A stretch of DNA of 64,000 nt from a virus: the IMG/VR virus record IMGVR_UViG_3300025000_000061, positions 32,001-96,000 of that record; one strand, given 5' to 3'. Below, one piece after another: positions 1-64,000 of this stretch. A program made the translations under genes and the position numbers. Under the pieces are notes generated by a model. It was not told where the DNA came from, did no database searches, and was given only the letters and a program-made list of their open reading frames with translations. The number at the start of each line of letters is the position of its first letter. Within the stretch, counting starts at the first letter, position 1.

Positions 1-46
1 TAAAAATTAAATTTTAAATAAAATAAAATATAAAATAAAAGGAGAA

Positions 47-442
47 ATGATTATTATGACAATGCAAAATGTAAATATGTTTGAAATGGCAGTTAAAAGT
101 AAGTTTAGATTTCCTTATAAGGGCATGATTAATGTTGAGGATTTATTTGATTTATCATTGAATGATTTAAATGTTGTTTATCAAACCTTAAAGAAACAAC
201 AAAAACAAACACAAGAAGAAAGTTTACTTGAAGTTAAATCTCAGGAAGATCAAGAATTGGACATTAAGATTCAAATTGTTAAACATATTTTTGATGAAAA
301 AGTAAATGAAAGAGAAATGAAACTTAAAGAGAAAGAATTTAAACAACATGAACAAAAAATTATGGCAATAATTGCAAAAAAACAAGATGCAGAATATGAA
401 AATATGTCCATTGAAGAATTGAATAAGATGATTAGTAAATAG
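47..442 (+). CDS. Conserved phage hypothetical coiled-coil protein (start may be ATG 56)
   Basis: ORF with AAGGAG SD; motif FRFPYKGMINVEDLFDL. Confidence 0.8.
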   Translation: MIIMTMQNVNMFEMAVKSKFRFPYKGMINVEDLFDLSLNDLNVVYQTLKKQQKQTQEESLLEVKSQEDQELDIKIQIVKHIFDEKVNEREMKLKEKEFKQHEQKIMAIIAKKQDAEYENMSIEELNKMISK

Positions 443-451
443 TTTTAAATG

Positions 452-480
452 GTAGGGAGTAATATAAACATACTCCCTAC
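452..480 (+). terminator. Hairpin, probable terminator
   Basis: GTAGGGAGTA / TACTCCCTAC perfect 10-bp inverted repeat after the stop codon. Confidence 0.6.
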
Positions 481-525
481 TAAAATAATAACAATAAATT
501 ATTTTTAAAAAGGAGAAAATATAAT

Positions 526-753
526 ATGAAAGGTAAAGATGCTTTTAAATTATTAGAAGAAGGTATTCTTAAAAAAGGTGTAAAAGTAAAGATGAGTAGT
601 CTTAAAGATTTTGATAAATTTACAGAAATTGATGATGTTTTTGTAAAAAGAGCAAGACCAGGAAGATTAGAAGATGATTGGGTTGTTGTTATGATTGATG
701 GACAATTATATGATGCTTTTTGGATTGATGAGATAGAAGGTTATAATATTTAA
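526..753 (+). CDS. Hypothetical protein
   Basis: ORF with SD. Confidence 0.75.
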   Translation: MKGKDAFKLLEEGILKKGVKVKMSSLKDFDKFTEIDDVFVKRARPGRLEDDWVVVMIDGQLYDAFWIDEIEGYNI

Positions 754-774
754 TAAAAGGGAGAAAATATTATT

Positions 775-1014
775 ATGTTTAATAAAATTAAAAAAGATAT
801 TATACCACCTGAATACATATTGCCTGAAAATGTACCTTTAGGTGAGGTTAAATATATTACAGATGGGCAATTTATTAAAGATGAACGATTTATATACAAT
901 GGTTATATGTATAAATATCATCATAATGCAATATCTACTTTAAGTTCATTTTTAGGATTTAATGATGGTAAACATGCATACATAAGAGGAGAAAAATATA
1001 ATACATACAAATAA
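775..1014 (+). CDS. Hypothetical protein
   Basis: ORF with SD. Confidence 0.75.
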   Translation: MFNKIKKDIIPPEYILPENVPLGEVKYITDGQFIKDERFIYNGYMYKYHHNAISTLSSFLGFNDGKHAYIRGEKYNTYK

Positions 1015-1029
1015 AAGGAGATAATAATT

Positions 1030-1392
1030 ATGAATATAAATGAAATATCAGATGAAGAATTAAATAATCTAAAATTAAACATATTAAAAGAAGAAAATAA
1101 ACGTAAAAATAATGATAAAGAATATATTCCAATAACAAGTATAGAAGAGTTGGTAAAACTTGTTAAAAATAATCACCAATTATATTATAAATTATTAAAT
1201 AAATATTGGAAAGTAGATTATGCTAATGTGGTATATTATAATCCAAGTAGGGGAAGATATATGGTTAGTTTTGGAGCAGGTCATATGTCTAATCAAGTAG
1301 ATGAAAATTATGGTTGTTGGTCATGTAATATGGCAGGTGGAGGCAGAAATAATATTTGGTCAGGTTATTATATGTTTATAAAAAATAAATAA
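1030..1392 (+). CDS. Hypothetical protein
   Basis: ORF with SD. Confidence 0.75.
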   Translation: MNINEISDEELNNLKLNILKEENKRKNNDKEYIPITSIEELVKLVKNNHQLYYKLLNKYWKVDYANVVYYNPSRGRYMVSFGAGHMSNQVDENYGCWSCNMAGGGRNNIWSGYYMFIKNK

Positions 1393-1444
1393 TAAATATC
1401 ATTACCAAATAATATAACATGATATTTAAAAAGGAGCAAAATTT

Positions 1445-1912
1445 ATGAAATCAATATTTCAATTTAAAATATATGAATATTTTTATAAAATAGAAAATTA
1501 TTTATCAATTGATTATATAAAAGATGTCTATCTTATAGGTACTGATATAAAGCATGAAAGAGTATTACCAATACATACTCTGAAAGATAATGAATTGATG
1601 GTATGTAAATACAGTTTGTTTAAAGAAATAATAGATTATTATGAAACAGATAAATATAATTGTAGGTTTAAAGAAAAAGATAAAATATGTATAGATGATG
1701 AAATATATGAAATTATAAGTTGTGTATATGGAGAAGATAAAAATACATATATAATTAAAGGGAAAGATAATATAATTATTGATAATAATAAAGAGAAAGA
1801 AGAGATTATTAAGACATATGAAGAAATGAAAGAAAAAGAAAATATTAAGGTAATAAAATGGTGGCAATTTTGGAAGCAAATTAATAATTTTATTAATAAG
1901 GAGGATTCATAA
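1445..1912 (+). CDS. Hypothetical protein, paralog of 34958..35425
   Basis: ORF with SD; shared MKSIFQ start and KICI motif. Confidence 0.75.
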   Translation: MKSIFQFKIYEYFYKIENYLSIDYIKDVYLIGTDIKHERVLPIHTLKDNELMVCKYSLFKEIIDYYETDKYNCRFKEKDKICIDDEIYEIISCVYGEDKNTYIIKGKDNIIIDNNKEKEEIIKTYEEMKEKENIKVIKWWQFWKQINNFINKEDS

Positions 1913-1913
1913 C

Positions 1914-2180
1914 ATGAAAAAGTTTTATCTTGATGATGGATGTTTTTACTGCAATAAAGAAGTTGATAATATAATACATGAAACACATATAGAAATAAAA
2001 GCATTAGTAGAGTATGATGTAGAATTTAATCGTATTCAAACACCATATATAATAAGTAGACCTTTAGATAACTATATTGGTTTAGTATGTTCTTGTGGAG
2101 AAGTAGAAGATATTTCGGATGAGTTTATGATTGAAGGTGATTATATTGTTAAAAGGGAAGATGAAGGAGAATTAAAATGA
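1914..2180 (+). CDS. Hypothetical Cys-containing protein
   Basis: ORF with SD; CxxC and CxC. Confidence 0.7.
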   Translation: MKKFYLDDGCFYCNKEVDNIIHETHIEIKALVEYDVEFNRIQTPYIISRPLDNYIGLVCSCGEVEDISDEFMIEGDYIVKREDEGELK

Positions 2181-2368
2181 TTATACGTGAATTAGGTGAG
2201 CATCAATGTATTGTTAGATTTGGTTATGATAATATTACATTAGAAAAATTAATTGCAGATAATATTATGTATATGTATGATTTAATTGATAAATGCAATG
2301 ATTGTGGATTATGTTGGATGAATGAAGAAGAAACTGATTGGTATATGAGGAAAATAGGGGTATTTTAG
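2177..2368 (+). CDS. Hypothetical protein (CxxCGLCWMN motif)
   Basis: ORF with SD, overlapping the previous stop. Confidence 0.7.
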   Translation: MIIRELGEHQCIVRFGYDNITLEKLIADNIMYMYDLIDKCNDCGLCWMNEEETDWYMRKIGVF

Positions 2369-2418
2369 AGTCAAAATGAAAGTTTAGTTTCATCACGATA
2401 TTAGGGGGAGGAATATTA

Positions 2419-2859
2419 ATGAGAGATAAAATAAGATTTCATTTTAGTTCAGGTTGTTATGTTAATGATTTTATGAAAGAATTTTTACTAAAAATTAAAA
2501 ATAATATTGATAAAGAAGATATATTATTTGAGCATAAATCAACATTAATTTATAAATCAAATAATGTAGAAGTATCTATTTCTAATGTAGGTTTAGATGT
2601 GCATTTATCTAACATTGAAGAAATAAATATAGAAAAATTTATTAATATATTGTTACAGGAACATAAAAAATTAAAAGATTTATATGAGCAATTCCCAAGA
2701 TTATATGAATTTACTATATTTACTAATGATAAATACTGTGATGAAGTTAGGAAACAGTTAATTGAATTAGAAGCAGATTTTACTGAGAATAATTTTAAAT
2801 CATTTGATGAAATGACGTATACGTTTTGTGTATGTACTAAAATTAAATTTTACAAATAA
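2419..2859 (+). CDS. Hypothetical protein
   Basis: ORF with GGGGAGG SD. Confidence 0.75.
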   Translation: MRDKIRFHFSSGCYVNDFMKEFLLKIKNNIDKEDILFEHKSTLIYKSNNVEVSISNVGLDVHLSNIEEINIEKFINILLQEHKKLKDLYEQFPRLYEFTIFTNDKYCDEVRKQLIELEADFTENNFKSFDEMTYTFCVCTKIKFYK

Positions 2860-2864
2860 AGGAG

Positions 2865-3284
2865 ATGAATAATATGGAAAATGAAATTGTTCAATATTTT
2901 GTAGTTAATAATGAGATTAATATTTCTTCGCCCAAATTATCTGCTCAGATAGGGCATGTAGCAACCATAATTACATATGAAATTACCAAATTAATGTATC
3001 AACCAATAAATTTAGATGAATATGTTAATCCTAATGTATTAATAAATATTAATGATTGGATAAATTGGTATGATAATGGCAAAGGGCAAAAGAAAATTAT
3101 ATTAGCAGGTAAAGAAAAACAATTATTAAAATTAATTGATCAAGGATTTTATTATATTAGAGATAATGGTTTAAATGAATTATTGCCGGATACATTAACG
3201 TGTGTAGGACTTCCACCTATGAAAAGATTTGAAGCACAGAAATACATAAAAAGATTACAATTATATAAAGGGGAGAAAGTATAA
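2865..3284 (+). CDS. pth2: Peptidyl-tRNA hydrolase, PTH2 family
   Basis: Motifs QYFVVN..KLSAQIGH, QKKIIL, IRDNGLNELLPDTLTCVGLPP. Confidence 0.85.
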   Translation: MNNMENEIVQYFVVNNEINISSPKLSAQIGHVATIITYEITKLMYQPINLDEYVNPNVLININDWINWYDNGKGQKKIILAGKEKQLLKLIDQGFYYIRDNGLNELLPDTLTCVGLPPMKRFEAQKYIKRLQLYKGEKV

Positions 3285-3481
3285 TGAATAAACCATATTA
3301 TATATTAAATAGAGATGAATTTATAAGTATTTTAAATTTATTTCATGCTTATGGATTTGATTTCAAAGAAAATGAATTACAAGAATTTGGCTTGTTAGTT
3401 TTAATTGATAAAGTAATTGGTGATATATCAAAAGAAAAATTTGATTTGAAATATAAATTAAGCAAATTGGAAGGAGAATAA
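3284..3481 (+). CDS. Hypothetical protein
   Basis: ORF with SD. Confidence 0.7.
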   Translation: MNKPYYILNRDEFISILNLFHAYGFDFKENELQEFGLLVLIDKVIGDISKEKFDLKYKLSKLEGE

Positions 3482-3486
3482 TAATC

Positions 3487-3663
3487 ATGTTAGTAGAATT
3501 CAAAGCATGTGAAACTTGTTTATGTGTATCATGTTGTTGGACTTATGATTGTCCAAAAGCAAAAGGATATGTATGTGTTGATTGTAGTGGTGATCCTCCT
3601 AAATCAGAAGAAGAATGTGAATATTATGAAATGGAATCTTATTTTAAAAATAAGGGAGAGTAA
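3487..3663 (+). CDS. Small Cys-rich protein, 58 aa (not in ORF track)
   Basis: GGAG SD; MLVEFKACETCLCVSCCWTYDCPKAKGYVCVDC...; fits better than the overlapping track ORF 3509..3700. Confidence 0.7.
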   Translation: MLVEFKACETCLCVSCCWTYDCPKAKGYVCVDCSGDPPKSEEECEYYEMESYFKNKGE

Positions 3664-3668
3664 AATAT

Positions 3669-4097
3669 ATGAGTTATCAAGAAGCATGGGAAGAACTTAA
3701 AGAATGGTTATTAAGAAGTCAAGAAATAGTTAAAGAATTTAAAGATGATAAGAGTATAGAAAATAATAGATATTTTATTTTAAGATTAAATGAAAAACTA
3801 AAAACGATGAAAATGATTAATAGAAAAATAGATCAATTAGAGAAAATTCATATTGATGACGGAGGTTGTAAGTTAATTGTAAGTCCTGAATTAGAGTATT
3901 TTAGCAATAACTTTGATGAAATATGTTGTAAATATGATGGACGATGGATAGCAATAAAAGGTGATAAGATAGTTGGTCATGGTGATACATTGCATAAAGC
4001 ATGTGAAATGGCAAGAAATAATGGATACGAGAAATATGTGACTACTAGAGCAAATAGAGATGGGTGGAATTGTGACTATGTAAGTTTGTTGGGTTAA
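3669..4097 (+). CDS. Hypothetical protein with C-terminal DUF5678-like domain
   Basis: KYDGRWIAIKGDKIVGHGDTL motif. Confidence 0.6.
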   Translation: MSYQEAWEELKEWLLRSQEIVKEFKDDKSIENNRYFILRLNEKLKTMKMINRKIDQLEKIHIDDGGCKLIVSPELEYFSNNFDEICCKYDGRWIAIKGDKIVGHGDTLHKACEMARNNGYEKYVTTRANRDGWNCDYVSLLG

Positions 4098-4123
4098 GAT
4101 TAAAAGAGGAGGAATTAAGAAAT

Positions 4124-4375
4124 ATGTATACAAATAATTGGGTAGATTTTACAATTGAAGATTTAACATGGGGTGAAGAAACATTATACACTCAAGAAAT
4201 ATTTGAAGAAATGTGTGACGATAAATTTGTAACTATGGAATTAGATGATGAAGGGAAACCAAAATATATTTGGACAGAAAAATTTGCATTTGTAATTAAT
4301 ACTTTTCGTAAGATTGGGATTGGAAATCCTGCTATAGTAGGTGTACCAAGAAATCCTGATTGGAATGATGTATGA
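4124..4375 (+). CDS. Hypothetical protein
   Basis: ORF with SD; C-terminal VPRNP. Confidence 0.75.
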   Translation: MYTNNWVDFTIEDLTWGEETLYTQEIFEEMCDDKFVTMELDDEGKPKYIWTEKFAFVINTFRKIGIGNPAIVGVPRNPDWNDV

Positions 4376-4593
4376 ATATAATATTTAAAATACTTTGTAC
4401 ATCATTTGGATTGTGGACTATAACATTATGTGCAATTCTAACAGCTATGATTACACCTAATATTATGATGTTTGAAATATCGTATGAATATATTAAATTA
4501 TTAGTATTTTGGTTAGGGAGTATAGTATTAGGATGTTTTTCTTTAGAACAAATTAAAAAATATATTATTGAAGTTTGGAAAGGAGATAATTAA
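4372..4593 (+). CDS. Small membrane protein (2 TM)
   Basis: Two hydrophobic segments. Confidence 0.7.
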   Translation: MNIIFKILCTSFGLWTITLCAILTAMITPNIMMFEISYEYIKLLVFWLGSIVLGCFSLEQIKKYIIEVWKGDN

Positions 4594-4595
4594 TT

Positions 4596-4844
4596 ATGCC
4601 TAGACCATATGTAGTAGGATGGTATTATTTTATAAGAAAAGTAATATATGATATTAGACTACATGGTTTTAAAATTGTAAAGAAAAGAAAGAATATTTAT
4701 AAACAAATGATAAAGAAAAAACATTTTTGGTATACTACTGAAGAAAGAGTAGAAAAACATAAGAGATTTATTGAGGAATTGAAAAAAGTAAGTGCAGAGA
4801 TACAAGATGATTATAAAAAAGTTTTGTTTGATTGTGAGGAATAA
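4596..4844 (+). CDS. Hypothetical protein
   Basis: ORF with SD. Confidence 0.7.
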   Translation: MPRPYVVGWYYFIRKVIYDIRLHGFKIVKKRKNIYKQMIKKKHFWYTTEERVEKHKRFIEELKKVSAEIQDDYKKVLFDCEE

Positions 4845-4954
4845 AATATTTATCTATATATTGTGTGTATATGGTTGTTAGACTACAATATATAGTATAA
4901 AAATCATGATAAAAGACAGATTTGGAATTAAAATAAGGAGGTAGTTAAGTTTAA

Positions 4955-5185
4955 ATGACATTAGATGAAGCTATTAAACATGCTAGAGAAATTGCAGACA
5001 ATAAAAAATGTACAGAATGTGGAGAAAATCATAGACAATTAGCTGATTGGTTAGAAGAATTAAAATACTATAGGGAAGAATGTGAAACATTTAAAGTAAA
5101 AAAGATTATTCAACCATTAAAACCGATTAATACAGTGACAGGAAATGTAAGAATTGTAGAAAAACCAAAGAAAATATTTGAATAA
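4955..5185 (+). CDS. Phage hypothetical protein (MTLDEAIKH...HRQLADWLEEL family)
   Basis: Motif recurrent in Firmicutes phages; SD. Confidence 0.75.
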   Translation: MTLDEAIKHAREIADNKKCTECGENHRQLADWLEELKYYREECETFKVKKIIQPLKPINTVTGNVRIVEKPKKIFE

Positions 5186-5197
5186 AAGGAGAATGAT

Positions 5198-5383
5198 ATG
5201 ACAAATAAATCAATTTTTCAATGTCCTAAATGTGGAAAGAAATATATTAGAAATTTTCATTATATTTCAATAGTAGGTATGCAAAATATAATTGCTATTT
5301 CTTCTGGTGGAAAAGAAATTGAAGATATGTGTATGTGTTGTGGTTATGTTATTGAAAAGGAGATAAACAAATATGGATTTTAA
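5198..5383 (+). CDS. Small zinc-ribbon protein
   Basis: CPKC...CMCC. Confidence 0.7.
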   Translation: MTNKSIFQCPKCGKKYIRNFHYISIVGMQNIIAISSGGKEIEDMCMCCGYVIEKEINKYGF

Positions 5384-5642
5384 TATTAATTTAACTATGT
5401 ATGCTATTGTTGATAGTACAGAAGAAGGATATTATTGGAATTTTAAGAAAGAAGATATGAGTAGTAAATTAAATGGAGAATGTTTATTACCTACAAAATT
5501 GATGGCAGAGCAATATATTGAAGAAGAATTGGCAATTTATTATAAAGTTATTGAAGTTAATATAGAAAGCATATCTAAAATTGGAACATGGTGTTATAGT
5601 ACCAATGAACATGAAATATTTGATGAGTATTTTGATGAATAG
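5373..5642 (+). CDS. Hypothetical protein
   Basis: ORF with SD. Confidence 0.75.
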   Translation: MDFNINLTMYAIVDSTEEGYYWNFKKEDMSSKLNGECLLPTKLMAEQYIEEELAIYYKVIEVNIESISKIGTWCYSTNEHEIFDEYFDE

Positions 5643-5658
5643 AAGGAGATAAATAAAT

Positions 5659-5838
5659 ATGGATGATAGAATATTTATATTAGGGTTTCCATTGTTAATT
5701 TATTTTATGGCACAATCAAGAAAACAATATGAAAAATCAAATATAGAAAAAATATTTATAGATATTATAGCATTTATATTTGCTTCGTTATTTGGATTTG
5801 GTTTAAATTTTATATTAATGACTTGGAAGGGAAATTAA
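5659..5838 (+). CDS. Small membrane protein, 59 aa (not in ORF track)
   Basis: AAGGAG SD; two hydrophobic stretches. Confidence 0.6.
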   Translation: MDDRIFILGFPLLIYFMAQSRKQYEKSNIEKIFIDIIAFIFASLFGFGLNFILMTWKGN

Positions 5839-6094
5839 TATTTTAATGAAGTAGGACTTTTATTATGATTTAGAAAGGAGAAAAAGATATGAATTATAAT
5901 TTACAATTAATATTGTTTTTAGGGCTATCTATTTTATTGTTTAGGATTTTTAGTTGGTGGACAAATTGGTTGGAAAGCAGGATATGATTTTTATGATAGA
6001 AATAAAGATGTAATAAATGAAAATAATAAAGATAATAAGATAAGATTGAAATATCCAAATAATTTTTAATTTTTCTTAAAGGAGAATAATACAT

Positions 6095-6265
6095 ATGACT
6101 ATGAAATGGAATGATTATCATCCAGATTTAAAGAAACTTTGGAATGCGATAGCAGATAGTTATTTTGAAGTGAGTAGTTATAGGATAAAAGAAGAAGCTA
6201 ATCAGGAAGCGATTAGTTTAATGGGAAAGTTGACGATTGAGTTGAATAAATTGGAGGATGAATAA
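6095..6265 (+). CDS. Hypothetical protein, 56 aa (not in ORF track)
   Basis: AAGGAG SD; MTMKWNDYHPDLKKLW... Confidence 0.6.
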   Translation: MTMKWNDYHPDLKKLWNAIADSYFEVSSYRIKEEANQEAISLMGKLTIELNKLEDE

Positions 6266-6468
6266 TGTGTGAACATATTTATAGACATTTAGAAACAAGA
6301 AAATTTACTAATGGTGATTTAAATTATAAAGAAAAAACTGTAAATGGCAATACTTATATAAAAATATTTACATTTTATTGTCAAAAGTGTTTGGATATTA
6401 TAGATGTTAGAAAAGAAGTGTATATTAAAACAGGTGAAAAAATACCTGAATGGTATAGGGAATTATAA
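6265..6468 (+). CDS. Hypothetical protein (CxH...CxxC)
   Basis: ORF with SD. Confidence 0.7.
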   Translation: MCEHIYRHLETRKFTNGDLNYKEKTVNGNTYIKIFTFYCQKCLDIIDVRKEVYIKTGEKIPEWYREL

Positions 6469-6500
6469 ATAAAATAAAATAAAAAGGAGAATAAATAATT

Positions 6501-6820
6501 ATGAAGAAAAAATTCAAATGTAAAGTAGAAAGAGTAGACGAATACATAATTGAATTTGATGATGAGATTATCAATCAAGAATGGTTAGATGATTTTCAAA
6601 TGATTTTCGTAATTTTAAAACATTAAAAGAACATGCTGAACATTTGGCACAATTTAGAGCAAGATTTTCTGAAATTAATTTTATTGAGGGTTATAGAGTA
6701 CCATTGATTGATGGTAAACTGCCTTTATTTTCAGATAAAAATGATATTGAAGAAGGTATTAATATTATTATTGTAAGTGAAGATGAAGATTGTGAAGTTG
6801 ATGTTGAGGAAATTGAGTAG
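6501..6820 (+). pseudogene. Frameshifted conserved phage hypothetical gene
   Basis: MKKKFKCKVERVDEYIIEF..QEWLDDF continues in another frame as NFKTLKEHAEHLAQFRARF..FIEGY; the break lies at a duplicated ATGATTTTC near 6590-6608. Confidence 0.65.
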
Positions 6821-6837
6821 GGAAAAGGAGAATAGAT

Positions 6838-7128
6838 ATGTTTAAGAAAAGAAAAGATGTTATTGTTTTGGATAAACATTTGACACGTTTAGAATCATCA
6901 CCTAAAGATAGTAGACCAAATTATAAATATTCAATCACAAATAATAAGCAAGTTGCGCCAAAATTAAAATGTTGTCCTATTTGTGGAGAATTAGAAGATA
7001 TTGCAACTAGATATGAGAGTTGGAGTATTGATTTTCATTGTAACAAATGTGATTTTAATGGTTCTGTAGATTATTTATGGATAGAAGAATGGGAACCTAA
7101 TGTGAAGGGTGAGGAAGTGCTGTTTTAG
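6838..7128 (+). CDS. Zinc-ribbon protein (LKCCPICG...CNKC)
   Basis: ORF with SD. Confidence 0.7.
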   Translation: MFKKRKDVIVLDKHLTRLESSPKDSRPNYKYSITNNKQVAPKLKCCPICGELEDIATRYESWSIDFHCNKCDFNGSVDYLWIEEWEPNVKGEEVLF

Positions 7129-7150
7129 GTTGTTTTAGATTGTTTTAGGT
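7121..7150 (+). repeat. 10-bp tandem repeat x3 (TGTTTTAGGT/TGTTTTAGAT)
   Basis: Read directly from the sequence. Confidence 0.8.
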
Positions 7151-7301
7151 GGAAATTAATTATAAAATGGTAAGAAAATATTAAATATTAGTAAAATAGT
7201 AAAATAAATATTCCATAATAAGGTATGAATAGGACATGTGTTGGACAGAATACTATTATAATATAAGAAACAAAATATATTATAATAGGAGAGTGAATTG
7301 A

Positions 7302-7724
7302 TTGAAAATATTACATAATGCTCAGTGTTATAAGCAAGATAGGGAGTTGGATTGGAGAGGGTGGTGTCCGAAGAGGGGTGAGATTTATTTGTGTCAATTG
7401 GGTAATGAAGGTCTTATATATTCAGAGATTAAGGGGTATCGTCCCGTATTGGTTGTGTCAAATAACATAGCAAACAAACATAGTCCAGTAGTTTCTATTA
7501 TACCATTAACTTCTAGTCAAATAAAAAATAATAATATGCCTGTTCATGTTAAAGTAGGAGTAGAAGAAGGGTTACGAACTTCGAGTTTAATTTGTTGTGA
7601 GCAGACTAAAACCGTATCTAAAAATCGTATGTTCATAAATGGTAGTTTAACTAGAATTTGTAAATTGAGTAGTAAATCGATGTGTAAAGTGGACGAGGCA
7701 ATACGAATACAATTTGGATTGTAA
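7302..7724 (+). CDS. mazF: MazF/PemK-family endoribonuclease, no adjacent antitoxin
   Basis: PKRGEIYLCQL...SEIKGYRPVLVVSNNIANKHSPVVSIIPLTS...HV...CEQTKTVSKNR; catalytic Arg and Thr positions retained. Confidence 0.92.
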   Translation: MKILHNAQCYKQDRELDWRGWCPKRGEIYLCQLGNEGLIYSEIKGYRPVLVVSNNIANKHSPVVSIIPLTSSQIKNNNMPVHVKVGVEEGLRTSSLICCEQTKTVSKNRMFINGSLTRICKLSSKSMCKVDEAIRIQFGL

Positions 7725-7873
7725 ATAAATTGGGAATAGATTATAAATATAAATTATAATATATATTATCATATATTATAAAAGGGTGTGATGTCTTTGA
7801 TTGTGTAAAAATAAATTAAAAAGTTATTGTGTTTAAATTGTATCTATTAAAAAATAATATAAAAGGAGGATAT

Positions 7874-9412
7874 ATGTTAGTAAAAAATCAAAAAGTTAAA
7901 ATGAATTGGAGTGGAAGTAATAGAAAACATTATGAATTAAAAGGATATCCTTTTACTAATTATAATGATGAATTTGAAGTTAAAATAGAGGATTTAGCAC
8001 CAAAAAGTCAAAAATATGTTTTGATTAGATGTGATTATTGTGGGATACCTTTTTTGAGAAGGTATGTAAATCATAATACAAGAAAAGAGAAATATGGTAT
8101 AAATGATAAAGATTGTTGTGATGATTGTAGAGCATATAAAAGAGAAGAAACATGTTTAGATAAATATGGTGTTAAAAACGCTGCTCAGACAGAAGAAATA
8201 CAAAATAAAATAAAAAGAACAATTAAAGAAAAATATGGAGTAGAATATATTTCTCAATCAGAAGAAATTAAAAACAAAAAGAAACAAACTTGTTTAGATA
8301 AATATGGAGTAGAATATACCTTACAAGTGCCAGAAATTAGAGAAATAATTACAGAAACTAATATAAATAAATATAGATGTGAAAATCCATTTCAAGCAGA
8401 AGAAATTAAAGAAAAAATAAGACAAGTCAATATGGATAAATATGGAGTTGAATATGCTTCCCAATCTTTAGAAGTGAAAGAAAAAACCAAACAAACTAAT
8501 TTAATAAAATATGGGAAAGAATACTACTTACAAACAGATGAATACAAAGAAAAGATTAAACAAAATAACCTAGACAAATACGGAGTAGAATATTATTCAC
8601 AAACAGAAGAATATAAAAACAAATATAAGCAAACCTGTCAAAATAAATATGGTGTTGATAATGTTTCACAAGTTCCAGAAATTGCAGAAAAAATTTCACA
8701 ATCACGTACAAAAGAATTTAAAGATTTGACAAATATAAAATTTAACCATTTAACAGTAATTTCTTTAGTACCTGATAAAACAAATAAGCACCATGATAGG
8801 TATTGGCTATGCGAATGTGATTGTGAAAATAAAACTAGAAAGGAAATTTCAGAAAATCATTTAGTTAGAGGAAATATTAAAAGTTGTGGGTGTATACGAA
8901 AAGAATCATTAATTGAAAGATGGGAAGGTAAAACAAAAAAGGATATATATCCTTATTACAAAGAAATATATTGTACATATGATAGTATGAGAAAAAGATG
9001 TTATAATGAAAAACATGATAATTATAAAAGATATGGTGGTAGAGGAATAATTATTTGTGATGAATGGTTGAATGATTTTATGAATTTTTATAATTGGGCA
9101 ATAAAAAACGATTATAAAGAAGGATTAACTATTGAAAGAATTGATTATGATGGCAATTATGAACCTGATAACTGTAAATGGGCAACATGGGAAGAACAAA
9201 GTTATAATAAATCAAATACGTTATACATAGAAGTAGACAATGAAATGAAAACAGTTAAACAATGGTCTGATGAAACAGGGATACCTCAACATATAATATA
9301 TCAAAGATATGCCAGATATAAAAGAAAAGATAAAAAAGAATTAGAGTTATTAACTAAAGAAAAATTCTTTAAACCAGTTAGACAACTCAAAAGAAAGGGT
9401 GATGTTGTCTGA
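7874..9412 (+). CDS. Free-standing HNH-type homing endonuclease with 23-aa KYGV repeats
   Basis: ATG 7874 after AGGAGG; about 8 repeats xTCLDKYGVEYxSQ; C-terminal WLCECDC..SCGC..MRKRCYN..YGGRGI..LTIERID..GNYEPDNCKWAT. Confidence 0.8.
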   Translation: MLVKNQKVKMNWSGSNRKHYELKGYPFTNYNDEFEVKIEDLAPKSQKYVLIRCDYCGIPFLRRYVNHNTRKEKYGINDKDCCDDCRAYKREETCLDKYGVKNAAQTEEIQNKIKRTIKEKYGVEYISQSEEIKNKKKQTCLDKYGVEYTLQVPEIREIITETNINKYRCENPFQAEEIKEKIRQVNMDKYGVEYASQSLEVKEKTKQTNLIKYGKEYYLQTDEYKEKIKQNNLDKYGVEYYSQTEEYKNKYKQTCQNKYGVDNVSQVPEIAEKISQSRTKEFKDLTNIKFNHLTVISLVPDKTNKHHDRYWLCECDCENKTRKEISENHLVRGNIKSCGCIRKESLIERWEGKTKKDIYPYYKEIYCTYDSMRKRCYNEKHDNYKRYGGRGIIICDEWLNDFMNFYNWAIKNDYKEGLTIERIDYDGNYEPDNCKWATWEEQSYNKSNTLYIEVDNEMKTVKQWSDETGIPQHIIYQRYARYKRKDKKELELLTKEKFFKPVRQLKRKGDVV

Positions 9413-10008
9413 TTGAATTTATTATAGGAGCAATTTTATATGCAAAATATAAAAAGAAATATAAATTAAAATACATATTTAAATACCCATACATATTTGC
9501 AATAATACCACCTTTATTATGTGCCTTACTATACATATTTATAGAAATATCAGTTTGGAATCAATGGTATTGGTTTTTACCATATCAACATATAATAAAA
9601 ACTACAACTTTGTTAAGTTATATACCTTTACTTTATATATATAATCTTTATGAAAATGATAATCAAAAATACATAAATAATAATATAATGAATGTAGTTA
9701 CTTCACCTATGTTTAAAGCAGGATTCTGCTTATGGTTAGGTTCGACATTAAATAAAATAGTTATAAATGCTAACAATGGTATGCCAGTTTTCCCTAGTAA
9801 TACATACTGGACTGGTTACGCCAAACCAGATTTATTTAATGATGGTATACATATATTAGGTAATGCTTATACAAAATTAATTCCTTTGTCAGACTGGATT
9901 GATATTTTTTACTCGGTGATTTCCCCAGGAGATATTTTAATTCGTATGTATGTTTTTTTAATTATATATTATGCTATAAAATATTCTAATAAATTATTAA
10001 TAAAATAA
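9409..10008 (+). CDS. DUF5317-family membrane protein (true start probably CTG 9409)
   Basis: Frame open from CTG 9409 after GGGTGA SD, giving (M)IEFIIGAILYAK..; NKIVINANNGMPV and TKLIPLSDWI..VISPGDILI motifs. Confidence 0.8.
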   Translation: MIEFIIGAILYAKYKKKYKLKYIFKYPYIFAIIPPLLCALLYIFIEISVWNQWYWFLPYQHIIKTTTLLSYIPLLYIYNLYENDNQKYINNNIMNVVTSPMFKAGFCLWLGSTLNKIVINANNGMPVFPSNTYWTGYAKPDLFNDGIHILGNAYTKLIPLSDWIDIFYSVISPGDILIRMYVFLIIYYAIKYSNKLLIK

Positions 10009-10019
10009 TAAAATAAATG

Positions 10020-10048
10020 TTGACACTTAAACAACTCTATGGTAATAT
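10020..10048 (+). promoter_or_regulatory. Sigma-A promoter for the sensor-like gene and agrD
   Basis: TTGACA-17 bp-TAATAT with extended TG. Confidence 0.75.
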
Positions 10049-10080
10049 ATAAATAGAAAATTACTAAGGGAGTTGGTTAT

Positions 10081-10881
10081 GTGGAACAAAATATTATAAA
10101 TGCGATATTGAATTTTTTCACAATTAGTTTGTTCGAGGAGTTAGGTATAGTTTTACTAATTTTAATATTTTTAAAAAGATTTGATTTACTTGATAAATAT
10201 ATGTGGAGATGGAATATAAAATGGATAATTTTGCCTACAATTTTAACGTCATTCTCCATAAATATATTTATATACATAATACCAAATTTTATATTAAAAT
10301 TTTTTGTTTCTATTATTGTTTTATACTTTTCTATAAATTATATCTTAATTAAAACAGACCCATTAGATGAAAAAATAAAATGGTATAAAATATTAATCAG
10401 TATAATATTAAGCATAGTTATGATAACAAGTGCAGAAATAATATATTTACCAATAATGCTTCAATATGTTAATCAACCAATAGAAATATTGAATAATAAT
10501 ATGTTATTAAAATTTATAGTAAGTTTGCCAGCAAAAACATTTCAAGTGTTATTGATTTATTTCATGTATAAAAAACATAATCAAAGTGAAAAATATGTTT
10601 CTAATATTTTAAAAGATAGAATATTATCTTTAGTTACAATTAGTTTTACTGGTTTAATATTGTTTGCTTTAACATGTATAGTAAAAATTGTAATTAGTTC
10701 AGAAATGATTGGTAAATATTCAATACAAACTCAAATGATGATTAGTGTATTAATAACAATTGTACCAACAATACTAATATTTCTTTATATCATACCAATT
10801 AATTACCTATTATCACGATTATTCAGAATACAACAGAGTTATCAACAAATGTATGATGATGTTGATGATACTGATGTATAG
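10081..10881 (+). CDS. Polytopic membrane protein resembling an AgrC/VirS sensor domain, lacking a kinase domain
   Basis: About 7 hydrophobic helices; directly upstream of agrD; ends in a short acidic tail with no H-box or GHKL domain. Confidence 0.6.
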   Translation: MEQNIINAILNFFTISLFEELGIVLLILIFLKRFDLLDKYMWRWNIKWIILPTILTSFSINIFIYIIPNFILKFFVSIIVLYFSINYILIKTDPLDEKIKWYKILISIILSIVMITSAEIIYLPIMLQYVNQPIEILNNNMLLKFIVSLPAKTFQVLLIYFMYKKHNQSEKYVSNILKDRILSLVTISFTGLILFALTCIVKIVISSEMIGKYSIQTQMMISVLITIVPTILIFLYIIPINYLLSRLFRIQQSYQQMYDDVDDTDV

Positions 10882-10913
10882 ATACAATGAATTGAAAGGA
10901 GGTGAAATTTATT

Positions 10914-11039
10914 ATGAAAAAATATACTCTTTTAGTCGTAGCTGGTTTTATTGCTTTAGTTGCTACTGCACTTACTAATTCCGTAGCATCTTTCATGGGA
11001 TTGAATCAACCTAAGAGTCCTTCTATGTTAGTAAAGTAA
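10914..11039 (+). CDS. agrD: AgrD-like cyclic lactone autoinducer peptide precursor, 41 aa (not in ORF track)
   Basis: Strong SD AAAGGAGGTG; MKKYTLLVVAGFIALVATALTNSVA-SFMGL-NQPKSPSMLVK, i.e. amphipathic leader, 5-residue ring and QPKxP tail; agrB is 1.5 kb away. Confidence 0.88.
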   Translation: MKKYTLLVVAGFIALVATALTNSVASFMGLNQPKSPSMLVK

Positions 11040-11055
11040 TATGACTACATAGAAA

Positions 11056-11093
11056 ATTCTAAAGTAGAGTGTTTACTTCCTCTACTTTAGAAT
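11056..11093 (+). terminator. Hairpin after agrD
   Basis: ATTCTAAAGTAGAG / CTCTACTTTAGAAT perfect 14-bp stem. Confidence 0.7.
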
Positions 11094-11179
11094 AAAAAAA
11101 TAATATAAAAACTATTGTGTTCTATATTAATATATGGTAACATATAGACAAGAATATAATAAATAAGGAGTGGTAAAAA

Positions 11180-12055
11180 ATGATGTTATTTAATAAAAAA
11201 GAAATTCTTAAAAAAGATAATCTTGTGGATGATAAATTTAAAAAAGAGATGGCATTTTTAGTATTTAAAGCAAAAGGTAGACGAAATATTGAACAATTCG
11301 TAAAAGACATGAAAATGTTTGATCCTACACCAATCGTTAATTTAATAAATAAAAATTATAATGAATTACCTGATAGAAAATTATTAAGGAAAATAGCCGA
11401 TAATAGTATGGGAATGGTTAATTTTAGGATATTATATGATCTCTGTGGTTACTCCGAGAGAGATCCTGAAGAAGATCGTAGTTGGATAAAATGGGTTCCA
11501 AGATGGGCAGAAGTTTATATGTGTGATCTAGGCATAGGAGAGGATTGTATTCAAGGAGGGAAAAGAAATGTATTAATAATTCAAAATAATAAAGGCAACC
11601 AACACTCACCGAATGTATCTATATTGCCAATATCCAGTAAATGTAAATTTAACCATATGCATATACTATTAGAAAAAGAATTGGGTTTTGAAAGGGATAG
11701 TTACGCATTGTCAGAAATGCCATTAACTGTAAGTAAGAGGAGGTTCTTTTATAATACAGTACCTTATAAAATTACAACACTTTCAGATTTTAAAATGAAA
11801 GAAATACAGGTATGTCTTGAGAAACAATTTGGATTTTTACCACTTTATTTTGACGTAGAACATGCATTTGAACTAGTCAGACATATAAAAAATCTAGAAC
11901 AAAATATAAAAATCAAAAAATCACATAATTTAGTAGATATTATGGAAGATAAATTAAATGACCTAAAAGAATACTGTTCAAAATACAAAAAGAATTATCA
12001 ACATTACCTACAAGAATACGATAGAATCAATAACTATGGTATTCAAGCAATATAG
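11180..12055 (+). CDS. XRE-like HTH - MazF/PemK fusion with C-terminal extension
   Basis: N-term KAKGRRNIEQF..LPDRKLLRKIAD..LYDLCGY; centre PRWAEVYMCDL..QGGKRNVLIIQNNKGNQHSP..GFERDSYAL. Confidence 0.8.
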   Translation: MMLFNKKEILKKDNLVDDKFKKEMAFLVFKAKGRRNIEQFVKDMKMFDPTPIVNLINKNYNELPDRKLLRKIADNSMGMVNFRILYDLCGYSERDPEEDRSWIKWVPRWAEVYMCDLGIGEDCIQGGKRNVLIIQNNKGNQHSPNVSILPISSKCKFNHMHILLEKELGFERDSYALSEMPLTVSKRRFFYNTVPYKITTLSDFKMKEIQVCLEKQFGFLPLYFDVEHAFELVRHIKNLEQNIKIKKSHNLVDIMEDKLNDLKEYCSKYKKNYQHYLQEYDRINNYGIQAI

Positions 12056-12126
12056 TGTAAATACTATATTTCTTCTATAAAATATTAATAATAAACAAAA
12101 AACAAATAAAAGGAGATGTTCAACAA

Positions 12127-12600
12127 ATGATTAACGAACACAAATTAAAGTATCTATGCAACAAATATGGTATTAATTATCAAGTATTTCATGCAACAGA
12201 TACCATATTAATAGATGCAAAATTAGATATATGGGAGGTGAAATATTATGAAGAAATACAAAAAAAATTAAATTTATTATACAATAAACAAAAAGAAATT
12301 CAATTGCAATTATTATCTCCTGTATTAGATGAACCAATTAAGAAAAAATTATTATATGAATATGAAAAAATAAACAAAAAAATAAAAGAAACAAAACCAT
12401 ATTATTTACTTCATAAAAATAAATCTGATAATAAATTTAGCAATCAGCACACACAAGGATGGAAGAAAAATTTATATCAAGTAATAACTTTTATATTAGC
12501 ACATAAAAGAGTTTTATATGGCATCCAATTAGGAAAGCCATATATACATAAGCACAATATTAAAATAAATAAGAAGGGAAAAGTATGTTTAAATACATAA
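12127..12600 (+). CDS. Hypothetical protein overlapping the agrB start
   Basis: ORF with AAGGAG SD. Confidence 0.7.
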   Translation: MINEHKLKYLCNKYGINYQVFHATDTILIDAKLDIWEVKYYEEIQKKLNLLYNKQKEIQLQLLSPVLDEPIKKKLLYEYEKINKKIKETKPYYLLHKNKSDNKFSNQHTQGWKKNLYQVITFILAHKRVLYGIQLGKPYIHKHNIKINKKGKVCLNT

Positions 12601-13271
12601 GATACCTATTAACATTCCGATATATCAAACTAATATCCTATATATCTGCTAAATATCTTCATAATAAAATACCTGTATTCCCACTAATAGATTCAAAAGT
12701 TTTATTAAAATTTTTACCAAAAAATATGTTAGATTTATTTGAAAATTTACATCAACAATCTAAATTAAAACCATATAAACTTAAATATGTTTATTACTAC
12801 GGTTGTCAAATCATCATAGGAGGCATTAACAAATTCCTACTCTTAATCACACTAGGCATCCTACTCAACATCCTCCCATATCTCATACTAACAACAATAT
12901 CATTCGTATCATTGCGAATTTGGTCTGGAGGGTTACATTTTGACTCTTACTCTAAGTGTGCCTACATTTCACTCTTATCATTTACAATCATGGCACTATT
13001 AGCAAAATACATCTACATATCAACCATACCTACTATATTAATATTCTTAATTGTCTTAATTTTAATTCTATTATATGCACCAGTAGAGCATCCCAACAGA
13101 CCAATAAAAAATAACGAAAAAGTTAAATTTAAATTAATTTCAATTTTCTCATTGTTAATATTACTATTAGTTATTTTATGCGTAAATAATATTATTATCT
13201 GTAATTCTATAGTGTTTGGAGTGCTATTAGCAGGTATAATTATGTTGCCTATTATAAACAAACTGAAATAG
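12585..13271 (+). CDS. agrB: Accessory gene regulator B (AIP-processing membrane peptidase)
   Basis: LRIWSGGLHFDSYSKC (catalytic His/Cys pair) and YAPVEHPNRPI motifs; multiple TM segments. Confidence 0.93.
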   Translation: MFKYIRYLLTFRYIKLISYISAKYLHNKIPVFPLIDSKVLLKFLPKNMLDLFENLHQQSKLKPYKLKYVYYYGCQIIIGGINKFLLLITLGILLNILPYLILTTISFVSLRIWSGGLHFDSYSKCAYISLLSFTIMALLAKYIYISTIPTILIFLIVLILILLYAPVEHPNRPIKNNEKVKFKLISIFSLLILLLVILCVNNIIICNSIVFGVLLAGIIMLPIINKLK

Positions 13272-13382
13272 TTGTTAACGCAAGTATATAAAAAGTCGAA
13301 AAATGTCGCTAGGTAATTGTTGTCTATATGTGAAATTTTATGTAAAATAATATACAATAAAATTATTAACAAAATTCAAAAA

Positions 13383-13435
13383 AAACACTTGTTCTTTTGT
13401 TATCAATGTATTATAATTGGACGAACAGGTGTTCT
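13383..13435 (+). promoter_or_regulatory. SOS-type promoter with two Gram-positive LexA boxes
   Basis: AAAC-ACTT-GTTC (13383-13394) overlaps -35 TTGTTC; 17 bp to TATAAT (13412-13417); CGAAC-AGGT-GTTC (13422-13434) at the predicted +1. Confidence 0.75.
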
Positions 13436-13472
13436 ATAAATAATAACATAATAATATTAGGAGGAGATTGCA

Positions 13473-13703
13473 ACGAATAGTGAAAAAATTTATACAATCA
13501 AAGATGAAAAAGGTAATTTTGTTCATGGTGATGGTATTAGAAAGATCGGCAAAGAATATTATTATTTGCCATATGAAAGTTTAAAAGATGGCTGTATTGT
13601 TTATACTAATAAAATAAGAGTAGAGAAGGCTCTGAATAATCTTGAAATACATAATCGATTAGGTGAGTTAGGACATAAATTTATTATTGAACTTGTCTCT
13701 TAA
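13473..13703 (+). CDS. 76-aa ORF with non-ATG (ACG) start downstream of the SOS promoter
   Basis: AGGAGGAG SD; open frame (M)NSEKIYTIKDEKGNFVHGDG...IIELVS. Confidence 0.55.
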   Translation, partial: TNSEKIYTIKDEKGNFVHGDGIRKIGKEYYYLPYESLKDGCIVYTNKIRVEKALNNLEIHNRLGELGHKFIIELVS

Positions 13704-13732
13704 TAAGATAAAAATAATAACTGACTTTCCTA

Positions 13733-13761
13733 TTGACATAGTATGAAGATACATATATAAT
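13733..13761 (+). promoter_or_regulatory. Consensus sigma-A promoter of the repressor-like operon
   Basis: TTGACA-17 bp-TATAAT. Confidence 0.85.
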
Positions 13762-13809
13762 AAGTATTAATGATTATTATATATAATTTAAAATGAGAGG
13801 TGAAGAATT

Positions 13810-15183
13810 ATGCTTAGTATAAAAAATGCTATGTTAATAGGAGAGTTAAAACCACTAATATTAAAGTATGGCAACAATTCAAAAATCTATAACATTATAC
13901 AAGAGGAATTTATTAAAAAAGGGTTATCTGGTAGCAATGCAAAAAACTTACTAACAGGTAAAATTGCTTTAGAAACATTAGATATTACCAATCAAAAAGA
14001 ATTATTCTTATTATTTTCTTTTACAGATGCTATGAAGAAAGCACTAAGTACATTTGATGAAATGTCCAAGGACACTTTTGGCATGGAAGAGGAATATATT
14101 AAATTAAAATTAGAATATTATTTTACACCCATAGAGATTGAAGAATTTACAGAATTCGTTATAGAGAAAGAAGAAGTAAGAAAATATCCGTATAGATTAA
14201 GAAATATGTTAAAAGTAGGAGAAAATCATTATATAGGGATTATAACTTCTAAAGAATTAGCCGAAATAGATTCTACTAATGATATAGTATATGACTTTGC
14301 AACACAAAGAGATCCTAAAATTGATATATTTGGAATGAGACGTATTAATGTTGACACAAGAAAAATTGATGCAATTGAAAAAAGTTTACTTGCTGGTGAA
14401 TATTTTTCAGATGAAATCAAGTTGAATGTTAAGAATGATGGAGAAGATCATATCGAATTCGATTCAAAGGACGGAATTTATGGTGATCTTATTATTCATT
14501 CAGGAACAATAACTTGTTTTGATGGCTATCACAGAAAAACTGCCAATTCTAAAGCGCAAAATAAAAATAATGAATTGCAATTTAACTGGAAGTTAGGTGT
14601 CACCAATTATCCAGAACCTAAAGCAAGAAAATTTATGACACAGATTAATAAACAAAAACCTATTAAACGTGAATACGTTAAAAATATTGATGAAACAAAA
14701 AATGAAAATACAATTGTCAATAATATTATTAATAATTCTAATTCTGAATTTGCCGATAAAATTAAAGAATCTGATGCAGAATTAAAATTTAGTGGTTTAA
14801 CTAAAAAATCTATATTATCTCTAGCAATAGAAGAACAATATGAAGAATTTTTAAACACTAAAATTTATAATATTGAAATCTCTAATTGGATAGTAGACTT
14901 TACAAATTATTTAATGGGACTATATCCTAATGAATTTTTATTTAATGTAGACAAAACTAAAAAAGTAAGTTATATTAATAATAGAAATATGTTCATAGGT
15001 TATATTGCACTTTCAAGAAAGTTATATAAGCAAGATGATTGGAAGAGTAAGACCGTTAAAATAATGAACAGTATTGATTTTAGCATTGAAAATAGCATAT
15101 GGAAGAATATTCGTATTGATGATAATATTTTAAATAAAACATCAAGAAAAGAATTATATAATCTATTTATAAAGGAGGTGTAA
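13810..15183 (+). CDS. ParB/DndB-like (DGxHR) protein, resembling SPbeta YopQ/SroE
   Basis: TQRDP and FDGYHR motifs; 457 aa; immediately upstream of an integrase-fold gene. Confidence 0.7.
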   Translation: MLSIKNAMLIGELKPLILKYGNNSKIYNIIQEEFIKKGLSGSNAKNLLTGKIALETLDITNQKELFLLFSFTDAMKKALSTFDEMSKDTFGMEEEYIKLKLEYYFTPIEIEEFTEFVIEKEEVRKYPYRLRNMLKVGENHYIGIITSKELAEIDSTNDIVYDFATQRDPKIDIFGMRRINVDTRKIDAIEKSLLAGEYFSDEIKLNVKNDGEDHIEFDSKDGIYGDLIIHSGTITCFDGYHRKTANSKAQNKNNELQFNWKLGVTNYPEPKARKFMTQINKQKPIKREYVKNIDETKNENTIVNNIINNSNSEFADKIKESDAELKFSGLTKKSILSLAIEEQYEEFLNTKIYNIEISNWIVDFTNYLMGLYPNEFLFNVDKTKKVSYINNRNMFIGYIALSRKLYKQDDWKSKTVKIMNSIDFSIENSIWKNIRIDDNILNKTSRKELYNLFIKEV

Positions 15184-15186
15184 ATA

Positions 15187-16251
15187 ATGGTAAAGCATAA
15201 AAATGGTAAGATTAACTTAGCAGAGAGAGTATTTAAACATGATAGAGATGTTAAAGAAGAATTTTTAAAAGATATTAAACCATCAACTGCAAAAACTATA
15301 AGAAGCATACTTTTTAAAGTAGATGATTATGAAGATCGAATCGGTAAAAGTATATATGATTTTACCTTTGAAGAGCGTGATGATTTCTTTATTTCTCAGT
15401 TTTGTAATAAAAGTAAGGGCGTTATTAATACAACAAGATCATATTTAGTAAAGTATATTAACCATTGTATTGATAACAACCTTGTTAGACATATGGAGAA
15501 TAGGTTTGATTTAATTTCTAAAGATGATATTGATAAATATATTAATGATACTGCAATGCAAATGAAATATCTATCTAGAGAAGAAATTAAAGAAGCACAG
15601 GATAAATTAGTTAATAATTGTGATAAGTTAATTTTGCAATTAATACCTTTGTCTGTCAGAGGGCGTACAGAATTGAATAATACTAATGAAGAATTAATTA
15701 ATTTGAGAGTAAAAGATGCTGAAGAATCTTATGAAACAGGTATTTTGCATGTCTGGAATAATGACGGTGATAGAAGACCTGTGAAAATTGATGAAGAAAC
15801 AATAGAATTATTGAAAAAGACAATAAATGATGATAGTTATATTATTAATAACGGAAGCATTTATGATAAAAAAGGGAGAATACTTGGCAGGGGTATCGGA
15901 GAAAAATGTTTTCCTTTAAATGATACTGGTTATGTATTTAGAACTGCTGGTAAGAATAAAAAAGGAAAAGTTAAAACTAATTTTTTTGGTTCTAGGATGA
16001 GAATAATGAAAACCTGGACGATGAATCCATTTATCACCGTAACGAATTTGTATTATTCTGGAATTATCGATTATGCTATGCAATTAAGAAAAGAAAAAGG
16101 TACAGAATTAGATAATCATGATTATATTAAAATAATTGATAAGTTTTCTTATGGTAAACCACAAATACTATCAAACAAAGAATTAGATTGGAGTGTACCA
16201 ATATCAAAAGTAAAATCTATGGTGGAAGATTATATTAATAGAAAATTATAA
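15187..16251 (+). CDS. Tyrosine-recombinase-fold protein with degenerate active site, putative master repressor (YopR/SroF/MrpR-like)
   Basis: SAM-like N-terminus; YLSREEI; VRGR..EELINLRVKD; HxxR box replaced by TNLYYSG. Confidence 0.7.
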   Translation: MVKHKNGKINLAERVFKHDRDVKEEFLKDIKPSTAKTIRSILFKVDDYEDRIGKSIYDFTFEERDDFFISQFCNKSKGVINTTRSYLVKYINHCIDNNLVRHMENRFDLISKDDIDKYINDTAMQMKYLSREEIKEAQDKLVNNCDKLILQLIPLSVRGRTELNNTNEELINLRVKDAEESYETGILHVWNNDGDRRPVKIDEETIELLKKTINDDSYIINNGSIYDKKGRILGRGIGEKCFPLNDTGYVFRTAGKNKKGKVKTNFFGSRMRIMKTWTMNPFITVTNLYYSGIIDYAMQLRKEKGTELDNHDYIKIIDKFSYGKPQILSNKELDWSVPISKVKSMVEDYINRKL

Positions 16252-16263
16252 AGAGGTGATAAA

Positions 16264-17145
16264 ATGGCAAAAGACGTTAATTTATCTGATTACACTGATA
16301 TAGAAGTTTATAATATGCTTAGATTTGGTATTATAGGTAGATTTCCTAATAATTTTTGGGGTGGTTTAGATACCTTTAAAACTGCAAAAGATTTAACCAA
16401 GTATATGTTTGAAAATATTCTCAAATGGGATATAGAAGATATTAAAAATAATACAACAGCAGATATTTTTTATGACTATAGACTTGGTGGTATGCTGAAA
16501 CAATTATTTAATGGTAATGTTTTAGATGCATTATTAAATGCATATCCAGAATTAGAAGAAGAATGGGTAGAATCTAAAAGAAGGACTAAAAACGAAAAAG
16601 AAGAAGATAAAAGAGAAAAAGAAGAAAAAGAAACAAGAGAAAAATATACAGATGAACAATTGATAGAAAATTTACAGCAAAAATTTAAACAATTAAATAG
16701 AAATCCTTATATAAGAGAAATGTCAGATCCAGATGGAAATGTATATTTAACAAGATTTGGTAGTTGGACTAAGGCATTAATTGCAGCAGAATTGCTTGAT
16801 GATATTTGTGCAGATGTAGATGATTCCGAAGAAGCAATTTATGAAGCACAAATTAAGATTAAAGAATTTGCATATCAATTAGGAAGATACCCTACAGAGG
16901 AAGAAGTTAATGATTTATTTTCACAAGGAGAAATAAAAGTTTATTTTAAATCTTTAGTTGGACTTTATAATTATTTAAATGAAGGGTATACAAAAGAAGA
17001 ATTGATAAATATTTTGGTTGATAAAAGAAATAAATTAGATAGAAATCCAATAAACAAAGATATAAAATTCCCAAGACCAATTATTTTTATTGATAAATTT
17101 GAAAGTTGGGAAAATGCTTTAAAAGAAGCGGGATTAGATAAATAA
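16264..17145 (+). CDS. DUF4046-like domain plus homing-endonuclease-associated repeats (putative DNA-binding protein)
   Basis: EVYNML..RFPNNFW..KYMFENILKW; repeats FGSWTKALIAA and FESWENALKEAGL. Confidence 0.65.
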   Translation: MAKDVNLSDYTDIEVYNMLRFGIIGRFPNNFWGGLDTFKTAKDLTKYMFENILKWDIEDIKNNTTADIFYDYRLGGMLKQLFNGNVLDALLNAYPELEEEWVESKRRTKNEKEEDKREKEEKETREKYTDEQLIENLQQKFKQLNRNPYIREMSDPDGNVYLTRFGSWTKALIAAELLDDICADVDDSEEAIYEAQIKIKEFAYQLGRYPTEEEVNDLFSQGEIKVYFKSLVGLYNYLNEGYTKEELINILVDKRNKLDRNPINKDIKFPRPIIFIDKFESWENALKEAGLDK

Positions 17146-17168
17146 CTAAATCCTGCTTCTTTTATTTT
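17121..17168. terminator. Bidirectional rho-independent terminator
   Basis: AAAAGAAGCGGGA...TCCTGCTTCTTTT between convergent ORFs. Confidence 0.75.
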
Positions 17169-17172
17169 TAAT

Positions 17173-17415
17173 TTACATATTCTCTTTCCTAATCCATTCT
17201 TCAGCTACCAATCTACACTCTTCAAAACTATTAAATTTAATATTCTCATCCAAAGACATATATACAATAATTCCATTATAATCTATATGAAAATGATAAT
17301 AATTCATATCAGGTATATAATAAATATATACTTTGCATCCTTTTGCTCATCTTGTTTTGCTTGTCCATGTCGGATAAACATTACGTTTTAATATCCTTTT
17401 AAATTTCATTTTCAT
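17173..17415 (-). pseudogene. Minus-strand 80-codon ORF with one in-frame TGA (codon 23)
   Basis: AGGTGGTG SD; MKMKFKRILKRNVYPTWTSKTR*AKGCKVYIYYIPDMNYYHF...EEWIRKENM. Confidence 0.6.
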
Positions 17416-17642
17416 ATCACCACCTATATATTAATACGTTATTATTTGTAGAAATATGTCGATTATTCTTAATATTATATATTATTTAAAGAATAAATCT
17501 AATGTAATATATGACATTTTATAGGTATAAGTAGTGTATTAAAAATTTGCTAAAAATTCATAAATAGTTGTTGTAATTATTTTAGTATTATGTTAATATG
17601 TATCTAAGGAAAATTTAATTATCGAAAGGGGCGAAATAAATT

Positions 17643-17792
17643 ATGAGTAACACACATAATAAACCAGAGATATTAGTTCCTCCATACGGTGTTTGCTTGA
17701 ATCCACCTAGACTATCTAATCTAAATTGTAAAGATTGTAAGTATTTTGAAGGATGTACAAATGCAAAAAAAGGTAATTATAAGAGTAAATAA
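17643..17792 (+). CDS. Small Cys-rich protein, 49 aa (not in ORF track)
   Basis: AAGGGG SD; upstream TTGTAA-17 bp-TAATAT promoter; GVC..NCKDCKYFEGC. Confidence 0.6.
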   Translation: MSNTHNKPEILVPPYGVCLNPPRLSNLNCKDCKYFEGCTNAKKGNYKSK

Positions 17793-17853
17793 AAGTAAAT
17801 TGAATGTTTTCAGAAAATATAGTACAATATATATTAACATTATCTTATAAAGG

Positions 17854-18090
17854 ATGTTGCATATGACTAAAAATAATGATAATTTTAAAACGTATATCAT
17901 TTGTTCAGGTGACAACCTTGGTAATATAGAGACACTCGATTACAGATGCCCGAAGAAAGGGATTCATAAGGGAGATTGTAGATTGAATGGAAAACAATGT
18001 GAGTATTTTTTAGGGATTAAGAATGATAGACTGAATTTTGATATAATGAATATTAAAGGGTATTGTGAGTATATTTTGAATATGAAGTGA
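17854..18090 (+). CDS. Small Cys-rich protein
   Basis: ORF with SD. Confidence 0.65.
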   Translation: MLHMTKNNDNFKTYIICSGDNLGNIETLDYRCPKKGIHKGDCRLNGKQCEYFLGIKNDRLNFDIMNIKGYCEYILNMK

Positions 18091-18138
18091 TAATTCAATT
18101 CAACATAAACATAAACATAAGGAGTGTGATATAGTAAT

Positions 18139-18897
18139 ATGAATATTGGTGGTAGAGCAATGGCAAATGGTATAATATTACAATCCAATAAAGCAATTGT
18201 AAAGGCTGTGAGAAATAAAAATAATAAAATTGATATTTTTGTTAAAGAATTAAAGAAAGAAAAATTACAAACAAAGAATAAATATAAAAATATTATCAAA
18301 AAGATACCATTGGTTAGAGGTATATATAGTTTTGCATTTACAAATGGAACGTCTTTTGTAAGATTAATAATTGTACTAACAATAATTATAGATTTTTTAG
18401 GGTTTATTAAAACAGATACACAAAATACTGCAATATCTAATATGTATTTATTTTTACTATCAGTATTAAGTCTAATTTCAATAGTATTTTATATTTATAG
18501 TTTTATCAACTTAAAAAATTTTCTTCAGTATCATGGAGCAGAACATAAAACTGTCAATGCATATGAAAATAATATATCATTAGATATTGGTGAAGTGAAA
18601 AAATGTAGTAGAATTAATTACAGATGTGGTACAATATATGCAATATTTTTGCTATTATGTGTGTTAATTTTAAGTAAATTTATAAATTTTACAAGTCTAA
18701 TATTTTTATTGTCTGTAAGTATTGCTGAAGAATTATATTCTAATGATAAATTATATAAATATGGTTTTAAATATTTATATGTGTTAGGTGGATATATTCA
18801 GAAATATTTAACAACATTAGAACCAAATGAAAAACAACTTGAAGTTGGTATTGTTTGTATGAAAAAACTTATAGAAATTGAAAATAAGATTGAATAA
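18139..18897 (+). CDS. DUF1385-family membrane protein
   Basis: IGGRAMANGI, YHGAEHK, RCGT and LTTLEP..QLEV motifs. Confidence 0.88.
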   Translation: MNIGGRAMANGIILQSNKAIVKAVRNKNNKIDIFVKELKKEKLQTKNKYKNIIKKIPLVRGIYSFAFTNGTSFVRLIIVLTIIIDFLGFIKTDTQNTAISNMYLFLLSVLSLISIVFYIYSFINLKNFLQYHGAEHKTVNAYENNISLDIGEVKKCSRINYRCGTIYAIFLLLCVLILSKFINFTSLIFLLSVSIAEELYSNDKLYKYGFKYLYVLGGYIQKYLTTLEPNEKQLEVGIVCMKKLIEIENKIE

Positions 18898-18937
18898 ACT
18901 CTTTATTTTGTTATAACTAAAATTTTGAGGTGATTTC

Positions 18938-19166
18938 ATGGAATTTACAAAAGAAGGGTTTGTTGTAGAAACGGAAAGAGGTTGGTATTTAGCAGAAGAA
19001 GGAATAGGCAGATATATTGAAATATCTGATATATTTAGAGCAAATGTTTATGATGATTTAGATTCTGCAATTTATTATTTAAAAAGATTAAAAATATGAG
19101 AAAGAAGATTATCTTGATGCAAGAATTATTAAAGTAAATTGTGTAATTAAAGGAGAAATATTTTAA
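18938..19166 (+). pseudogene. Frameshifted hypothetical gene (A-run indel near 19090)
   Basis: MEFTKEGFVVETERGWYL..YLKRLK continues in the shifted frame as YEKEDYLDARIIKV.. Confidence 0.55.
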
Positions 19167-19472
19167 ATGATACAACAAATAATAAGAACACCTCAACAAA
19201 GCAAAAATTGGTATAAATATGTTAATGAATCGCAATTTAGAATAAAATTATTTAATAGAAGTAAATATTGCGAAGAAGGATTCCCTAGATATATTTATTC
19301 AGATCATGGAATGATAAAATTTATTGTTATATTACGTAATGGAGATATTATTGAAGATGTGATATTAGATGTTAGTAGACAGTATATGTCCGAAGGTAGT
19401 CAATGGATAGATAAATATGGTAGAATATATAATGAATATGAAGTGCTTGCTTGGAAAGAAATAATAAACTGA
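19167..19472 (+). CDS. Hypothetical protein
   Basis: ORF with SD. Confidence 0.7.
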   Translation: MIQQIIRTPQQSKNWYKYVNESQFRIKLFNRSKYCEEGFPRYIYSDHGMIKFIVILRNGDIIEDVILDVSRQYMSEGSQWIDKYGRIYNEYEVLAWKEIIN

Positions 19473-19505
19473 AATATGGAATAATAAAAATGGAGGTAAA
19501 ACACT

Positions 19506-19948
19506 ATGAATTCAAAAGAAGCAATAGAAAATTATATGACCAATGGCAAGAATACACAAACGAAACTTTCCCTGATAATGAATCATTAGACACATATTTT
19601 ACTATACAAGAAAAGAAATGTATATTTTTATCATCTGCTATCGTAGGTATTACAACTTATGATGATGAATTAAGTAAAGAATATGGTAAAATGATTCTTG
19701 ATACATTAATTCAAATTAAAAATAGAACAATTTTTGAGTATATTAAAGATAAAGAAAATTATAAGAATTTTATCTTTTCTTGTAATTTTATTAAAGATTG
19801 GTTAGAATGGGGAATAAGTATTAGGGGTGCATGGTTTAATACTGGTGATGGGAAAATAGTACCAGATGAAGCATTAAGTAATGTTGGTTATGAAGAGGAT
19901 AGTATTAGGATTACTGATGAATTTATGGAATGGTTTATTGATAAGTGA
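19506..19948 (+). pseudogene. Hypothetical gene with probable -1 frameshift near its start (track ORF 19451..19948)
   Basis: GGAGG SD precedes ATG 19506 (MNSKEAIE), which joins the long frame only if one A is added at 19528-19531. Confidence 0.55.
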
Positions 19949-19972
19949 GAAGAATAAGGAAAGGAGATAAAT

Positions 19973-20164
19973 ATGACAAAACTAAAAGATATTTATTTAA
20001 AAGAAGATGAATGTTTAGTTGTTTGGTTAAAATCATCTGATGGAACATATGAACCAATAGAGATAAGTGTTGATAAGAATAATAATAAAGAAGTTAAATA
20101 TGGTATTGGTATTTCAGGAAGATGTATTTTAGGTATGAGTAGTAAAAGTAAGAGTATAATATAA
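19973..20164 (+). CDS. Hypothetical protein
   Basis: ORF with SD. Confidence 0.7.
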   Translation: MTKLKDIYLKEDECLVVWLKSSDGTYEPIEISVDKNNNKEVKYGIGISGRCILGMSSKSKSII

Positions 20165-20190
20165 AATAATATTTGAAAGGGGAATAAAAT

Positions 20191-20271
20191 ATGTTTTTAT
20201 ATTTAGATGATATTAGAAATCCAAAACTTAATAGTCTTTATATTGTCAGAAACTATGAAGATTTTAAATAA
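20191..20271 (+). pseudogene. 26-aa remnant of a receiver-like 'LxLDDxRxP' phage protein
   Basis: MFLYLDDIRNPKLNSLYIVRNYEDFK then stop, followed directly by the next SD. Confidence 0.5.
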
Positions 20272-20284
20272 AGGAGAATAAAAT

Positions 20285-20527
20285 ATGAAAAAAGTAATAA
20301 TAAAATCATGTACTAGATGTCCATATTCTGATTTTAGTATACCTGATGAAGATGAGATGGGAAGTTATATTTGTTATAAAGTAAAAAGAGAACAGTATGA
20401 TTATGAATCTGATTATGATAACAAAGAAGGTAAATTTATTATCACTTTAAAAGGTATTAGTGATCTTGAATATTCTAAAATGCTAGATAGTTATATTCCT
20501 GATTGGTGTCCATTAGAAGATAATTAA
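20285..20527 (+). CDS. Cys-rich hypothetical protein (CxxCP...PDWCPL)
   Basis: ORF with SD. Confidence 0.75.
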   Translation: MKKVIIKSCTRCPYSDFSIPDEDEMGSYICYKVKREQYDYESDYDNKEGKFIITLKGISDLEYSKMLDSYIPDWCPLEDN

Positions 20528-20554
20528 AAATTATAAAAAGGAGATAATTTAATT

Positions 20555-20787
20555 ATGAATGTAAGAGAATTAAAGAAATTATTAGAAAATATGAAGATGA
20601 CGTAGAAATTATTACATCATCAAGTAATTATGAGTTAAGTGGTGGTAGAGTTAAAGCAAGAATTATAGAAACAAAATGTTCTATAATAAGAGAAAGATTT
20701 AGAGATGATTTTGATGGAACAATGTATAGTAAAGAAATTTATAAAAGTGATCAAAATGGTAAAACAATGTTATTGGTAGTAGGGTAA
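20555..20787 (+). pseudogene. Frameshifted hypothetical gene (A-run deletion near 20586)
   Basis: MNVRELKKLLE continues in the shifted frame as KYEDDVEIITSSSNYEL.. Confidence 0.6.
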
Positions 20788-20910
20788 AGGAAATAAATGC
20801 CCAAAAAATGTGAATTTTAACAATCTATGAAAAATAGACATGCCACAAACCATTGATATTACTGGGTTTGTAAAACTCAATATCATGACAAAATACTCGT
20901 TTTGTGTTAA

Positions 20911-21123
20911 ATGGAAAGAGGTGAAAATATGACTTGTAAATATTGTGATAAACCTCATATATTTGAATCCGAATATACAGGTGACAAAGTATGTCTTGAA
21001 CATTTGTGCAATATATGTTATTGTAATGATTGCCATAGAAGATTAACTGATTGTCCATGCGGAGGTTGTAATCGTTGTAATGATGATCCACTTGAAATTC
21101 AAGATGGTTGTAGTTGGAGATAA
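20911..21123 (+). CDS. Very Cys-rich small protein
   Basis: Many CxxC motifs; start probably the second ATG (MTCKYC). Confidence 0.7.
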   Translation: MERGENMTCKYCDKPHIFESEYTGDKVCLEHLCNICYCNDCHRRLTDCPCGGCNRCNDDPLEIQDGCSWR

Positions 21124-21143
21124 TTAATAAGGAGTAAAATATA

Positions 21144-21536
21144 ATGGAATGGAATAAACAAGAAAAATGCAATTCATGTGGTATAAAATATGAAAATGGT
21201 AAACTGATATTTAAAGAATGTTTTCAATATGGATTTTCTGGTGGAACATTAAATACAAGTGGCAAAGGTATATCTATATGTGATTTTGGTTCACTAAGAT
21301 ATTGCAAATGGACAATAGAGAAAGGTAAAAATAATGATTATTGGATTGTTCAAGGAGACAAAGCAAATTTAATTTATCCAACAAAAGATAAATTGATTTA
21401 TATAAAAGATTTTAAAGAGTACGAAGAATATATTGAAATAGTTGATGTAAATAATAATAAGTATAGAATTTGTTGTTGTGATTGTATTTATGTTGAGTGG
21501 TTGCCGATAAGGTATTTGAAAATTAGTTTAAAATAA
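21144..21536 (+). CDS. Hypothetical protein
   Basis: ORF with SD. Confidence 0.7.
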   Translation: MEWNKQEKCNSCGIKYENGKLIFKECFQYGFSGGTLNTSGKGISICDFGSLRYCKWTIEKGKNNDYWIVQGDKANLIYPTKDKLIYIKDFKEYEEYIEIVDVNNNKYRICCCDCIYVEWLPIRYLKISLK

Positions 21537-21566
21537 GTTATATAAAATAGATAAGGAGAGAATGCT

Positions 21567-21971
21567 ATGAAAATTAAAATAAGAATAAAAGATTTGAATG
21601 GCAATACTGAATGGAATGAAATTTATGACATTGATAATAATATTAATCCTAATATATATGCTAATAATTTAATTAATAATTTTAATGCAACTCTAAGAAA
21701 CAATGAAACTCCTAGAGAATTAATCAATGTAGAAATAATTGATAATAATGAAATGAAACATGAACATGATTGGCAGAAACAAAATATTATTACTATTATA
21801 AAAGGTAATAATATTTATGATATTATGAAATGTTCAAGATGTGGGATAACTGCAAAAAGATATGATTTAAATAATATTGTTCGTGATGCTAAATATAAAG
21901 CAAAAATATATGATTATTGCGAGGATGCTTTAAAACAATTAGAAAAATTAGCAAATAAAAAACTTAAATAA
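21567..21971 (+). CDS. Hypothetical protein (HxW..CxxCG)
   Basis: ORF with SD. Confidence 0.75.
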   Translation: MKIKIRIKDLNGNTEWNEIYDIDNNINPNIYANNLINNFNATLRNNETPRELINVEIIDNNEMKHEHDWQKQNIITIIKGNNIYDIMKCSRCGITAKRYDLNNIVRDAKYKAKIYDYCEDALKQLEKLANKKLK

Positions 21972-21988
21972 AAGGAGAATAGATAATT

Positions 21989-22183
21989 ATGAAATGTTTA
22001 AATTGTAATTGTGAATCAATGTTTAAAACAAAAATTGGTTTTACATTTGAAGGTGGGTATCCTGAAGGAATATTAATGGAAGAAGAAATAAAAATTAGGG
22101 AAAAGGGTTGGGTTTATACTAATTTAAATGCTTATAAATGTGACAATTGTGGATTTGTTATGTTATTTAGTGAGAAAGAATAG
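21989..22183 (+). CDS. Zinc-ribbon protein
   Basis: MKCLNC...CDNCG. Confidence 0.75.
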   Translation: MKCLNCNCESMFKTKIGFTFEGGYPEGILMEEEIKIREKGWVYTNLNAYKCDNCGFVMLFSEKE

Positions 22184-22283
22184 ATATTATAAAAAATTGA
22201 AATTTTAAAAGTATTGATTTATAAGGGTTTGTAGCATGTAAAATTGCGACAAAACCATCATTTTATGAGGAAAGGAAAAAATT

Positions 22284-22493
22284 ATGATAGATAAATTTTT
22301 ATTAACTGGTCAAGATAAATTAATATTTACTGAAATACCACAAAAACCGGATGAATTTACTAATAGTAATTTTGTAAAGATGATTATTCCTATTAAGTAT
22401 ATTGATTATGAAACTGGTGTATTTAAATTAAAAGAATTTATTGATAGTATTAATAATGAAGTAATTCAATTTGAATATAATCCTAAAAATTAA
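22284..22493 (+). CDS. Hypothetical protein
   Basis: ORF with SD. Confidence 0.7.
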   Translation: MIDKFLLTGQDKLIFTEIPQKPDEFTNSNFVKMIIPIKYIDYETGVFKLKEFIDSINNEVIQFEYNPKN

Positions 22494-22522
22494 AAACAAA
22501 ATTTAAAAGGAGGTTTTATCAT

Positions 22523-22684
22523 ATGCCTAATAAATTATATGAAGAATTAAAAATATATGTATTTGTCAGAGATTATCTTAGACAATATAATGCAATGTGT
22601 ATAAACGGTATTAATGATTGTATTGAATGTGGTTTATGTTGGATGAATCCAAAAGAGATAACTGAAGTAGAAAAATGTTTATAA
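22523..22684 (+). CDS. Small protein with CxxCGLCWMN motif, 53 aa (not in ORF track)
   Basis: AAGGAGG SD; motif shared with 2177..2368. Confidence 0.65.
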   Translation: MPNKLYEELKIYVFVRDYLRQYNAMCINGINDCIECGLCWMNPKEITEVEKCL

Positions 22685-22700
22685 AAATTAAAATAAATGC

Positions 22701-22729
22701 TTGACATTAGAATAGAATACTAATATAAT
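22701..22729 (+). promoter_or_regulatory. Consensus sigma-A promoter
   Basis: TTGACA-17 bp-TATAAT. Confidence 0.85.
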
Positions 22730-22766
22730 AATAACCACAAATAAAAATAAAAGGAGGACACCTACT

Positions 22767-23005
22767 ATGACAGAAATTACACTAAACAGTGAAGTATACG
22801 TTAAGAAAGATGAGATTGAAATTGATTATGAAATGGCAGTTAATATTTTAAAAATCTAGAAGAACACAAATTTATTCAATTAGTTGATGAAATTGTATTA
22901 GAAATGCTTAAAGGAAAATATGATGATTTAGAAAGTTTAATGGAAGGACATTGTAATACAAATAGAACATTACTTAAAATTCACTATGCTACGCATGACT
23001 ATTAA
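22767..23005 (+). pseudogene. Frameshifted hypothetical gene (A-run deletion near 22850)
   Basis: MTEITLNSEVYVKK..VNILK continues in the shifted frame as NLEEHKFIQLVDE.. Confidence 0.6.
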
Positions 23006-23024
23006 AAATAAATAAAAAGAAAGG

Positions 23025-23231
23025 ATGTGTACTCTATTGGCTTTTGATTATCTTAAAATGACTATGCAAGGATTAAGCAATATTCTTTATAATACTACTC
23101 AAAGTAATTCAGTACATAACTCTAAAGATGAGATTCTTAATAGTATTAAAAGAATGATTTTAGATTACAATAATAAAGTAGATAACAAAAATAAAGTTAA
23201 TTGTGTTGATTTTAGGAAAGGAATAAATTAA
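23025..23231 (+). CDS. Hypothetical protein
   Basis: ORF. Confidence 0.6.
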   Translation: MCTLLAFDYLKMTMQGLSNILYNTTQSNSVHNSKDEILNSIKRMILDYNNKVDNKNKVNCVDFRKGIN

Positions 23232-23235
23232 TATA

Positions 23236-23454
23236 ATGAAAGTTTTTAGAGTATATAGAAAAGATATTAATGAATTGCCTGGATGGTGGAATGAAGTAGG
23301 GTATAGAGAAGTAATTTGTGTTGCAGAAAATGCTAATCAGGCAAAAGGAATTGCTCTAGCAAAACACAGAAGTTTAATGGATGATATAGCTAAAAGGGAT
23401 ATTTTAGTTGAAGAAATAACATTAGAAATAGGAATGATATTGGGAGCAGATTAA
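23236..23454 (+). CDS. Hypothetical protein
   Basis: ORF with SD. Confidence 0.7.
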   Translation: MKVFRVYRKDINELPGWWNEVGYREVICVAENANQAKGIALAKHRSLMDDIAKRDILVEEITLEIGMILGAD

Positions 23455-23669
23455 ATAATAAATATAATATATTAGGAGGAATAATAATATGTGGTATCGT
23501 ATGAGTGGTAATGGAAATATAATTTGTAAAGAATGTAATATGGTGTTTAGTATAATGATTCAACATGATTATTTTTGTCCAAGATGTCAGAATGGTATGG
23601 AAGAAGTAAAAGAAGTTATAAGAAAAGCAGAAAATAAAAATAAATAAAAATAACTAGGAGATAAATTTT

Positions 23670-23852
23670 ATGAATGATTATCATGTAATAACATTTATTA
23701 CTGGAATTGTTGTTGGTGCATCTTTAATGATATATAAACTAAATAAAATAGAAAAGGCTTATTGGACTTGGAAAAATGGTTATGAGCAATTAGAATGTAA
23801 ACTTAAACATTATGAAGAAGTTTTTAGATTAATGGGTAAAGAGGTTGAATAA
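23670..23852 (+). CDS. Small membrane-anchored protein
   Basis: N-terminal TM segment; SD. Confidence 0.7.
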   Translation: MNDYHVITFITGIVVGASLMIYKLNKIEKAYWTWKNGYEQLECKLKHYEEVFRLMGKEVE

Positions 23853-24114
23853 ATTATTGATAATGAAAGGAATTAATATTATTATGGAAAATAAAGAAGA
23901 AATAATATTTGATGTAACAATTATGCATAAAGGTGATGTAATCAGTTATTTTACACACGATAACGGAAGATACTTTATTGAACAAGGTGAAGTCAGAAGC
24001 GAAAATCCATATAAAGATGGTGTAGAAGTTTATGGAGATGGTTGGAGACAGTATGTAGGTAAATGGTTTATTAATAAAGTAGTGCGAAATGGTGAAGTTA
24101 TATTTAAAAAATAA
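23845..24114 (+). CDS. Hypothetical protein
   Basis: ORF; start probably the downstream ATG (MENK). Confidence 0.65.
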   Translation: MNKLLIMKGINIIMENKEEIIFDVTIMHKGDVISYFTHDNGRYFIEQGEVRSENPYKDGVEVYGDGWRQYVGKWFINKVVRNGEVIFKK

Positions 24115-24172
24115 TAATGAAATGAAATGAAATTTCATTTCATTTGATCATGATTAAGAAAGGAGAAATAAA

Positions 24173-24376
24173 TTGCTAACTAAAAAGAGTTATATATTGT
24201 TAAAACCTATTGATATAATAGAAACTGTTAATAAATATCATTATAATGAAATTACTATTGAAGTTAATGTATTTTATTTATTTTGGTTTATACCTATTTA
24301 TAAAACACAAAAAACAACTCATATTAATAAATTTAAAAATTCATATGTAAAACCAAAAATAAGAAAGTTAAAATAA
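24173..24376 (+). CDS. Hypothetical protein
   Basis: TTG start with SD. Confidence 0.65.
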   Translation: MLTKKSYILLKPIDIIETVNKYHYNEITIEVNVFYLFWFIPIYKTQKTTHINKFKNSYVKPKIRKLK

Positions 24377-24388
24377 AAGGAGTTTCTA

Positions 24389-24982
24389 ATGGATACATCA
24401 AAAGAATACACATTAATGTGCAAAAAAGCAATAGAAATACAAGGTAAAATTAATGAAGATAAAAATAAAGATATTTTAGGTATTTTTCAAGAACGAGGAT
24501 TAAAAAGTGGTGATTATGTAGTAATTCAAAGATATAGTGCATTATCAGAATATGAAGAAAGATGGAAAGAAACAATAACTAATATTCATGTTGATTTTGT
24601 AGTAATTAATGAGGAAGATAGGGATAATTTTTATTTACAAGGAGTAGAAAACTATTCACAATGGCCTTTTGGAATAGTTAAAAGAAATGCAGTTTATTTT
24701 GAATTCCCTTGTTGGGATGTTGATGAAGACGATTTATGCTATACGTCTGGTGAATATGTTTATTGGCTTCCTAGACAAGATCAAATTCATTCAATGTTTT
24801 TAAATGGACTTACCGAATATAATAAATTAAGAAAACTTATAGAATGGTTAGATTCTAAAGCAGAATATAATCCATATACATATTCATTAGAAATGCTATG
24901 GTTAATGTTTTATATGTATGAAAAACATAATAAAAAGTGGAATCCTATTAATAATATAAAGGAATGGGAATATTTGAATTAA
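24389..24982 (+). CDS. Phage hypothetical protein (MDTSKEY..MC..WLPRQDQ..EMLWL family)
   Basis: Recurrent phage motifs; SD. Confidence 0.8.
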   Translation: MDTSKEYTLMCKKAIEIQGKINEDKNKDILGIFQERGLKSGDYVVIQRYSALSEYEERWKETITNIHVDFVVINEEDRDNFYLQGVENYSQWPFGIVKRNAVYFEFPCWDVDEDDLCYTSGEYVYWLPRQDQIHSMFLNGLTEYNKLRKLIEWLDSKAEYNPYTYSLEMLWLMFYMYEKHNKKWNPINNIKEWEYLN

Positions 24983-24992
24983 AGGAGAAATC

Positions 24993-25208
24993 ATGAATAA
25001 GGAATTATTATATAAAGCAGAAGGTGTTAAAGAATGTGTTAAATGGTTGATTAAAGAAATAAAATTAGAACAAGAACAACAAAACAGAGCATTATTTTGG
25101 TATGATGATACTACAGATTATAATGAAAGAATAAATACTATGATAAGAATTAAAATTGGATTAGAAAAGTATGCCAAAAAATTAAAACATCAATCAAAAG
25201 AAAATTAA
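24993..25208 (+). CDS. Hypothetical protein
   Basis: ORF with SD. Confidence 0.7.
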   Translation: MNKELLYKAEGVKECVKWLIKEIKLEQEQQNRALFWYDDTTDYNERINTMIRIKIGLEKYAKKLKHQSKEN

Positions 25209-25242
25209 TACTCTATTATCTAAGGAAGCGAGGTGAAATATA

Positions 25243-25437
25243 ATATTATATACAAACTATAAAGATAATAAATTTATTAAACATTATAAGGAACGTAGAA
25301 TAGGGATGACCACTAGAATTATTGTTTCAGACATAGCACAAGAATACAATACATATAAAAGACAGAAAAGAAATAAATTGCATAATATTAATGTCGATGA
25401 AGCAACGGAGAGAATTTGTAATATAATTGGTATTTAA
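25243..25437 (+). CDS. Hypothetical 64-aa ORF with ATA start (not in ORF track)
   Basis: GAGGTG SD 7 nt upstream; the open frame fills the gap. Confidence 0.5.
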   Translation: MLYTNYKDNKFIKHYKERRIGMTTRIIVSDIAQEYNTYKRQKRNKLHNINVDEATERICNIIGI

Positions 25438-25484
25438 TTTAAAGAAACAAATAAATAAATAATATAATAAAGGGGTTTATAATT

Positions 25485-25868
25485 ATGAGCAAAGAAAATA
25501 TTTTAATATTTGATAAAGTTAAATGTAATATGGTTTTTGAAATTCAATTTTATACTTTTGATAATGATGAACCATTTGATGAATATGTCGAAGTGTCTTG
25601 TGGAGAAGATATTGAAAGTTTATTAAATGCTTATAAAAGTAAAAAATGGGACGAATTGTTTTATAAGCAAAGTTATAGAAACACTGATATTGCATATGTT
25701 GAATTTAAAGGTTTACATTTTTTTGCAGAAAGTATTGATGGACATAAATTTAGAGTAGGAAATAAAAATGGTATGAAACAATATGCAAATGCTGTTTTAA
25801 ATATTGAAAAACTAGGTGAAGACAATTCTTTAAAGTTAAAACAAATCAGAAATATATTAGATAAGTAA
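25485..25868 (+). CDS. Hypothetical protein
   Basis: ORF with SD. Confidence 0.75.
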   Translation: MSKENILIFDKVKCNMVFEIQFYTFDNDEPFDEYVEVSCGEDIESLLNAYKSKKWDELFYKQSYRNTDIAYVEFKGLHFFAESIDGHKFRVGNKNGMKQYANAVLNIEKLGEDNSLKLKQIRNILDK

Positions 25869-25909
25869 TATAAATGTAAAATATAAAAATCATAAAGTGA
25901 GGTGAAAAT

Positions 25910-26095
25910 ATGAAATTCCAAGATAGTGACTTAGATAAATATACACTAATGAAAAGTGAAAAATTAGATAAATGTTTTATATGTCAAGAAGAGACTTATT
26001 ACATTGATTATTGTTGTGAAGGTAGGTTATGTAGTACAGAATGTCATGATAAATGTTATGAACAATTAATGAATATGATTGAAAGAAATGATTAG
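25910..26095 (+). CDS. Small Cys-rich protein
   Basis: CFIC..CSTEC; GAGGTG SD. Confidence 0.7.
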   Translation: MKFQDSDLDKYTLMKSEKLDKCFICQEETYYIDYCCEGRLCSTECHDKCYEQLMNMIERND

Positions 26096-26109
26096 GAGGA
26101 ATACATATT

Positions 26110-26403
26110 ATGTTTAATTTATTTAGTGTTTTTAGAAGAAAACAAAGTAAATCAAATAATACTATCACAGTAGAAAAATATATTGTAGATATTTATTATA
26201 AAAATAATACTATGAATTCATTTATTAATGATGGTGATACCTTCCCTATTGATTACCGTAAATTTTTAAAATGGTATTTTTGTAGAGATAGTGAGTTATA
26301 TTGCTTTGGTTATAAAAATGGAGGAATGTTACTTATTAATAGGAATGAGATTAGTAAAATTAATTTCTATAGGAAGGAGGTACAAGAAAAAGTAAAAATA
26401 TAA
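26110..26403 (+). CDS. Hypothetical protein
   Basis: ORF with SD. Confidence 0.75.
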   Translation: MFNLFSVFRRKQSKSNNTITVEKYIVDIYYKNNTMNSFINDGDTFPIDYRKFLKWYFCRDSELYCFGYKNGGMLLINRNEISKINFYRKEVQEKVKI

Positions 26404-26449
26404 TGTAATAAGAAGTATAAAGTATAAATGAAAGTGAGGTGAAAGTTAT

Positions 26450-26725
26450 ATGAATTATAAAGAAGAATTAATTATAATTTGGGATGAGTGTATTGAAGAA
26501 ATATTTGAAGGTGAAGAATTAACTGAAGATGATAAATTAGATTTTGATATAGTAAAAGAATCTATAATTGCACAAATAAAGAATGAAAAAGCATCAGAAG
26601 AAGATCAAAAATATGTATGTGACAATATAGAATTATATAAAAAATTTTTTATGACTATGTTAACTTGTAATGAGAAAGAAATGAAATTAATTACATTGGA
26701 ATTATTAAAAATTAAAAATAAGTAA
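26450..26725 (+). CDS. Hypothetical protein
   Basis: ORF with SD. Confidence 0.75.
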   Translation: MNYKEELIIIWDECIEEIFEGEELTEDDKLDFDIVKESIIAQIKNEKASEEDQKYVCDNIELYKKFFMTMLTCNEKEMKLITLELLKIKNK

Positions 26726-26739
26726 AATTAAAAGGAGAA

Positions 26740-27003
26740 ATGATAATTATGTTCAATATGTTTAATACCAAGAAAGTTACTCACGCAGAAAGGTTGGACC
26801 AAGCAAAGACAAGGGTATCTTCGGCATTATCTATGTTTGTACAAGCAAAAGAGGAAATGATTAATGCTAAGAATCAACTGAATGAAACTATTAGCAATAT
26901 TGATAATGAAATTAATGATTTGCAGAGTGTTAGAGATAATGTTGTGAGTGAGATGGGCAGTTATGATAGTTTGATTAGGAAATTTGATGAATTTACTTTG
27001 TAG
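26740..27003 (+). CDS. Coiled-coil hypothetical protein
   Basis: ORF with SD. Confidence 0.75.
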   Translation: MIIMFNMFNTKKVTHAERLDQAKTRVSSALSMFVQAKEEMINAKNQLNETISNIDNEINDLQSVRDNVVSEMGSYDSLIRKFDEFTL

Positions 27004-27208
27004 GATAGATTTGCATAGAATAATAAAATAAAAATAAATACATAAAGGAGATAAATTTATTATGAAAACAATGACAAGGAAAGAAAAAAGAAAATTATGG
27101 AAGATAGATTGGATGATTGTTAAAGACAGTATTGAAGGTGATAATAGAAAAGAAAAACGTGAAAATTGGTATCAATCTTGGAGTAAGTTTAAAATTTAAT
27201 TTCTATAA

Positions 27209-27248
27209 GTTTAAGAAGTTATTATATATTTTAAATAACTTCTTAAAC
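27209..27248. terminator. Intergenic hairpin
   Basis: GTTTAAGAAGTTATT / AATAACTTCTTAAAC. Confidence 0.55.
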
Positions 27249-27282
27249 CAAAATAAATTATTATAAAGGAGAAAATTATTAT

Positions 27283-27528
27283 ATGAATAATCAAACAGAA
27301 AATTATATCATTCTTAAACCTATTGCTGAAAGATTTAATAAAGTTGCTAAAGAAATATCAGACGAAGATATTAAATATATTATTAAAGAAGCAATGCGAG
27401 AACAAATTAAAGGTGTATTTGATTTTAGTAAATTAGAAGAATTGACTTACGAGTATATTGATAAAAATGAAGAAGATATTAAACAAATGATTGCAGATTC
27501 AATTATTGATAGACTTAGATATAGGTAA
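27283..27528 (+). CDS. Hypothetical protein
   Basis: ORF with SD. Confidence 0.75.
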   Translation: MNNQTENYIILKPIAERFNKVAKEISDEDIKYIIKEAMREQIKGVFDFSKLEELTYEYIDKNEEDIKQMIADSIIDRLRYR

Positions 27529-27588
27529 AAATATTTGTTACAATATATTTTTTTTATTCAAACTTAAAATTAAAGGAGGAAAATAAAT

Positions 27589-27771
27589 ATGAATATATTA
27601 CATCAAAAAATACCAATTAATAGCAATGGTGAATACTTATTAAAATTAAGAGAAGTATCAAGAATGCATGATTCTATTAAAGATGTTTTACCTGAAGATT
27701 ATATATTAATAACTTCACCAACCGATATTGCTAAAATTGATGGAAATTATAGAGAAAGCGGAAATATATGA
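27589..27771 (+). CDS. Hypothetical protein
   Basis: ORF with SD. Confidence 0.65.
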   Translation: MNILHQKIPINSNGEYLLKLREVSRMHDSIKDVLPEDYILITSPTDIAKIDGNYRESGNI

Positions 27772-27816
27772 TGGACTGTGTAAATGATAAAAAATTAAAA
27801 AAGGTGGAATATAAAA

Positions 27817-29070
27817 GTGGGTGCTACAGCACTAAGCGTTAAAGATTTTGTAATTGATATTTCTGAAGCAAAAGAAAAAACAAAACAAAAAAAGATTCAA
27901 CAAAAACAAAAAGCAAAAACTACATATAATGTGATTCTACAAAATAATATTGATTTTGTAATACACAAGAAAACTACAACTACAGATAAGAATTTAGTAT
28001 TTTTAATTAGTCAAAATCAATTTTATATTCAAGATAATAAAACTAAAGATATTGATACTCTATCCAAAGAAAAATTACGTGGATTTTTTCAATCAATATA
28101 TTGGGATAAATTTGAGAAACTAGATAGGGTCGTTTGGTGGCAAGGAAGTCCTGAAAAAATGATAGAGAAAATGATTGAAATAGTTAGCAATACAGATATG
28201 CAAAAAATGTACCAACATGGAATTTGCGTTGATAGGTATAAAATAGATTCTTGGAAAGAGTCATTTAACAATAATGTTAAGTTATTTAAATATTGCTATG
28301 ATAAATGTCAAGAATCAAGAACAAACAGAAGTTATTTTGATCATATATTAAAACTTGCAACTACTATTGAAAAAGAAATAAATTTTAATAATGCAAGATT
28401 ATTTATTGATAAATTTTGCGAATCTAATGTAAAAATGTTTTTAGAAGAAGGATATAAATATAATGCTAATATTAAACCAAATCATGAAATGTTCTTAAAT
28501 TTAATTAATACATATTCATTAGATTTTAGTAGATTTATTGATTATATTTCTATTGATTTATATTCTCAAGGAATTAGTCAATTTGATAAAAATATATTAA
28601 CTGAATATAATGATTATTTACAAATGCAAGTTAAATTGTATGATAAGGTTAAAGAAAAATATCCTAAATATTTAAGAACTGAACATGATATTGTTGCTTT
28701 AAAGGTAACTTTATATGAAAAACATAAACAGGAATTGATGTTACTTGACATAGTAGACAATTTTAAACATTTAGAGTATAAAGATAGAGAATTTTGTATT
28801 GTATTACCTGAATCAAGTATGAATATAGTTGACGAAGGGGTTAATTTGTCGCATTGTGTCGCAGATTATATTGACAAGGTAGCAAATAATGAAAAATTAA
28901 TTGTATTTTTAAGAACAGTAGATGAACCAGATAAATCATTGGTTACAGTAGAAATAAAAGATAATTCTATTGTTCAAGCAAAAGGATATGCAAATAGATT
29001 AATTAATAAGGAAGAAGAAAAGTTTTTAAAGAAATGGGCAAAAGCAAAAGAATTACATTATAGTATTTAA
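27817..29070 (+). CDS. PcfJ-domain protein
   Basis: C-terminal DEGVNLSHCVADY..IVFLR..SLVTVEI..IVQAKGYANR. Confidence 0.85.
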   Translation: MGATALSVKDFVIDISEAKEKTKQKKIQQKQKAKTTYNVILQNNIDFVIHKKTTTTDKNLVFLISQNQFYIQDNKTKDIDTLSKEKLRGFFQSIYWDKFEKLDRVVWWQGSPEKMIEKMIEIVSNTDMQKMYQHGICVDRYKIDSWKESFNNNVKLFKYCYDKCQESRTNRSYFDHILKLATTIEKEINFNNARLFIDKFCESNVKMFLEEGYKYNANIKPNHEMFLNLINTYSLDFSRFIDYISIDLYSQGISQFDKNILTEYNDYLQMQVKLYDKVKEKYPKYLRTEHDIVALKVTLYEKHKQELMLLDIVDNFKHLEYKDREFCIVLPESSMNIVDEGVNLSHCVADYIDKVANNEKLIVFLRTVDEPDKSLVTVEIKDNSIVQAKGYANRLINKEEEKFLKKWAKAKELHYSI

Positions 29071-29110
29071 TGAAATAATAAAATAAAAATATAAAAAGGA
29101 GAATGATATT

Positions 29111-30343
29111 ATGAAAATTGAAGTAGGAATGAAATGTAAACAAATTAAGGCAATTGAAAAGTATGGTTTTGATTGTATTGGTATGGAATTTGAAATCACA
29201 AAAATAGATGACAATGTGATTATGTGTATGGGTAATGGAATTGGTTTTGGCATTGATCCTAATGAGTTTGAGAATTATTTTGAAATAGTTAAAGAGAAAG
29301 TTAAGGAAAAAGGGAAAGAAGATTGCATTATGAACACAAACTACAAAGGCAAAAAAATTAGAATTATCAACACAGAAGGATTCATTAGAGATGATTACAA
29401 AGATTTGGATAAATATATTGGTCAAACAGGAATCGTTAGATGGGATTTTGAAGGTAGTGAACATAGATTATCTATAAAATTTGATAATGAAGTATTAGAT
29501 AGTATAAATGAAAGTAATGGTAGATTATGTTTTAGAGTTGATAGTGTAAAGTTTATTGATGATACTTGTGAAAGAAATATTGATAAAGATAATAAAAATA
29601 AAACTTTAGATATTAATGATATTAAAATTGGTCAAAAATATAGAGTAATTAAGAACAGAGATACTCGTTATGGTTCATGTAGAGATTTAATAGAAATCGA
29701 AAGTCAAGAAGTTGAAATTATGGGGTTGAATGTAGGAGTTAATGGAGATATAAGGATTAAATCAAAAAATAATATACATATTTGTAGAGTTGAAAATCTT
29801 GATAAAATTAATAGTTACGCAAAATTAGGTGATATTGTAGAATTATCAAATGGTTTAAAAATGAAGATATGTGAAGATGAAAATATTAATGGATATTATA
29901 AAACGGTAGATATCTTTACTAATAAAAATATAACAACATATATATCAGAGAATAAATTAAAAGAATATTATTTAGGTAATAAAGTTTGGGGATATGATGC
30001 ATACAAATATGAAATAATTAATATTAAAACTGAGGAAATTAAAAAAGAAACAAAATCTGTAAAAACAAATAAAGTTTATTTCTATAAGATGATACCACAT
30101 AAAATTAATTGGGAAATAACACATGATGATGAAATAATAAATCAAACAACTGATTCAGGTGATGAATCATATAAACTAATAATCAATGGATTAACTACTA
30201 TTGTTATTCTTGATGACGGATGTAAGGGTGTAGCAAAGTGTTTGCCTAGTGATGAATATGATATGGATAAAGGAGTAGATATAGCTTACACGAAAGCATT
30301 AATTAAATCTTATCAGAAAAAATTAAAGAGATTGGTAAAATAG
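29111..30343 (+). CDS. Multidomain hypothetical protein (several small beta domains; C-terminal TIVIL..GVAKC.P.DEYD..KG..IA domain)
   Basis: Long ORF with SD. Confidence 0.75.
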   Translation: MKIEVGMKCKQIKAIEKYGFDCIGMEFEITKIDDNVIMCMGNGIGFGIDPNEFENYFEIVKEKVKEKGKEDCIMNTNYKGKKIRIINTEGFIRDDYKDLDKYIGQTGIVRWDFEGSEHRLSIKFDNEVLDSINESNGRLCFRVDSVKFIDDTCERNIDKDNKNKTLDINDIKIGQKYRVIKNRDTRYGSCRDLIEIESQEVEIMGLNVGVNGDIRIKSKNNIHICRVENLDKINSYAKLGDIVELSNGLKMKICEDENINGYYKTVDIFTNKNITTYISENKLKEYYLGNKVWGYDAYKYEIINIKTEEIKKETKSVKTNKVYFYKMIPHKINWEITHDDEIINQTTDSGDESYKLIINGLTTIVILDDGCKGVAKCLPSDEYDMDKGVDIAYTKALIKSYQKKLKRLVK

Positions 30344-30460
30344 TTTAATTCAAAAATATTGATTTTAGAAACTGTTGATTTATAATGGTTTCTAAACTTC
30401 AATATTTGCACAAAAGAGAATTTTTATCGTGATATAAAAGGAAAATAAGAGGTAATTTAT

Positions 30461-30736
30461 ATGGAAAACTTATTAATTGGTACAATTATTATATATAGTG
30501 TTATTAGTATGCTTATTTCTGGAATACATGTAGATTATTATATAAAAGAAAATATTAACCCATTCAAAGATGCCAAAGATTCAATTAAAGAAATAGAAAC
30601 AATTGGTGATTTAATTATTTTTATACTATTATCTTATGCTTGGTTAATTGCAGTATTGTTTTATGGTATAGTGAAAGTATTCTATAATCGTTATACAATT
30701 TCTTTAATGAATGTAAGAATAAAGAAGAAAGGATAA
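30461..30736 (+). CDS. Membrane protein (2 TM)
   Basis: Hydrophobic segments; SD. Confidence 0.7.
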   Translation: MENLLIGTIIIYSVISMLISGIHVDYYIKENINPFKDAKDSIKEIETIGDLIIFILLSYAWLIAVLFYGIVKVFYNRYTISLMNVRIKKKG

Positions 30737-30741
30737 AATAT

Positions 30742-30972
30742 ATGAATAGATTGATTATTAGTAATAATCCTTCAGATTTTACTGTAATAGATCATACTTA
30801 TCATGAAATTAAAGGTAATTATGAATTTTCATTTTATCAAAATCTAAATTATGGTGGTATAAGTAAATATGGTGAAATAGTTATTGATGATTTTGATATT
30901 GATAAAGTGATTGAATATTTACAGTTAATGAAAAAGTTAGGGGATAGAAACAAAGAAAGGAGAGAAATATGA
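30742..30972 (+). CDS. Hypothetical protein
   Basis: ORF with SD. Confidence 0.7.
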   Translation: MNRLIISNNPSDFTVIDHTYHEIKGNYEFSFYQNLNYGGISKYGEIVIDDFDIDKVIEYLQLMKKLGDRNKERREI

Positions 30973-31433
30973 ATCCAACAATTAAAAAACTCTTAGAAAC
31001 AAAACAACCTAAAATAACTACATTATCAGACAAAGAAAAAAGAATATATAAAACTGGTCTAACTATGTTAGGTGCAATTATATCTGATGATTTCTTTGAT
31101 ATTCCTAGATTACCTAAAGATAAATATTCTACTGAAGGATTATTTTATGAAATTACTTATTATGATAGTGATCAATTGTGGACACAAAGTGATGGACAAA
31201 GATTTCTTTTAGTAGTATATAAAATTGAAAAAAGTAAATTAGGTATGAGTTCTCGGTGTCCATTAAGAATTGATTTTAAAATTGTTGATGAAAAGAATTA
31301 TGGTATATATTTTTATGATCAGTCTGGACAGAGGACTGTAAAAAGAGATTTAATGTCTTGTGAAGATGGTAAGTATTATACTGAAATTGATAATTATGAT
31401 AGGGTTAAATTGAGTAAATTGGTGAATATTTAA
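30969..31433 (+). CDS. Hypothetical protein
   Basis: ORF with SD. Confidence 0.75.
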   Translation: MNPTIKKLLETKQPKITTLSDKEKRIYKTGLTMLGAIISDDFFDIPRLPKDKYSTEGLFYEITYYDSDQLWTQSDGQRFLLVVYKIEKSKLGMSSRCPLRIDFKIVDEKNYGIYFYDQSGQRTVKRDLMSCEDGKYYTEIDNYDRVKLSKLVNI

Positions 31434-31641
31434 TGGATAAATATGAGAAGGAGATAAATATGAATAAATTTATAAAAAGATTAAAGAAAAGAATTAAAAT
31501 GAAATTTTGTAAGCATGAATATGAATGGAAAGCATCTTATTTAGTGATGTTTCAACAATGTAAAAAATGTGGGAAGGTAATACCATAAGATAGATAATAA
31601 AAAAATCAACACAAATCATTTCTTTCGTCATGATTTTAGTA

Positions 31642-31670
31642 TTGACAAAATACAAAAATAAATATAAAAT
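31642..31670 (+). promoter_or_regulatory. Sigma-A promoter
   Basis: TTGACA-17 bp-TAAAAT, 8 bp downstream of a 28-bp repeat. Confidence 0.7.
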
Positions 31671-31705
31671 ATAATAAAACAAAATGAAAGGAGGATAGAT
31701 AAAAT

Positions 31706-31963
31706 ATGGGTAATTTAAACAAAGAAAAAATTAATAATTTGTTTCAACAAATAAAAGATGAGTTATTCCAAAATGAAATAGATGAAGAGTATAATAATTA
31801 TATGATAAAGGTTAAAGAATTGCAAAAAGGATTATGTGAATTAGATATTAAAGAAAGTCAACCAGAAACATATATCCATGCTAGAAATGATGAAATAGAT
31901 GGTTATGGTTATAAAAAGAAAAATAATTATTGCAATTGTAGTGGCAACGGTGGAATATATTAA
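31706..31963 (+). CDS. Hypothetical protein
   Basis: ORF with SD. Confidence 0.7.
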   Translation: MGNLNKEKINNLFQQIKDELFQNEIDEEYNNYMIKVKELQKGLCELDIKESQPETYIHARNDEIDGYGYKKKNNYCNCSGNGGIY

Positions 31964-32013
31964 ATTAAAAATATTAAAATAAAAATAAAATAAAAATACA
32001 TAATAAAGGAGAA

Positions 32014-32229
32014 ATGATTATATGTCATTCACATGTCAAATTTGTAAAACGCCTCAACCAGCAAGAAATAAACCACATAAAGTCTGAAACAAGAGATAGG
32101 CAATATATTAATTTAGATGCAAATGGTATTGCTAAAATTTCTTCAGGTTATGAGACAGTTAAGGAACAAAATTTATGTGAAAAATGCTGGATAAAAAGGT
32201 TTAATGGTTATAATTCTATACGTTCATAA
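32014..32229 (+). CDS. Hypothetical protein
   Basis: ORF. Confidence 0.55.
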   Translation: MIICHSHVKFVKRLNQQEINHIKSETRDRQYINLDANGIAKISSGYETVKEQNLCEKCWIKRFNGYNSIRS

Positions 32230-32253
32230 TTAATAATAGAAAGGAGAATAAAT

Positions 32254-32667
32254 ATGTTAGAGTGGAAACAAGTAGAATTAGAAGATTCAATAAATGATGA
32301 AAATGAACAAGAATACAAAACAGAAAAGAAAATAATTAAAGGTGAAATATATTTCTTTCTGAAAAATGGATATATAGAAACTTCTTATAAAGAATATACT
32401 GATGCAGAAAAATCATTTGTAAATATGTATCCGACAGAATATGAAATATATGATTTAATGAGTGGAATAGATTTTGCTGATAATGTTGAATGTGGTGGTT
32501 TTATAGATTATGATGGTTCGATTGCACAAATATTTGTGGATGACTATAAAAGCAATTTAGGTATTTGGGATCATGGAATACATCAAGGGAAATTTTGTTT
32601 AGGGCAATATGATTTTAGAAAGTTATGTGAAAAATATAATATCGAAGTTAATTGGGCAAATAGATAA
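32254..32667 (+). CDS. Hypothetical protein
   Basis: ORF with SD; GGFIDYDG motif. Confidence 0.75.
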   Translation: MLEWKQVELEDSINDENEQEYKTEKKIIKGEIYFFLKNGYIETSYKEYTDAEKSFVNMYPTEYEIYDLMSGIDFADNVECGGFIDYDGSIAQIFVDDYKSNLGIWDHGIHQGKFCLGQYDFRKLCEKYNIEVNWANR

Positions 32668-32949
32668 TACATATATACTAGATATAGTAAGCATGTAAGA
32701 GATATTCTACTATATCTAGTATTAAAAACAACACAAAATCAGGCTTTTGTCACAATATTTAAGAAAGGGGAGGAATTATCTTGGAAAACAAATATCCACT
32801 TAAAGAATGTTATGAATGTAAATTTAATTATTGTTGGATTGATTATGGTGATTGCAAATTTATTGAAGGTTGAATTTATTGAAGGTTGTATATCAAAATA
32901 TAAATATAGTTTATCAATTTTAGATTAAATTTAATAGGAGGAGAAAATT

Positions 32950-33300
32950 ATGCAAAAATATAGAAAGATACCTGATATTATTCTAGTAGAAATTTATAAA
33001 CTAGGAATGGAAGATGGATGGACAATTGAGTATTCAGGATTTTATTCTTATTGTAAAGAATTTAAGACAAGACAAGAATGTTTGGATTTTATTAAAAATG
33101 ATGAAGGTAAATTAGATTGTTATTCGGAAGATAGAGAATTAGATATTATATATGAAGATCCTATGCCATTTATTAAAACAACTGAAACTGAATATGATGT
33201 AAAAGAAGGAGATTATATTATTGTAGATGATAAAGGTAAAAAGTTACGTGTTGTTAAGAAAGATATATTTGAAAAGACTTATGAATTAATTGATAAATAA
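32950..33300 (+). CDS. PGDYG-like phage protein
   Basis: KYRK.P N-terminus and EGDYII..VKKDIFEKTYE C-terminus. Confidence 0.7.
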   Translation: MQKYRKIPDIILVEIYKLGMEDGWTIEYSGFYSYCKEFKTRQECLDFIKNDEGKLDCYSEDRELDIIYEDPMPFIKTTETEYDVKEGDYIIVDDKGKKLRVVKKDIFEKTYELIDK

Positions 33301-33327
33301 AAATTAAATATAAGGAGAAATAAAACT

Positions 33328-33606
33328 ATGATAGGTAAATGTGATGTTTGTGGAAAAGAAGAAGAAATTTATGTACGTTCTTCAACTATGGGTGCAATTA
33401 GTTTTGCCTATTGCAAAGATTGTTTACAAAAAGGTTTAGAACCTTACAATGCTGTAGTTGCTTATATTTCTTGTGTTGGTAGATTTCCAGATGATATTAA
33501 TGAAAATTATCAAAATTATGTTAGAAATATTTTAAAGGAATTAGGTATTAGTGAAGAACAATTTATTAAAGATGTAGATAAAATGAATGCTGAGTATCCT
33601 TATTAG
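33328..33606 (+). CDS. Zinc-finger hypothetical protein
   Basis: CDVC...YCKDC. Confidence 0.75.
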   Translation: MIGKCDVCGKEEEIYVRSSTMGAISFAYCKDCLQKGLEPYNAVVAYISCVGRFPDDINENYQNYVRNILKELGISEEQFIKDVDKMNAEYPY

Positions 33607-33627
33607 GGATTAAGAAAGGAATTTTAT

Positions 33628-33981
33628 ATGAACAAATACGAATATAAGATAGAATTTAATTGCAAGAGTAATGAATTACAAAATATTATTGATAAAATAA
33701 CAAATATAATCAAACATGAATTATCTCAACATATAGAAAATATTATGCCTACATTTACAGTTTTAGAAGAAAATGAATTAAGGTATTACGTAAATATTTC
33801 TTATGATGGATTAACTGTAACACAAGAAGAAAAAGAAATACCAATTGATCATCATGTTAATTATGCATGTTGGGATAGAAGTGGTTATGGTGGAGTATAT
33901 GCATATTCAAATAAAAGTATGGAACATGCAGAAGAATTAGCAAGAAAATGTTTTAAGCAAGGAGCAGGGTGTGTTAATTAA
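33628..33981 (+). CDS. Hypothetical protein
   Basis: ORF with SD. Confidence 0.7.
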   Translation: MNKYEYKIEFNCKSNELQNIIDKITNIIKHELSQHIENIMPTFTVLEENELRYYVNISYDGLTVTQEEKEIPIDHHVNYACWDRSGYGGVYAYSNKSMEHAEELARKCFKQGAGCVN

Positions 33982-34097
33982 TAAATATTTAGGAAAGGAG
34001 AAAATATGATAGTTAAAAAGTTTATGGATGTGCCTGAGTGGATTTTAAAATGTGTTGATTATTAAAAATAATTTAATGTTAAAAGTGAGGTGATAAT

Positions 34098-34361
34098 TTG
34101 AATAATATAATTAAACAAATATTAAATGTCATTGGTGATCATGAAGGAAGTAAATTCACTTTAACTATTTGGCCTCCAGATGAGATATACATATCAATTT
34201 ATGAAACAGACGTATTAATTGAAATTAATAAGAAAGAAAAATGTGCTTATGTTAATACTGAAACAATGGAACATCATTTAACTTCAAGTATGTTAGATGA
34301 ATTAAGTCAAATTATTAAAATAATAGATAATAATATTGATGTAGTTTTAGGTTGTTTATAA
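34098..34361 (+). CDS. Hypothetical protein
   Basis: TTG start with GAGGTG SD. Confidence 0.7.
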   Translation: MNNIIKQILNVIGDHEGSKFTLTIWPPDEIYISIYETDVLIEINKKEKCAYVNTETMEHHLTSSMLDELSQIIKIIDNNIDVVLGCL

Positions 34362-34390
34362 AACAATAAAATAAAAGGAGAGATTATTAT

Positions 34391-34621
34391 ATGAAAAAAT
34401 ATAATTCTGAAATGTGGGGAAAGTTAGGAGAGTGTATTTATCTTAGATTTACTCCTAATTATGTCAAAAAAACAACTGGAAAAGATGCAGAAATTAAATT
34501 TTATTTAGCTGATGATTTTGATAAAAAATTTGGTGGTATGTCCTCTGTTCCTATTGAAGTAGCAGAAGATGTTGAAGGAAAATATGAAGCAGTTTGCGAA
34601 TATGGTATTGAGATTCGTTAA
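34391..34621 (+). CDS. Hypothetical protein
   Basis: ORF with SD. Confidence 0.7.
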   Translation: MKKYNSEMWGKLGECIYLRFTPNYVKKTTGKDAEIKFYLADDFDKKFGGMSSVPIEVAEDVEGKYEAVCEYGIEIR

Positions 34622-34957
34622 ATAAAAAAAGTATATACTATATATTGTAGTTGACTATTATTTTGACTACAATATATAGAAAAATATTAAGATCAAATCT
34701 GAAATTTATTAAAATATTAACTATATTAAAGGAGATGGTTTATTATGACAGTTAGCAAACCTGTTAAAATAGAAACAGAGATTGAAGATTTAACTACGGG
34801 ATGCACTTATATTTACAAAGGAACATTTATTGAGGATTGTAGAAAATATTTTCTATCACTATTTTATGGAAATAGACCTCATAAAATACTTTGGATTAAT
34901 CATTTATAAAATATAAATATAAATATTTTGTAATAAAATTAAAGGAGATAAAATATT

Positions 34958-35425
34958 ATGAAATCAATATTTCAAAAACCAGTACATGAAAGAATTTACT
35001 ATGTTTATAATTACAGTGATGGTTCTGCATGTGTGAATTATGATGATAAATTCAAAGAACATATAAATATTTATGAAACAGATAAAGAATTTGAATTAAA
35101 TGAAGGAGAAAAAATTTGCATTGAAAGAGAACCACTTACTATTAAAGAAATTATAAAAAGTGTTGATGATAATAGTATTATTTATATTACAAGAGAAATT
35201 GAAAAGATTGAAGATTTAGAATATAAAACTAAAATTGAAACAGAAGTAGAAAATATAAATAAAGAAAATAAAGAATATAAAGAAAAAGATAGAGAAAAAG
35301 AAAAAATAAAAGAGTTTGATAAATTTAAATTAGAAATGCAAAATAAATATTCATTTAAAAAGTACAAATATGGATTTATTGCTTCAGTTGTATTAAGTTT
35401 ATATTTACTAATTAAAGTTATGTAA
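34958..35425 (+). CDS. Hypothetical protein, paralog of 1445..1912, with C-terminal TM
   Basis: MKSIFQ start, KICI motif, same length. Confidence 0.75.
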   Translation: MKSIFQKPVHERIYYVYNYSDGSACVNYDDKFKEHINIYETDKEFELNEGEKICIEREPLTIKEIIKSVDDNSIIYITREIEKIEDLEYKTKIETEVENINKENKEYKEKDREKEKIKEFDKFKLEMQNKYSFKKYKYGFIASVVLSLYLLIKVM

Positions 35426-35453
35426 AAATTAATTTTAAAGGAGAGAAATTATT

Positions 35454-35837
35454 ATGTACTTTATAGAAAATCAAGAAGAATTAATTGGTAAAACAATTGC
35501 CTATGTAAACATGAATCAGTTTGCAGAGCGTATTTTAATTGCAACGACTGACGGAGGAATCTTAACAGTTTCTCAAGAATCGGATGAATATAATACAGAA
35601 ATAGAAATTCATAGTAAAATAAATACTAAATATCATATTCTAAATTGTAAAAAACATAATAGATATATTTATGAAAATTTAATAAAGTATGGAGTATTTA
35701 CCGAAGAAGAATATAATGAATTTGTTGATGAACACAAAAGGAAACAACAAGAACAAGAGAAATTAAGATTAGAAAGACAAAAACAATTAGAATTAGAGCA
35801 ATATTTAAAATTGAAAGCTAAATATGAGAATAATTAA
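35454..35837 (+). CDS. Hypothetical protein with C-terminal coiled coil
   Basis: ORF with SD. Confidence 0.75.
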   Translation: MYFIENQEELIGKTIAYVNMNQFAERILIATTDGGILTVSQESDEYNTEIEIHSKINTKYHILNCKKHNRYIYENLIKYGVFTEEEYNEFVDEHKRKQQEQEKLRLERQKQLELEQYLKLKAKYENN

Positions 35838-35856
35838 AGGAGAAAAACAAATATAA

Positions 35857-36330
35857 ATGAGTAATTTAACTTGGGATGAATATTTCATATCTATCGCATA
35901 CATAGCATCATTAAGAAGTAAAGACCCTAAAACCAAAGTAGGTTCATGTATAGTCAATCAAGATAATAGAATTATTAGTACAGGATACAACGGTATGCCA
36001 AATGGATGTGATGATACTCAAATGCCCTGGGAAAGAGCAGATGGTTTAAAAGATAAAAATTGGTATGTGGTACACTCAGAGTTAAATGCAATATTACATA
36101 GTAAAGTAGATTTAGAAGGATGCAAAATTTATGTTACTCTGTTTCCATGCAACGAGTGTACTAAAGCATTAATACAGTCAGGAATTAAAGAAATAATATA
36201 TTTGTCTGATAAATACAAAGATAGAGAACAAACTATAGCATCTAAATTCATGTTAGATAATGCAGGAATTAAGTATAGAAGGCTAGTGTCTGATGTTAGT
36301 TTTGAAGTTAATTTAAAGGTTATTGAGTAA
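35857..36330 (+). CDS. dCMP deaminase (ComEB/deoxycytidylate deaminase family)
   Basis: WDEYF, SKDP.TKVG, GYNG, HSELNA and FPCNEC motifs. Confidence 0.93.
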   Translation: MSNLTWDEYFISIAYIASLRSKDPKTKVGSCIVNQDNRIISTGYNGMPNGCDDTQMPWERADGLKDKNWYVVHSELNAILHSKVDLEGCKIYVTLFPCNECTKALIQSGIKEIIYLSDKYKDREQTIASKFMLDNAGIKYRRLVSDVSFEVNLKVIE

Positions 36331-36338
36331 AATGATGG

Positions 36339-36367
36339 TTGACAAATAGTTAACAGAATGATAAAAT
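36339..36367 (+). promoter_or_regulatory. Sigma-A promoter (AGAATGATAAAAT family)
   Basis: TTGACA-17 bp-TAAAAT with extended TG. Confidence 0.75.
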
Positions 36368-36389
36368 AATAAAAGGAGGATAATTATTT

Positions 36390-36608
36390 ATGTTGAATTT
36401 AAATTTACAGTTAGCAAAAGAAATTATTATTAAACAAAATGATGATGGTACACATAGTATTCAAGTAAAAATGGATGTATATGACTAAAATACAAATGAA
36501 TATATAGAAGGAAATTTTATGTTTGCAAAAACAGTAATAAATTTAGATAAAATGGATATAAAATGTTTGGAAGGTATTGATGATAATTTATATACTGTGC
36601 AGTTTTAA
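36390..36608 (+). pseudogene. Hypothetical gene with an in-frame TAA
   Basis: MLNLNLQLAKEIIIKQNDDGTHSIQVKMDVYD*NTNEYIEGNFMF.. Confidence 0.55.
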
Positions 36609-36775
36609 TGAATTGAAATTTAAAATAATTAATAAGGAGGATAAATACTATGTCATTTAAGTTATCAGAAAAATATCTTAAAAGAAAACAAGAAGAATAT
36701 GAATTAAAATATGTTACATTCAAAGGTAAAGAAATACATATCAGTTAAATAAAAGACAGATCGGTAACTTCGGAA

Positions 36776-36973
36776 ATGAAATTTGAAATGAGAATAAATT
36801 CATATGCACAAGATGATCTACCACCTAAATTAACTGATGAAGCATTAATTAATACTGCAAAATATTTTATGTCTCAATGTTCAAGACCAAAATTTCCATG
36901 TACTACTTATGATGAATCTTTGATACATAAGATTTTACCAGAGTTAATTAAAAGATTGGAAGAAAGATTATAA
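36776..36973 (+). CDS. Hypothetical protein
   Basis: ORF with weak SD. Confidence 0.55.
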   Translation: MKFEMRINSYAQDDLPPKLTDEALINTAKYFMSQCSRPKFPCTTYDESLIHKILPELIKRLEERL

Positions 36974-37400
36974 ATATAACGTAAAAGGAGAATAAATTAA
37001 AGTGAAATTAATTGAAAAATTACTTGAACTTAATAATGGGAATCAATTTAATGCAGAGTGTGACTGTCCATATAATTATCATAATGGTGAAATACCAGAA
37101 AATACATTTACACCTTATTGCGATGATGATGATGGTAGTGGTTGTGAAAGGTGTCATAATCAAGAATTAATAGATTGAAATAAATAGTAGGATTTATTAT
37201 GAAAAAGAGGAGGAAGTTAAATCAACTATGAGTAAAAAAGATAAAATTATGGAGTTAAAAATAAAGTCTTGCTATTCAATAGGTTGCATAATGGAAGTTG
37301 TTACTGCTATTAATGAATCTAAACTATCTTGTTTTGTTGAAAATAAATTAGACAAAGATAGTAATTATGTTTTGAGTATCTATAAATAATATTAATACCA

Positions 37401-37604
37401 ATGATAAGATTTGTAATAAAATTTAGGAGGATTATTATAAAAAGATTTAAAAATCTTGATGAATTAAATTTATATCTTGAAAATATGTATGGTTACGATG
37501 AGGAAGAATCTATTTATATGCTTTTAGAAGATTTCGAAAAAATTAAAAAAGCATTAGAACATATAAATCGTGTTGTTCAAAATGTTGAAAATATTATTGT
37601 TTAA
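37401..37604 (+). CDS. Hypothetical protein (start possibly ATA near 37437)
   Basis: ORF with internal AGGAGG SD. Confidence 0.55.
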   Translation: MIRFVIKFRRIIIKRFKNLDELNLYLENMYGYDEEESIYMLLEDFEKIKKALEHINRVVQNVENIIV

Positions 37605-37651
37605 GTTTAGACCAAAGAATCGTTTGATTTAAAAATAAAGGATGTGATAAT

Positions 37652-37924
37652 TTGATTGTAAAACTAATATTATCATTTTTATTTATGACAGTAATGATTA
37701 TCGGAATAATATTTAGTATTGTTGGTATTAAATTGATTTGCTATTTTATTGGTGAATATTATAATGATAAATTAAATGAAAATATTAAAAATAAGATTAA
37801 AATAATAAATAATATAATTAACAAAATAGCAAAAATATTTGATATTATAATCACTATAATAATTGCAATTAGTTTTATAGGAATATTAATACTTATAGGT
37901 TATACAATTTTATTTGCTAAATAA
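37652..37924 (+). CDS. Membrane protein (2 TM)
   Basis: Hydrophobic segments. Confidence 0.7.
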   Translation: MIVKLILSFLFMTVMIIGIIFSIVGIKLICYFIGEYYNDKLNENIKNKIKIINNIINKIAKIFDIIITIIIAISFIGILILIGYTILFAK

Positions 37925-37927
37925 ATT

Positions 37928-38353
37928 ATGATTAAAGTTACGTTTGAACACAATATTTCAAAAAAGGAGATTAATATGAGTGATTATATATCAACAAAAT
38001 GTATTAGATTACATACGCAACATCAAGATTTAGAAAGTATATTAAGTTATTTAGGTAAAAGTGAATTATATAATAATCTAAAAGAACAAGATAATTTAGA
38101 CATATATGAAATCAATGAAATATTAGAAAAAGAAAATATAAGAATAATAGAATATAAAAATATATATTACATTGATATTATTTTGCAAAATGAATATGGT
38201 GAGCAAGAAGTGAGTTTATATATATCATTTAATGAGATTAATAATATTATTATTGATGATTTTATTGATAAATACGGTAATGTAGAAATATTAGATATAA
38301 TTATATTAGCACATAATTGGTATAATTGTTGTGAAGAACCTTATAGTTGTTAA
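37928..38353 (+). CDS. Hypothetical protein
   Basis: ORF; the SD favours the internal ATG (MSDY). Confidence 0.7.
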   Translation: MIKVTFEHNISKKEINMSDYISTKCIRLHTQHQDLESILSYLGKSELYNNLKEQDNLDIYEINEILEKENIRIIEYKNIYYIDIILQNEYGEQEVSLYISFNEINNIIIDDFIDKYGNVEILDIIILAHNWYNCCEEPYSC

Positions 38354-38372
38354 ATAGAAAAGGAGAGTTAAT

Positions 38373-38573
38373 ATGGCAAACACAGATAAATTACAAAAAT
38401 TATTAAATAACTTAACTAAAATTAATTGTCCAATGCTAGAATGTAAATATTGTTTCATTAACGAAGAAAATGATGATTGGCCTGATTGTGAAAAACCCAC
38501 AACAATCAAAGATGGGTATCTTAAATGCCTTGGTTTTAAAGAAATAACTTGCCCATTTTTTGAATCGAGATAA
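38373..38573 (+). CDS. Small Cys-rich protein
   Basis: ORF with SD. Confidence 0.7.
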   Translation: MANTDKLQKLLNNLTKINCPMLECKYCFINEENDDWPDCEKPTTIKDGYLKCLGFKEITCPFFESR

Positions 38574-38779
38574 GGAGGATATATTATGGCAGATGTAATG
38601 TTTAAAATTTATAATCATTATGAAAAAGATGGTTTATATTTTATAGAAACAGATTATGGTGAGTTATATACAGAAAATAAAAAAGATTATGATAAAACAA
38701 TTGAAGATGGGTTTATTATTCTTAAATTAGATGAATACGATTATGATATATAATTTTAAAAATTAAAGGAAATAATCTA

Positions 38780-39391
38780 ATGATATTACTATTAAAATTC
38801 TGGACTAGTCAGTTATTTATGGATTATGATACTAGAGTTAAGTTTATTTATAATAATTTTTTAAAACTTAATCTATATAGTTTATTTATATTTGTAAGTG
38901 TTATGATTATAGGATTATTCGTTAATATTCATTATAGATTATCTTTAACTATTTCTATGTTTCATTTATTGTTTGTATTTATGATATCTATGGCTAACAA
39001 TAATGATTATTCTAGAATACTTACAAAAGAAAGAAAAATAAAACTAGAAGAAGAAAGATTGAAATGTGAAGAGCAAGATAGAATAGCAAGAGAGAATGAA
39101 AGAATCAGAAAAGAAAAAATTCATAAAGAATATGAAGATCAACAGAAAAGAATGCATGAAGAATTTATTAAATATTTTTTCAATAATTATTATATTTACA
39201 ATACAAATGATAATTTAAATGCATTGTTGACAATATTAGATTTGCCAATTGATACTAGAGATTTTAACATAATTAATAAGCAACATAGGAAATTAGCAAA
39301 ATTATATCATCCTGATATTTATAAAGACAATGGAATAAAGTTAAAAGAAATTAATGTTGCGTTTGATAAATTAAAGAAAATATTAAAGTGA
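38780..39391 (+). CDS. Membrane-anchored J-domain (DnaJ-like) protein
   Basis: 2 TM, coiled coil, C-terminal RKLAKLYHPD..KEINVAFDKL. Confidence 0.82.
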   Translation: MILLLKFWTSQLFMDYDTRVKFIYNNFLKLNLYSLFIFVSVMIIGLFVNIHYRLSLTISMFHLLFVFMISMANNNDYSRILTKERKIKLEEERLKCEEQDRIARENERIRKEKIHKEYEDQQKRMHEEFIKYFFNNYYIYNTNDNLNALLTILDLPIDTRDFNIINKQHRKLAKLYHPDIYKDNGIKLKEINVAFDKLKKILK

Positions 39392-39405
39392 GGTAGGATT
39401 AGTAT

Positions 39406-39957
39406 ATGAATTACTATGCTGGAATAGGTTCAAGAGAGACACCAAATGAAATATTAAAATTATTTGAAAAAGTAGGAAAGTTTCTTGCCAAGAAAGGTTT
39501 TATTTTAAGAAGTGGTGGTGCAGGAGGAAGTGATCAAGCATTTGAAAATGGGAATGATTTAGTTAATGGTAAGAAAGAAATATATTTACCTTGGAGAAAT
39601 TTTGAAGGTTCTGATTCTAAATTAGTTGTTAATGATGTAAAAGCATATAAATTAGCAGAGAAATTTCATCCTTATTGGCACAATTTATCTCAAGGAGCGA
39701 AAAAATTACAAGCACGTAATGGTCATCAAATTTTAGGATGGGATTTAAATACACCTTCTAATTTTGTAATATGTTGGACTGAAAAAGGCAAAGGTAAGGG
39801 TGGCACAGGTCAAGGTTTAAGAATAGCAAAGGCATATGAAATACCTGTATTTGATGCTGGAAGGTTTGATAATATTGATGAAATAAGATTGACATTAAAA
39901 GAATTTTTAATTCAGAATTCTAGTTTAGAAGAAATAGATATTAAATTAAAGGAGTAA
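39406..39957 (+). CDS. SLOG/DprA-like nucleotide-binding phage protein
   Basis: YYAGIGSRETP, LRSGGA.GSD.AFE, ARN..QILG and GGTGQ motifs. Confidence 0.8.
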   Translation: MNYYAGIGSRETPNEILKLFEKVGKFLAKKGFILRSGGAGGSDQAFENGNDLVNGKKEIYLPWRNFEGSDSKLVVNDVKAYKLAEKFHPYWHNLSQGAKKLQARNGHQILGWDLNTPSNFVICWTEKGKGKGGTGQGLRIAKAYEIPVFDAGRFDNIDEIRLTLKEFLIQNSSLEEIDIKLKE

Positions 39958-40147
39958 ATATAAAATTGAAATATATTAGTAAAACTATTAATTATTTAAT
40001 TTCACTATATTTTATTATCTTATTTATTTCTTTATTTTTCGGATATAAACCAACAAATGTAGAAATAGGATGTGCTTCTTTATTTGCTTCAATATTTTTC
40101 TTAGATTATGCTAATAATAAAATATAATTAAAAAGGAGAGATTATTA

Positions 40148-40498
40148 TTGATTGAAAAAATATACAAATATATAAATAAAATAACCAATAGTTTAAAAAT
40201 ACACTTCTTAGATAGTGATGTAAAACAATTATTAATTAATAGAGGTTATATTCCTATAGAAATTATTTCAAAAAATAAAGAATGCTATCAAGAAACATAC
40301 AATGAATATATGTGGACTAATTATTGGACATATTCCTATGAAATAAAAGTAAAAAATATAGATAATTGCAAGTATTATATAATAACCGCTATTCATACAT
40401 TTAGCAGTAAAAATGATAGTGATAGTAGATATTATATAAAAGAAATAAAAGATATTAATGGTGTAATTAAAGATAATAAAACATATTATAATATTTGA
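40148..40498 (+). CDS. Hypothetical protein
   Basis: TTG start with SD. Confidence 0.7.
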   Translation: MIEKIYKYINKITNSLKIHFLDSDVKQLLINRGYIPIEIISKNKECYQETYNEYMWTNYWTYSYEIKVKNIDNCKYYIITAIHTFSSKNDSDSRYYIKEIKDINGVIKDNKTYYNI

Positions 40499-40723
40499 AA
40501 GGGAAAGGGGGAATATAACCATGATTGAAAAATCTTGTTATACTTGTATAAGTGCTGGCGTATCAAAAGAAAAGTATCCTTGTGATAAGTGCCACAATCA
40601 GAATAATTGGAGATATAGATATAGTGTTCAATCGTTGTGTTTGGTTGGAGTATGTTTAATAGCTGTTGGGATTATTGTTTTATTGTAAATATAAATAAAT
40701 AATAAAAAAGGAGATAAATACAT

Positions 40724-41008
40724 ATGAACAAATACAATGATGTAGATTGTTGCTTTGATTGCGTAAAACAATTTAATGATGAATTATGTAAAAATGATAT
40801 GTATTGTAAAACAAAAAATAATTGTAGTACAAATCATTGTAGTCCTGGTGCTTGTAAAAATTTTGAGAAGAAAGAAGCAATGGTAACTATCACAAAAGCA
40901 GAATATGAAGAATTAATAAAGGATAGTAATTTGTTAGAAGCACTTAGATGTACAGGAGTAGATAATTGGGTAGGATATAGTAGTGCATATGATCTTTTAA
41001 ATGAATAG
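40724..41008 (+). CDS. Hypothetical protein (Cys-rich N-terminus; L..GVDNW.GY C-terminus)
   Basis: ORF with SD. Confidence 0.75.
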   Translation: MNKYNDVDCCFDCVKQFNDELCKNDMYCKTKNNCSTNHCSPGACKNFEKKEAMVTITKAEYEELIKDSNLLEALRCTGVDNWVGYSSAYDLLNE

Positions 41009-41029
41009 GATGAAGAGGAGTAAATACAT

Positions 41030-41230
41030 ATGAAAGTAAAGATATTGTCTGGTCATAATAAAATTGGTGAAATAGTTGAAGCGAAGAGATATTGCGAATT
41101 AAATGAAGAAGAATTAGAAGAATCATTAGGTGGTTATGGATGGGAAAATGTAAATGGAATATTTATTCAACATAAAAGTAATGAATGGATATATATGTTA
41201 AATGAAGAAGTGGAGATTGTGGAAGAATAA
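41030..41230 (+). CDS. Hypothetical protein
   Basis: ORF with SD. Confidence 0.7.
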   Translation: MKVKILSGHNKIGEIVEAKRYCELNEEELEESLGGYGWENVNGIFIQHKSNEWIYMLNEEVEIVEE

Positions 41231-41305
41231 TTTTTAGATACTACATATAGTGGATGCAATAATAAAATACCACTATATGTAGATAAACTTTAGAAAGGAA
41301 AGAAA

Positions 41306-41722
41306 ATGAAAAAATACAATGAACCATATCAAGTAAATCAAATATGGGTATCTGAAACTAACCCTGAGCAAGATTTCTTTATTTATTGGGTAGATTATGA
41401 TAGAGTAAGTGATAATGCATATGATTATAATTATTATTCACACATACTTACTACAAAAATAAACAAAGAAGCATTTGAAAATTATGTTGCTAAAAAATTT
41501 AAATGTAATTCATTTGCTGACATAAAAAGAGAAAGCATATATCCTTATTCATGGTGGGGAGAGTATAAACCTAGATCATTAAAACAATTAGTAAAAAAGT
41601 ATAATATAAAATTATTAAAAACTCTTAATTATGAAGTAAATGATTATTGCAATATAGGTAATTATAGTTATAATTATAGTGTTAAAGATATTGAAAAAGT
41701 TATAGGAGAGGTAAGAAAATAA
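41306..41722 (+). CDS. Hypothetical protein
   Basis: ORF with SD. Confidence 0.75.
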   Translation: MKKYNEPYQVNQIWVSETNPEQDFFIYWVDYDRVSDNAYDYNYYSHILTTKINKEAFENYVAKKFKCNSFADIKRESIYPYSWWGEYKPRSLKQLVKKYNIKLLKTLNYEVNDYCNIGNYSYNYSVKDIEKVIGEVRK

Positions 41723-41741
41723 AATAGAAAGGAGATAATAT

Positions 41742-42281
41742 ATGGAAATTGGAGATAAGGTATTATTTTCAACAGGAAAAGAAGAATTAAAAAGTAATAT
41801 TGGAATAATCATTGCCTTAAAAAATAATAAATTCATAATTCTTAATAGAAGTTATAATTGTAATACTATTTATACTATTGAAGGGAATTATATTGATAGT
41901 ATAACTAATGTAAATAGAATCAGAGAAGATATAAAAACATATTATACACCTCAAATAGAAGAATTAAAATCTAAATTAAAAACTGTAACATCTGAAGAAA
42001 AAATACAAGAACGAATCAATAAATACAATGATATTAAAAATAGGATTATAGTAAATTGTGAAAGATTAATTGTTTGTTCAGATGACGATGAATTTGATAA
42101 TCGACTAAAGGAAATAGATAAACTGAAGAAACAATTATTTAGCATTGATTTAGAATGTGGTGATATTATCCGAAAAGAAAATGGTAGGATTAAATATGAA
42201 ATTAAAAAACTTGAAATCGAAATGAATGGTAGATTAAATAATATTAATGATGAAAGAATTATTAAAGCATTTGAGTTTTAA
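41742..42281 (+). CDS. Hypothetical protein (KOW-like N-terminus, coiled coil)
   Basis: ORF with SD. Confidence 0.75.
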   Translation: MEIGDKVLFSTGKEELKSNIGIIIALKNNKFIILNRSYNCNTIYTIEGNYIDSITNVNRIREDIKTYYTPQIEELKSKLKTVTSEEKIQERINKYNDIKNRIIVNCERLIVCSDDDEFDNRLKEIDKLKKQLFSIDLECGDIIRKENGRIKYEIKKLEIEMNGRLNNINDERIIKAFEF

Positions 42282-42542
42282 TAAAAAATACATAAAACAT
42301 TAGCTAGGAGGTAATTTTATGGACTTGGAAACTGCTTGTAAGAATTATGAAGAAGAGTATCATAGAAATGTTGAAGAATTACATCAATTAAAAACACAGG
42401 TACAAAATATGATTGAAAATTTATTTATTGATGGATTCACTACAAATACTAAAAAAATGATGGTTGAGATTTTAAAAAAATGTAGGTAAATAATGTTAAA
42501 ATAAAAGACACATTTGATCGTAAAATCAGAAAGGAATAATAT

Positions 42543-42788
42543 ATGAAAATAGCAGAAACATATACATACTATGTTATTTACAATATAACTAAAGAAGAAT
42601 ATTACTCCGATATTGTAGATGTAGGACATTACAGGATTGAATATAAATTTAATAAATTAATTAGTGAAGCAATCCTTTATAATACAAGAAAAGAAGCAAA
42701 TGAAGATATAAGAGAATGGATAAATAGAAACAGTACAGATAAATATATTGTTAAAAAGATTAGATTAGATTATTCTATAAATAATTAA
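42543..42788 (+). CDS. Hypothetical protein
   Basis: ORF with SD. Confidence 0.7.
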   Translation: MKIAETYTYYVIYNITKEEYYSDIVDVGHYRIEYKFNKLISEAILYNTRKEANEDIREWINRNSTDKYIVKKIRLDYSINN

Positions 42789-42804
42789 AAAAGAAGAAAA
42801 TAAT

Positions 42805-43134
42805 ATGAAAAAATATAAATTAATAAAATCAAAAAACAAAGAAAAAATATTTACTGTTACAATTGAAGCAGATTCAAACGATGGAGATTATATCACAGCA
42901 ACTAGTGATTATAATGAATTAGAATTTGAAGAAATAGTAGATGAATTAATTAGATTAAAGAAATATTATGGTGATTCACATCAATTTGAAGATTTTTATA
43001 ATACTGAATATAATATTGATATTCCATATAGTGAATATGGTAGATGCCATACATTATCTTCTATTGAAATTTATTGTATTGAGAATGGACAATATTATGA
43101 AGTTGAATTAAATTTAAATGATGTTGTTTTCTGA
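42805..43134 (+). CDS. Hypothetical protein
   Basis: ORF; ADSNDGDY motif. Confidence 0.7.
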   Translation: MKKYKLIKSKNKEKIFTVTIEADSNDGDYITATSDYNELEFEEIVDELIRLKKYYGDSHQFEDFYNTEYNIDIPYSEYGRCHTLSSIEIYCIENGQYYEVELNLNDVVF

Positions 43135-43168
43135 TAATTAATTAATAAATTATAAGGAGAAAATAATT

Positions 43169-43606
43169 ATGGAATTTAAATATGAATCAGTTAATAATAC
43201 AATACTTAATATGTTATATTTGCCTAATCAAATTGAAATTGAATGTGATTTTGTACTTACTAATGAAGATACTATATTTAAAGGTAAATCAAAAATTATG
43301 AGAGGTGAAGAATATATAGAAATTAAAGGTAGTCTAATAGATTATATTACTTCTGTTACTAAAAATTCTAATGTTATTTATATGTCAGACATTCCTAGTG
43401 AATATGAATGTAATCTTAGTAATTTACCAAAAAAGAATATGAAGAAAGATATTATAGATATGGATATTAATATTAAATTTCCTAGAGTTAAAATATCACC
43501 TAATATTGATATTACTATGTCTTATGATACTTCTAATTTAATAGGTAATATTCATCCATTGTATGATTATAAGAGTAGGGATATAATGATTTTAAGTTGT
43601 GATTAA
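43169..43606 (+). CDS. Hypothetical protein
   Basis: ORF with SD. Confidence 0.7.
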   Translation: MEFKYESVNNTILNMLYLPNQIEIECDFVLTNEDTIFKGKSKIMRGEEYIEIKGSLIDYITSVTKNSNVIYMSDIPSEYECNLSNLPKKNMKKDIIDMDINIKFPRVKISPNIDITMSYDTSNLIGNIHPLYDYKSRDIMILSCD

Positions 43607-43629
43607 TTGGTGTAAAGGAGATATTAATT

Positions 43630-43866
43630 ATGTCAATTATTGATTATAGTTACTACACTATACCATTAAAAAATATTAAGAAACATCAAAAATTTATATT
43701 ATATTCAATAAATAATCTTTCTAATGCTATAGGTTATAATAATGCTGTAAAATTAGTCATGCAATCAATATTAATAGAAATGTTAATGTATGATTGGAGA
43801 TATGTTTATCATTATGATGTTAGTTATTGGTGTGATGAGATTATGAAGTATCCTGTTATAAATTAA
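43630..43866 (+). CDS. Hypothetical protein
   Basis: ORF with SD. Confidence 0.7.
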   Translation: MSIIDYSYYTIPLKNIKKHQKFILYSINNLSNAIGYNNAVKLVMQSILIEMLMYDWRYVYHYDVSYWCDEIMKYPVIN

Positions 43867-43905
43867 AAAACATCACAAATAATTAGATTTGTGATGATTT
43901 AGGTA

Positions 43906-43934
43906 TTGACAGAATAATAAAATAAATATATAAT
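43906..43934 (+). promoter_or_regulatory. Consensus sigma-A promoter of the RNA-repair operon
   Basis: TTGACA-17 bp-TATAAT, 8 bp downstream of a 28-bp repeat. Confidence 0.85.
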
Positions 43935-43971
43935 AAGTATAAATTATCGAGAGAGGAGATAAAAATAATAA

Positions 43972-45270
43972 ATGAGTTATAATGCATACATAGTTAAAAT
44001 TAAAACTATCAGAAAACATTCAAATGCTGATAGACTTCAAGTTGCAACAGTGTTTGGAAACGATGTTATTGTAGGATTGGATGTTAAAGAAAATGATATG
44101 ATGCTATATTTTCCTACAGATGGTAGACTTAATGTAGAGTATTGTAGAGTAAATAGACTTCTTAGAGAAAAAGATGAGCAAGGTAATAATATTGGTGGTT
44201 ACATGGATGAATCAAAATGTCATGTCACAACAATAAAGTTAAGAAATGAAAGATCGGATGGCCTCTTAATGCCAATAAAAAGTTTAGAGAAATTTACTGA
44301 TATAAATACCTTAAAAGAAGGAGATACTATTTCAACTCTTAATGGGATATTAATATGTGAAAAGTATATTCCAAGAGGTAAGAATAGAAATAAAACAGAA
44401 GTAACGCCTAAAGAAAAGAAAAAGAAGAAAACTGATACAATATCTTACCCATTCTTTGAAGAGCATAGGGATACATCTCAACTAGCATATAATACAGCAC
44501 AATTTAAAGAAGGTGATTTATGTGTGATTAGTTTGAAGCTACATGGAACATCGGGTCGTAGTACATATACTATTAAAGAAAAGAAAAAATTGCTTCCATA
44601 TTGGTTATATAAAACATTGCAAATTGTGAAAATAAAAATACCAAATAAAAAATCATGGGACTATATTTCAGGAACAAGAAGGGTAATACTAAAAAATTAC
44701 GATAATGGATTTTATGGAAATGATAATTTCAGAAAAGAATGGCATGATTTTTTTGTTGATAAATTACATAAAGGCGAAACTGTTTATTATGAAATTGTAG
44801 GATATGTAAATGAAAATACAACTATTATGCCTGAATGTAACAACAAGAAAACTAAAGATAAAGAGTTTATCAAACAATATGGAGAAACTACTAGATTTAC
44901 ATATGGTTGTGAAGTAGGGCAAAATGATATTTATGTATATAGAATGACTAAAACAGATGAAGATGGTAAAGTGGTAGAGTATTCAACAAAATATACTCAA
45001 ATTAGATGTGAACAAATGGGAGTAAAATTTGTACCAGTGTTTGATAAATTTATATTTACTACAGTTGATGATTTAATGGAAAGAGTTAATACATATGTTG
45101 ATGGTGTTGATCCTATTGGTAAAAATCATATTAAAGAAGGTATTGTTGTTAGAATTGATGATCGTGAGAAATTTACTGCATTTAAACACAAAAGTTTTAT
45201 GTTCAAACTTTTAGAGGGCATTATTAAAGCAGACGATATTGTTGATATGGAAGAATTGGAATCTGCATAG
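43972..45270 (+). CDS. ATP-dependent RNA ligase (Rnl2/DRB0094-like) with N-terminal OB fold
   Basis: HSNADRL N-terminus; motif I KLHGTS; YYEIVG; EGIVVR; FKHKS. Confidence 0.85.
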   Translation: MSYNAYIVKIKTIRKHSNADRLQVATVFGNDVIVGLDVKENDMMLYFPTDGRLNVEYCRVNRLLREKDEQGNNIGGYMDESKCHVTTIKLRNERSDGLLMPIKSLEKFTDINTLKEGDTISTLNGILICEKYIPRGKNRNKTEVTPKEKKKKKTDTISYPFFEEHRDTSQLAYNTAQFKEGDLCVISLKLHGTSGRSTYTIKEKKKLLPYWLYKTLQIVKIKIPNKKSWDYISGTRRVILKNYDNGFYGNDNFRKEWHDFFVDKLHKGETVYYEIVGYVNENTTIMPECNNKKTKDKEFIKQYGETTRFTYGCEVGQNDIYVYRMTKTDEDGKVVEYSTKYTQIRCEQMGVKFVPVFDKFIFTTVDDLMERVNTYVDGVDPIGKNHIKEGIVVRIDDREKFTAFKHKSFMFKLLEGIIKADDIVDMEELESA

Positions 45271-45283
45271 AATTATAAAATAA

Positions 45284-45326
45284 TTATACTTATATCTTAC
45301 TTTCTTACAATAAGATATAAGTATAA
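45284..45326. terminator. Intergenic hairpin
   Basis: TTATACTTATATCTTA / TAAGATATAAGTATAA. Confidence 0.5.
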
Positions 45327-45345
45327 TATAAAAGGAGATAATATT

Positions 45346-45699
45346 ATGTGTGATTTAGACAAGAGATTTAAAGAAGTGCAAGAATTAAGGGATGAATTAA
45401 ATACATATCATACAGAATTACAAAGTAATCTAAGTGTTGTTGATAAAGAAATAGTAGATTTGGAACATTATATAGAATTTTATAATTTTAATGCATCTCA
45501 AGGATTTAAAGCATATAAAATGTTGCAGGAAAGATTAATTAAAAGAAGAGAGATTAAAAAATCAATTGAGAAATGCAATATTATATGGAATGGTAATGTA
45601 AGAGATTTCGCAATAGGGAAAAGTATAGACAAGCAAATGAAAAGCATTGAAAATAAGAAATATACTGCTAGAGTATTAAAGGAATTATTTGAGAATTAA
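45346..45699 (+). CDS. Conserved phage coiled-coil protein
   Basis: DKEIVDLEHYIE..NASQG.KAYK..RR.IK motif. Confidence 0.75.
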   Translation: MCDLDKRFKEVQELRDELNTYHTELQSNLSVVDKEIVDLEHYIEFYNFNASQGFKAYKMLQERLIKRREIKKSIEKCNIIWNGNVRDFAIGKSIDKQMKSIENKKYTARVLKELFEN

Positions 45700-45711
45700 G
45701 GAGTTGGTTAA

Positions 45712-46644
45712 GTGGAAAAACCAAAACTAATTTGCCTCGTTGGATTACCAGCATCAGGCAAGTCATTTTATGCAAAACAATTAGCAGAACAATATAGTGC
45801 AAAAATATACTCATCAGATCAATTAAGAATAGAAATGTTTAACGATGTTAATGAATGTGATAGAAATGAAGAATTATTTAAGGAATTAAAATTAAGAGTA
45901 AAAAGTAGTTTATCTAAAGGTGAAAATGTTATTTGGGATTCTACTAATATTTCATATAAAAAACGTAAAACAATATTAGAAGAAATGAGAAAATATAATT
46001 GTGATAATATATGTTATTTGATTGCTACTCCATATGAGAAATGTTTAGAACAAAACATACATAGAGAAAGAAAAGTGCCAGAGCATATCATTAGGAAAAT
46101 GTATATGAATATTAATATACCTCAGACATATGAAGGATTTAATGAAATTAATATTATTTATAATACAAATAATATGATGTTTGATGTAAAAGAATTATTA
46201 TATTCATTAGATTTTATAGATCAAGACAATCAATATCACACATTAACAATCGGAAGACATTGTAGAAAATGTGCTGATAACATTAAAAATATGATGTATT
46301 ATAATAAAATAGTTAATGAAAATTGTGAAAATTTATATTTAGCAGGTTTATTACATGATATAGGTAAATGTTTCTGTAAATCATTTAAGAATAGTAAAGG
46401 CGAAATTACTGAAAATGCTACATATTATCAACATCATTTAGTATCTGCTTATGATAGTTTGTTTTATTTAAAAGATTTAGGTGTGAGTAAAGATGATATA
46501 TTAGAAATTACTAATTTAATTCAATGGCATATGAGATTATTTAATGAAACTGAAAAATCTAAAAAGAAATTTATTAGTATGACTAGTCAAGGATTTTATA
46601 ATGATCTATTGTTATTGCACAAGGCCGATATTAATGCAAAATAA
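45712..46644 (+). CDS. Polynucleotide kinase (AAA_33) fused to an HD phosphohydrolase
   Basis: GLPASGKS P-loop, SSD..R, DSTN; H..HDIGK..H..WHM..AD. Confidence 0.85.
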   Translation: MEKPKLICLVGLPASGKSFYAKQLAEQYSAKIYSSDQLRIEMFNDVNECDRNEELFKELKLRVKSSLSKGENVIWDSTNISYKKRKTILEEMRKYNCDNICYLIATPYEKCLEQNIHRERKVPEHIIRKMYMNINIPQTYEGFNEINIIYNTNNMMFDVKELLYSLDFIDQDNQYHTLTIGRHCRKCADNIKNMMYYNKIVNENCENLYLAGLLHDIGKCFCKSFKNSKGEITENATYYQHHLVSAYDSLFYLKDLGVSKDDILEITNLIQWHMRLFNETEKSKKKFISMTSQGFYNDLLLLHKADINAK

Positions 46645-46647
46645 TAG

Positions 46648-46676
46648 TTGACAATATATTAATAGAATGATAAAAT
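46648..46676 (+). promoter_or_regulatory. Sigma-A promoter (AGAATGATAAAAT family)
   Basis: TTGACA-17 bp-TAAAAT with extended TG. Confidence 0.75.
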
Positions 46677-46705
46677 AATAATAAATAAAAAGGGAGGTTA
46701 ATCTT

Positions 46706-47755
46706 ATAAAAACGAACATATTTATACCTAAAACTATCAAAGTAGGTTTTCAAAATCGTAATGATACATACACAAAGAAACTAGCATACGTTATCTATTA
46801 TGATCAAAAAGGCAAATTAAGGAAAGAAGTTAGCTGGAACGGCTGGAGGGATAATAAAATTGAACCACAAGAATTTGTCAATGAACCAATTTCAGGATTT
46901 GTATTAAATAAAAAAGCAGGAGATTATTCTACTCATTGGAATCATCGACAAGCATATTGTAGAGTATATGACATCAGGGACTTCGAATTTGAAATTACAA
47001 TAGAAAATCTTTTATATATCCTAGAAAACACTTCATCAATTAAAGGGAAAGGATTAGAAGGAGAATTTGTTTATGGATGGGACGGAAAGGATTTATTATT
47101 AATTCCTTGTGATTCACCTGATTATAAAGAAATGGTTAAACTTAACAATTTAAGACATGAAAAGAAAAAGTTTGATAGTAAGAATATGATTTTAGGTGCA
47201 ACATATAAAAATAATAAAAATAATGAATTAATTTATTTAGGAAGATTTTATGAAAGAAATGGTGACAATAAAGAATCAAAATCATACTTCTTTTATGACA
47301 GAAATTCAAAATATAATTATTATAAAGTTACTACTATTAAATCTTTGACAGGAAATATAATTGATATAGTAGATGAAAATTGTATTGAAGATTATTCTAA
47401 TTTAATGGATGAATTATTAAAAAGTAATTATTATTCTACTAGAGAACAGAAATATGATGAATATATGAATTATACATTAATTGAATTTAAAGAAAGTTTA
47501 AATAAACATGCATATTCATATCATAGATACTATGTTCAAGTTGAAGATAAATATGTAAAATATCATATAGAAAGATATAGAGGTTATAGTTATTATAATA
47601 GTGATTATAAATATAATGTTTATGCATTAAGCAAAGGACACAAGGATGAAGTAATTATTAGAGATGCATCAATAGAACAAGTATTCAATAAAATAAAACC
47701 TAAATATTTAGTTACATATGATAAAAATAAAAATATAATTAAGGAGTGGAAGTAA
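46706..47755 (+). CDS. Conserved phage hypothetical protein, 349 aa with ATA start (track ORF truncated at 47132)
   Basis: Frame open from ATA 46706, 8 nt after GGGAGG; IFIPKTIKVGFQNRNDTYTKKLAYVIYYD..RKE.SW.GW. Confidence 0.75.
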   Translation: MKTNIFIPKTIKVGFQNRNDTYTKKLAYVIYYDQKGKLRKEVSWNGWRDNKIEPQEFVNEPISGFVLNKKAGDYSTHWNHRQAYCRVYDIRDFEFEITIENLLYILENTSSIKGKGLEGEFVYGWDGKDLLLIPCDSPDYKEMVKLNNLRHEKKKFDSKNMILGATYKNNKNNELIYLGRFYERNGDNKESKSYFFYDRNSKYNYYKVTTIKSLTGNIIDIVDENCIEDYSNLMDELLKSNYYSTREQKYDEYMNYTLIEFKESLNKHAYSYHRYYVQVEDKYVKYHIERYRGYSYYNSDYKYNVYALSKGHKDEVIIRDASIEQVFNKIKPKYLVTYDKNKNIIKEWK

Positions 47756-48186
47756 ACATGTTAAACAAACAAAATATAAATGATGAAAAGATTATGCAGT
47801 TAAAATTTCAGATTCAAGAGAAGAAGAAAAGTTTAAAAACTAAGAAAAGATTTACACCTTTAACAAATTGTAATTTAGAATTGGATGGAGTAAGATATAA
47901 TATCCAAGTTCCGAACAAGGAAATATTAACTACTTTATTGGTTAAATTGAATATGTATAGGTTGTCTATTATTGATCCATATTTAGAATTAATAGATGAT
48001 TTTATTATTTCTGGATATACTGTTGATGAATGGATTAAGGATATTAAATTAAAATTGGAAATTTTGAGGTATGAGGAAGAGGATAGAAAGTTGAAGGAGT
48101 TAGAAAGGAAACTTCATCAATTGCTCAGTGTCGAAAAGAAAGTAGAATTAGAAATTGGTGAGATTGAAAGTTTAATTGGTGAATAG
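47746..48186 (+). CDS. Conserved phage coiled-coil protein
   Basis: ORF with SD; the SD favours ATG MLNK. Confidence 0.75.
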   Translation: MEVNMLNKQNINDEKIMQLKFQIQEKKKSLKTKKRFTPLTNCNLELDGVRYNIQVPNKEILTTLLVKLNMYRLSIIDPYLELIDDFIISGYTVDEWIKDIKLKLEILRYEEEDRKLKELERKLHQLLSVEKKVELEIGEIESLIGE

Positions 48187-48269
48187 TAAATAAATAAATT
48201 ATACCATATAGGGTATGATAATAAATAAACATACCTTATATAGTATAAAATCAAATGAGGTGAATTGAT

Positions 48270-49013
48270 ATAGATAATAATATTGATGGATATGCAAAAT
48301 TAATTACTAATCAAAAAGGTGAGTTATTATCTATTATTGAATTAAATTGTAATAATAAAGCATTTCAACAATATTTAGAGGATTCTCCAATAGAATATTT
48401 TAAGGATATAGAATATGATAATAAAAATTCTGCCATTTTAATAACATTTAAATTTAAAAGTGAAATATCATATTCTTATGAGGGCATAGAAGAGTATGAA
48501 GATTGGGTAGAAATAATTGATGAAATATTATTAGAATCTAATTATAAAGATAAGATTATTAATAATGTGAAAGAGTTATTAAATATTTTAACAAGTATTA
48601 AAAACAATACAATTGTATTTCAAAATAATTATTATGAATATAATAATTATTATTTTGAAACAGCAGGAGAGTTAGAGAAATATATTTATGAACAACTTTA
48701 TGATTTTATAAATGATTATGAAGAATATTTTGAAGATGACGATATAATAAATGTGAAATTACATAATGAAATAATGGATTATATTAATAATTATAATTTT
48801 TATTTTAAACCTATTGATATAGAATTAACAGGAAACAATGGTGTAGATTATATTAAGATTACTCAAAATTATAATCAATTTAATAATAATACTGTTTTTA
48901 TTGAAATAGGTTATTGTTGTGTTGTTATTTTTAAGAAAGTTGTTCGTGTTGAGTTTTTGACAGGATTATTTAATAAGATTTTTGTTGAAGGTATTTTAAA
49001 TATTAATGAATAA
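48270..49013 (+). CDS. Hypothetical protein, probable ATA start 48270 (track ORF starts at 48567)
   Basis: Frame open from ATA 7 nt after GAGGTG. Confidence 0.65.
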   Translation: MDNNIDGYAKLITNQKGELLSIIELNCNNKAFQQYLEDSPIEYFKDIEYDNKNSAILITFKFKSEISYSYEGIEEYEDWVEIIDEILLESNYKDKIINNVKELLNILTSIKNNTIVFQNNYYEYNNYYFETAGELEKYIYEQLYDFINDYEEYFEDDDIINVKLHNEIMDYINNYNFYFKPIDIELTGNNGVDYIKITQNYNQFNNNTVFIEIGYCCVVIFKKVVRVEFLTGLFNKIFVEGILNINE

Positions 49014-49039
49014 AAACAATAGCAAATTTATGTTTCATT

Positions 49040-49279
49040 GTGAATTTAATAGAAGGAGGGAAAATTTTTATGTACACTTATATTATATGTATGAAAAATG
49101 GCAAAGAATATAAAATCAAATGTGATTTTAATTTTAAAGATTTAATTGATAATATAATGTCGAAAAATCAAAATGAAATTAAACTATTACATTTTAATGT
49201 AGTAGATTCCAAAGATAGAATTGTTGCTATAATAGGTGGTGAGGTATCAAGTATTGAGTATTTTGTTAAAATTAATTAG
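49040..49279 (+). CDS. Hypothetical protein
   Basis: ORF; the SD favours ATG MYTY. Confidence 0.7.
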   Translation: MNLIEGGKIFMYTYIICMKNGKEYKIKCDFNFKDLIDNIMSKNQNEIKLLHFNVVDSKDRIVAIIGGEVSSIEYFVKIN

Positions 49280-49308
49280 TAAGATTAAAATGTTGTAGAA
49301 AATAATAG

Positions 49309-49337
49309 TTGACAAGATGGTATTAGAATGATAAAAT
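49309..49337 (+). promoter_or_regulatory. Sigma-A promoter (AGAATGATAAAAT family)
   Basis: TTGACA-17 bp-TAAAAT with extended TG. Confidence 0.75.
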
Positions 49338-49375
49338 AATTATAAGTAAAAAAATAAAATGGAGGAATACATATT

Positions 49376-49732
49376 ATGAAAAAGAAAACTATGAGAGTTA
49401 ATATCCAAATGAAGGATGGTTCAGAACTTAAACAAGTTGATATATTTAAAAATAGAGAATTAGGAGATAGTATAGTTTCTACTAAATTAGAAATTGAAAA
49501 ATTGCTTAATTATGAGAATGATAAAAATGTATATTTTGGTGGGAAATATATTCAAGGTGGAATTATTCCCAAGCAAATAAGTAAGTATGAAATTATTGAA
49601 GATGAAAAAGAAATATCATTAGTATTGTTAAATTTTATTAAAGAAAATAATCATGTGTATAATTTTAATTCAAATGATGTAATGAATTTTATAATTGAGA
49701 ATAGACAAGAAATATTAAAAATATTGAGGTAA
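49376..49732 (+). CDS. Hypothetical protein
   Basis: ORF with SD. Confidence 0.75.
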   Translation: MKKKTMRVNIQMKDGSELKQVDIFKNRELGDSIVSTKLEIEKLLNYENDKNVYFGGKYIQGGIIPKQISKYEIIEDEKEISLVLLNFIKENNHVYNFNSNDVMNFIIENRQEILKILR

Positions 49733-49848
49733 ATTTAGAGTAGAAAATACTATATTTAGTAATACATATTTAATAAAATACTAGATATAGTATTAATATA
49801 AATGCTGAATTTTATAATGAAATAATAATAAATTGGAGGGATATATTT

Positions 49849-51150
49849 TTGGAGTTAATTTATGAGACGGATAATGGAAAACTTGTTCATGGTGATAATA
49901 TTGAAGTAATGAAAGAATATGAAGATGATACATTTGATAGTGGTATTTCAGATTTTCCTTATGATTTAAAATTTATGGGTAAGAAATGGGATAATACAGG
50001 ATATTTTTATAAATGGTGCAAAGCAAGAGCAATTCAATTATATAGAATAATTAAACCAGGAGGATATGTTTGTATATTTGGTCATCCTAAGACAAATCAT
50101 AGAATGAAATGTGCTTTTGAAGATGCAGGATTTCAAATTGTAGAAGAAATTGACTGGATTTTTGGTACTGGATTTCCTAAGAATCAGGATATAGGAAAGT
50201 TGTTTGATAAAAAAGCAGGAAAAGAAAGAGAAATTATAGGTAAATATAAAACACCAGAAGGTGGTCAAATTTTATCTACTTATAATAATTGGCAAGATGA
50301 AGATTTAAAAAACGGAGAGCAAGAAAGAAGGATACCTAATATTACATTACCTACAACAGAACAAGCACAAAAATGGAACGGATGGAAAACGTCAGGTTTA
50401 AAACCAGCACATGAACCTATTACAGTATTTCAAAAACCATTAGAAGGCACATATATAAATAATATAAATATACATAATTGTGGTGCAATGAATATTGATG
50501 CTTGTAGAATTCCTACTTCACAAGATGATAAAGATATTATCAATGCAAAAGCATCTAAAAATCCAACAACTAACTATTCAGATAGTGAAAATAAAATATA
50601 TGGTGCATATGCAGAAGATAAATCAATGCCAGCAAATGAGATAGGTAGATTTCCAGTTAATATTATTCTTGATTCTTTTATGGGAGAAATATTAGATGGT
50701 CAAAGTGGGATTACAAAAAGTGGAAAAGTAAAAGAAAATAAAAATGCATACGAAGGTAAATCTAATACAGGATTTTTAAGAGGGATTACTACAATGCAAA
50801 ATCAACATGGAGATTCAGGTGGTGCGAGTAGATTTTTCTTAAAGATTGATACAGATGATTTTGTACCATTTTATTATTGTGGGAAAGCAACTAAAAAAGA
50901 AAAGGGTGAAGGGAATACTCATGTTACTGTTAAACCTAAACAATTAATTAAATGGTTAATAAAATTAGTTACTCCTATTGATGGTAAAACAATTGATATT
51001 ACAGCAGGAAGTGGAACGCATGGATTAAGTTGTGAAGAATTAAATAAAGAAGAAGGATATAATTTAAAATGGATTAATATTGAGTTGTTGAATACTGAGA
51101 AAGAACCATACTGTGAAATTGCAAAAAATAGGATTAAAAGTGTAATATAA
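49849..51150 (+). CDS. N6-adenine/N4-cytosine DNA methyltransferase (beta class, orphan)
   Basis: DFPY catalytic motif variant; LKPAHEPI; HVTVKP; DITAGSGT SAM-binding motif. Confidence 0.88.
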   Translation: MELIYETDNGKLVHGDNIEVMKEYEDDTFDSGISDFPYDLKFMGKKWDNTGYFYKWCKARAIQLYRIIKPGGYVCIFGHPKTNHRMKCAFEDAGFQIVEEIDWIFGTGFPKNQDIGKLFDKKAGKEREIIGKYKTPEGGQILSTYNNWQDEDLKNGEQERRIPNITLPTTEQAQKWNGWKTSGLKPAHEPITVFQKPLEGTYINNINIHNCGAMNIDACRIPTSQDDKDIINAKASKNPTTNYSDSENKIYGAYAEDKSMPANEIGRFPVNIILDSFMGEILDGQSGITKSGKVKENKNAYEGKSNTGFLRGITTMQNQHGDSGGASRFFLKIDTDDFVPFYYCGKATKKEKGEGNTHVTVKPKQLIKWLIKLVTPIDGKTIDITAGSGTHGLSCEELNKEEGYNLKWINIELLNTEKEPYCEIAKNRIKSVI

Positions 51151-51282
51151 AAATACATATAACTATACATATAACTATATGTAGTATGTATTATAATTTT
51201 AAACTACTACATATAGTAAAAAATCATTACAAATTCGCAGTTTTATTCAAAATATTATCACAAAAAAGGAGAAATTAAATTT

Positions 51283-51696
51283 ATGTATTCAATTCAATCA
51301 GAAATAACATTTAATTCAGCTCATTTCCTACAAAATTATAAAGGTAAATGTAGTACAATTCATGGTCACAATTGGAAAGTTATAGCAGAAGTGCAATCAG
51401 AAAAATTACATAATGATATGGTTATGGATTTTAAGGAATTAAAAAATTATTTAAAAGAGATAGAAAAATTATTTGATCATAAATTAATTATTAAAAAAGA
51501 CAGTCTAAAAGATAATACTATTCAATGTTTAAAAGATGAAGGTTTTGAATTGGCAATTGTTGATTTTAATACAACAGCTGAAAATTTTGCAAAACATATC
51601 TATTACATATTAAAAAATAAATATAATTTAAATGTAAGGAAAGTAAATATATATGAAACTGAAAATAATAAAGCATCTTATTGGGAAGGAAATTAA
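51283..51696 (+). CDS. queD: 6-carboxytetrahydropterin synthase
   Basis: FNSAHFL..GKC..IHGHNW; MDF; DH; TAEN; YET. Confidence 0.92.
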   Translation: MYSIQSEITFNSAHFLQNYKGKCSTIHGHNWKVIAEVQSEKLHNDMVMDFKELKNYLKEIEKLFDHKLIIKKDSLKDNTIQCLKDEGFELAIVDFNTTAENFAKHIYYILKNKYNLNVRKVNIYETENNKASYWEGN

Positions 51697-51699
51697 ATT

Positions 51700-52338
51700 A
51701 TGAATGTAATTGAAAAATACATAAGTGTTGAAGGAGAGGGAATATTTCAAGGTTATCCAACTGTATTTATAAGATTTACAGGATGCAATTTAAAATGCTC
51801 ATATTGTGACAGTTTATATGCACATGATGTAGAAAATAGTAGTAAATATAAAATTACTAATATATTAAGTTATATATTAAAAACAAAAATAAAAAAAGTT
51901 ACACTAACTGGTGGAGAACCTTTATGTCAAGACAATATTTATAAATTAATTAATATATTACTATATAATAAAATTAATGTGAATATAGAAACTAATGGCT
52001 CTATATTAATAAACAATATAAATAATAATGCAGTTATAACTATGGATTACAAACTTCCATCAAGTAATATGGAATCATTTATGTTATTAGATAATTTAAA
52101 GTTACTTAAATTAGATGATGTATTAAAGTTTGTTTGCTCAGATGAAAATGATTTAAAAACTGCATTAAATATTATTAATAAATATACTCCACAATGCAAT
52201 ATATATTTTAGTCCTGTATTTAACACTATACAACCAAAAAGAATAGTTGAATTTATATTAGATAATAAATTATTTAATTGTAGAATGCAATTACAAATCC
52301 ATAAATATATTTGGGGCAAAGAAACGAGAGGTGTTTAA
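51700..52338 (+). CDS. queE: 7-carboxy-7-deazaguanine synthase (radical SAM)
   Basis: SVEGEG..G.PTVFIRFTGCNLKCSYCDS; LTGGEP; IETNG; QIHKYIW. Confidence 0.93.
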   Translation: MNVIEKYISVEGEGIFQGYPTVFIRFTGCNLKCSYCDSLYAHDVENSSKYKITNILSYILKTKIKKVTLTGGEPLCQDNIYKLINILLYNKINVNIETNGSILINNINNNAVITMDYKLPSSNMESFMLLDNLKLLKLDDVLKFVCSDENDLKTALNIINKYTPQCNIYFSPVFNTIQPKRIVEFILDNKLFNCRMQLQIHKYIWGKETRGV

Positions 52339-52341
52339 TTT

Positions 52342-52980
52342 ATGAAAAATGACAAATGTGTTGTTGTATTATCAGGTGGTCAAGATTCAACAACTTGCTT
52401 ATTTTGGGCAATAAAAAATTTTAATTATGTTGAAGCAATAGGTTTTGATTATGACCAAAAACACAGGTTAGAACTTAGATGTGCAAAAGAAATATGTGAT
52501 AAACAAAGTATTAAATATACTGTACTTGATTTAAGTTTACTTAATCAGTTGACAATTAATGCACTTACAAGAGATGATATTATTCCTGAAATGGTAAATG
52601 GAAAATCTACTGCATTTGTAGATGGTAGAAATCTTCTTTTCTTAACTTTTGCTTCAATTTATGCAAAACAAAAAGGTATAAATAATATTATTACAGGTGT
52701 ATGCGAAACTGATTTTAGTGGGTACTCCGATTGCAGAGATATATTTATTAAATCATTAAATGTAACATTGAATTTAGCAATGGATTATAATTTTGTTATT
52801 CACACTCCTTTAATGTGGTTAAATAAAAAAGAAACATGGGAATTAGCAGATAAATTGGGATGTATTGATATTGTTAAAAATGAAACATTAACTTGTTATA
52901 ATGGAATTGTAGGAGATGGATGTGGTGAGTGTCCGGCTTGTAAATTGAGATTGAAAGGTTATGAAGAATATTTAAAATGA
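52342..52980 (+). CDS. queC: 7-cyano-7-deazaguanine synthase
   Basis: SGGQDSTT; FVDGRN; DFSGYSDCR; [13 protein letters not shown]. Confidence 0.95.
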
Positions 52981-53007
52981 TAAAATAAATAATATTGATT
53001 AAAATAG

Positions 53008-53037
53008 TTGACAAATATATTAATATTGTGTTAAAAT
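53008..53037 (+). promoter_or_regulatory. Sigma-A promoter
   Basis: TTGACA-18 bp-TAAAAT with TG. Confidence 0.6.
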
Positions 53038-53065
53038 AAATCAACAAATAAAATATAGAAAGGAA

Positions 53066-53491
53066 ATGAAACTGATTAAAATTGCATTAATTAGTTGTAC
53101 AAAGTTAAAACAAACATATCAATGCGAAGCACAAGAAATGTATTTACCATCACAATTATTTAAAAAAGCATCTTACTATATCAAACAACAGAATTATAAT
53201 AATTGGTTTATACTTTCTGCAAAATATGGTTTACTTAATCCTAGTGATTTAATTGAATCATATGATTTAACTCTAAATAATATGAAATCAATAGAAGTTA
53301 AAAAATGGTCGCAAAAAGTATTTAATCAGTTAATTAATTATGATATTTATGAAATTGATTTTTATGCTGGTGAAAAATACAGAAAATATCTTATTTCATT
53401 ATTAGAACAAAGAAATATTATATGTAATATCCCATTAAAAGGATTAGGTATAGGTCAACAATTAAAATTTTATAAGGAGGCAATAATATGA
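53066..53491 (+). CDS. DUF6884-family protein
   Basis: IALISCTKLK..A.EMY..S.LF..WFILSAKYGL..YD.TL..AG.KY..PL.GLGIGQQL. Confidence 0.8.
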   Translation: MKLIKIALISCTKLKQTYQCEAQEMYLPSQLFKKASYYIKQQNYNNWFILSAKYGLLNPSDLIESYDLTLNNMKSIEVKKWSQKVFNQLINYDIYEIDFYAGEKYRKYLISLLEQRNIICNIPLKGLGIGQQLKFYKEAII

Positions 53492-53709
53492 AAATTAATA
53501 ACAAATGGAAAATAAATAAAGGTGATGATGTGACAATTAAAGCACAGGGTATTACTGTAAAAGGAGATGTTTTATCAGCAGAATATTATGAAGATGGTGG
53601 ATGGTATATTGAATTAATTAATGCTAATGTCCCTGGTGGATATAGTTATTATAAACAAAAATATGATGGTGGAAATGTAGTGAATGTTCAAAAGATGGTG
53701 ATTAATTGA
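53488..53709 (+). CDS. Hypothetical protein
   Basis: ORF with SD. Confidence 0.7.
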   Translation: MKINNKWKINKGDDVTIKAQGITVKGDVLSAEYYEDGGWYIELINANVPGGYSYYKQKYDGGNVVNVQKMVIN

Positions 53710-54515
53710 TTTTATATGTGTCAAAAACAAATGATAAATTAAACACAAAAGAATTAAATACTGAATTTCTTTCTGAATATTTATGTTTAAATCCTAAATA
53801 TAATGTATCTATTAAAAATCCAAATGTTAAAGTATTACTAGATTCTGGTGCTTTCCAAGATAAAGAAAAAGAAAAAAGATTGTCTTTACAAGAAGCATTA
53901 AATAGACAGTTAAATTTTGAAAAAAAAGTAGGTTTTATATCTGAACGTATCGTTGCCTATGATTATATAGGCAACGTAAAAGAAACTATAGAAGCAAATA
54001 AATTCTTAGTAGAAAAGAGAGAAGAATTAGAACCAAGACAATTAGTATTAATGATTCAAGGAAATACTACACATGATTACATACATTGTTTAGTAGAAAC
54101 TTTATTAATAACGAAATCAGAAGATTGTATAGGATTTGGTGGAGTTGCATTGGCTGGTAGAGAAAATAATACTAAATTTAAATTATTAGATGCATTTAAA
54201 ATTGGATTGCCGATAATTTATAATAGTGGGATAAAAAACATACATATCTTTGGAGTGGGTAGTTTTACAGTATTAAAAGAGATTACTAATATAAAAAACA
54301 TATTTAAACAGTTATATATTGATACTGATGAATTAAATATAAGTTGTGATACTGCTGCTTTTGAAATTAGATCGACAATGGGAAGTGTGATAAATTTAGA
54401 AGAAGAGAAATGGGAAAAGGTTTATACAAAAGCACAAAAATACATAAATTATCATCCAGCAGATTTAACTATAGAAAATATTAATAAAGCATTACAAATT
54501 ATAAGTAAAATATAA
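53706..54515 (+). CDS. TGT-fold transglycosylase, DpdA-like (putative DNA 7-deazaguanine insertion enzyme)
   Basis: LLDSGAFQ, IQG, GFGGV, HIFGVG and SCDT motifs; clustered with queDEC. Confidence 0.7.
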   Translation: MILYVSKTNDKLNTKELNTEFLSEYLCLNPKYNVSIKNPNVKVLLDSGAFQDKEKEKRLSLQEALNRQLNFEKKVGFISERIVAYDYIGNVKETIEANKFLVEKREELEPRQLVLMIQGNTTHDYIHCLVETLLITKSEDCIGFGGVALAGRENNTKFKLLDAFKIGLPIIYNSGIKNIHIFGVGSFTVLKEITNIKNIFKQLYIDTDELNISCDTAAFEIRSTMGSVINLEEEKWEKVYTKAQKYINYHPADLTIENINKALQIISKI

Positions 54516-54634
54516 ATCAACATAAAACAGTAGTTTTATAGCAAAATAATAATATAATTAAATAAACAAAATAAACTATAATTAATCTGTCGTTTAATGA
54601 GAAAGAATTATATGTTATAATAATATTAGGAAGG

Positions 54635-55387
54635 GTGAAAAACATAAAAGTAATTAATATTTCAAAAGAAGAAAAATTAGATAAAAAACTATATACAGTA
54701 AAAAATGTTCCTATGGAGACTGTAAAGGAAATTTGTAAAAACAAACACTATTTACATAGAGTGCCACATATTATTGCTAGTTATGGACTATATAAAAACG
54801 ATTTATTATTAGGAATTATAACCTTCGGTATACCACCAAGTCCTTACTTAATGAAAATATGTGGTGAAGAATATAAAAGTAATGTTTTAGAATTGAATCG
54901 TCTTTGGTGTTATGATGAATCTCCTAGAAACTCTGAAAGTTATTTGATTTCACAAGGTATTAAACTATTAAAGAAAGATAAACCTGATATAAAGATATTA
55001 ATTTCATTTGCAGATACGAGACAAAATCATTTAGGATACATATATCAAGCATCAAATTGGTATTTTACAGGATGGTCTATTCCAGGTGGAGGAAGTATAG
55101 TTATTAATGGCAAAGAGGTTCATCCTAAGAATTTAAACAATAAATATGGGACTAGTGATTTAGAAAAATTAAAAGTAATACTTAATACAGAAAATATTCA
55201 TTATCGTCCAAGGAGTAAAAAATGTAGATATGTATATTTTATTAGTAAAGATAAAAGAGAAAATGCATTATTAAAAACATTATGTAAATATGAAATACAA
55301 AATACATATCCAAAAGAATTTCCGAAAGAAACTGAATATAAGACTCAAAAACAAAAACTACTTGATAAAAATGTAGACGGTTTTTAG
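54635..55387 (+). CDS. Mom-like GNAT DNA-modification protein
   Basis: HYLH, ELNRLW, ESYLI, ISFAD..HLGYIYQASNWYFTG, KCRYVY. Confidence 0.82.
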   Translation: MKNIKVINISKEEKLDKKLYTVKNVPMETVKEICKNKHYLHRVPHIIASYGLYKNDLLLGIITFGIPPSPYLMKICGEEYKSNVLELNRLWCYDESPRNSESYLISQGIKLLKKDKPDIKILISFADTRQNHLGYIYQASNWYFTGWSIPGGGSIVINGKEVHPKNLNNKYGTSDLEKLKVILNTENIHYRPRSKKCRYVYFISKDKRENALLKTLCKYEIQNTYPKEFPKETEYKTQKQKLLDKNVDGF

Positions 55388-55447
55388 ACATAGTTTTGAT
55401 TGGGTTAAATTAAATTAACAAAATGCAAAAATAAATATAAATACATG

Positions 55448-55476
55448 TTGCAAAACCAAAATAATAATGTTATAAT
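55448..55476 (+). promoter_or_regulatory. Sigma-A promoter
   Basis: TTGCAA-17 bp-TATAAT with extended TG. Confidence 0.7.
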
Positions 55477-55670
55477 GTTATTAATAAAATTATTAGGAGG
55501 TTTTAATTATGCAAAAATGTGAAGTATGTGGAAAAGAAACAGAAAATTATTGTATTTGTGATAGTTGTAACTCTGCTTATTGTGTTGAACATATAGGTCA
55601 ATTTAATGAATGTCCTTTATGTGGAAAGGAACATACATTTAAAGAGAATTTTTAAAGTATAATAAAAGGA

Positions 55671-56093
55671 GTGTTAAATATGAGTTATAAAATTTACATT
55701 GGAGATTCTAAATGCACAAAATGTGGTAAGTCTCATAAGAAAATCTTTGAGATTGATGGTAAACCATACGGATCAAGTTGTGCAAAAGATATTATTGGTA
55801 AAGAATTAACTGCTCCTGTATGGTTGTATGAATTAGCAGAACAACATGTGCAAAGTAGAATAAAAAGCAACGATATTGAAAATGTCGAAGATTTTGAAGT
55901 TAATTTTTGGAATGAATTGCCTGATGACAAAAATACAATATTGGGTAGAAGTTTTAATAATTTATTTGAGAGTTATATTTATCATAAAACAATCAAAATT
56001 AAAGGAAAATCAGTAAAAGTTGATTGGCAACATGAAATAGTTGGTTATTTGCATAATAGACATGCAGAAATTACATTTAATACAATCAAATAG
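55671..56093 (+). CDS. Hypothetical protein (CxxCG..YGSSC)
   Basis: ORF with SD. Confidence 0.75.
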   Translation: MLNMSYKIYIGDSKCTKCGKSHKKIFEIDGKPYGSSCAKDIIGKELTAPVWLYELAEQHVQSRIKSNDIENVEDFEVNFWNELPDDKNTILGRSFNNLFESYIYHKTIKIKGKSVKVDWQHEIVGYLHNRHAEITFNTIK

Positions 56094-56389
56094 TTTAAAA
56101 TATGTTAAATTTGGTTTATCACGTTTTTTATCGATCAAATATTCAATTTAACTCACTTATACTTCCATTTGCTATGTAGTATAAATGTCATAATAAAATA
56201 ACGGTTTTGTCACAATATAGGTAAAATTACGCAATATCGTAATGTATCTGATTTTACCCATAATAATGTCAGCAAACCCTTATAATACAAGGGTTAGAGA
56301 GCATTTTTATACTTAAAATAAAAGTATAAAATAAATATTGTGACAAAAGAAAGATTTTGTTCAAACTTTAAAGGAAAAAGGAGGAAATT

Positions 56390-56932
56390 ATGAACAAAGA
56401 ATACATAAAGTTTTTAAATTTTAGAACAGAATTAATTGAATTATTAGATAAGTATAGATACCAAATATCAGGTACAAATCTTGATGATGGCTCAATGAAT
56501 ATAGAAAATAAAAATGGTATTGCTTATATATTAAGAGATTCTTATTCAGATTACGAAGCATTGGATTTTGACTGGAATATATTATCTACAGATTATATAT
56601 TAAATATGTTCCCAGAAGATAATAATTCGCCTATTAAAAATAACAATATTGGTATATTTACTAATAATTATGATAAAGTTTCTATGTTATTTGATGATCT
56701 ATATAATCAAAATAAAGAAAATGTAAAGAGATTCAGAAAGAGCAAAGAAGAAATAAATTTATTATTAGAAGATGATAGATATTTTGTTTGGATTAAACCG
56801 ATAGATAATTCAAGAGGTCATAGATGTTCAAAAGTTGTTTATATTGATAGGAATTTAACATTAAATGAGTTACAATATAATGTTATGCCTATTTGTTGTT
56901 ATTGTAAAAGAGAAGATGTAAAGGTGTTTTAA
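56390..56932 (+). CDS. Hypothetical protein
   Basis: ORF with AGGAGG SD. Confidence 0.75.
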   Translation: MNKEYIKFLNFRTELIELLDKYRYQISGTNLDDGSMNIENKNGIAYILRDSYSDYEALDFDWNILSTDYILNMFPEDNNSPIKNNNIGIFTNNYDKVSMLFDDLYNQNKENVKRFRKSKEEINLLLEDDRYFVWIKPIDNSRGHRCSKVVYIDRNLTLNELQYNVMPICCYCKREDVKVF

Positions 56933-57128
56933 ATAAATATAAATAAAAATAAGGAGGAAAATAGTATGGTAATGAAACCTGAAGAATTTGATAGTTTATA
57001 TTTATCATTTTTAAATGGTAATGAATTAACTAGAGAGGAAGTTAAAAATTTGTTTGATACTTTTGGAGAATTAATAAATGAGTATAAACGATTATTGGAA
57101 GAATTTAATAAAACCGTAGGAGGGTAAT

Positions 57129-57704
57129 ATGAAAAGAATTGATGTAATGACTGATATTGAAACATTAGGTAAAGATTCTGATTCTACAATATTTCAAATA
57201 TCTGCAATAGCTTTTAATATTGAAAGTGGAGAATACATAGATAAATTTAATATGATTGCTGATATTGAAAAGAATAAAATAATAAATGTATCAGGTAGCA
57301 CAATAAAATGGTGGTTAAATACCGATAAAGAATTATTAACAAAACTACTTAATAATGGAGAATATTCAAGTGAAGAAATACTTAAACAATTTCATATATG
57401 GTTAAATTCATTAAGTGAAGATATGAAGAATGTTTATTTATGGGGTAATGGTATTCTATTTGATAATAAGATGTTACAATGTCAAATGAAAAATATCAAT
57501 TTAGATTATCCTATATTTTATAGGAATGATAGAGATATGAGAACATTAGTAGAATTAGCAAGTCATAAGGTAGGGATTCAAACAGAAAAGGAATTTAGAG
57601 ATAAATATAAAAATCCAGATTTAATTGCTCATGATGCTTTTGATGATGTCAAGGGACAAATTGATATTGTTATTAAATGCCATAATATATTGATGAAAGG
57701 ATAA
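57129..57704 (+). CDS. DEDDh 3'-5' exonuclease (phage RNase T/DUF5051-like)
   Basis: DIETLG; WGNGILFD; RDMRT; HDAFDD. Confidence 0.85.
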   Translation: MKRIDVMTDIETLGKDSDSTIFQISAIAFNIESGEYIDKFNMIADIEKNKIINVSGSTIKWWLNTDKELLTKLLNNGEYSSEEILKQFHIWLNSLSEDMKNVYLWGNGILFDNKMLQCQMKNINLDYPIFYRNDRDMRTLVELASHKVGIQTEKEFRDKYKNPDLIAHDAFDDVKGQIDIVIKCHNILMKG

Positions 57705-57711
57705 TATAATT

Positions 57712-57933
57712 ATGAACAATTATAAACTTATGGAAGAATATATTCAATGGAGAAAAGATACTGGTAAATTTAGACATGAATTAAGAGATATAATTGTAAA
57801 TGATAATGGTGTAATTAAAACAGAGAAGAAGATGGCATGTGTTATAAATACTTCACCTGAAGATTGGAAAGAGTTTTGTGAAGATAGAGATATAGAATAT
57901 GAAGGTGAAATGAAATTGTTGGCAATGTGTTAG
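57712..57933 (+). CDS. Hypothetical protein
   Basis: ORF with SD. Confidence 0.7.
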   Translation: MNNYKLMEEYIQWRKDTGKFRHELRDIIVNDNGVIKTEKKMACVINTSPEDWKEFCEDRDIEYEGEMKLLAMC

Positions 57934-58062
57934 TATGTAGAAAATCTTGACAAATTATCAATAGTAATTACTATATGTAGTATTAAAAATATATAAAAAT
58001 ACTACATATAGTAATAATATCATGATCAAATTCCTCTTTTATATTAACTTGAAAGGAGAATT

Positions 58063-58344
58063 ATGAAAAAATTATTAATCATTTCTTTACTAACTACTTT
58101 TTTATTAACTGGGTGTGGTATGTCTAATAGTAATAATACAAAACAAATGGCATATTTTAAAGATACAGGTGTTGTTATAAAAGATTCAATGGATAGAGAA
58201 TACCATATAATTAAAGACCCAAATGATTATTTGTATTTTCGTACTGATGTAGTATATTATAGTATTTCGCCTGTATTAGATAAAGATGGTAAATATACAA
58301 AAGATATAAATACAATTAAAGAGATGTACAGAATAGAAAAATAA
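58063..58344 (+). CDS. Lipoprotein
   Basis: MKKLLIISLLTTFLLTGC signal peptide with lipobox. Confidence 0.8.
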   Translation: MKKLLIISLLTTFLLTGCGMSNSNNTKQMAYFKDTGVVIKDSMDREYHIIKDPNDYLYFRTDVVYYSISPVLDKDGKYTKDINTIKEMYRIEK

Positions 58345-58362
58345 AAAGGAGAAAAAATACAT

Positions 58363-58695
58363 ATGATAACTCAATTACCATGTGGCTGTTCAACTATACC
58401 TATCAATAAATTTGCTAAAGTTAAAGAAATATTATTAGCAGGAAAAGCAATTATAACTGATAATCCAAATTATGAAGAATCAGAAATAGTTATGTTCCAA
58501 TTAAAAGATGGAAATGTATTTTCAGTAGTTATGTTTTCAGATGATACTCAAGGAACTGTTAATTTTGATATGAAAAAAGCATTAAATGTTTGTAAAGAAT
58601 TATGGGATGATGGTTATGATTTTTGCTATGGAGAGCATATGAATTTTGTTATTGGTGAAGAAAGTAAAGATAAGAAAGATGAAAATAATAGTTGA
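58363..58695 (+). CDS. Hypothetical protein
   Basis: ORF with SD. Confidence 0.75.
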   Translation: MITQLPCGCSTIPINKFAKVKEILLAGKAIITDNPNYEESEIVMFQLKDGNVFSVVMFSDDTQGTVNFDMKKALNVCKELWDDGYDFCYGEHMNFVIGEESKDKKDENNS

Positions 58696-58714
58696 CAGAA
58701 TGATAAAATAATAG

Positions 58715-58743
58715 TTGACAGATTGTAAATAAAAATGTATAAT
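58715..58743 (+). promoter_or_regulatory. Consensus sigma-A promoter of the ligase-macrodomain-PARP operon
   Basis: TTGACA-17 bp-TATAAT; AAAATAATAGTTGACAGA is duplicated at 58682 and 58705. Confidence 0.8.
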
Positions 58744-58772
58744 ATGATTAAATTAAAAAAGGAGGTTATAAT

Positions 58773-60101
58773 TTGCAAGAAATATTAAGTATTGTTAATC
58801 AATTAGCAAGTACATCTAGTCGTTTAGAAAAAGAATCTATTTTAAAGAGAAATCAAGATAATCAATTATTCAAAGACATTCTTACATTCGTTTATAATAC
58901 TTTAGAAGTAAAAACAGGTATTAAACGTAAAAAACTTGAGAAGAAAGTAAAATCTAAACCAACAGTAACTATGAATAATTTTTATGATTTAAGAGATTAT
59001 TTATCTAATCATAATACTGGTTCAGATGAAATAATTGCAAATATTCAACAATTTTTATCTCAGCAAGAAGATAATATAAAAGAATTATATATTCAAATTA
59101 TTCTTCAAGACCTACGTTGTGGTTTAAAAGAAAAAACTATTAATAGTGCCTTTGGATATGAATTTATTTATATCCATAAATTAGAGAAAGGAGAAGTAGC
59201 AGAAGAAAAACATCTTAAATGGCTTAAAAGTAAAGAATTTGGTATATATAGAAAGTTAGATGGGTATAGAAGTGAAATTGAAGTAGGTAATAATAAGGTT
59301 AAGATAATGTCCTCTGGTGGTGAAATATATAAAGAATTAGTCGATATTGAAAAAGTATTATCTGAAACTGATTTACCACATGGAGTATTTGTTTGCGAAT
59401 TATTAGCAGTAGATGATAATAATACAATGTCTAGAATAGAAAGATTTAATAAAACTGGTTCTATTTTAAGAAAAGATGGAGAAAAGCATGGAATAGAAGT
59501 TAATATATTTAATTTTATTCCTGATGACGGATTTTATAAAGGTTATCATCCTATGACTTGTAGAGATAGAAAGAATCTAGCAAAAAAATTGATTGATAAG
59601 ATTAATTCTCCTTTGATTAAAAATATTGATCCTTTCTATATTGGAAAAGATATTGCTCAAATTGATTATTGGTTTGAAAAAATGATGGATCAAGATGATG
59701 AGGGAATTATGGTTTTGCCTTTAGATGCAAAATATTATGGTAAAAAATCATATCAACAAATGTTAAAGGTTAAGACAGAAAAAGAAGCTGATGTGGTTAT
59801 AGTTGGTTTTGAAAAAGGTGAAAAAGGTAAGGAATTTGAAAATACTTTAGGTAAAATAATTGTAGATTATAAAGGTAAACCAGCAAAAGTAATGTGTGGT
59901 TATAAAGTAAAATATAATCCAGATAAATATGATAATAGGATGGTTAGAGATTATATTTGGAATCATCAAGATGAATTGATGGGTAAAATTGTTAAGGTAA
60001 GATATACAGATGAAAATGTTAATGAAAAAGGTGAATTGGATTTAAGATTATGTAGATTGATTGAGTATAGAGATGATAAGAGTGAACCGAGTTATAATTA
60101 A
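58773..60101 (+). CDS. lig: ATP-dependent DNA ligase
   Basis: Motif I KLDGYR; CEL; EGIMV; LKVK; C-terminal OB fold ..YRDDK. Confidence 0.9.
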   Translation: MQEILSIVNQLASTSSRLEKESILKRNQDNQLFKDILTFVYNTLEVKTGIKRKKLEKKVKSKPTVTMNNFYDLRDYLSNHNTGSDEIIANIQQFLSQQEDNIKELYIQIILQDLRCGLKEKTINSAFGYEFIYIHKLEKGEVAEEKHLKWLKSKEFGIYRKLDGYRSEIEVGNNKVKIMSSGGEIYKELVDIEKVLSETDLPHGVFVCELLAVDDNNTMSRIERFNKTGSILRKDGEKHGIEVNIFNFIPDDGFYKGYHPMTCRDRKNLAKKLIDKINSPLIKNIDPFYIGKDIAQIDYWFEKMMDQDDEGIMVLPLDAKYYGKKSYQQMLKVKTEKEADVVIVGFEKGEKGKEFENTLGKIIVDYKGKPAKVMCGYKVKYNPDKYDNRMVRDYIWNHQDELMGKIVKVRYTDENVNEKGELDLRLCRLIEYRDDKSEPSYN

Positions 60102-60130
60102 CAATAAATAAATTAAAAGGAGGAAATATT

Positions 60131-60550
60131 ATGATTATTAAAGAAGAACAAAGGGATTTATTTTCAGTACCACATGGTTATTATTTTGCTCATTGTATCT
60201 CAGGAGATTTTGCATTAGGTGCAGGTATTGCAGTTAAATTTAACGAGTTATATAATATGCGTAAAAAATTAAAAGAAGTCACAGATTTTGAATATGATAA
60301 TTGTGCAATTCTTATTGATAATGTATTTAATCTTGTAACAAAACGAAGATCATTTCATAAACCTACATATGATAGTTTAAATGAAGCATTAGTAGATATG
60401 ATGGAACAAGTTAAAGAATTAGGTGTTGAAAGAATTGCTATGCCTTTTATCGGATGTGGACTAGATAAACTTTCTTGGAGTATTGTTAAGGAAATGATTG
60501 AAGAAGTATTTGAAGATGTTGATGTTGAAATTTTAGTTTGTTATTTATAA
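60131..60550 (+). CDS. Macrodomain protein (Poa1p/TARG1-like ADP-ribosylhydrolase)
   Basis: DLF..AHCISGDFALGAGIA..F; FNLVTK; IAMPFIGCGLD.L.W. Confidence 0.9.
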   Translation: MIIKEEQRDLFSVPHGYYFAHCISGDFALGAGIAVKFNELYNMRKKLKEVTDFEYDNCAILIDNVFNLVTKRRSFHKPTYDSLNEALVDMMEQVKELGVERIAMPFIGCGLDKLSWSIVKEMIEEVFEDVDVEILVCYL

Positions 60551-60563
60551 GAGAGGTGGATAT

Positions 60564-61778
60564 ATGCAAAATCCATTATATTTAGTTAAAGTAGAACCAG
60601 GAGAAAATAATAATAAATATTACCAAATGCTGGATAACGGCGATGGAAATTTTATTTGTAAATATGGTAGAATTGGCAATTCAGGTTATCAGACAAAAAC
60701 TTATCCTATATCTAAATGGGAATCTCAATATAAAAGTAAGATAAAAAAGGGTTATATAGACCAGTCAAGATTAGTTGCGGAAACTATTGTTACTCAAAAT
60801 AAGAAAAAAGAATACCTTGATATTGACAATCCATCTATAGCACAAATTGTAACAAGATTACAATCTATGGCACGACAAGCAATTAAGGATAATTATACTA
60901 TTAATTCTCAGAATGTTACGCAGGTTATGATCAACGAAGCACAGTTAATTTTAAATAATCTAATTGATGCAGATGATATTGAATTATTTAATAAAATACT
61001 AGTTGATTTATTTAAAACTATCCCTAGAAAAATGGGTAAAGTTAAAGATTATTTAGCAAAAAGTGATAAAGATTTTAGTGAGATTATTCAAAGAGAACAA
61101 GATTTACTTGATGTAATGAAAGGTCAAGTTGTTCAACAATCTATAGTTAAAGATGAAAATAATGAAGATGATACATATGAAATGCCAAATCAAACAATAT
61201 TAGAAGTATTAGGATTACAATTTGAAGAAATTACTCAAGATGAAAAAGAATTAATTAAGAAAAATCTTGGTGGTATTAGTGATAAATTTTATCAAGCATG
61301 GAGAGTTATTAATATTAAGACACAAAAGAAATTTAATGAGTTTATACAGAATAATAATATAAAAGAAAATAAATTATTATGGCATGGATCAAGAAACGAG
61401 AATTGGTGGAGTATTATTAATTCAGGATTAGTTTTAAGACCATCTGCTGTAATCACAGGCAAGATGTTTGGATATGGTATTTATTTTGCACCTAAAGCAA
61501 GAAAGTCATTTGGTTACACTTCTTATCATGGTTCATATTGGGCAGGAGGAAATTCTAATTCTGCATTTATGAGTTTATATGATGTAGCATATGGCAAACC
61601 TTACGATGTACATTCTTTTGATAGTCAATATCATAATTTTAACTATGAGTTATTACAAAAGTATTGTAAAGATGCTAATTGTCTACATGCTCATGCTGGA
61701 AGTATGCTTAGGAATGATGAGATTATAGTTTATAAAGAAGAACAAACTACTATTAAGTATTTAGTTGAATTGAGGTAA
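60564..61778 (+). CDS. WGR-domain poly(ADP-ribose) polymerase-like protein
   Basis: NNNKYYQM..KYGRIG..KIKKGY (WGR-like); LWHGS; GKMFGYGIYFA..KS.GY; NDEIIVY (H-Y-E triad). Confidence 0.88.
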   Translation: MQNPLYLVKVEPGENNNKYYQMLDNGDGNFICKYGRIGNSGYQTKTYPISKWESQYKSKIKKGYIDQSRLVAETIVTQNKKKEYLDIDNPSIAQIVTRLQSMARQAIKDNYTINSQNVTQVMINEAQLILNNLIDADDIELFNKILVDLFKTIPRKMGKVKDYLAKSDKDFSEIIQREQDLLDVMKGQVVQQSIVKDENNEDDTYEMPNQTILEVLGLQFEEITQDEKELIKKNLGGISDKFYQAWRVINIKTQKKFNEFIQNNNIKENKLLWHGSRNENWWSIINSGLVLRPSAVITGKMFGYGIYFAPKARKSFGYTSYHGSYWAGGNSNSAFMSLYDVAYGKPYDVHSFDSQYHNFNYELLQKYCKDANCLHAHAGSMLRNDEIIVYKEEQTTIKYLVELR

Positions 61779-61810
61779 TATGATTGGTCGGATTGTTGAG
61801 TAAGGTATAA

Positions 61811-61854
61811 TCAAGGGTGAAATAATAAAAATAAATAATAAAATTCACCCTTGA
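61811..61854 (+). terminator. Inverted repeat after PARP, overlapping the -35 of the next promoter
   Basis: TCAAGGGTGAA / TTCACCCTTGA. Confidence 0.55.
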
Positions 61855-61879
61855 CAAATATATAAAATACTAATATAAT
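61851..61879 (+). promoter_or_regulatory. Consensus sigma-A promoter of the replication/recombination genes
   Basis: TTGACA-17 bp-TATAAT. Confidence 0.85.
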
Positions 61880-61995
61880 AATGGAGGGTTGAAGGAGGAA
61901 AGACAAAAGAAGAAGGAAAGGATTAAAAAGAAAGGAAAAGTTAAAGTAAGTAATAAGACAAAAAAATTTAAAAGAAAAGGAGAAATGATTATTTT

Positions 61996-62268
61996 ATGGT
62001 AGAAATTAAAGTCAATCCGTACAAATCAGTTGTGGTTTTAGACAGTGAAGGTGAAGAAATCACTATTTCAGAAGGAGATCAAGTACAATTCTGCCTTGAT
62101 TCTGGATTAGTAAAGAAAGGGAGAATCACAAAATTACAAGGAAAGGGTGATAAATTAAAAATACAATTGTTGCCTAGTGAAAAAGAATGTGAGGAAATTT
62201 GGCCTATAGTTGTGATAAGTGATGGAAGTTTGAAGTTACAAGATGATAGTGATGAAGAAGATGAATAA
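61996..62268 (+). CDS. Hypothetical SH3-like protein with acidic tail
   Basis: ORF with SD. Confidence 0.7.
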   Translation: MVEIKVNPYKSVVVLDSEGEEITISEGDQVQFCLDSGLVKKGRITKLQGKGDKLKIQLLPSEKECEEIWPIVVISDGSLKLQDDSDEEDE

Positions 62269-62336
62269 GGGTTAAGATTTAGTTAAATTAGTAAATTAAT
62301 AAAATAAAATAAATAAAATGGAGGAATATTATACAT

Positions 62337-63326
62337 ATGGCTAAAACTAAACATGGTTTACAAGAAACAGTTGGTGTCTATCAAATTAGAGGAATTGTTA
62401 ATGGAACAGAGAAGGAAAAATTCTATGTAGAAAAGAAAACTAAAACTCAAAAAGATATGAGAATGATTAATTTTGGATTGGAAATAGAACCTAATAAAAA
62501 TATCTATTTTAATCTCAATGGTATGGTTAAAGATGAAGTGTATTTTTCTACCAAAGATAACGAAGGTAAAACTGTTACTGAAAAAGTTAAATGGGACAAA
62601 AGAAAAACATTTAATAAAGAAAATTATAATCTCATAGGTCTTAGAATTGGTCTTGAAAAAGATAATGATGGTAAAAATATTCAAGAAACATTAGTTGAAT
62701 TTGATGCCTGTGAAAAAATTAGTAAATTGCTTAATGATGATATGAGTGTTTTTACTAAAGGCAAAATTGAATTTGGTAGTTTCGATGGAAAAGACAATAA
62801 AGTTCGTACTATAAAATTTATACCTCAACAAATGTCTTTATGTTCTAAAGATATTGATTTTACAGATGAAAATTTTGAAATCAAATCTGATTTTAGTCAA
62901 CAAATAGTTTTTATGGGTATTGAAAAGAAAGACGATGTTTTTATTGTTAAGGCGAAAATTATTACTTATTCATCTATTGAAGAAACGGAATTTATTATTA
63001 AGGATAAAGATTTAGCACAGTTGTTTAAACAAAAACTAAAACCTTACAATGCTATTCAGGTACATGGGCATATTGAAGTAGCTGAAAATGTTGAGGAAAT
63101 AAAAGATGATGATACTTGGGGTGAAAGTGATCCAACTCAAAGAATAAATACCCCTACACGTAGAGATTTAGTTATAACTGGTGCTAAAGGTAAAACTCTT
63201 GATACAACAACTTATACTAAAGAATTAATTGAGGAAGCAATTCAAAAGTTAGAACAATCCAATAATGCACAAGGGGATTGGGGTTCTAGTAATAGTGTTA
63301 CTGATGCAGAAGATGATGAATGGTAG
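62337..63326 (+). CDS. Putative single-stranded DNA-binding protein (OB-fold-like, acidic C-terminal tail)
   Basis: Beta-rich sequence ending DAEDDEW; precedes an AAA ATPase, as in SPbeta-like replication modules. Confidence 0.55.
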   Translation: MAKTKHGLQETVGVYQIRGIVNGTEKEKFYVEKKTKTQKDMRMINFGLEIEPNKNIYFNLNGMVKDEVYFSTKDNEGKTVTEKVKWDKRKTFNKENYNLIGLRIGLEKDNDGKNIQETLVEFDACEKISKLLNDDMSVFTKGKIEFGSFDGKDNKVRTIKFIPQQMSLCSKDIDFTDENFEIKSDFSQQIVFMGIEKKDDVFIVKAKIITYSSIEETEFIIKDKDLAQLFKQKLKPYNAIQVHGHIEVAENVEEIKDDDTWGESDPTQRINTPTRRDLVITGAKGKTLDTTTYTKELIEEAIQKLEQSNNAQGDWGSSNSVTDAEDDEW

Positions 63327-63390
63327 AAATACCATTCATAAATAAATTATTAATTAATAAAATAAAAATAAATGGAGGAATATTATACAT

Positions 63391-64000
63391 ATGGCAACTG
63401 CAAGAAAAGGTGGCAAAGTTCAAAGTAAAATTCAAATGTTATTGTTTGGACTTCAAGGATCAGGGAAAAGTACTATTGCATCACAATTTTTATATTTAAA
63501 ACGTCCAGATGGAAAACCATTAAGAGTTTTATATTTAGATGGAGAATCTGGCTCAATTGACGATATGCTTGAAGCAATAGAAAATGATAATATAAATTTA
63601 GAAAATTTATATATTGTTTATACTCAATCATTAAAAGAAGTAAATCAATACATAGAAAAAGCAACAAAAAAAGAACCATTTTATGAACTTGATGATAAGG
63701 GAAAAGAAGATTTTGACAAAATGATATTAGATGCAGATGGTGAACAATTTATACCAGATGCTATTGTTGTTGATGGAACGTCAGTTTTAAATTTGGCAGT
63801 AAAACAAGGTATAATTGAATTTAGTAAAAAAAGAGCAAATGTTAAAGCAGAAAGAGATAAATTACTAGGTGAAGAAAAATTCGTAAAAGTTGAAGGAGCA
63901 GGTATTGAATTAAAAGACTATAATACCATTAATTTTAAAGGACAAGATTTAGTATTAACCTTAACTGGAAGTGGATTGCATTATATTGTTACTGCCAGAG
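63391..64000 (+). CDS. AAA_24/Sak4-like ATPase, truncated by the window end (not in ORF track)
   Basis: GGAGG SD; MATARKGG..LLFGLQGSGKST Walker A; LYLDGESG; AIVVDG Walker B. Confidence 0.8.
   Translation, partial: MATARKGGKVQSKIQMLLFGLQGSGKSTIASQFLYLKRPDGKPLRVLYLDGESGSIDDMLEAIENDNINLENLYIVYTQSLKEVNQYIEKATKKEPFYELDDKGKEDFDKMILDADGEQFIPDAIVVDGTSVLNLAVKQGIIEFSKKRANVKAERDKLLGEEKFVKVEGAGIELKDYNTINFKGQDLVLTLTGSGLHYIVTAR

Follow-up and report, generated by a model that had tools for sequence, protein, structure and literature searches.

A clostridial-type AgrD precursor with a predicted Ser-closed ring and a co-varying seven-helix membrane protein in a phage cassette upstream of yopQ and MrpR homologues

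Cyclic autoinducing peptides (AIPs) are made from AgrD precursors by AgrB, which removes the C-terminal follower and binds the newly formed C-terminus to its Cys as a thioester, after which a Cys or Ser of the core closes the ring (PMC8251862). Rings closed by Ser, which are lactones, are rare but real (PMC8251862), and Ser-lactone AIPs are already known from Staphylococcus intermedius, Enterococcus faecalis (GBAP) and Clostridium (Acetivibrio) thermocellum. The C. thermocellum precursor Clo1313_2818 has an A24|S25 cut predicted by SignalP, and its product was identified as a tail-less Ser-lactone pentapeptide by LC-MS/MS, with a synthetic standard for comparison (PMC5322536). Phage-borne agrB, agrD and agrC are known from the C. 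difficile phage phiCDHM1 (PMC3901668) and are mentioned in reviews (PMC7790227, PMC11945551). A chemically different phage peptide signal is that of the arbitrium system of SPbeta and phi3T; in phi3T, aimR-aimP-aimX lie 2.3–3.6 kb upstream of yopQ-yopR.

The locus described here has elements in common with all of these. It lies in a window of 64,000 nt (bases 32001–96000) of the 151,782-bp IMG/VR virus record IMGVR_UViG_3300025000_000061 (~24% G+C; estimated 82% complete), and coordinates below are those of the window.

The agrD gene and its peptide family

The agrD ORF (10914–11039, + strand), as read from the sequence, runs from ATG to TAA over 41 codons and encodes the peptide MKKYTLLVVAGFIALVATALTNSVASFMGLNQPKSPSMLVK, which contains no Cys. 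Its Shine-Dalgarno sequence AAGGAGGTG (10896–10904, +), likewise read from the sequence, stands 11 nt before the ATG, in a spacing and arrangement identical in the relatives. The leader (residues 1–25; 10914–10988, +) consists of MKK, a 17-residue hydrophobic core and TNSVA, with small residues at −3 and −1; M1, K2 and K3 are invariant in the alignment of related loci. It is followed by the predicted ring S26-F-M-G-L30 (10989–11003, +), in which Ser26 (codon TCT, 10989–10991) is the putative nucleophile and Leu30 the putative acyl donor, and by the follower NQPKSPSMLVK, which together with the stop codon occupies 11004–11039 (+) and is predicted to be the AgrB recognition and leaving segment. 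An earlier sequence-only reading of this DNA had picked out the 41-aa ORF, a strong Shine-Dalgarno sequence, the absence of Cys, the order NSVA-SFMGL-NQPKSP and a 14-bp hairpin behind the gene. All of these features are there in the sequence, and the ORF is real and syntenically conserved. The gene had also been called unannotated, which holds for its function and not for its product, the exact 41-aa protein being already present, nameless, in public gene calls (JGI/IMG and ENA).

A TACAT motif (11046–11050, +) lies between the agrD stop codon and the hairpin; it is found 6–10 nt past the agrD stop in 7 of 9 loci, against a background of ~0.0023 per position per strand. The 14-bp hairpin 3' of agrD (11056–11093, +) has a folding energy of −17.7 kcal/mol (z = −4.9), and none of 200 shuffled sequences was as stable. 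It was not called in the terminator scan, because an A-run rather than a T-run follows it. Six related loci have a hairpin of different stem sequence at the equivalent place, and for this reason it looks like a conserved 3' structure closing a two-gene unit of agrD and the membrane-protein gene upstream of it. Ahead of both genes there is a promoter-like site (TTGACA-17-TAATAT with TG; 10020–10048, +), a consensus match only, at 10 of 12 positions.

About 40 related phage and metagenome loci were found by scanning collections of viruses, genomes and metagenomes for the neighbouring genes, and a profile search added peptides from the protein database, bringing the total to 31 distinct peptide sequences. 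Every related locus that extends past the upstream membrane-protein gene carries, ~10–35 nt further on, an ORF of 37–47 codons and like design. Because this syntenic slot is conserved in every locus reaching that far, the agrD ORF is genuine, far beyond chance. Blastn of the cassette and tblastn of the upstream membrane protein and of AgrB against 50,697 phage records gave no match, and no cultured relative or host was found.

The first ring position is Ser in all 31 distinct peptides and Cys in none, and this Ser stands exactly five residues before x-Q-P, with the spacing S-x4-x-[Q/E]-P constant throughout the set. Ring positions 2–5 are the most variable columns (entropy 1.9–2.7 bits), giving 25 different rings among the 31 peptides. 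The follower QPKxPSMLVK is conserved: Q32, P33 and P36 are invariant in an 8-locus alignment, and across the whole family these three residues hardly vary, with a single exception (L034, QS for QP). Codon changes across the relatives are almost only non-synonymous in the ring, and many of those in the tail are synonymous; between the window and L004 there are 0 synonymous and 4 non-synonymous changes in the ring, and 5 and 1, respectively, in the tail. The ring Ser is encoded by TCT or TCA. A single base change would turn TCT into the Cys codon TGT, yet Cys occurs at this position in no member of the family. Roughly half of the peptides have a Cys upstream of the ring, which varies in place and is missing from the window peptide, and it is therefore not the ring residue of the family. 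Directly before the ring, about half of the relatives have I-N|S instead of x-A|S; I-N|S does not make a good signal-peptidase site, which leaves some uncertainty over the N-terminal cut and over any exocyclic tail.

On the quorum_AgrD model TIGR04223 (curated cut-off, 19 bits), the window peptide scored 14.6 bits (E 0.028), below the cut-off, and a Pfam search with it gave no match. Four relatives pass the model (L007, 33.7 bits; L010, 22.4; L005, 21.9; L003, 21.2), of which L007 and L003 have no Cys at all; L009 (15.6 bits) and L012 (13.6 bits) remain below the cut-off, and L004 and L011 gave no match. The window peptide is a small precursor in the AgrD range (~35–55 aa) with an N-terminal hydrophobic or amphipathic leader, and Ser26 occupies the place of the Cys or Ser that opens the short core directly before the cleaved follower. 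Its C-terminal follower is hydrophilic with conserved Pro, although basic, as against acidic in staphylococci, and the gene is associated with agrB through a common cassette and strand. This layout of leader, five-residue core and x-Q-P-x-x-P follower is the clostridial AgrD design. The 41-aa product is very probably an AgrD-type precursor, an identity that had been suggested from the sequence and that is borne out by the four relatives passing TIGR04223 and by a catalytically intact AgrB in the cassette.

Since relatives pass the AgrD model, the Ser and its spacing are invariant and AgrB is intact, a Ser-linked five-residue ring is the best reading of these sequences, as originally suggested; the hypervariable ring and the conserved tail agree with it, and C. 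thermocellum offers a precedent (PMC5322536). We consider it likely that such a Ser-closed ring is formed, at least as the biosynthetic product. The sequence-only reading had proposed a comparison of rings across related phages, which yielded the 25 rings among 31 distinct peptides, and had named homologues without an S/C-x4-(N/H/Y)QP arrangement as evidence against itself; the arrangement proved constant as S-x4-x-[Q/E]-P, L034 being the single departure.

The agr-type cassette and its seven-helix protein

The first conserved gene of the cassette encodes a DUF5317 membrane protein (9409–10008, +; PF17248, E 3.9e-15), whose full-length frame is open from a CTG start at 9409 and whose N-terminus matches the MIEFIIGAF start of the relatives. 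The gene for a 266-aa seven-helix (7-TM) membrane protein (10081–10881, +) comes next, separated from agrD by 32 nt. About 140 nt past agrD starts the gene for a 291-aa MazF/PemK fusion (HTH-MazF; 11180–12055, +; PF02452, E 1.4e-14, residues 111–216; phrog_1936), present in all loci extending that far. It is followed by the genes for a 157-aa basic protein with no assigned function (12127–12600, +), conserved in the cassette, and for an AgrB-type membrane peptidase/cyclase (12585–13271, +; PF04647, E 7.4e-37, 126.9 bits against a cut-off of 23). This is the sole AgrB in the record. Its residues R111, G115, G116, H118, C125 and P166 do not vary when it is aligned with AgrBs of phages and bacteria, and the catalytic His118 and Cys125 are seven residues apart. 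The earlier reading had implied that agrB adjoins agrD. It lies 1.5 kb downstream, beyond the HTH-MazF and 157-aa protein genes, and the order agrD, MazF fusion, 157-aa protein, agrB is kept in all loci long enough; agrB belongs to the cassette and shares its strand both in the window and in the 20 related loci for which the script located the gene. A search for a second AgrD-like ORF across the record found none. As agrB is not adjacent to agrD, we infer the AgrB-AgrD pairing from the conserved cassette.

Searches for an AgrA-type LytTR regulator (PF04397) and for the ATPase of an AgrC-type kinase (HATPase_c_5, PF14501) gave no match in the 151.8-kb record, which is an estimated 82% complete, so that its missing part could hold either; the record thus contains neither the kinase receptor nor the LytTR regulator of a canonical agrBDCA locus. 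Downstream of the cassette are a yopQ homologue (13810–15183, +; tblastn, 26% identity over 72% of the query, E 1e-20, to phi3T_96, annotated in the phi3T record as similar to SPbeta yopQ) and a gene for an MrpR/YopR-type protein of the SPbeta master-repressor family (15187–16251, +; PF22822 MrpR_N_CB, E 5.9e-14, above the cut-off). Because the yopQ and MrpR homologues lie downstream as they do in phi3T, the agr-type cassette stands in the arbitrium position of an SPbeta-like layout, upstream of the yopQ/yopR lysogeny genes. Arbitrium and this cassette are analogous in position and logic only, and not homologous.

The 7-TM protein had no match in Pfam, NCBIfam or PHROG, nor did ten of its distant relatives in Pfam, and its atlas neighbours were unnamed clusters. 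The AF2 model (pLDDT 76) shows seven long helices. Foldseek of this model against the PDB returned nothing at E ≤ 0.001, and the best Z of VIA-align wide, 7.9 over partial helical bundles, is at the noise level for helical models. Searching 1.8 billion proteins with a profile yielded 181 stand-alone relatives of 250–320 aa; the 150 listed of these do not exceed 326 aa, too short for any of them to carry a kinase domain. A shallow profile of 14 7-TM sequences aligned by hhalign to two clostridial AgrC-like kinases at a probability of only 0.5% (E 0.12), and hhalign of the family profile against AgrB gave no similarity. The residues E19, E20, R33, D35, D38 and E119 are invariant in the 7-TM family; no His, Cys or Ser is.

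Co-variation was assessed in 23 non-redundant loci by setting the ring sequences against pairwise identity for every protein of the cassette. For the 7-TM protein, identity is 0.78–0.99 between loci with the same ring (9 pairs), 0.38–0.79 when one ring residue differs (33 pairs), at most 0.63 when two differ and at most 0.41 when three or four differ. The difference between same-ring and different-ring mean identity, 0.44 for the 7-TM protein, was reached in 0 of 5000 label shuffles; it was 0.23 for DUF5317 (2 of 5000) and 0.23 for AgrB (205 of 4990), moderate ties in both cases, and 0.08 for HTH-MazF (538 of 5000), which has no tie to the ring, and none of these counts is a probability, the loci being related and the pairs not independent. 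The association between the 7-TM gene and agrD is inflated by linkage, the genes being 32 nt apart. However, HTH-MazF is also encoded close to agrD, yet without a tie to the ring, so physical linkage alone does not explain that of the 7-TM protein.

Individual pairs of loci illustrate the pattern. L005 and L036 share the ring SAAWL and have 7-TM proteins 99% identical, with 78% identity in the leader, 80% in HTH-MazF and 84% in AgrB. L031 and L036 have identical leaders, the rings SAAWY and SAAWL and one different tail residue, and their 7-TM proteins are 59% identical; in L032 and L033, HTH-MazF is 96% identical, the rings differ and identity between the 7-TM proteins is 66%. The genomes are mosaic by their DNA identity profiles, which break between agrD and HTH-mazF. 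Given that 7-TM identity tracks the ring and that the mosaic break falls after agrD, the two genes behave as an exchangeable pair. This is strong circumstantial evidence, although not proof, that they form an exchangeable specificity pair like AgrD and its AgrC sensor or AimP and AimR. The co-variation is compatible with a receptor and also with a ring-specific maturation or export factor, and it is the one line of evidence from which we propose the 7-TM protein as the candidate cognate partner, namely a receptor.

Proposed signalling route and alternative readings

In the proposed route, the 41-aa precursor would insert into the membrane through its leader, and the phage AgrB, with His118 and Cys125, would cut between Leu30 and Asn31 and keep Leu30 as a thioester. 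Attack of the Ser26 hydroxyl on this thioester would then give the five-residue lactone cyclo(S-F-M-G-L), with a calculated monoisotopic mass of 535.246 ([M+H]+ 536.254). The leader would most likely be removed directly before Ser26, where TNSVA|S fits a type I signal-peptidase site, leaving a tail-less ring as in C. thermocellum, and the freed peptide would be a diffusible signal with its specificity in ring positions 2–5. Instead of a histidine kinase, the 7-TM protein encoded in one transcription unit with agrD would read it, and, much as with arbitrium, it may serve the phage as a private means of communication next to the yopQ/MrpR lysogeny genes. Judging from sequence, we lean towards the view that the phage AgrB makes the AgrD precursor into a Ser-closed cyclic signal. 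That this signal constitutes a channel of the phage's own, read by the 7-TM protein, is a real possibility falling somewhat short of probable. A wider scenario is more tentative and rather doubtful: in clostridial SPbeta-like phages, arbitrium would have been replaced by an AIP-type channel, in which an AgrB-made, Ser-closed cyclic pentapeptide acts through a kinase-less seven-helix receptor and HTH-MazF on the yopQ/MrpR lysogeny switch, and 7-TM/agrD pairs would diversify and be swapped between phages as private codes.

The host side can be approached through a related cassette on a 176-kb contig binned with the Bacillota MAG G002. This contig is phage-like at either end (terminase, integrase) and therefore represents a phage genome placed in the bin, not a prophage junction. 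A 959-kb chromosomal contig of G002 carries agrA-agrC and agrB-agrD, and its 38-aa AgrD (19.1 bits on TIGR04223) has a Ser and no Cys before a conserved E-P. If G002 is the host lineage, the AIPs of the host are also of the Ser type, and the orthogonality to host thiolactone AIPs claimed in the sequence-only reading is therefore without support, as is the antagonism of the host agr system offered beside it. In a Clostridium MAG (G001), two AgrB loci have no obvious adjoining AgrD and provide no host comparison.

The chemistry of the product could differ from the proposed one in two ways. The peptide might be a linear, Sec-secreted pro-peptide of the Phr/AimP kind that is not cyclised, with the cassette AgrB serving another substrate, as might be suggested by the signal-peptide-like leader, by a gene position equal to that of aimP and by a weak Phr_nterm match in one relative (E 0.11). 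In Phr/AimP peptides the variable specificity part is the C-terminal mature peptide, whereas here the C-terminus is conserved and the variable part sits exactly at the AIP ring position; moreover, four relatives pass the AgrD model, the Ser and the five-residue spacing are invariant, and the record has no other AgrD-like ORF for AgrB to act on. We regard a linear product as very improbable, close to negligible. Alternatively, the same precursor and AgrB chemistry might yield a head-to-tail cyclic pentapeptide (lactam) as the mature signal if the cut falls directly before Ser26, by an O-to-N acyl shift like the S-to-N shift in clostridial cAIPs, and TNSVA|S does fit a cut right before the Ser. 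Esters are less reactive acyl donors than thioesters, which counts against this shift. Tail-less clostridial thiolactones do rearrange to lactams, and the fate of tail-less Ser lactones, for example that of H. thermocellum, is still to be clarified (PMC8251862), a question on which the present family bears. Nevertheless, what was reported from C. thermocellum is a lactone, identified by its match to a synthetic standard (PMC5322536). The cut site here is a predicted one, and the invariant Ser is needed by lactone and lactam alike, so sequence cannot decide between them; a lactam seems to us quite unlikely.

For the Ser-closed lactone, it must also be asked which protein it addresses. The 7-TM protein could serve, in a ring-specific way, in maturation, export or self-protection (as an exporter, or as a second protease like MroQ), with the peptide sensed elsewhere or acting as a growth inhibitor. 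S. aureus AIP maturation needs a second membrane protease, MroQ (bioRxiv 10.1101/516914), the synthetic C. thermocellum AIP inhibited growth (PMC5322536), the invariant E19, E20, R33, D35, D38 and E119 could be catalytic or binding residues, and co-variation cannot separate a receptor from a specific processing enzyme. The lack of an invariant His, Cys or Ser nonetheless makes the protein unlike a CPBP or Cys/Ser protease, no transporter fold was matched by Foldseek against the PDB or by VIA-align wide, and processing enzymes are usually more tolerant of ring changes than receptors, AgrB here being much less tightly tied to the ring; such a role is unlikely. Another possible target is the AgrC of the host, which the phage AIP might either activate, faking high density, or antagonise across groups, without being sensed by the phage itself. 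The record has no AgrC or AgrA, a like idea has been proposed for phiCDHM1 (PMC3901668, PMC7790227), and cross-group inhibition by AIPs is established in staphylococci (PMC10482373). With a full agrA-agrC/agrB-agrD locus and an AgrD without ring Cys in G002, a Ser-ring phage peptide could plausibly fit the host receptor, although the co-binning of the 176-kb phage contig is weak evidence of a host. Against such a target, the ring co-varies tightly with a neighbouring phage-encoded membrane protein that a host-directed signal would not need, 25 rings occur in closely related phages and the 7-TM/agrD block is exchanged as a unit. These observations argue for a self-contained phage channel rather than the host AgrC envisaged in the sequence-only reading, and we take action on the host to be rather improbable; were it to occur, the phage would be interfering with the quorum sensing of its host.

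Comparison with known systems

Compared by description, the AgrD of C. thermocellum (Clo1313_2818; PMC5322536) resembles the phage peptide in its clostridial-type precursor, its signal-peptide-like leader and a predicted A|S cut before the ring. In both, Ser opens a five-residue ring (a predicted one in the phage peptide), one residue separates this ring from a conserved tail that contains Pro, and the gene does not adjoin agrB. The C. thermocellum gene is, however, a chromosomal orphan without identified AgrB, AgrC or AgrA, whereas the phage gene belongs to a cassette with AgrB and a co-varying 7-TM protein.

The S. intermedius AIP and GBAP are peptides with exocyclic tails or a larger ring. 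As far as the accounts of Ji et al. (2005) for Staphylococcus intermedius/pseudintermedius in PMC12180512 and PMC8251862 relate it, the ring of this AIP, like that of E. faecalis GBAP/FsrD, is closed through the Ser hydroxyl by an AgrB-family enzyme to give a lactone, which indicates that the chemistry predicted here is feasible. Unlike the phage cassette, these systems are bacterial, and their canonical agrBDCA or fsr loci include a kinase and a LytTR regulator.

The agr genes of the C. difficile phage phiCDHM1, whose function is predicted, also comprise phage-borne agrB and agrD without agrA (PMC3901668; PMC7790227). Unlike our locus, phiCDHM1 has an agrC kinase and its genes resemble host agr3; here there is no kinase, and agrD stands apart from agrB. 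The agr1 locus of C. difficile is of the Cys type with agrB directly upstream of agrD, and we know of no 7-TM or MazF genes associated with it. It is similar in being an AgrB/AgrD pair (agrB1D1 only) without a cognate AgrC or AgrA in the locus, but is chromosomal (PMC8534292).

What is new in relation to these systems is a phage lineage with AgrDs that are all of the Ser type and have many ring variants, an agrD that lies apart from agrB, in one transcription unit with the gene of an uncharacterised 7-TM protein that tracks the ring, and a cassette that has no kinase or LytTR regulator, includes MazF genes and occupies an arbitrium-like position. At least 25 natural rings, each with a matching 7-TM variant, would make a specificity panel for AIP sensing without a histidine kinase. 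Beside arbitrium, the peptide is a second, chemically different candidate phage signal, predicted to be cyclic, AgrB-made and Ser-closed. As in SPbeta and phi3T, a small gene for a secreted peptide with a phage-specific, variable code lies next to the gene of its presumed partner and upstream of yopQ/MrpR, and peptide and partner are exchanged as a unit. The arbitrium peptide is linear, in contrast to the AgrD-type peptide with predicted AgrB processing found here, and its receptor is a cytoplasmic TPR protein, whereas the candidate partner in this cassette, which also contains MazF genes, is a membrane protein.

Conserved TACAT motif and MazF genes

A short sequence motif, TACAT (core TACATA), is located at 11046-11050 in the window, after the stop codon of agrD and ahead of the hairpin. 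The motif occupies the same interval, 6-10 nt from the agrD stop, in seven of nine loci (the window and the related loci L003, L004, L005, L010, L011 and L012), and the remainder of the intergenic sequence between stop and hairpin has diverged among the nine. The background rate of TACAT is ~0.0023 per position per strand. MazF cleaves RNA at UACAU in B. subtilis, S. aureus and C. difficile, and two MazF genes are carried by the cassette. Cleavage at TACAT, if it occurred, would separate the 3' hairpin from the agrD mRNA.

Besides HTH-mazF, a second, stand-alone MazF/PemK gene (7302-7724; PF02452, E 2.8e-24) is located just upstream of the cassette, as is the gene for a 527-aa DUF7487 protein (7829-9412). 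On the other side, the MrpR-like gene is followed by a gene whose product has HNH-associated repeats and DUF4046 (16264-17145). A MazE-like antitoxin was not evident.

Mosaicism and the proposed 7-TM/agrD specificity pair

Identity profiles of related phages revealed mosaic genomes. In three comparisons (L005/L036, L032/L033 and L031/L036), identity shifts from ~70% to >95%, or the reverse, in the spacer that separates agrD from HTH-mazF, and one such shift lies at the 7-TM gene's 3' end. The position of these shifts suggests recombination hot spots flanking the specificity pair. The C-terminus of the 7-TM proteins is a long predicted cytoplasmic helix (10837-10881 in the window, and in relatives) that contains the motif Q-x-S-[Y/H]-Q-x-M-x-D-D, together with an acidic tail; the variable position of the motif is Tyr in the window and His in several relatives. 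Residues N11, E19, E20, R33, D35, D38, W42 and E119 are invariant in the family, and none of them is His, Cys or Ser.

The DUF5317 gene (9409-10008) seems to start at a non-canonical CTG overlapping the end of the upstream gene: the frame is open from CTG 9409, and the N-terminus read from there (LIEFIIGAILYAK...) agrees with the relatives' start, MIEFIIGAF. The listed 132-aa ORF, which begins at TTG 9610, is therefore truncated.

Comparison with bacterial agr components

In the phage AgrBs (the window, 12585-12760, and L003, L004, L009 and L012) the N-terminus is extended by a segment of variable length, ~30-100 residues, which is missing from the two bacterial AgrBs in the same alignment. 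The Pro after the AgrD ring is otherwise invariant, with the family member in locus L034 (1346-1465) as the sole exception; it has H-Q-S-K-T-P in place of Q-P, and may serve as a natural experiment on the motif that AgrB recognises.

The chromosome of the Bacillota MAG, a candidate host bin, encodes its own agr locus (L021, G002:C6:255000-268000; L014, 1298-1411, minus strand), comprising agrA (LytTR) and an agrC-like kinase, with agrB-agrD divergent from them. Since its 38-aa AgrD (...QRSGLIWTDEPVCPKELL) lacks a Cys before the conserved E-P, this peptide is probably also Ser-closed, with a ring of five or six residues.

Follow-up and report, generated by a model that had tools for sequence, protein, structure and literature searches.

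MazF has so far been drawn into the lysis–lysogeny choice of phages only via the host MazEF exploited by phi3T, where host MazF activity promotes lysogeny and arbitrium proteins, at a position equivalent to that described here, control host MazF (PMC10769878). [quoted passage not shown] The locus analysed here shares the type of phage and the placing of a peptide signal directly upstream of that operon; by analogy, from position and logic, MazF may play a comparable part. The components themselves differ: phi3T draws on host MazEF, a linear peptide and an intracellular HTH-TPR receptor, whereas here the MazF genes are phage-encoded and the cyclic-peptide cassette is of Agr type. AimR, AimP and AimX are not apparent in the locus, the arbitrium genes and those of the cassette look unrelated, and only their position relative to yopQ-yopR is common to both.

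Two further systems invite comparison. The C. difficile phage phiCDHM1 (PMC3901668) likewise carries agrB and agrD, but it has an AgrC histidine kinase, whereas the present virus record has no HATPase or LytTR match and holds a MazF fusion within its cassette. A MazF without MazE that is tied to a DNA-binding protein is found in M. xanthus: there MazF-mx, controlled by the transcription factor MrpC, was recruited into a developmental decision (summarised in PMC2701414). MrpC is encoded elsewhere, as a protein in its own right, whereas in the present fusion the helix-turn-helix (HTH) domain is joined to MazF, and the setting is a phage.

The window – the whole stretch of 64,000 nucleotides analysed – is part of a 151,782-bp record of an SPbeta-like, Clostridium-type phage, 15 kb of which gave no megablast match in phage and plasmid collections. 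Its relevant genes are as follows.

7302–7724, plus strand: plain MazF paralogue (140 aa) that descends from the fusion type (identity; tree)
9610–10008, plus strand: membrane protein with DUF5317, belonging to the cassette (Pfam, E 3.9e-15; co-occurs in related loci)
10081–10881, plus strand: seven-helix membrane protein, here TM266, with no kinase domain and a short acidic cytoplasmic tail (hydropathy, positive-inside rule)
10914–11039, plus strand: AgrD-like precursor, predicted ring S-F-M-G-L followed by NQPKSP (conserved motif)
11180–12055, plus strand: HTH-MazF fusion with a C-terminal domain (CTD), 291 aa (open reading frame; homologues)
12127–12600, plus strand: small basic His-rich protein, here p157, candidate partner or neutraliser of MazF+CTD (conserved context)
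12585–13271, plus strand: AgrB (Pfam AgrB, E 7.4e-37)
13810–16251, plus strand: SPbeta-type repressor operon, yopQ-like (13810–15183) and yopR/MrpR-like (15187–16251) (tblastn, Pfam)

The fusion gene, with a ribosome-binding site (AAGGAG) 8 nt 5′ of its ATG, lies between agrD and agrB and encodes three domains: an XRE-type HTH, a MazF endoribonuclease domain and a three-helix CTD. There are 61 full-length homologues at 45–80% identity and cluster representatives down to 25%; the fusion is thus a conserved family and no chance open reading frame. The initial annotation had described just this three-part protein inside an agr cluster, and both the architecture (HTH at residues 18–89, MazF at 108–220, helices at 226–290) and the position (agrD on the 5′ side, agrB on the 3′ side) are confirmed; its interpretation of the gene is partly supported.

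Canonical mazEF pairs a single-domain toxin of some 110–120 aa with an adjacent MazE or RHH antitoxin gene. Here the protein has 291 aa and three domains, and the upstream neighbour is agrD. A search of the whole 151,782-bp record for MazE (PF04014, AbrB-type) or RHH_1 (PF01402) gave no match, while control genomes matched; the check for a cognate antitoxin elsewhere in the record thus came out in favour of the earlier claim that there is none alongside. That claim holds for the MazE and RHH families, and needs qualifying on account of the conserved protein encoded downstream at 12127–12600, a candidate partner. PADLOC matched no gene of the fusion locus. Within the fusion gene the parts are disposed as follows.

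11231–11446, plus strand: N-terminal XRE-type five-helix HTH, residues 18–89 (AlphaFold2; VIA-align)
11447–11500, plus strand: linker, residues 90–107, with the acidic/Trp motif GYSE.DPEEDRSW (conservation)
11501–11839, plus strand: MazF/PemK endoribonuclease domain, residues 108–220, with Arg129 at 11564–11566 and Ser152 at 11633–11635 (Pfam, PDB, Foldseek, conservation)
11840–12052, plus strand: three-helix CTD with a conserved YC..Y motif (predicted helices, phrog_1936, homology)

A critical issue is whether the MazF domain is an enzyme. Pfam PemK_toxin (PF02452) matches residues 111–216 at E 1.4e-14 (score 54.7 bits, cut-off 23.1), the domain matches MazF structures from S. aureus and B. 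subtilis at E ~1e-11, and Foldseek with the fusion gives 128 PDB matches at E <= 0.001, the SH3-like barrel of MazF being present. The domain resembles MazF/EndoA of B. subtilis and S. aureus (4MDX, 4MZM) in fold (TM-score 0.90, rmsd 1.8 Å by Foldseek against B. subtilis 4MDX_A), in sequence (35–38% identity), in its Arg and Thr/Ser and in an S..LLEQ-type motif; the fusion differs from them in the added XRE and three-helix domains, in having no MazE/RHH gene, in being phage-borne and in the RN and EM changes of its clade. Aligned to S. aureus MazF, GGVRP becomes GGKRN and the AIT of AAITGR becomes PIS, with Arg129 and Ser152 falling on the catalytic Arg25 and Thr48. In Bacillus MazF this Arg–Thr pair carries out catalysis, and Ser stands at the Thr position in a MazF of M. 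tuberculosis that is active (PMC7354611).

Among 27 diverse relatives (24–70% identity) the catalytic Arg is present in all 27, and the Thr position is Thr in 19 and Ser in eight. On the substrate side S174 and E179 are each found in 27 of 27 and Q180 in 23. The Pro of RP is kept in 24; RN occurs only in the clade closest to the window, where EQ has also become EM, and these changes may alter or weaken activity. The retained Arg and the changes of RP to RN and of Thr to Ser, all reported by the initial annotation, are therefore real, RN being limited to this clade. As far as sequence can tell, the fusion is apparently a catalytically competent MazF-type endoribonuclease.

Against this stands the proposal, made from the sequence beforehand, that the protein is a non-catalytic transcription regulator in which the MazF fold serves the HTH merely as a dimerisation or ligand module. 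The two changed positions in the window's own clade (RP to RN, EQ to EM) speak for it, as does the label 'PemK family transcriptional regulator' that older records attach to some phage MazF homologues. We nevertheless consider it very unlikely: the Arg, the Thr/Ser and the S..LxE(Q) motif are kept in 27 of 27 or nearly all relatives, and a scaffold needs none of them. It is because R129, T/S152, S174, E179 and Q180 – catalytic and substrate-side residues alike – are conserved across a deeply diverged family, down to 24% identity, that this reading is disfavoured; moreover, MazF+CTD has outlasted repeated losses of the HTH, and the recognition helix is atypical of DNA binders. Fainter still is the chance that the protein is a decoy, titrating host MazE or heterodimerising with host MazF so as to switch on host MazF. 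It has a precedent in phi3T_93, a phage protein whose binding of MazE sets host MazF free (PMC10769878), and the resemblance of the domain to Bacillales MazF (35–38% identity) fits it; but a decoy has no need of conserved catalytic residues, and the phage already has a second, plain MazF. We found no support for the 'sink for host MazE' suggested earlier, and these two facts count against it.

The CTD ties the fusion to a wider phage family. Its helices span residues 226–246, 249–268 and 273–290, and phrog_1936 ('MazF-like growth inhibitor') matches residues 111–279 at E 1.1e-15, over profile positions 13–179 of 188. A pairwise alignment with the 188-aa MazF of C. botulinum runs through the CTD (29% identity, E 4e-18). 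Members of phrog_1936 – CST027 of phage c-st and the 188-aa MazF of pNPD1_1 – have, like the fusion, a MazF core and a homologous CTD with the YC motif, of which YC is invariant in the HTH-less MazF+CTD family. They too precede yopQ-yopR homologues by one or two genes, pNPD1_1 also with a p157-like protein, but they have no HTH domain and no adjoining AgrB, AgrD or seven-helix protein. In a tree, HTH-less forms and the plain paralogue are scattered among the HTH forms; the plain paralogue, which is 38% identical to fusion residues 82–219 and in which remnants of HTH helix 5 and of the linker survive, falls within the HTH clade. This nesting points to repeated gain or loss of the HTH. Of the nested lineages that have no HTH, the three whose context is known are all without an agr cassette.

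The position of these genes is a constant. The yopQ-like and yopR-like genes match SPbeta and phi3T by tblastn (yopQ E 1e-13 to 1e-20, yopR E 1e-9), are adjacent and in the order found in both phages, and the yopR-like gene has a Pfam MrpR_N_CB match; in the phi3T annotation yopQ is phi3T_96, phi3T_93 being an unrelated 81-aa protein. MazF+CTD, usually followed by p157, is found just upstream of yopQ-yopR in relatives of the window's phage, in phage c-st and in phage-plasmids of C. botulinum alike. Agr-cassette genes are next door to the fusion in all 12 distinct HTH-bearing lineages examined (24–80% identity), one of them with an AgrB remnant only, and in none of five HTH-less MazF+CTD lineages (L102, L104, L105, L001 of pNPD1_1 and L101 of phage c-st). 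The HTH-less lineages have yopQ-like genes in every case except L102, with yopR-like fragments only, and p157 in every case except c-st. Near relatives (the window, L003, L012, L013 and L014) share the order DUF5317–TM266–AgrD–HTH.MazF–p157–AgrB–YopQ–YopR. Even at 24–37% identity (L009, L010, L011 and L095–L098) TM266, AgrD and/or AgrB stand beside the fusion, the order being permuted in L011. As a control we took 80 generic MazF loci (1.05 Mb) from a scan of genome contigs: these gave two AgrB matches and none to TM266, YopQ or YopR.

Synteny among related phages can, of course, reflect common descent and not functional coupling. The lineage L005/P0022 (19 contigs) has kept HTH-MazF and p157 and lost the cassette save for the AgrB remnant, which indicates that the fusion protein can persist without the cassette. 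Nonetheless, the pattern of gene neighbourhoods suggests a conclusion that goes beyond the initial annotation, namely that the fusion is an obligatory companion of a kinase-less Agr cassette in the lysis–lysogeny region.

The cassette itself has the AgrB peptidase and AgrD precursor of an Agr system and neither its AgrC kinase nor its AgrA LytTR regulator: HATPase_c and LytTR gave no match in the whole 151,782-bp record. The AgrD motif, [S/C]-x4-(N/H/Y)QPKxP, is conserved in eight related loci, and the match to the TIGR04223 AgrD model is weak. TM266 occupies the same or a neighbouring position in every HTH-bearing locus whose contig reaches that far, and bacterial homologues of 271–343 aa adjoin AgrD/AgrB. 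Hydropathy and the positive-inside rule predict a cytoplasmic C-terminus; the protein stops after the last helix, and the acidic tail is missing in two of nine homologues. A link between TM266 and AgrC found no footing in NCBIfam or Pfam matches, in longer homologues or in tblastn matches in phage and plasmid collections, and TM266 could be a peptide-processing or export protein and not a receptor. A complex prediction with two copies of the fusion and the last 36 residues of TM266 gave no confidence at all, was run without controls, and speaks neither for nor against binding.

What the N-terminal domain contributes is a more delicate matter. Residues 18–89 are modelled by AlphaFold2 as five helices with very high confidence throughout. 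The best 50 PDB matches listed by VIA-align are all lambda-repressor-like five-helix folds, nearly all of them XRE/Cro/C1-type DNA-binding domains, at Z 6.0–8.9, the best with rmsd of about 2–3 Å over 63–75 residues (top match 2ofy_B: Z 8.9, rmsd 2.6 Å, 75 residues). A Z below 8 is weak by itself; it is the uniformity of the match list that supports the lambda-repressor-like fold, and with it the HTH on which the earlier interpretation had hinged. Sequence methods are much less telling. Pfam finds no HTH in the fusion itself and weak matches among 25 relatives (HTH_3 in one at E 0.0078, HTH_26 in two at E 0.054); Foldseek with the N-domain alone gives nothing below E 0.001, the weak rows being XRE proteins, and an N-domain profile against PDB sequences gives matches at chance level only. 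Because the putative recognition helix begins D-P-x-P/Y and has few basic residues, a composition atypical for DNA binders, and because the charge of the domain ranges from +7 to −2 across relatives, DNA binding by the N-domain is uncertain.

An HTH ahead of a MazF domain raises the possibility of a self-contained fused antitoxin–toxin, in which the XRE domain and acidic linker, once an antitoxin gene upstream of MazF and since joined to it, would neutralise and autoregulate the RNase in cis, in the service of abortive infection, superinfection exclusion or prophage/plasmid addiction, the agr neighbourhood being inherited synteny only. CapRel(SJ46) and EzeT are single-chain fused toxin–antitoxins which, like the fusion, combine a toxin and a possible regulatory domain in one polypeptide and are phage-related, although the toxin families differ. 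The order HTH-then-MazF is the usual antitoxin-then-toxin order of operons, HigA, HipB and GraA, all of them HTH antitoxins, are among the structural neighbours of the N-domain, the phage has no MazE or RHH gene, and L005 retains the protein without the cassette. The acidic/Trp linker is also strongly conserved in the near family, where E98 and W102 are invariant. However, conservation is less in deep relatives, in several of which the linker is not acidic, and since a vestige of the motif is present in the plain paralogue, which has no HTH, it belongs to the MazF part. Neither stand-alone N-domain proteins nor a split XRE+MazF two-gene form turned up in searches of limited sensitivity, XRE lies outside the usual MazF partners in a 2009 census (PMC2701414), and the tracking of the agr cassette by the HTH is left unexplained. 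On balance we regard a fused antitoxin–toxin as unlikely.

A second antitoxin hypothesis centres on p157. Among 18 distinct related loci, 12 have this protein after the MazF gene (with the window, 13 of 19), and it is recognisable across lineages, the C. botulinum phage-plasmid among them, at HMM E values of 1e-10 to 4e-27; searches of Pfam, PHROGs, NCBIfam, PADLOC, PDB and Atlas gave no match to it. From its conserved context it is probably a partner or neutraliser of MazF+CTD. It could, then, be the antitoxin of a two-gene pair in reversed order, with HTH-MazF-CTD as toxin and the HTH autoregulating the operon, a module that would stabilise the prophage or phage-plasmid and have no signalling role. 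Its conservation beside MazF+CTD across lineages, the survival of the gene pair after cassette loss (L005, L102) and the phage-plasmid nature of several carriers, addiction modules being frequent on such elements, all accord with such a role. Yet p157 is basic and His-rich, and its invariant residues (H96, N98, H108, Q110 and H126) resemble an enzyme or metal site and not an acidic, partly disordered antitoxin. It is, moreover, missing directly downstream in L010, L011, L095, L096 and L098, and the site ahead of yopQ-yopR, the same in every lineage, suggests a switch region and not to a free-standing addiction cassette. We judge the reversed pair, too, to be improbable.

The reading that we favour, and to which we give somewhat less than an even chance, is that the fusion is a regulated phage RNase and, within a lysis–lysogeny switch, serves a kinase-less Agr-type signal as its cytoplasmic output. 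The cassette has neither kinase nor response regulator; the output of the peptide signal in the cytoplasm would therefore most likely be the fusion. The MazF+CTD lineage is phage-specific and a fixed part of the region that governs lysis–lysogeny in SPbeta-like phages and phage-plasmids of clostridia; in the window's branch the RNase has an added XRE-type HTH, which occurs only where an Agr-type cassette is present at the locus. The state of the seven-helix protein, or the peptide, would control HTH-MazF, which would cleave transcripts of the phage or of the host – UACAU is conserved in the 3′ end of agrD – and perhaps also bind operators through its HTH domain. The outcome would be a biased lysis–lysogeny decision, as effected in phi3T by host MazF under arbitrium control. 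A specific wiring can be offered tentatively, and we think it rather doubtful: the kinase-less seven-helix protein might sense the phage's Agr-type cyclic peptide and directly hold or release HTH-MazF, with the His-rich protein as a further control. Peptide density would then translate into cleavage of RNA, possibly with binding of operators as well, and in this way decide between lysis and lysogeny with no phosphorelay.

Clostridial SPbeta-like phages and phage-plasmids, C. botulinum relatives included, thus carry a MazF of their own at the position equivalent to that at which phi3T exploits its host's. That one branch has joined it to an Agr-type cassette without kinase or regulator suggests an undescribed coupling of peptide communication to lysis–lysogeny. 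If confirmed, this would explain how Agr peptide signalling can proceed without a two-component system. It would constitute a second, non-arbitrium peptide-communication system in phages and a new route of signal transduction, and would assign roles to three families so far uncharacterised: the MazF CTD, the His-rich downstream protein and the seven-helix protein, which is also found beside AgrD in bacterial Clostridia. How MazF promotes lysogeny, a question left open by the phi3T work, would become directly testable.

Two non-coding elements lie between agrD and the fusion gene.

11043–11092, plus strand: motif GACTACATAG followed by a conserved hairpin with a 13-bp stem, 3′ of agrD (alignment of five loci)
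11115–11143, plus strand: putative promoter of the fusion gene itself, TTGTGT, 17 nt, TGG-TAACAT (sequence inspection only)

The motif, GACTACATAG in the window, reads AACTACATAG in four related loci, and ACTACATAG, which contains UACAU, is invariant in all five. Neither the 13-nt hairpin arm nor the AACTACATAG motif recurs elsewhere in the window above chance, and for that reason neither looks like a repeated operator. The hairpin shows compensatory changes in six of ten pairs, and the hexamers of the putative promoter, together with its TGGTAA.AT element, are conserved in four of the five aligned loci.

The HTH-MazF-CTD protein (the fusion; 291 aa) is real and conserved. Its reading frame (11180-12055, +) has a strong ribosome-binding site, and residues 111-216 match the Pfam PemK/MazF domain (E 1.4e-14), with solved MazF of S. 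aureus and B. subtilis matching at E ~1e-11. An AlphaFold2 model, with 25 homologues as input (mean pLDDT 82), resolves three parts:

residues 18-89, five N-terminal helices
residues 111-217, MazF barrel
residues 226-290, three C-terminal helices (the CTD)

The barrel matches B. subtilis MazF with a TM score of 0.90 (Foldseek). When the N-domain was modelled separately and compared with 48,161 PDB representatives, the 50 matches listed were all lambda-repressor-like five-helix domains, nearly all XRE/Cro/C1-type (Z 6.0-8.9), among them HigA and HipB, both HTH antitoxins, and HTH domains of RRNPP receptors; sequence profiles, in contrast to this fold search, scarcely detect the domain. Both the XRE-like N-terminus and the helical C-terminal extension proposed in the initial annotation are thus borne out.

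The annotation had also read the MazF site as having kept its Arg while RP became RN and Thr became Ser. Alignment to solved MazF agrees for the window's protein, and the family provides a wider context: among 27 relatives (24-70% identity) Arg129, S174 and E179 are invariant, Pro130 is kept in 24 and Q180 in 23, and the Thr position holds T in 19 and S in eight. The catalytic pair of Bacillus MazF is Arg25 and Thr48, and an active M. tuberculosis MazF has Ser at the Thr position (PMC7354611). Given this conservation, and the serine of the active mycobacterial enzyme, the domain looks, as far as sequence can tell, like a working RNase rather than a relic, and we consider it probable that the fusion is active. 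That it is instead a non-catalytic regulator is at odds with the conserved residues and very unlikely.

The fusion has 61 full-length homologues of ~290 aa (45-80% identity), and in an exhaustive search full-length cluster representatives reach down to 25%. The same search yielded many proteins of ~190 aa comprising MazF and the same CTD without the HTH, although the contigs behind most relatives are short metagenomic ones, and truncated gene calls may account for some of the "HTH-less" proteins. This HTH-less family is already present in PHROGs as phrog_1936, "MazF-like growth inhibitor", whose profile spans the core and CTD of the window's fusion. The member on C. botulinum plasmid pNPD1_1 aligns with the fusion through the CTD (29% identity, E 4e-18), in which a YC motif is invariant. 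A search for stand-alone homologues of the N-domain found none.

In a tree of the MazF core (115 columns, weakly resolved) forms with and without the HTH interleave, and well-supported branches force at least seven changes. The plain MazF of the window (140 aa) nests within the HTH clade: as a shortened paralogue of the fusion type it aligns to fusion residues 82-219, where a remnant of HTH helix 5 and of the D..W..W.P linker persists. P0022 (404 aa) and P0048 (211 aa) are natural deletion forms, produced when recombination joined the two paralogous MazF genes, and both have lost the agr cassette.

The virus record (151,782 bp; CheckV completeness 82%) contains homologues of yopQ and yopR whose adjacency and order match SPbeta and phi3T. 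In phi3T, aimR, aimP and aimX lie directly upstream of the yopQ-yopR operon; at that position the window, AT-rich and with its genes all on the same strand, has a different set, listed here together with the two yop homologues that follow it:

7302-7724, plain MazF
7829-9412, HNH homing endonuclease (DUF7487)
9610-10008, DUF5317
10081-10881, 7-TM protein
between the 7-TM and fusion genes, agrD
11180-12055 (+), fusion
12127-12600, 157-aa protein (p157)
12585-13271, agrB
13810-15183, yopQ homologue, adjoining the yopR homologue
15187-16251, yopR homologue (MrpR, the SPbeta master repressor)

The HNH gene, placed between plain MazF and DUF5317, contains seven 69-bp tandem repeats encoding 23-aa repeats; related loci have a shorter copy, none, or one placed elsewhere (in L096, after the fusion gene), as expected of a mobile insert. 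Just upstream of the yopQ-like gene is a perfect sigma-A consensus promoter (13733-13761; TTGACA, 17 nt, TATAAT); no other site from 7 to 14 kb matches at all 12 positions.

The arbitrium system of phi3T acts through host MazEF: AimX and YosL inhibit MazF, MazE is bound by phi3T_93, and MazF in its free state favours lysogeny in a way that the study leaves open (PMC10769878). Against this background a part for the fusion in the lysis-lysogeny switch seems fairly likely; that it is a decoy for MazE we regard as highly improbable. For antitoxins of the MazE and RHH types, the reported lack of an adjacent gene extends to the whole 151,782-bp record, which has no match to MazE, RHH_1, LytTR or HATPase_c, and so no MazE, kinase or regulator. 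Another phage, phiCDHM1, is known to carry agr genes, but there they come with a kinase (PMC3901668).

Loci of close and distant family members were scored with HMMs made from the window's proteins. The window's gene order is repeated in four related phages, whose loci, being related, are not independent evidence one by one. In five deep relatives (L009, L095, L096, L097 and L098; 24-37% identity) a 7-TM gene and an AgrD-like peptide lie directly upstream of the fusion gene, while L011 has a permuted order (fusion, AgrB, DUF5317, 7-TM); the AgrD-like peptides of related loci share [S/C]-x4-(N/H/Y)QPKxP. As a control, 80 generic MazF loci (1.05 Mb) gave two AgrB matches and no 7-TM, YopQ or YopR match. 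The HTH-less loci (P0048, P0070, P0071, pNPD1_1 and CST027 of phage c-st) contain no agr parts. In all but P0048, whose locus has yopR-like fragments only, yopQ-like genes come one or two genes downstream, and a p157 homologue follows the MazF+CTD gene in all except c-st. The HTH-less MazF+CTD genes of C. botulinum phage-plasmids and of c-st immediately precede yopQ-yopR homologues (pNPD1_1, L001 5004-9236; c-st, L101 6950-11144).

Synteny and tree together therefore reveal two associations: MazF+CTD, often with a small downstream protein, accompanies the yopQ-yopR region, and the HTH domain accompanies the Agr-type cassette (AgrB, AgrD-like peptide, 7-TM protein, DUF5317). The second bears on two rival readings, a self-contained fused toxin-antitoxin and an ordinary two-gene toxin-antitoxin in reversed order with p157 as antitoxin. 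Each leaves the link between HTH and cassette unexplained; we think the former unlikely and the latter similarly doubtful.

In most lineages the gene after MazF+CTD encodes a small basic protein of the p157 family (window 12127-12600; L001 6143-6595; L102, L104, L105). Its H-x-N, H-x-Q and H-K motifs are invariant (H96, N98, H108, Q110, H126), and the family gave no match in any library searched; the window's copy has a coiled-coil-like insertion of ~45 aa missing from shorter homologues. In L014 an insert of ~1.7 kb (10838-12515) sets the fusion and p157-like genes apart. In pNPD1_1 a 160-aa TPR protein separates MazF from the p157-like gene and may provide another kind of sensor input in that place.

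The 7-TM protein has six hydrophobic blocks, one of double length, and a short, usually acidic tail (..ENMYDD.D), predicted to be cytoplasmic from positively charged loops. Because searches found no sequence link to AgrC, we infer a receptor role from where the protein sits and from its topology; it may instead act in processing or export. Homologues occur in 11 of 401 sampled Clostridia genomes, in up to three copies each, always of 271-343 aa and never with a kinase. An AgrD-like peptide typically follows these genes and AgrB often precedes them (L106-L112), so that bacteria, too, seem to have Agr loci of a kinase-less kind. A separate XRE gene adjoins the locus in two cases, a weak lead.

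We propose that the fusion would be an active, regulated RNase of the phage lysis-lysogeny switch and, in the window's branch, the cytoplasmic output of an Agr-type peptide cassette. Coupling to the cassette is an evenly balanced proposition, and the whole chain is offered tentatively, its prospects somewhat short of even. A role in phage communication is plausible and testable. As a form of MazF, the fusion is new in both its architecture and its context. A 2009 census did not list XRE among usual MazF partners, and in Myxococcus a solitary MazF is tied to a transcription factor (PMC2701414). Our literature searches found no paper on an HTH-MazF fusion or on a kinase-less Agr cassette in phages.

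Immediately 3' of the stop codon of agrD, the stretch 11043-11092 carries a conserved motif, AACTACATAG (the window has GACTACATAG), and a hairpin. Within five loci (window, L003, L012, L013, L014) ACTACATAG is invariant and includes UACAU, which Bacillales MazF cuts. The hairpin, on the 3' side of the motif, has a 13-bp stem whose pairing is kept through compensatory changes; beyond it comes a promoter-like element, also conserved, that would serve the fusion gene. The hairpin is not a classical terminator, since A and not T predominates in the run that comes next. The position of ACTACATAG between agrD and the fusion gene would fit a feedback loop, which we take as a lead only. Sense-strand TACAT is absent from the fusion gene, the yopR-like gene and the next gene (11180-12055, 15187-17145; 1.5-1.9 expected each), and occurs, in small numbers, three times in DUF5317 against 0.7 expected and six times in agrB against 1.2.
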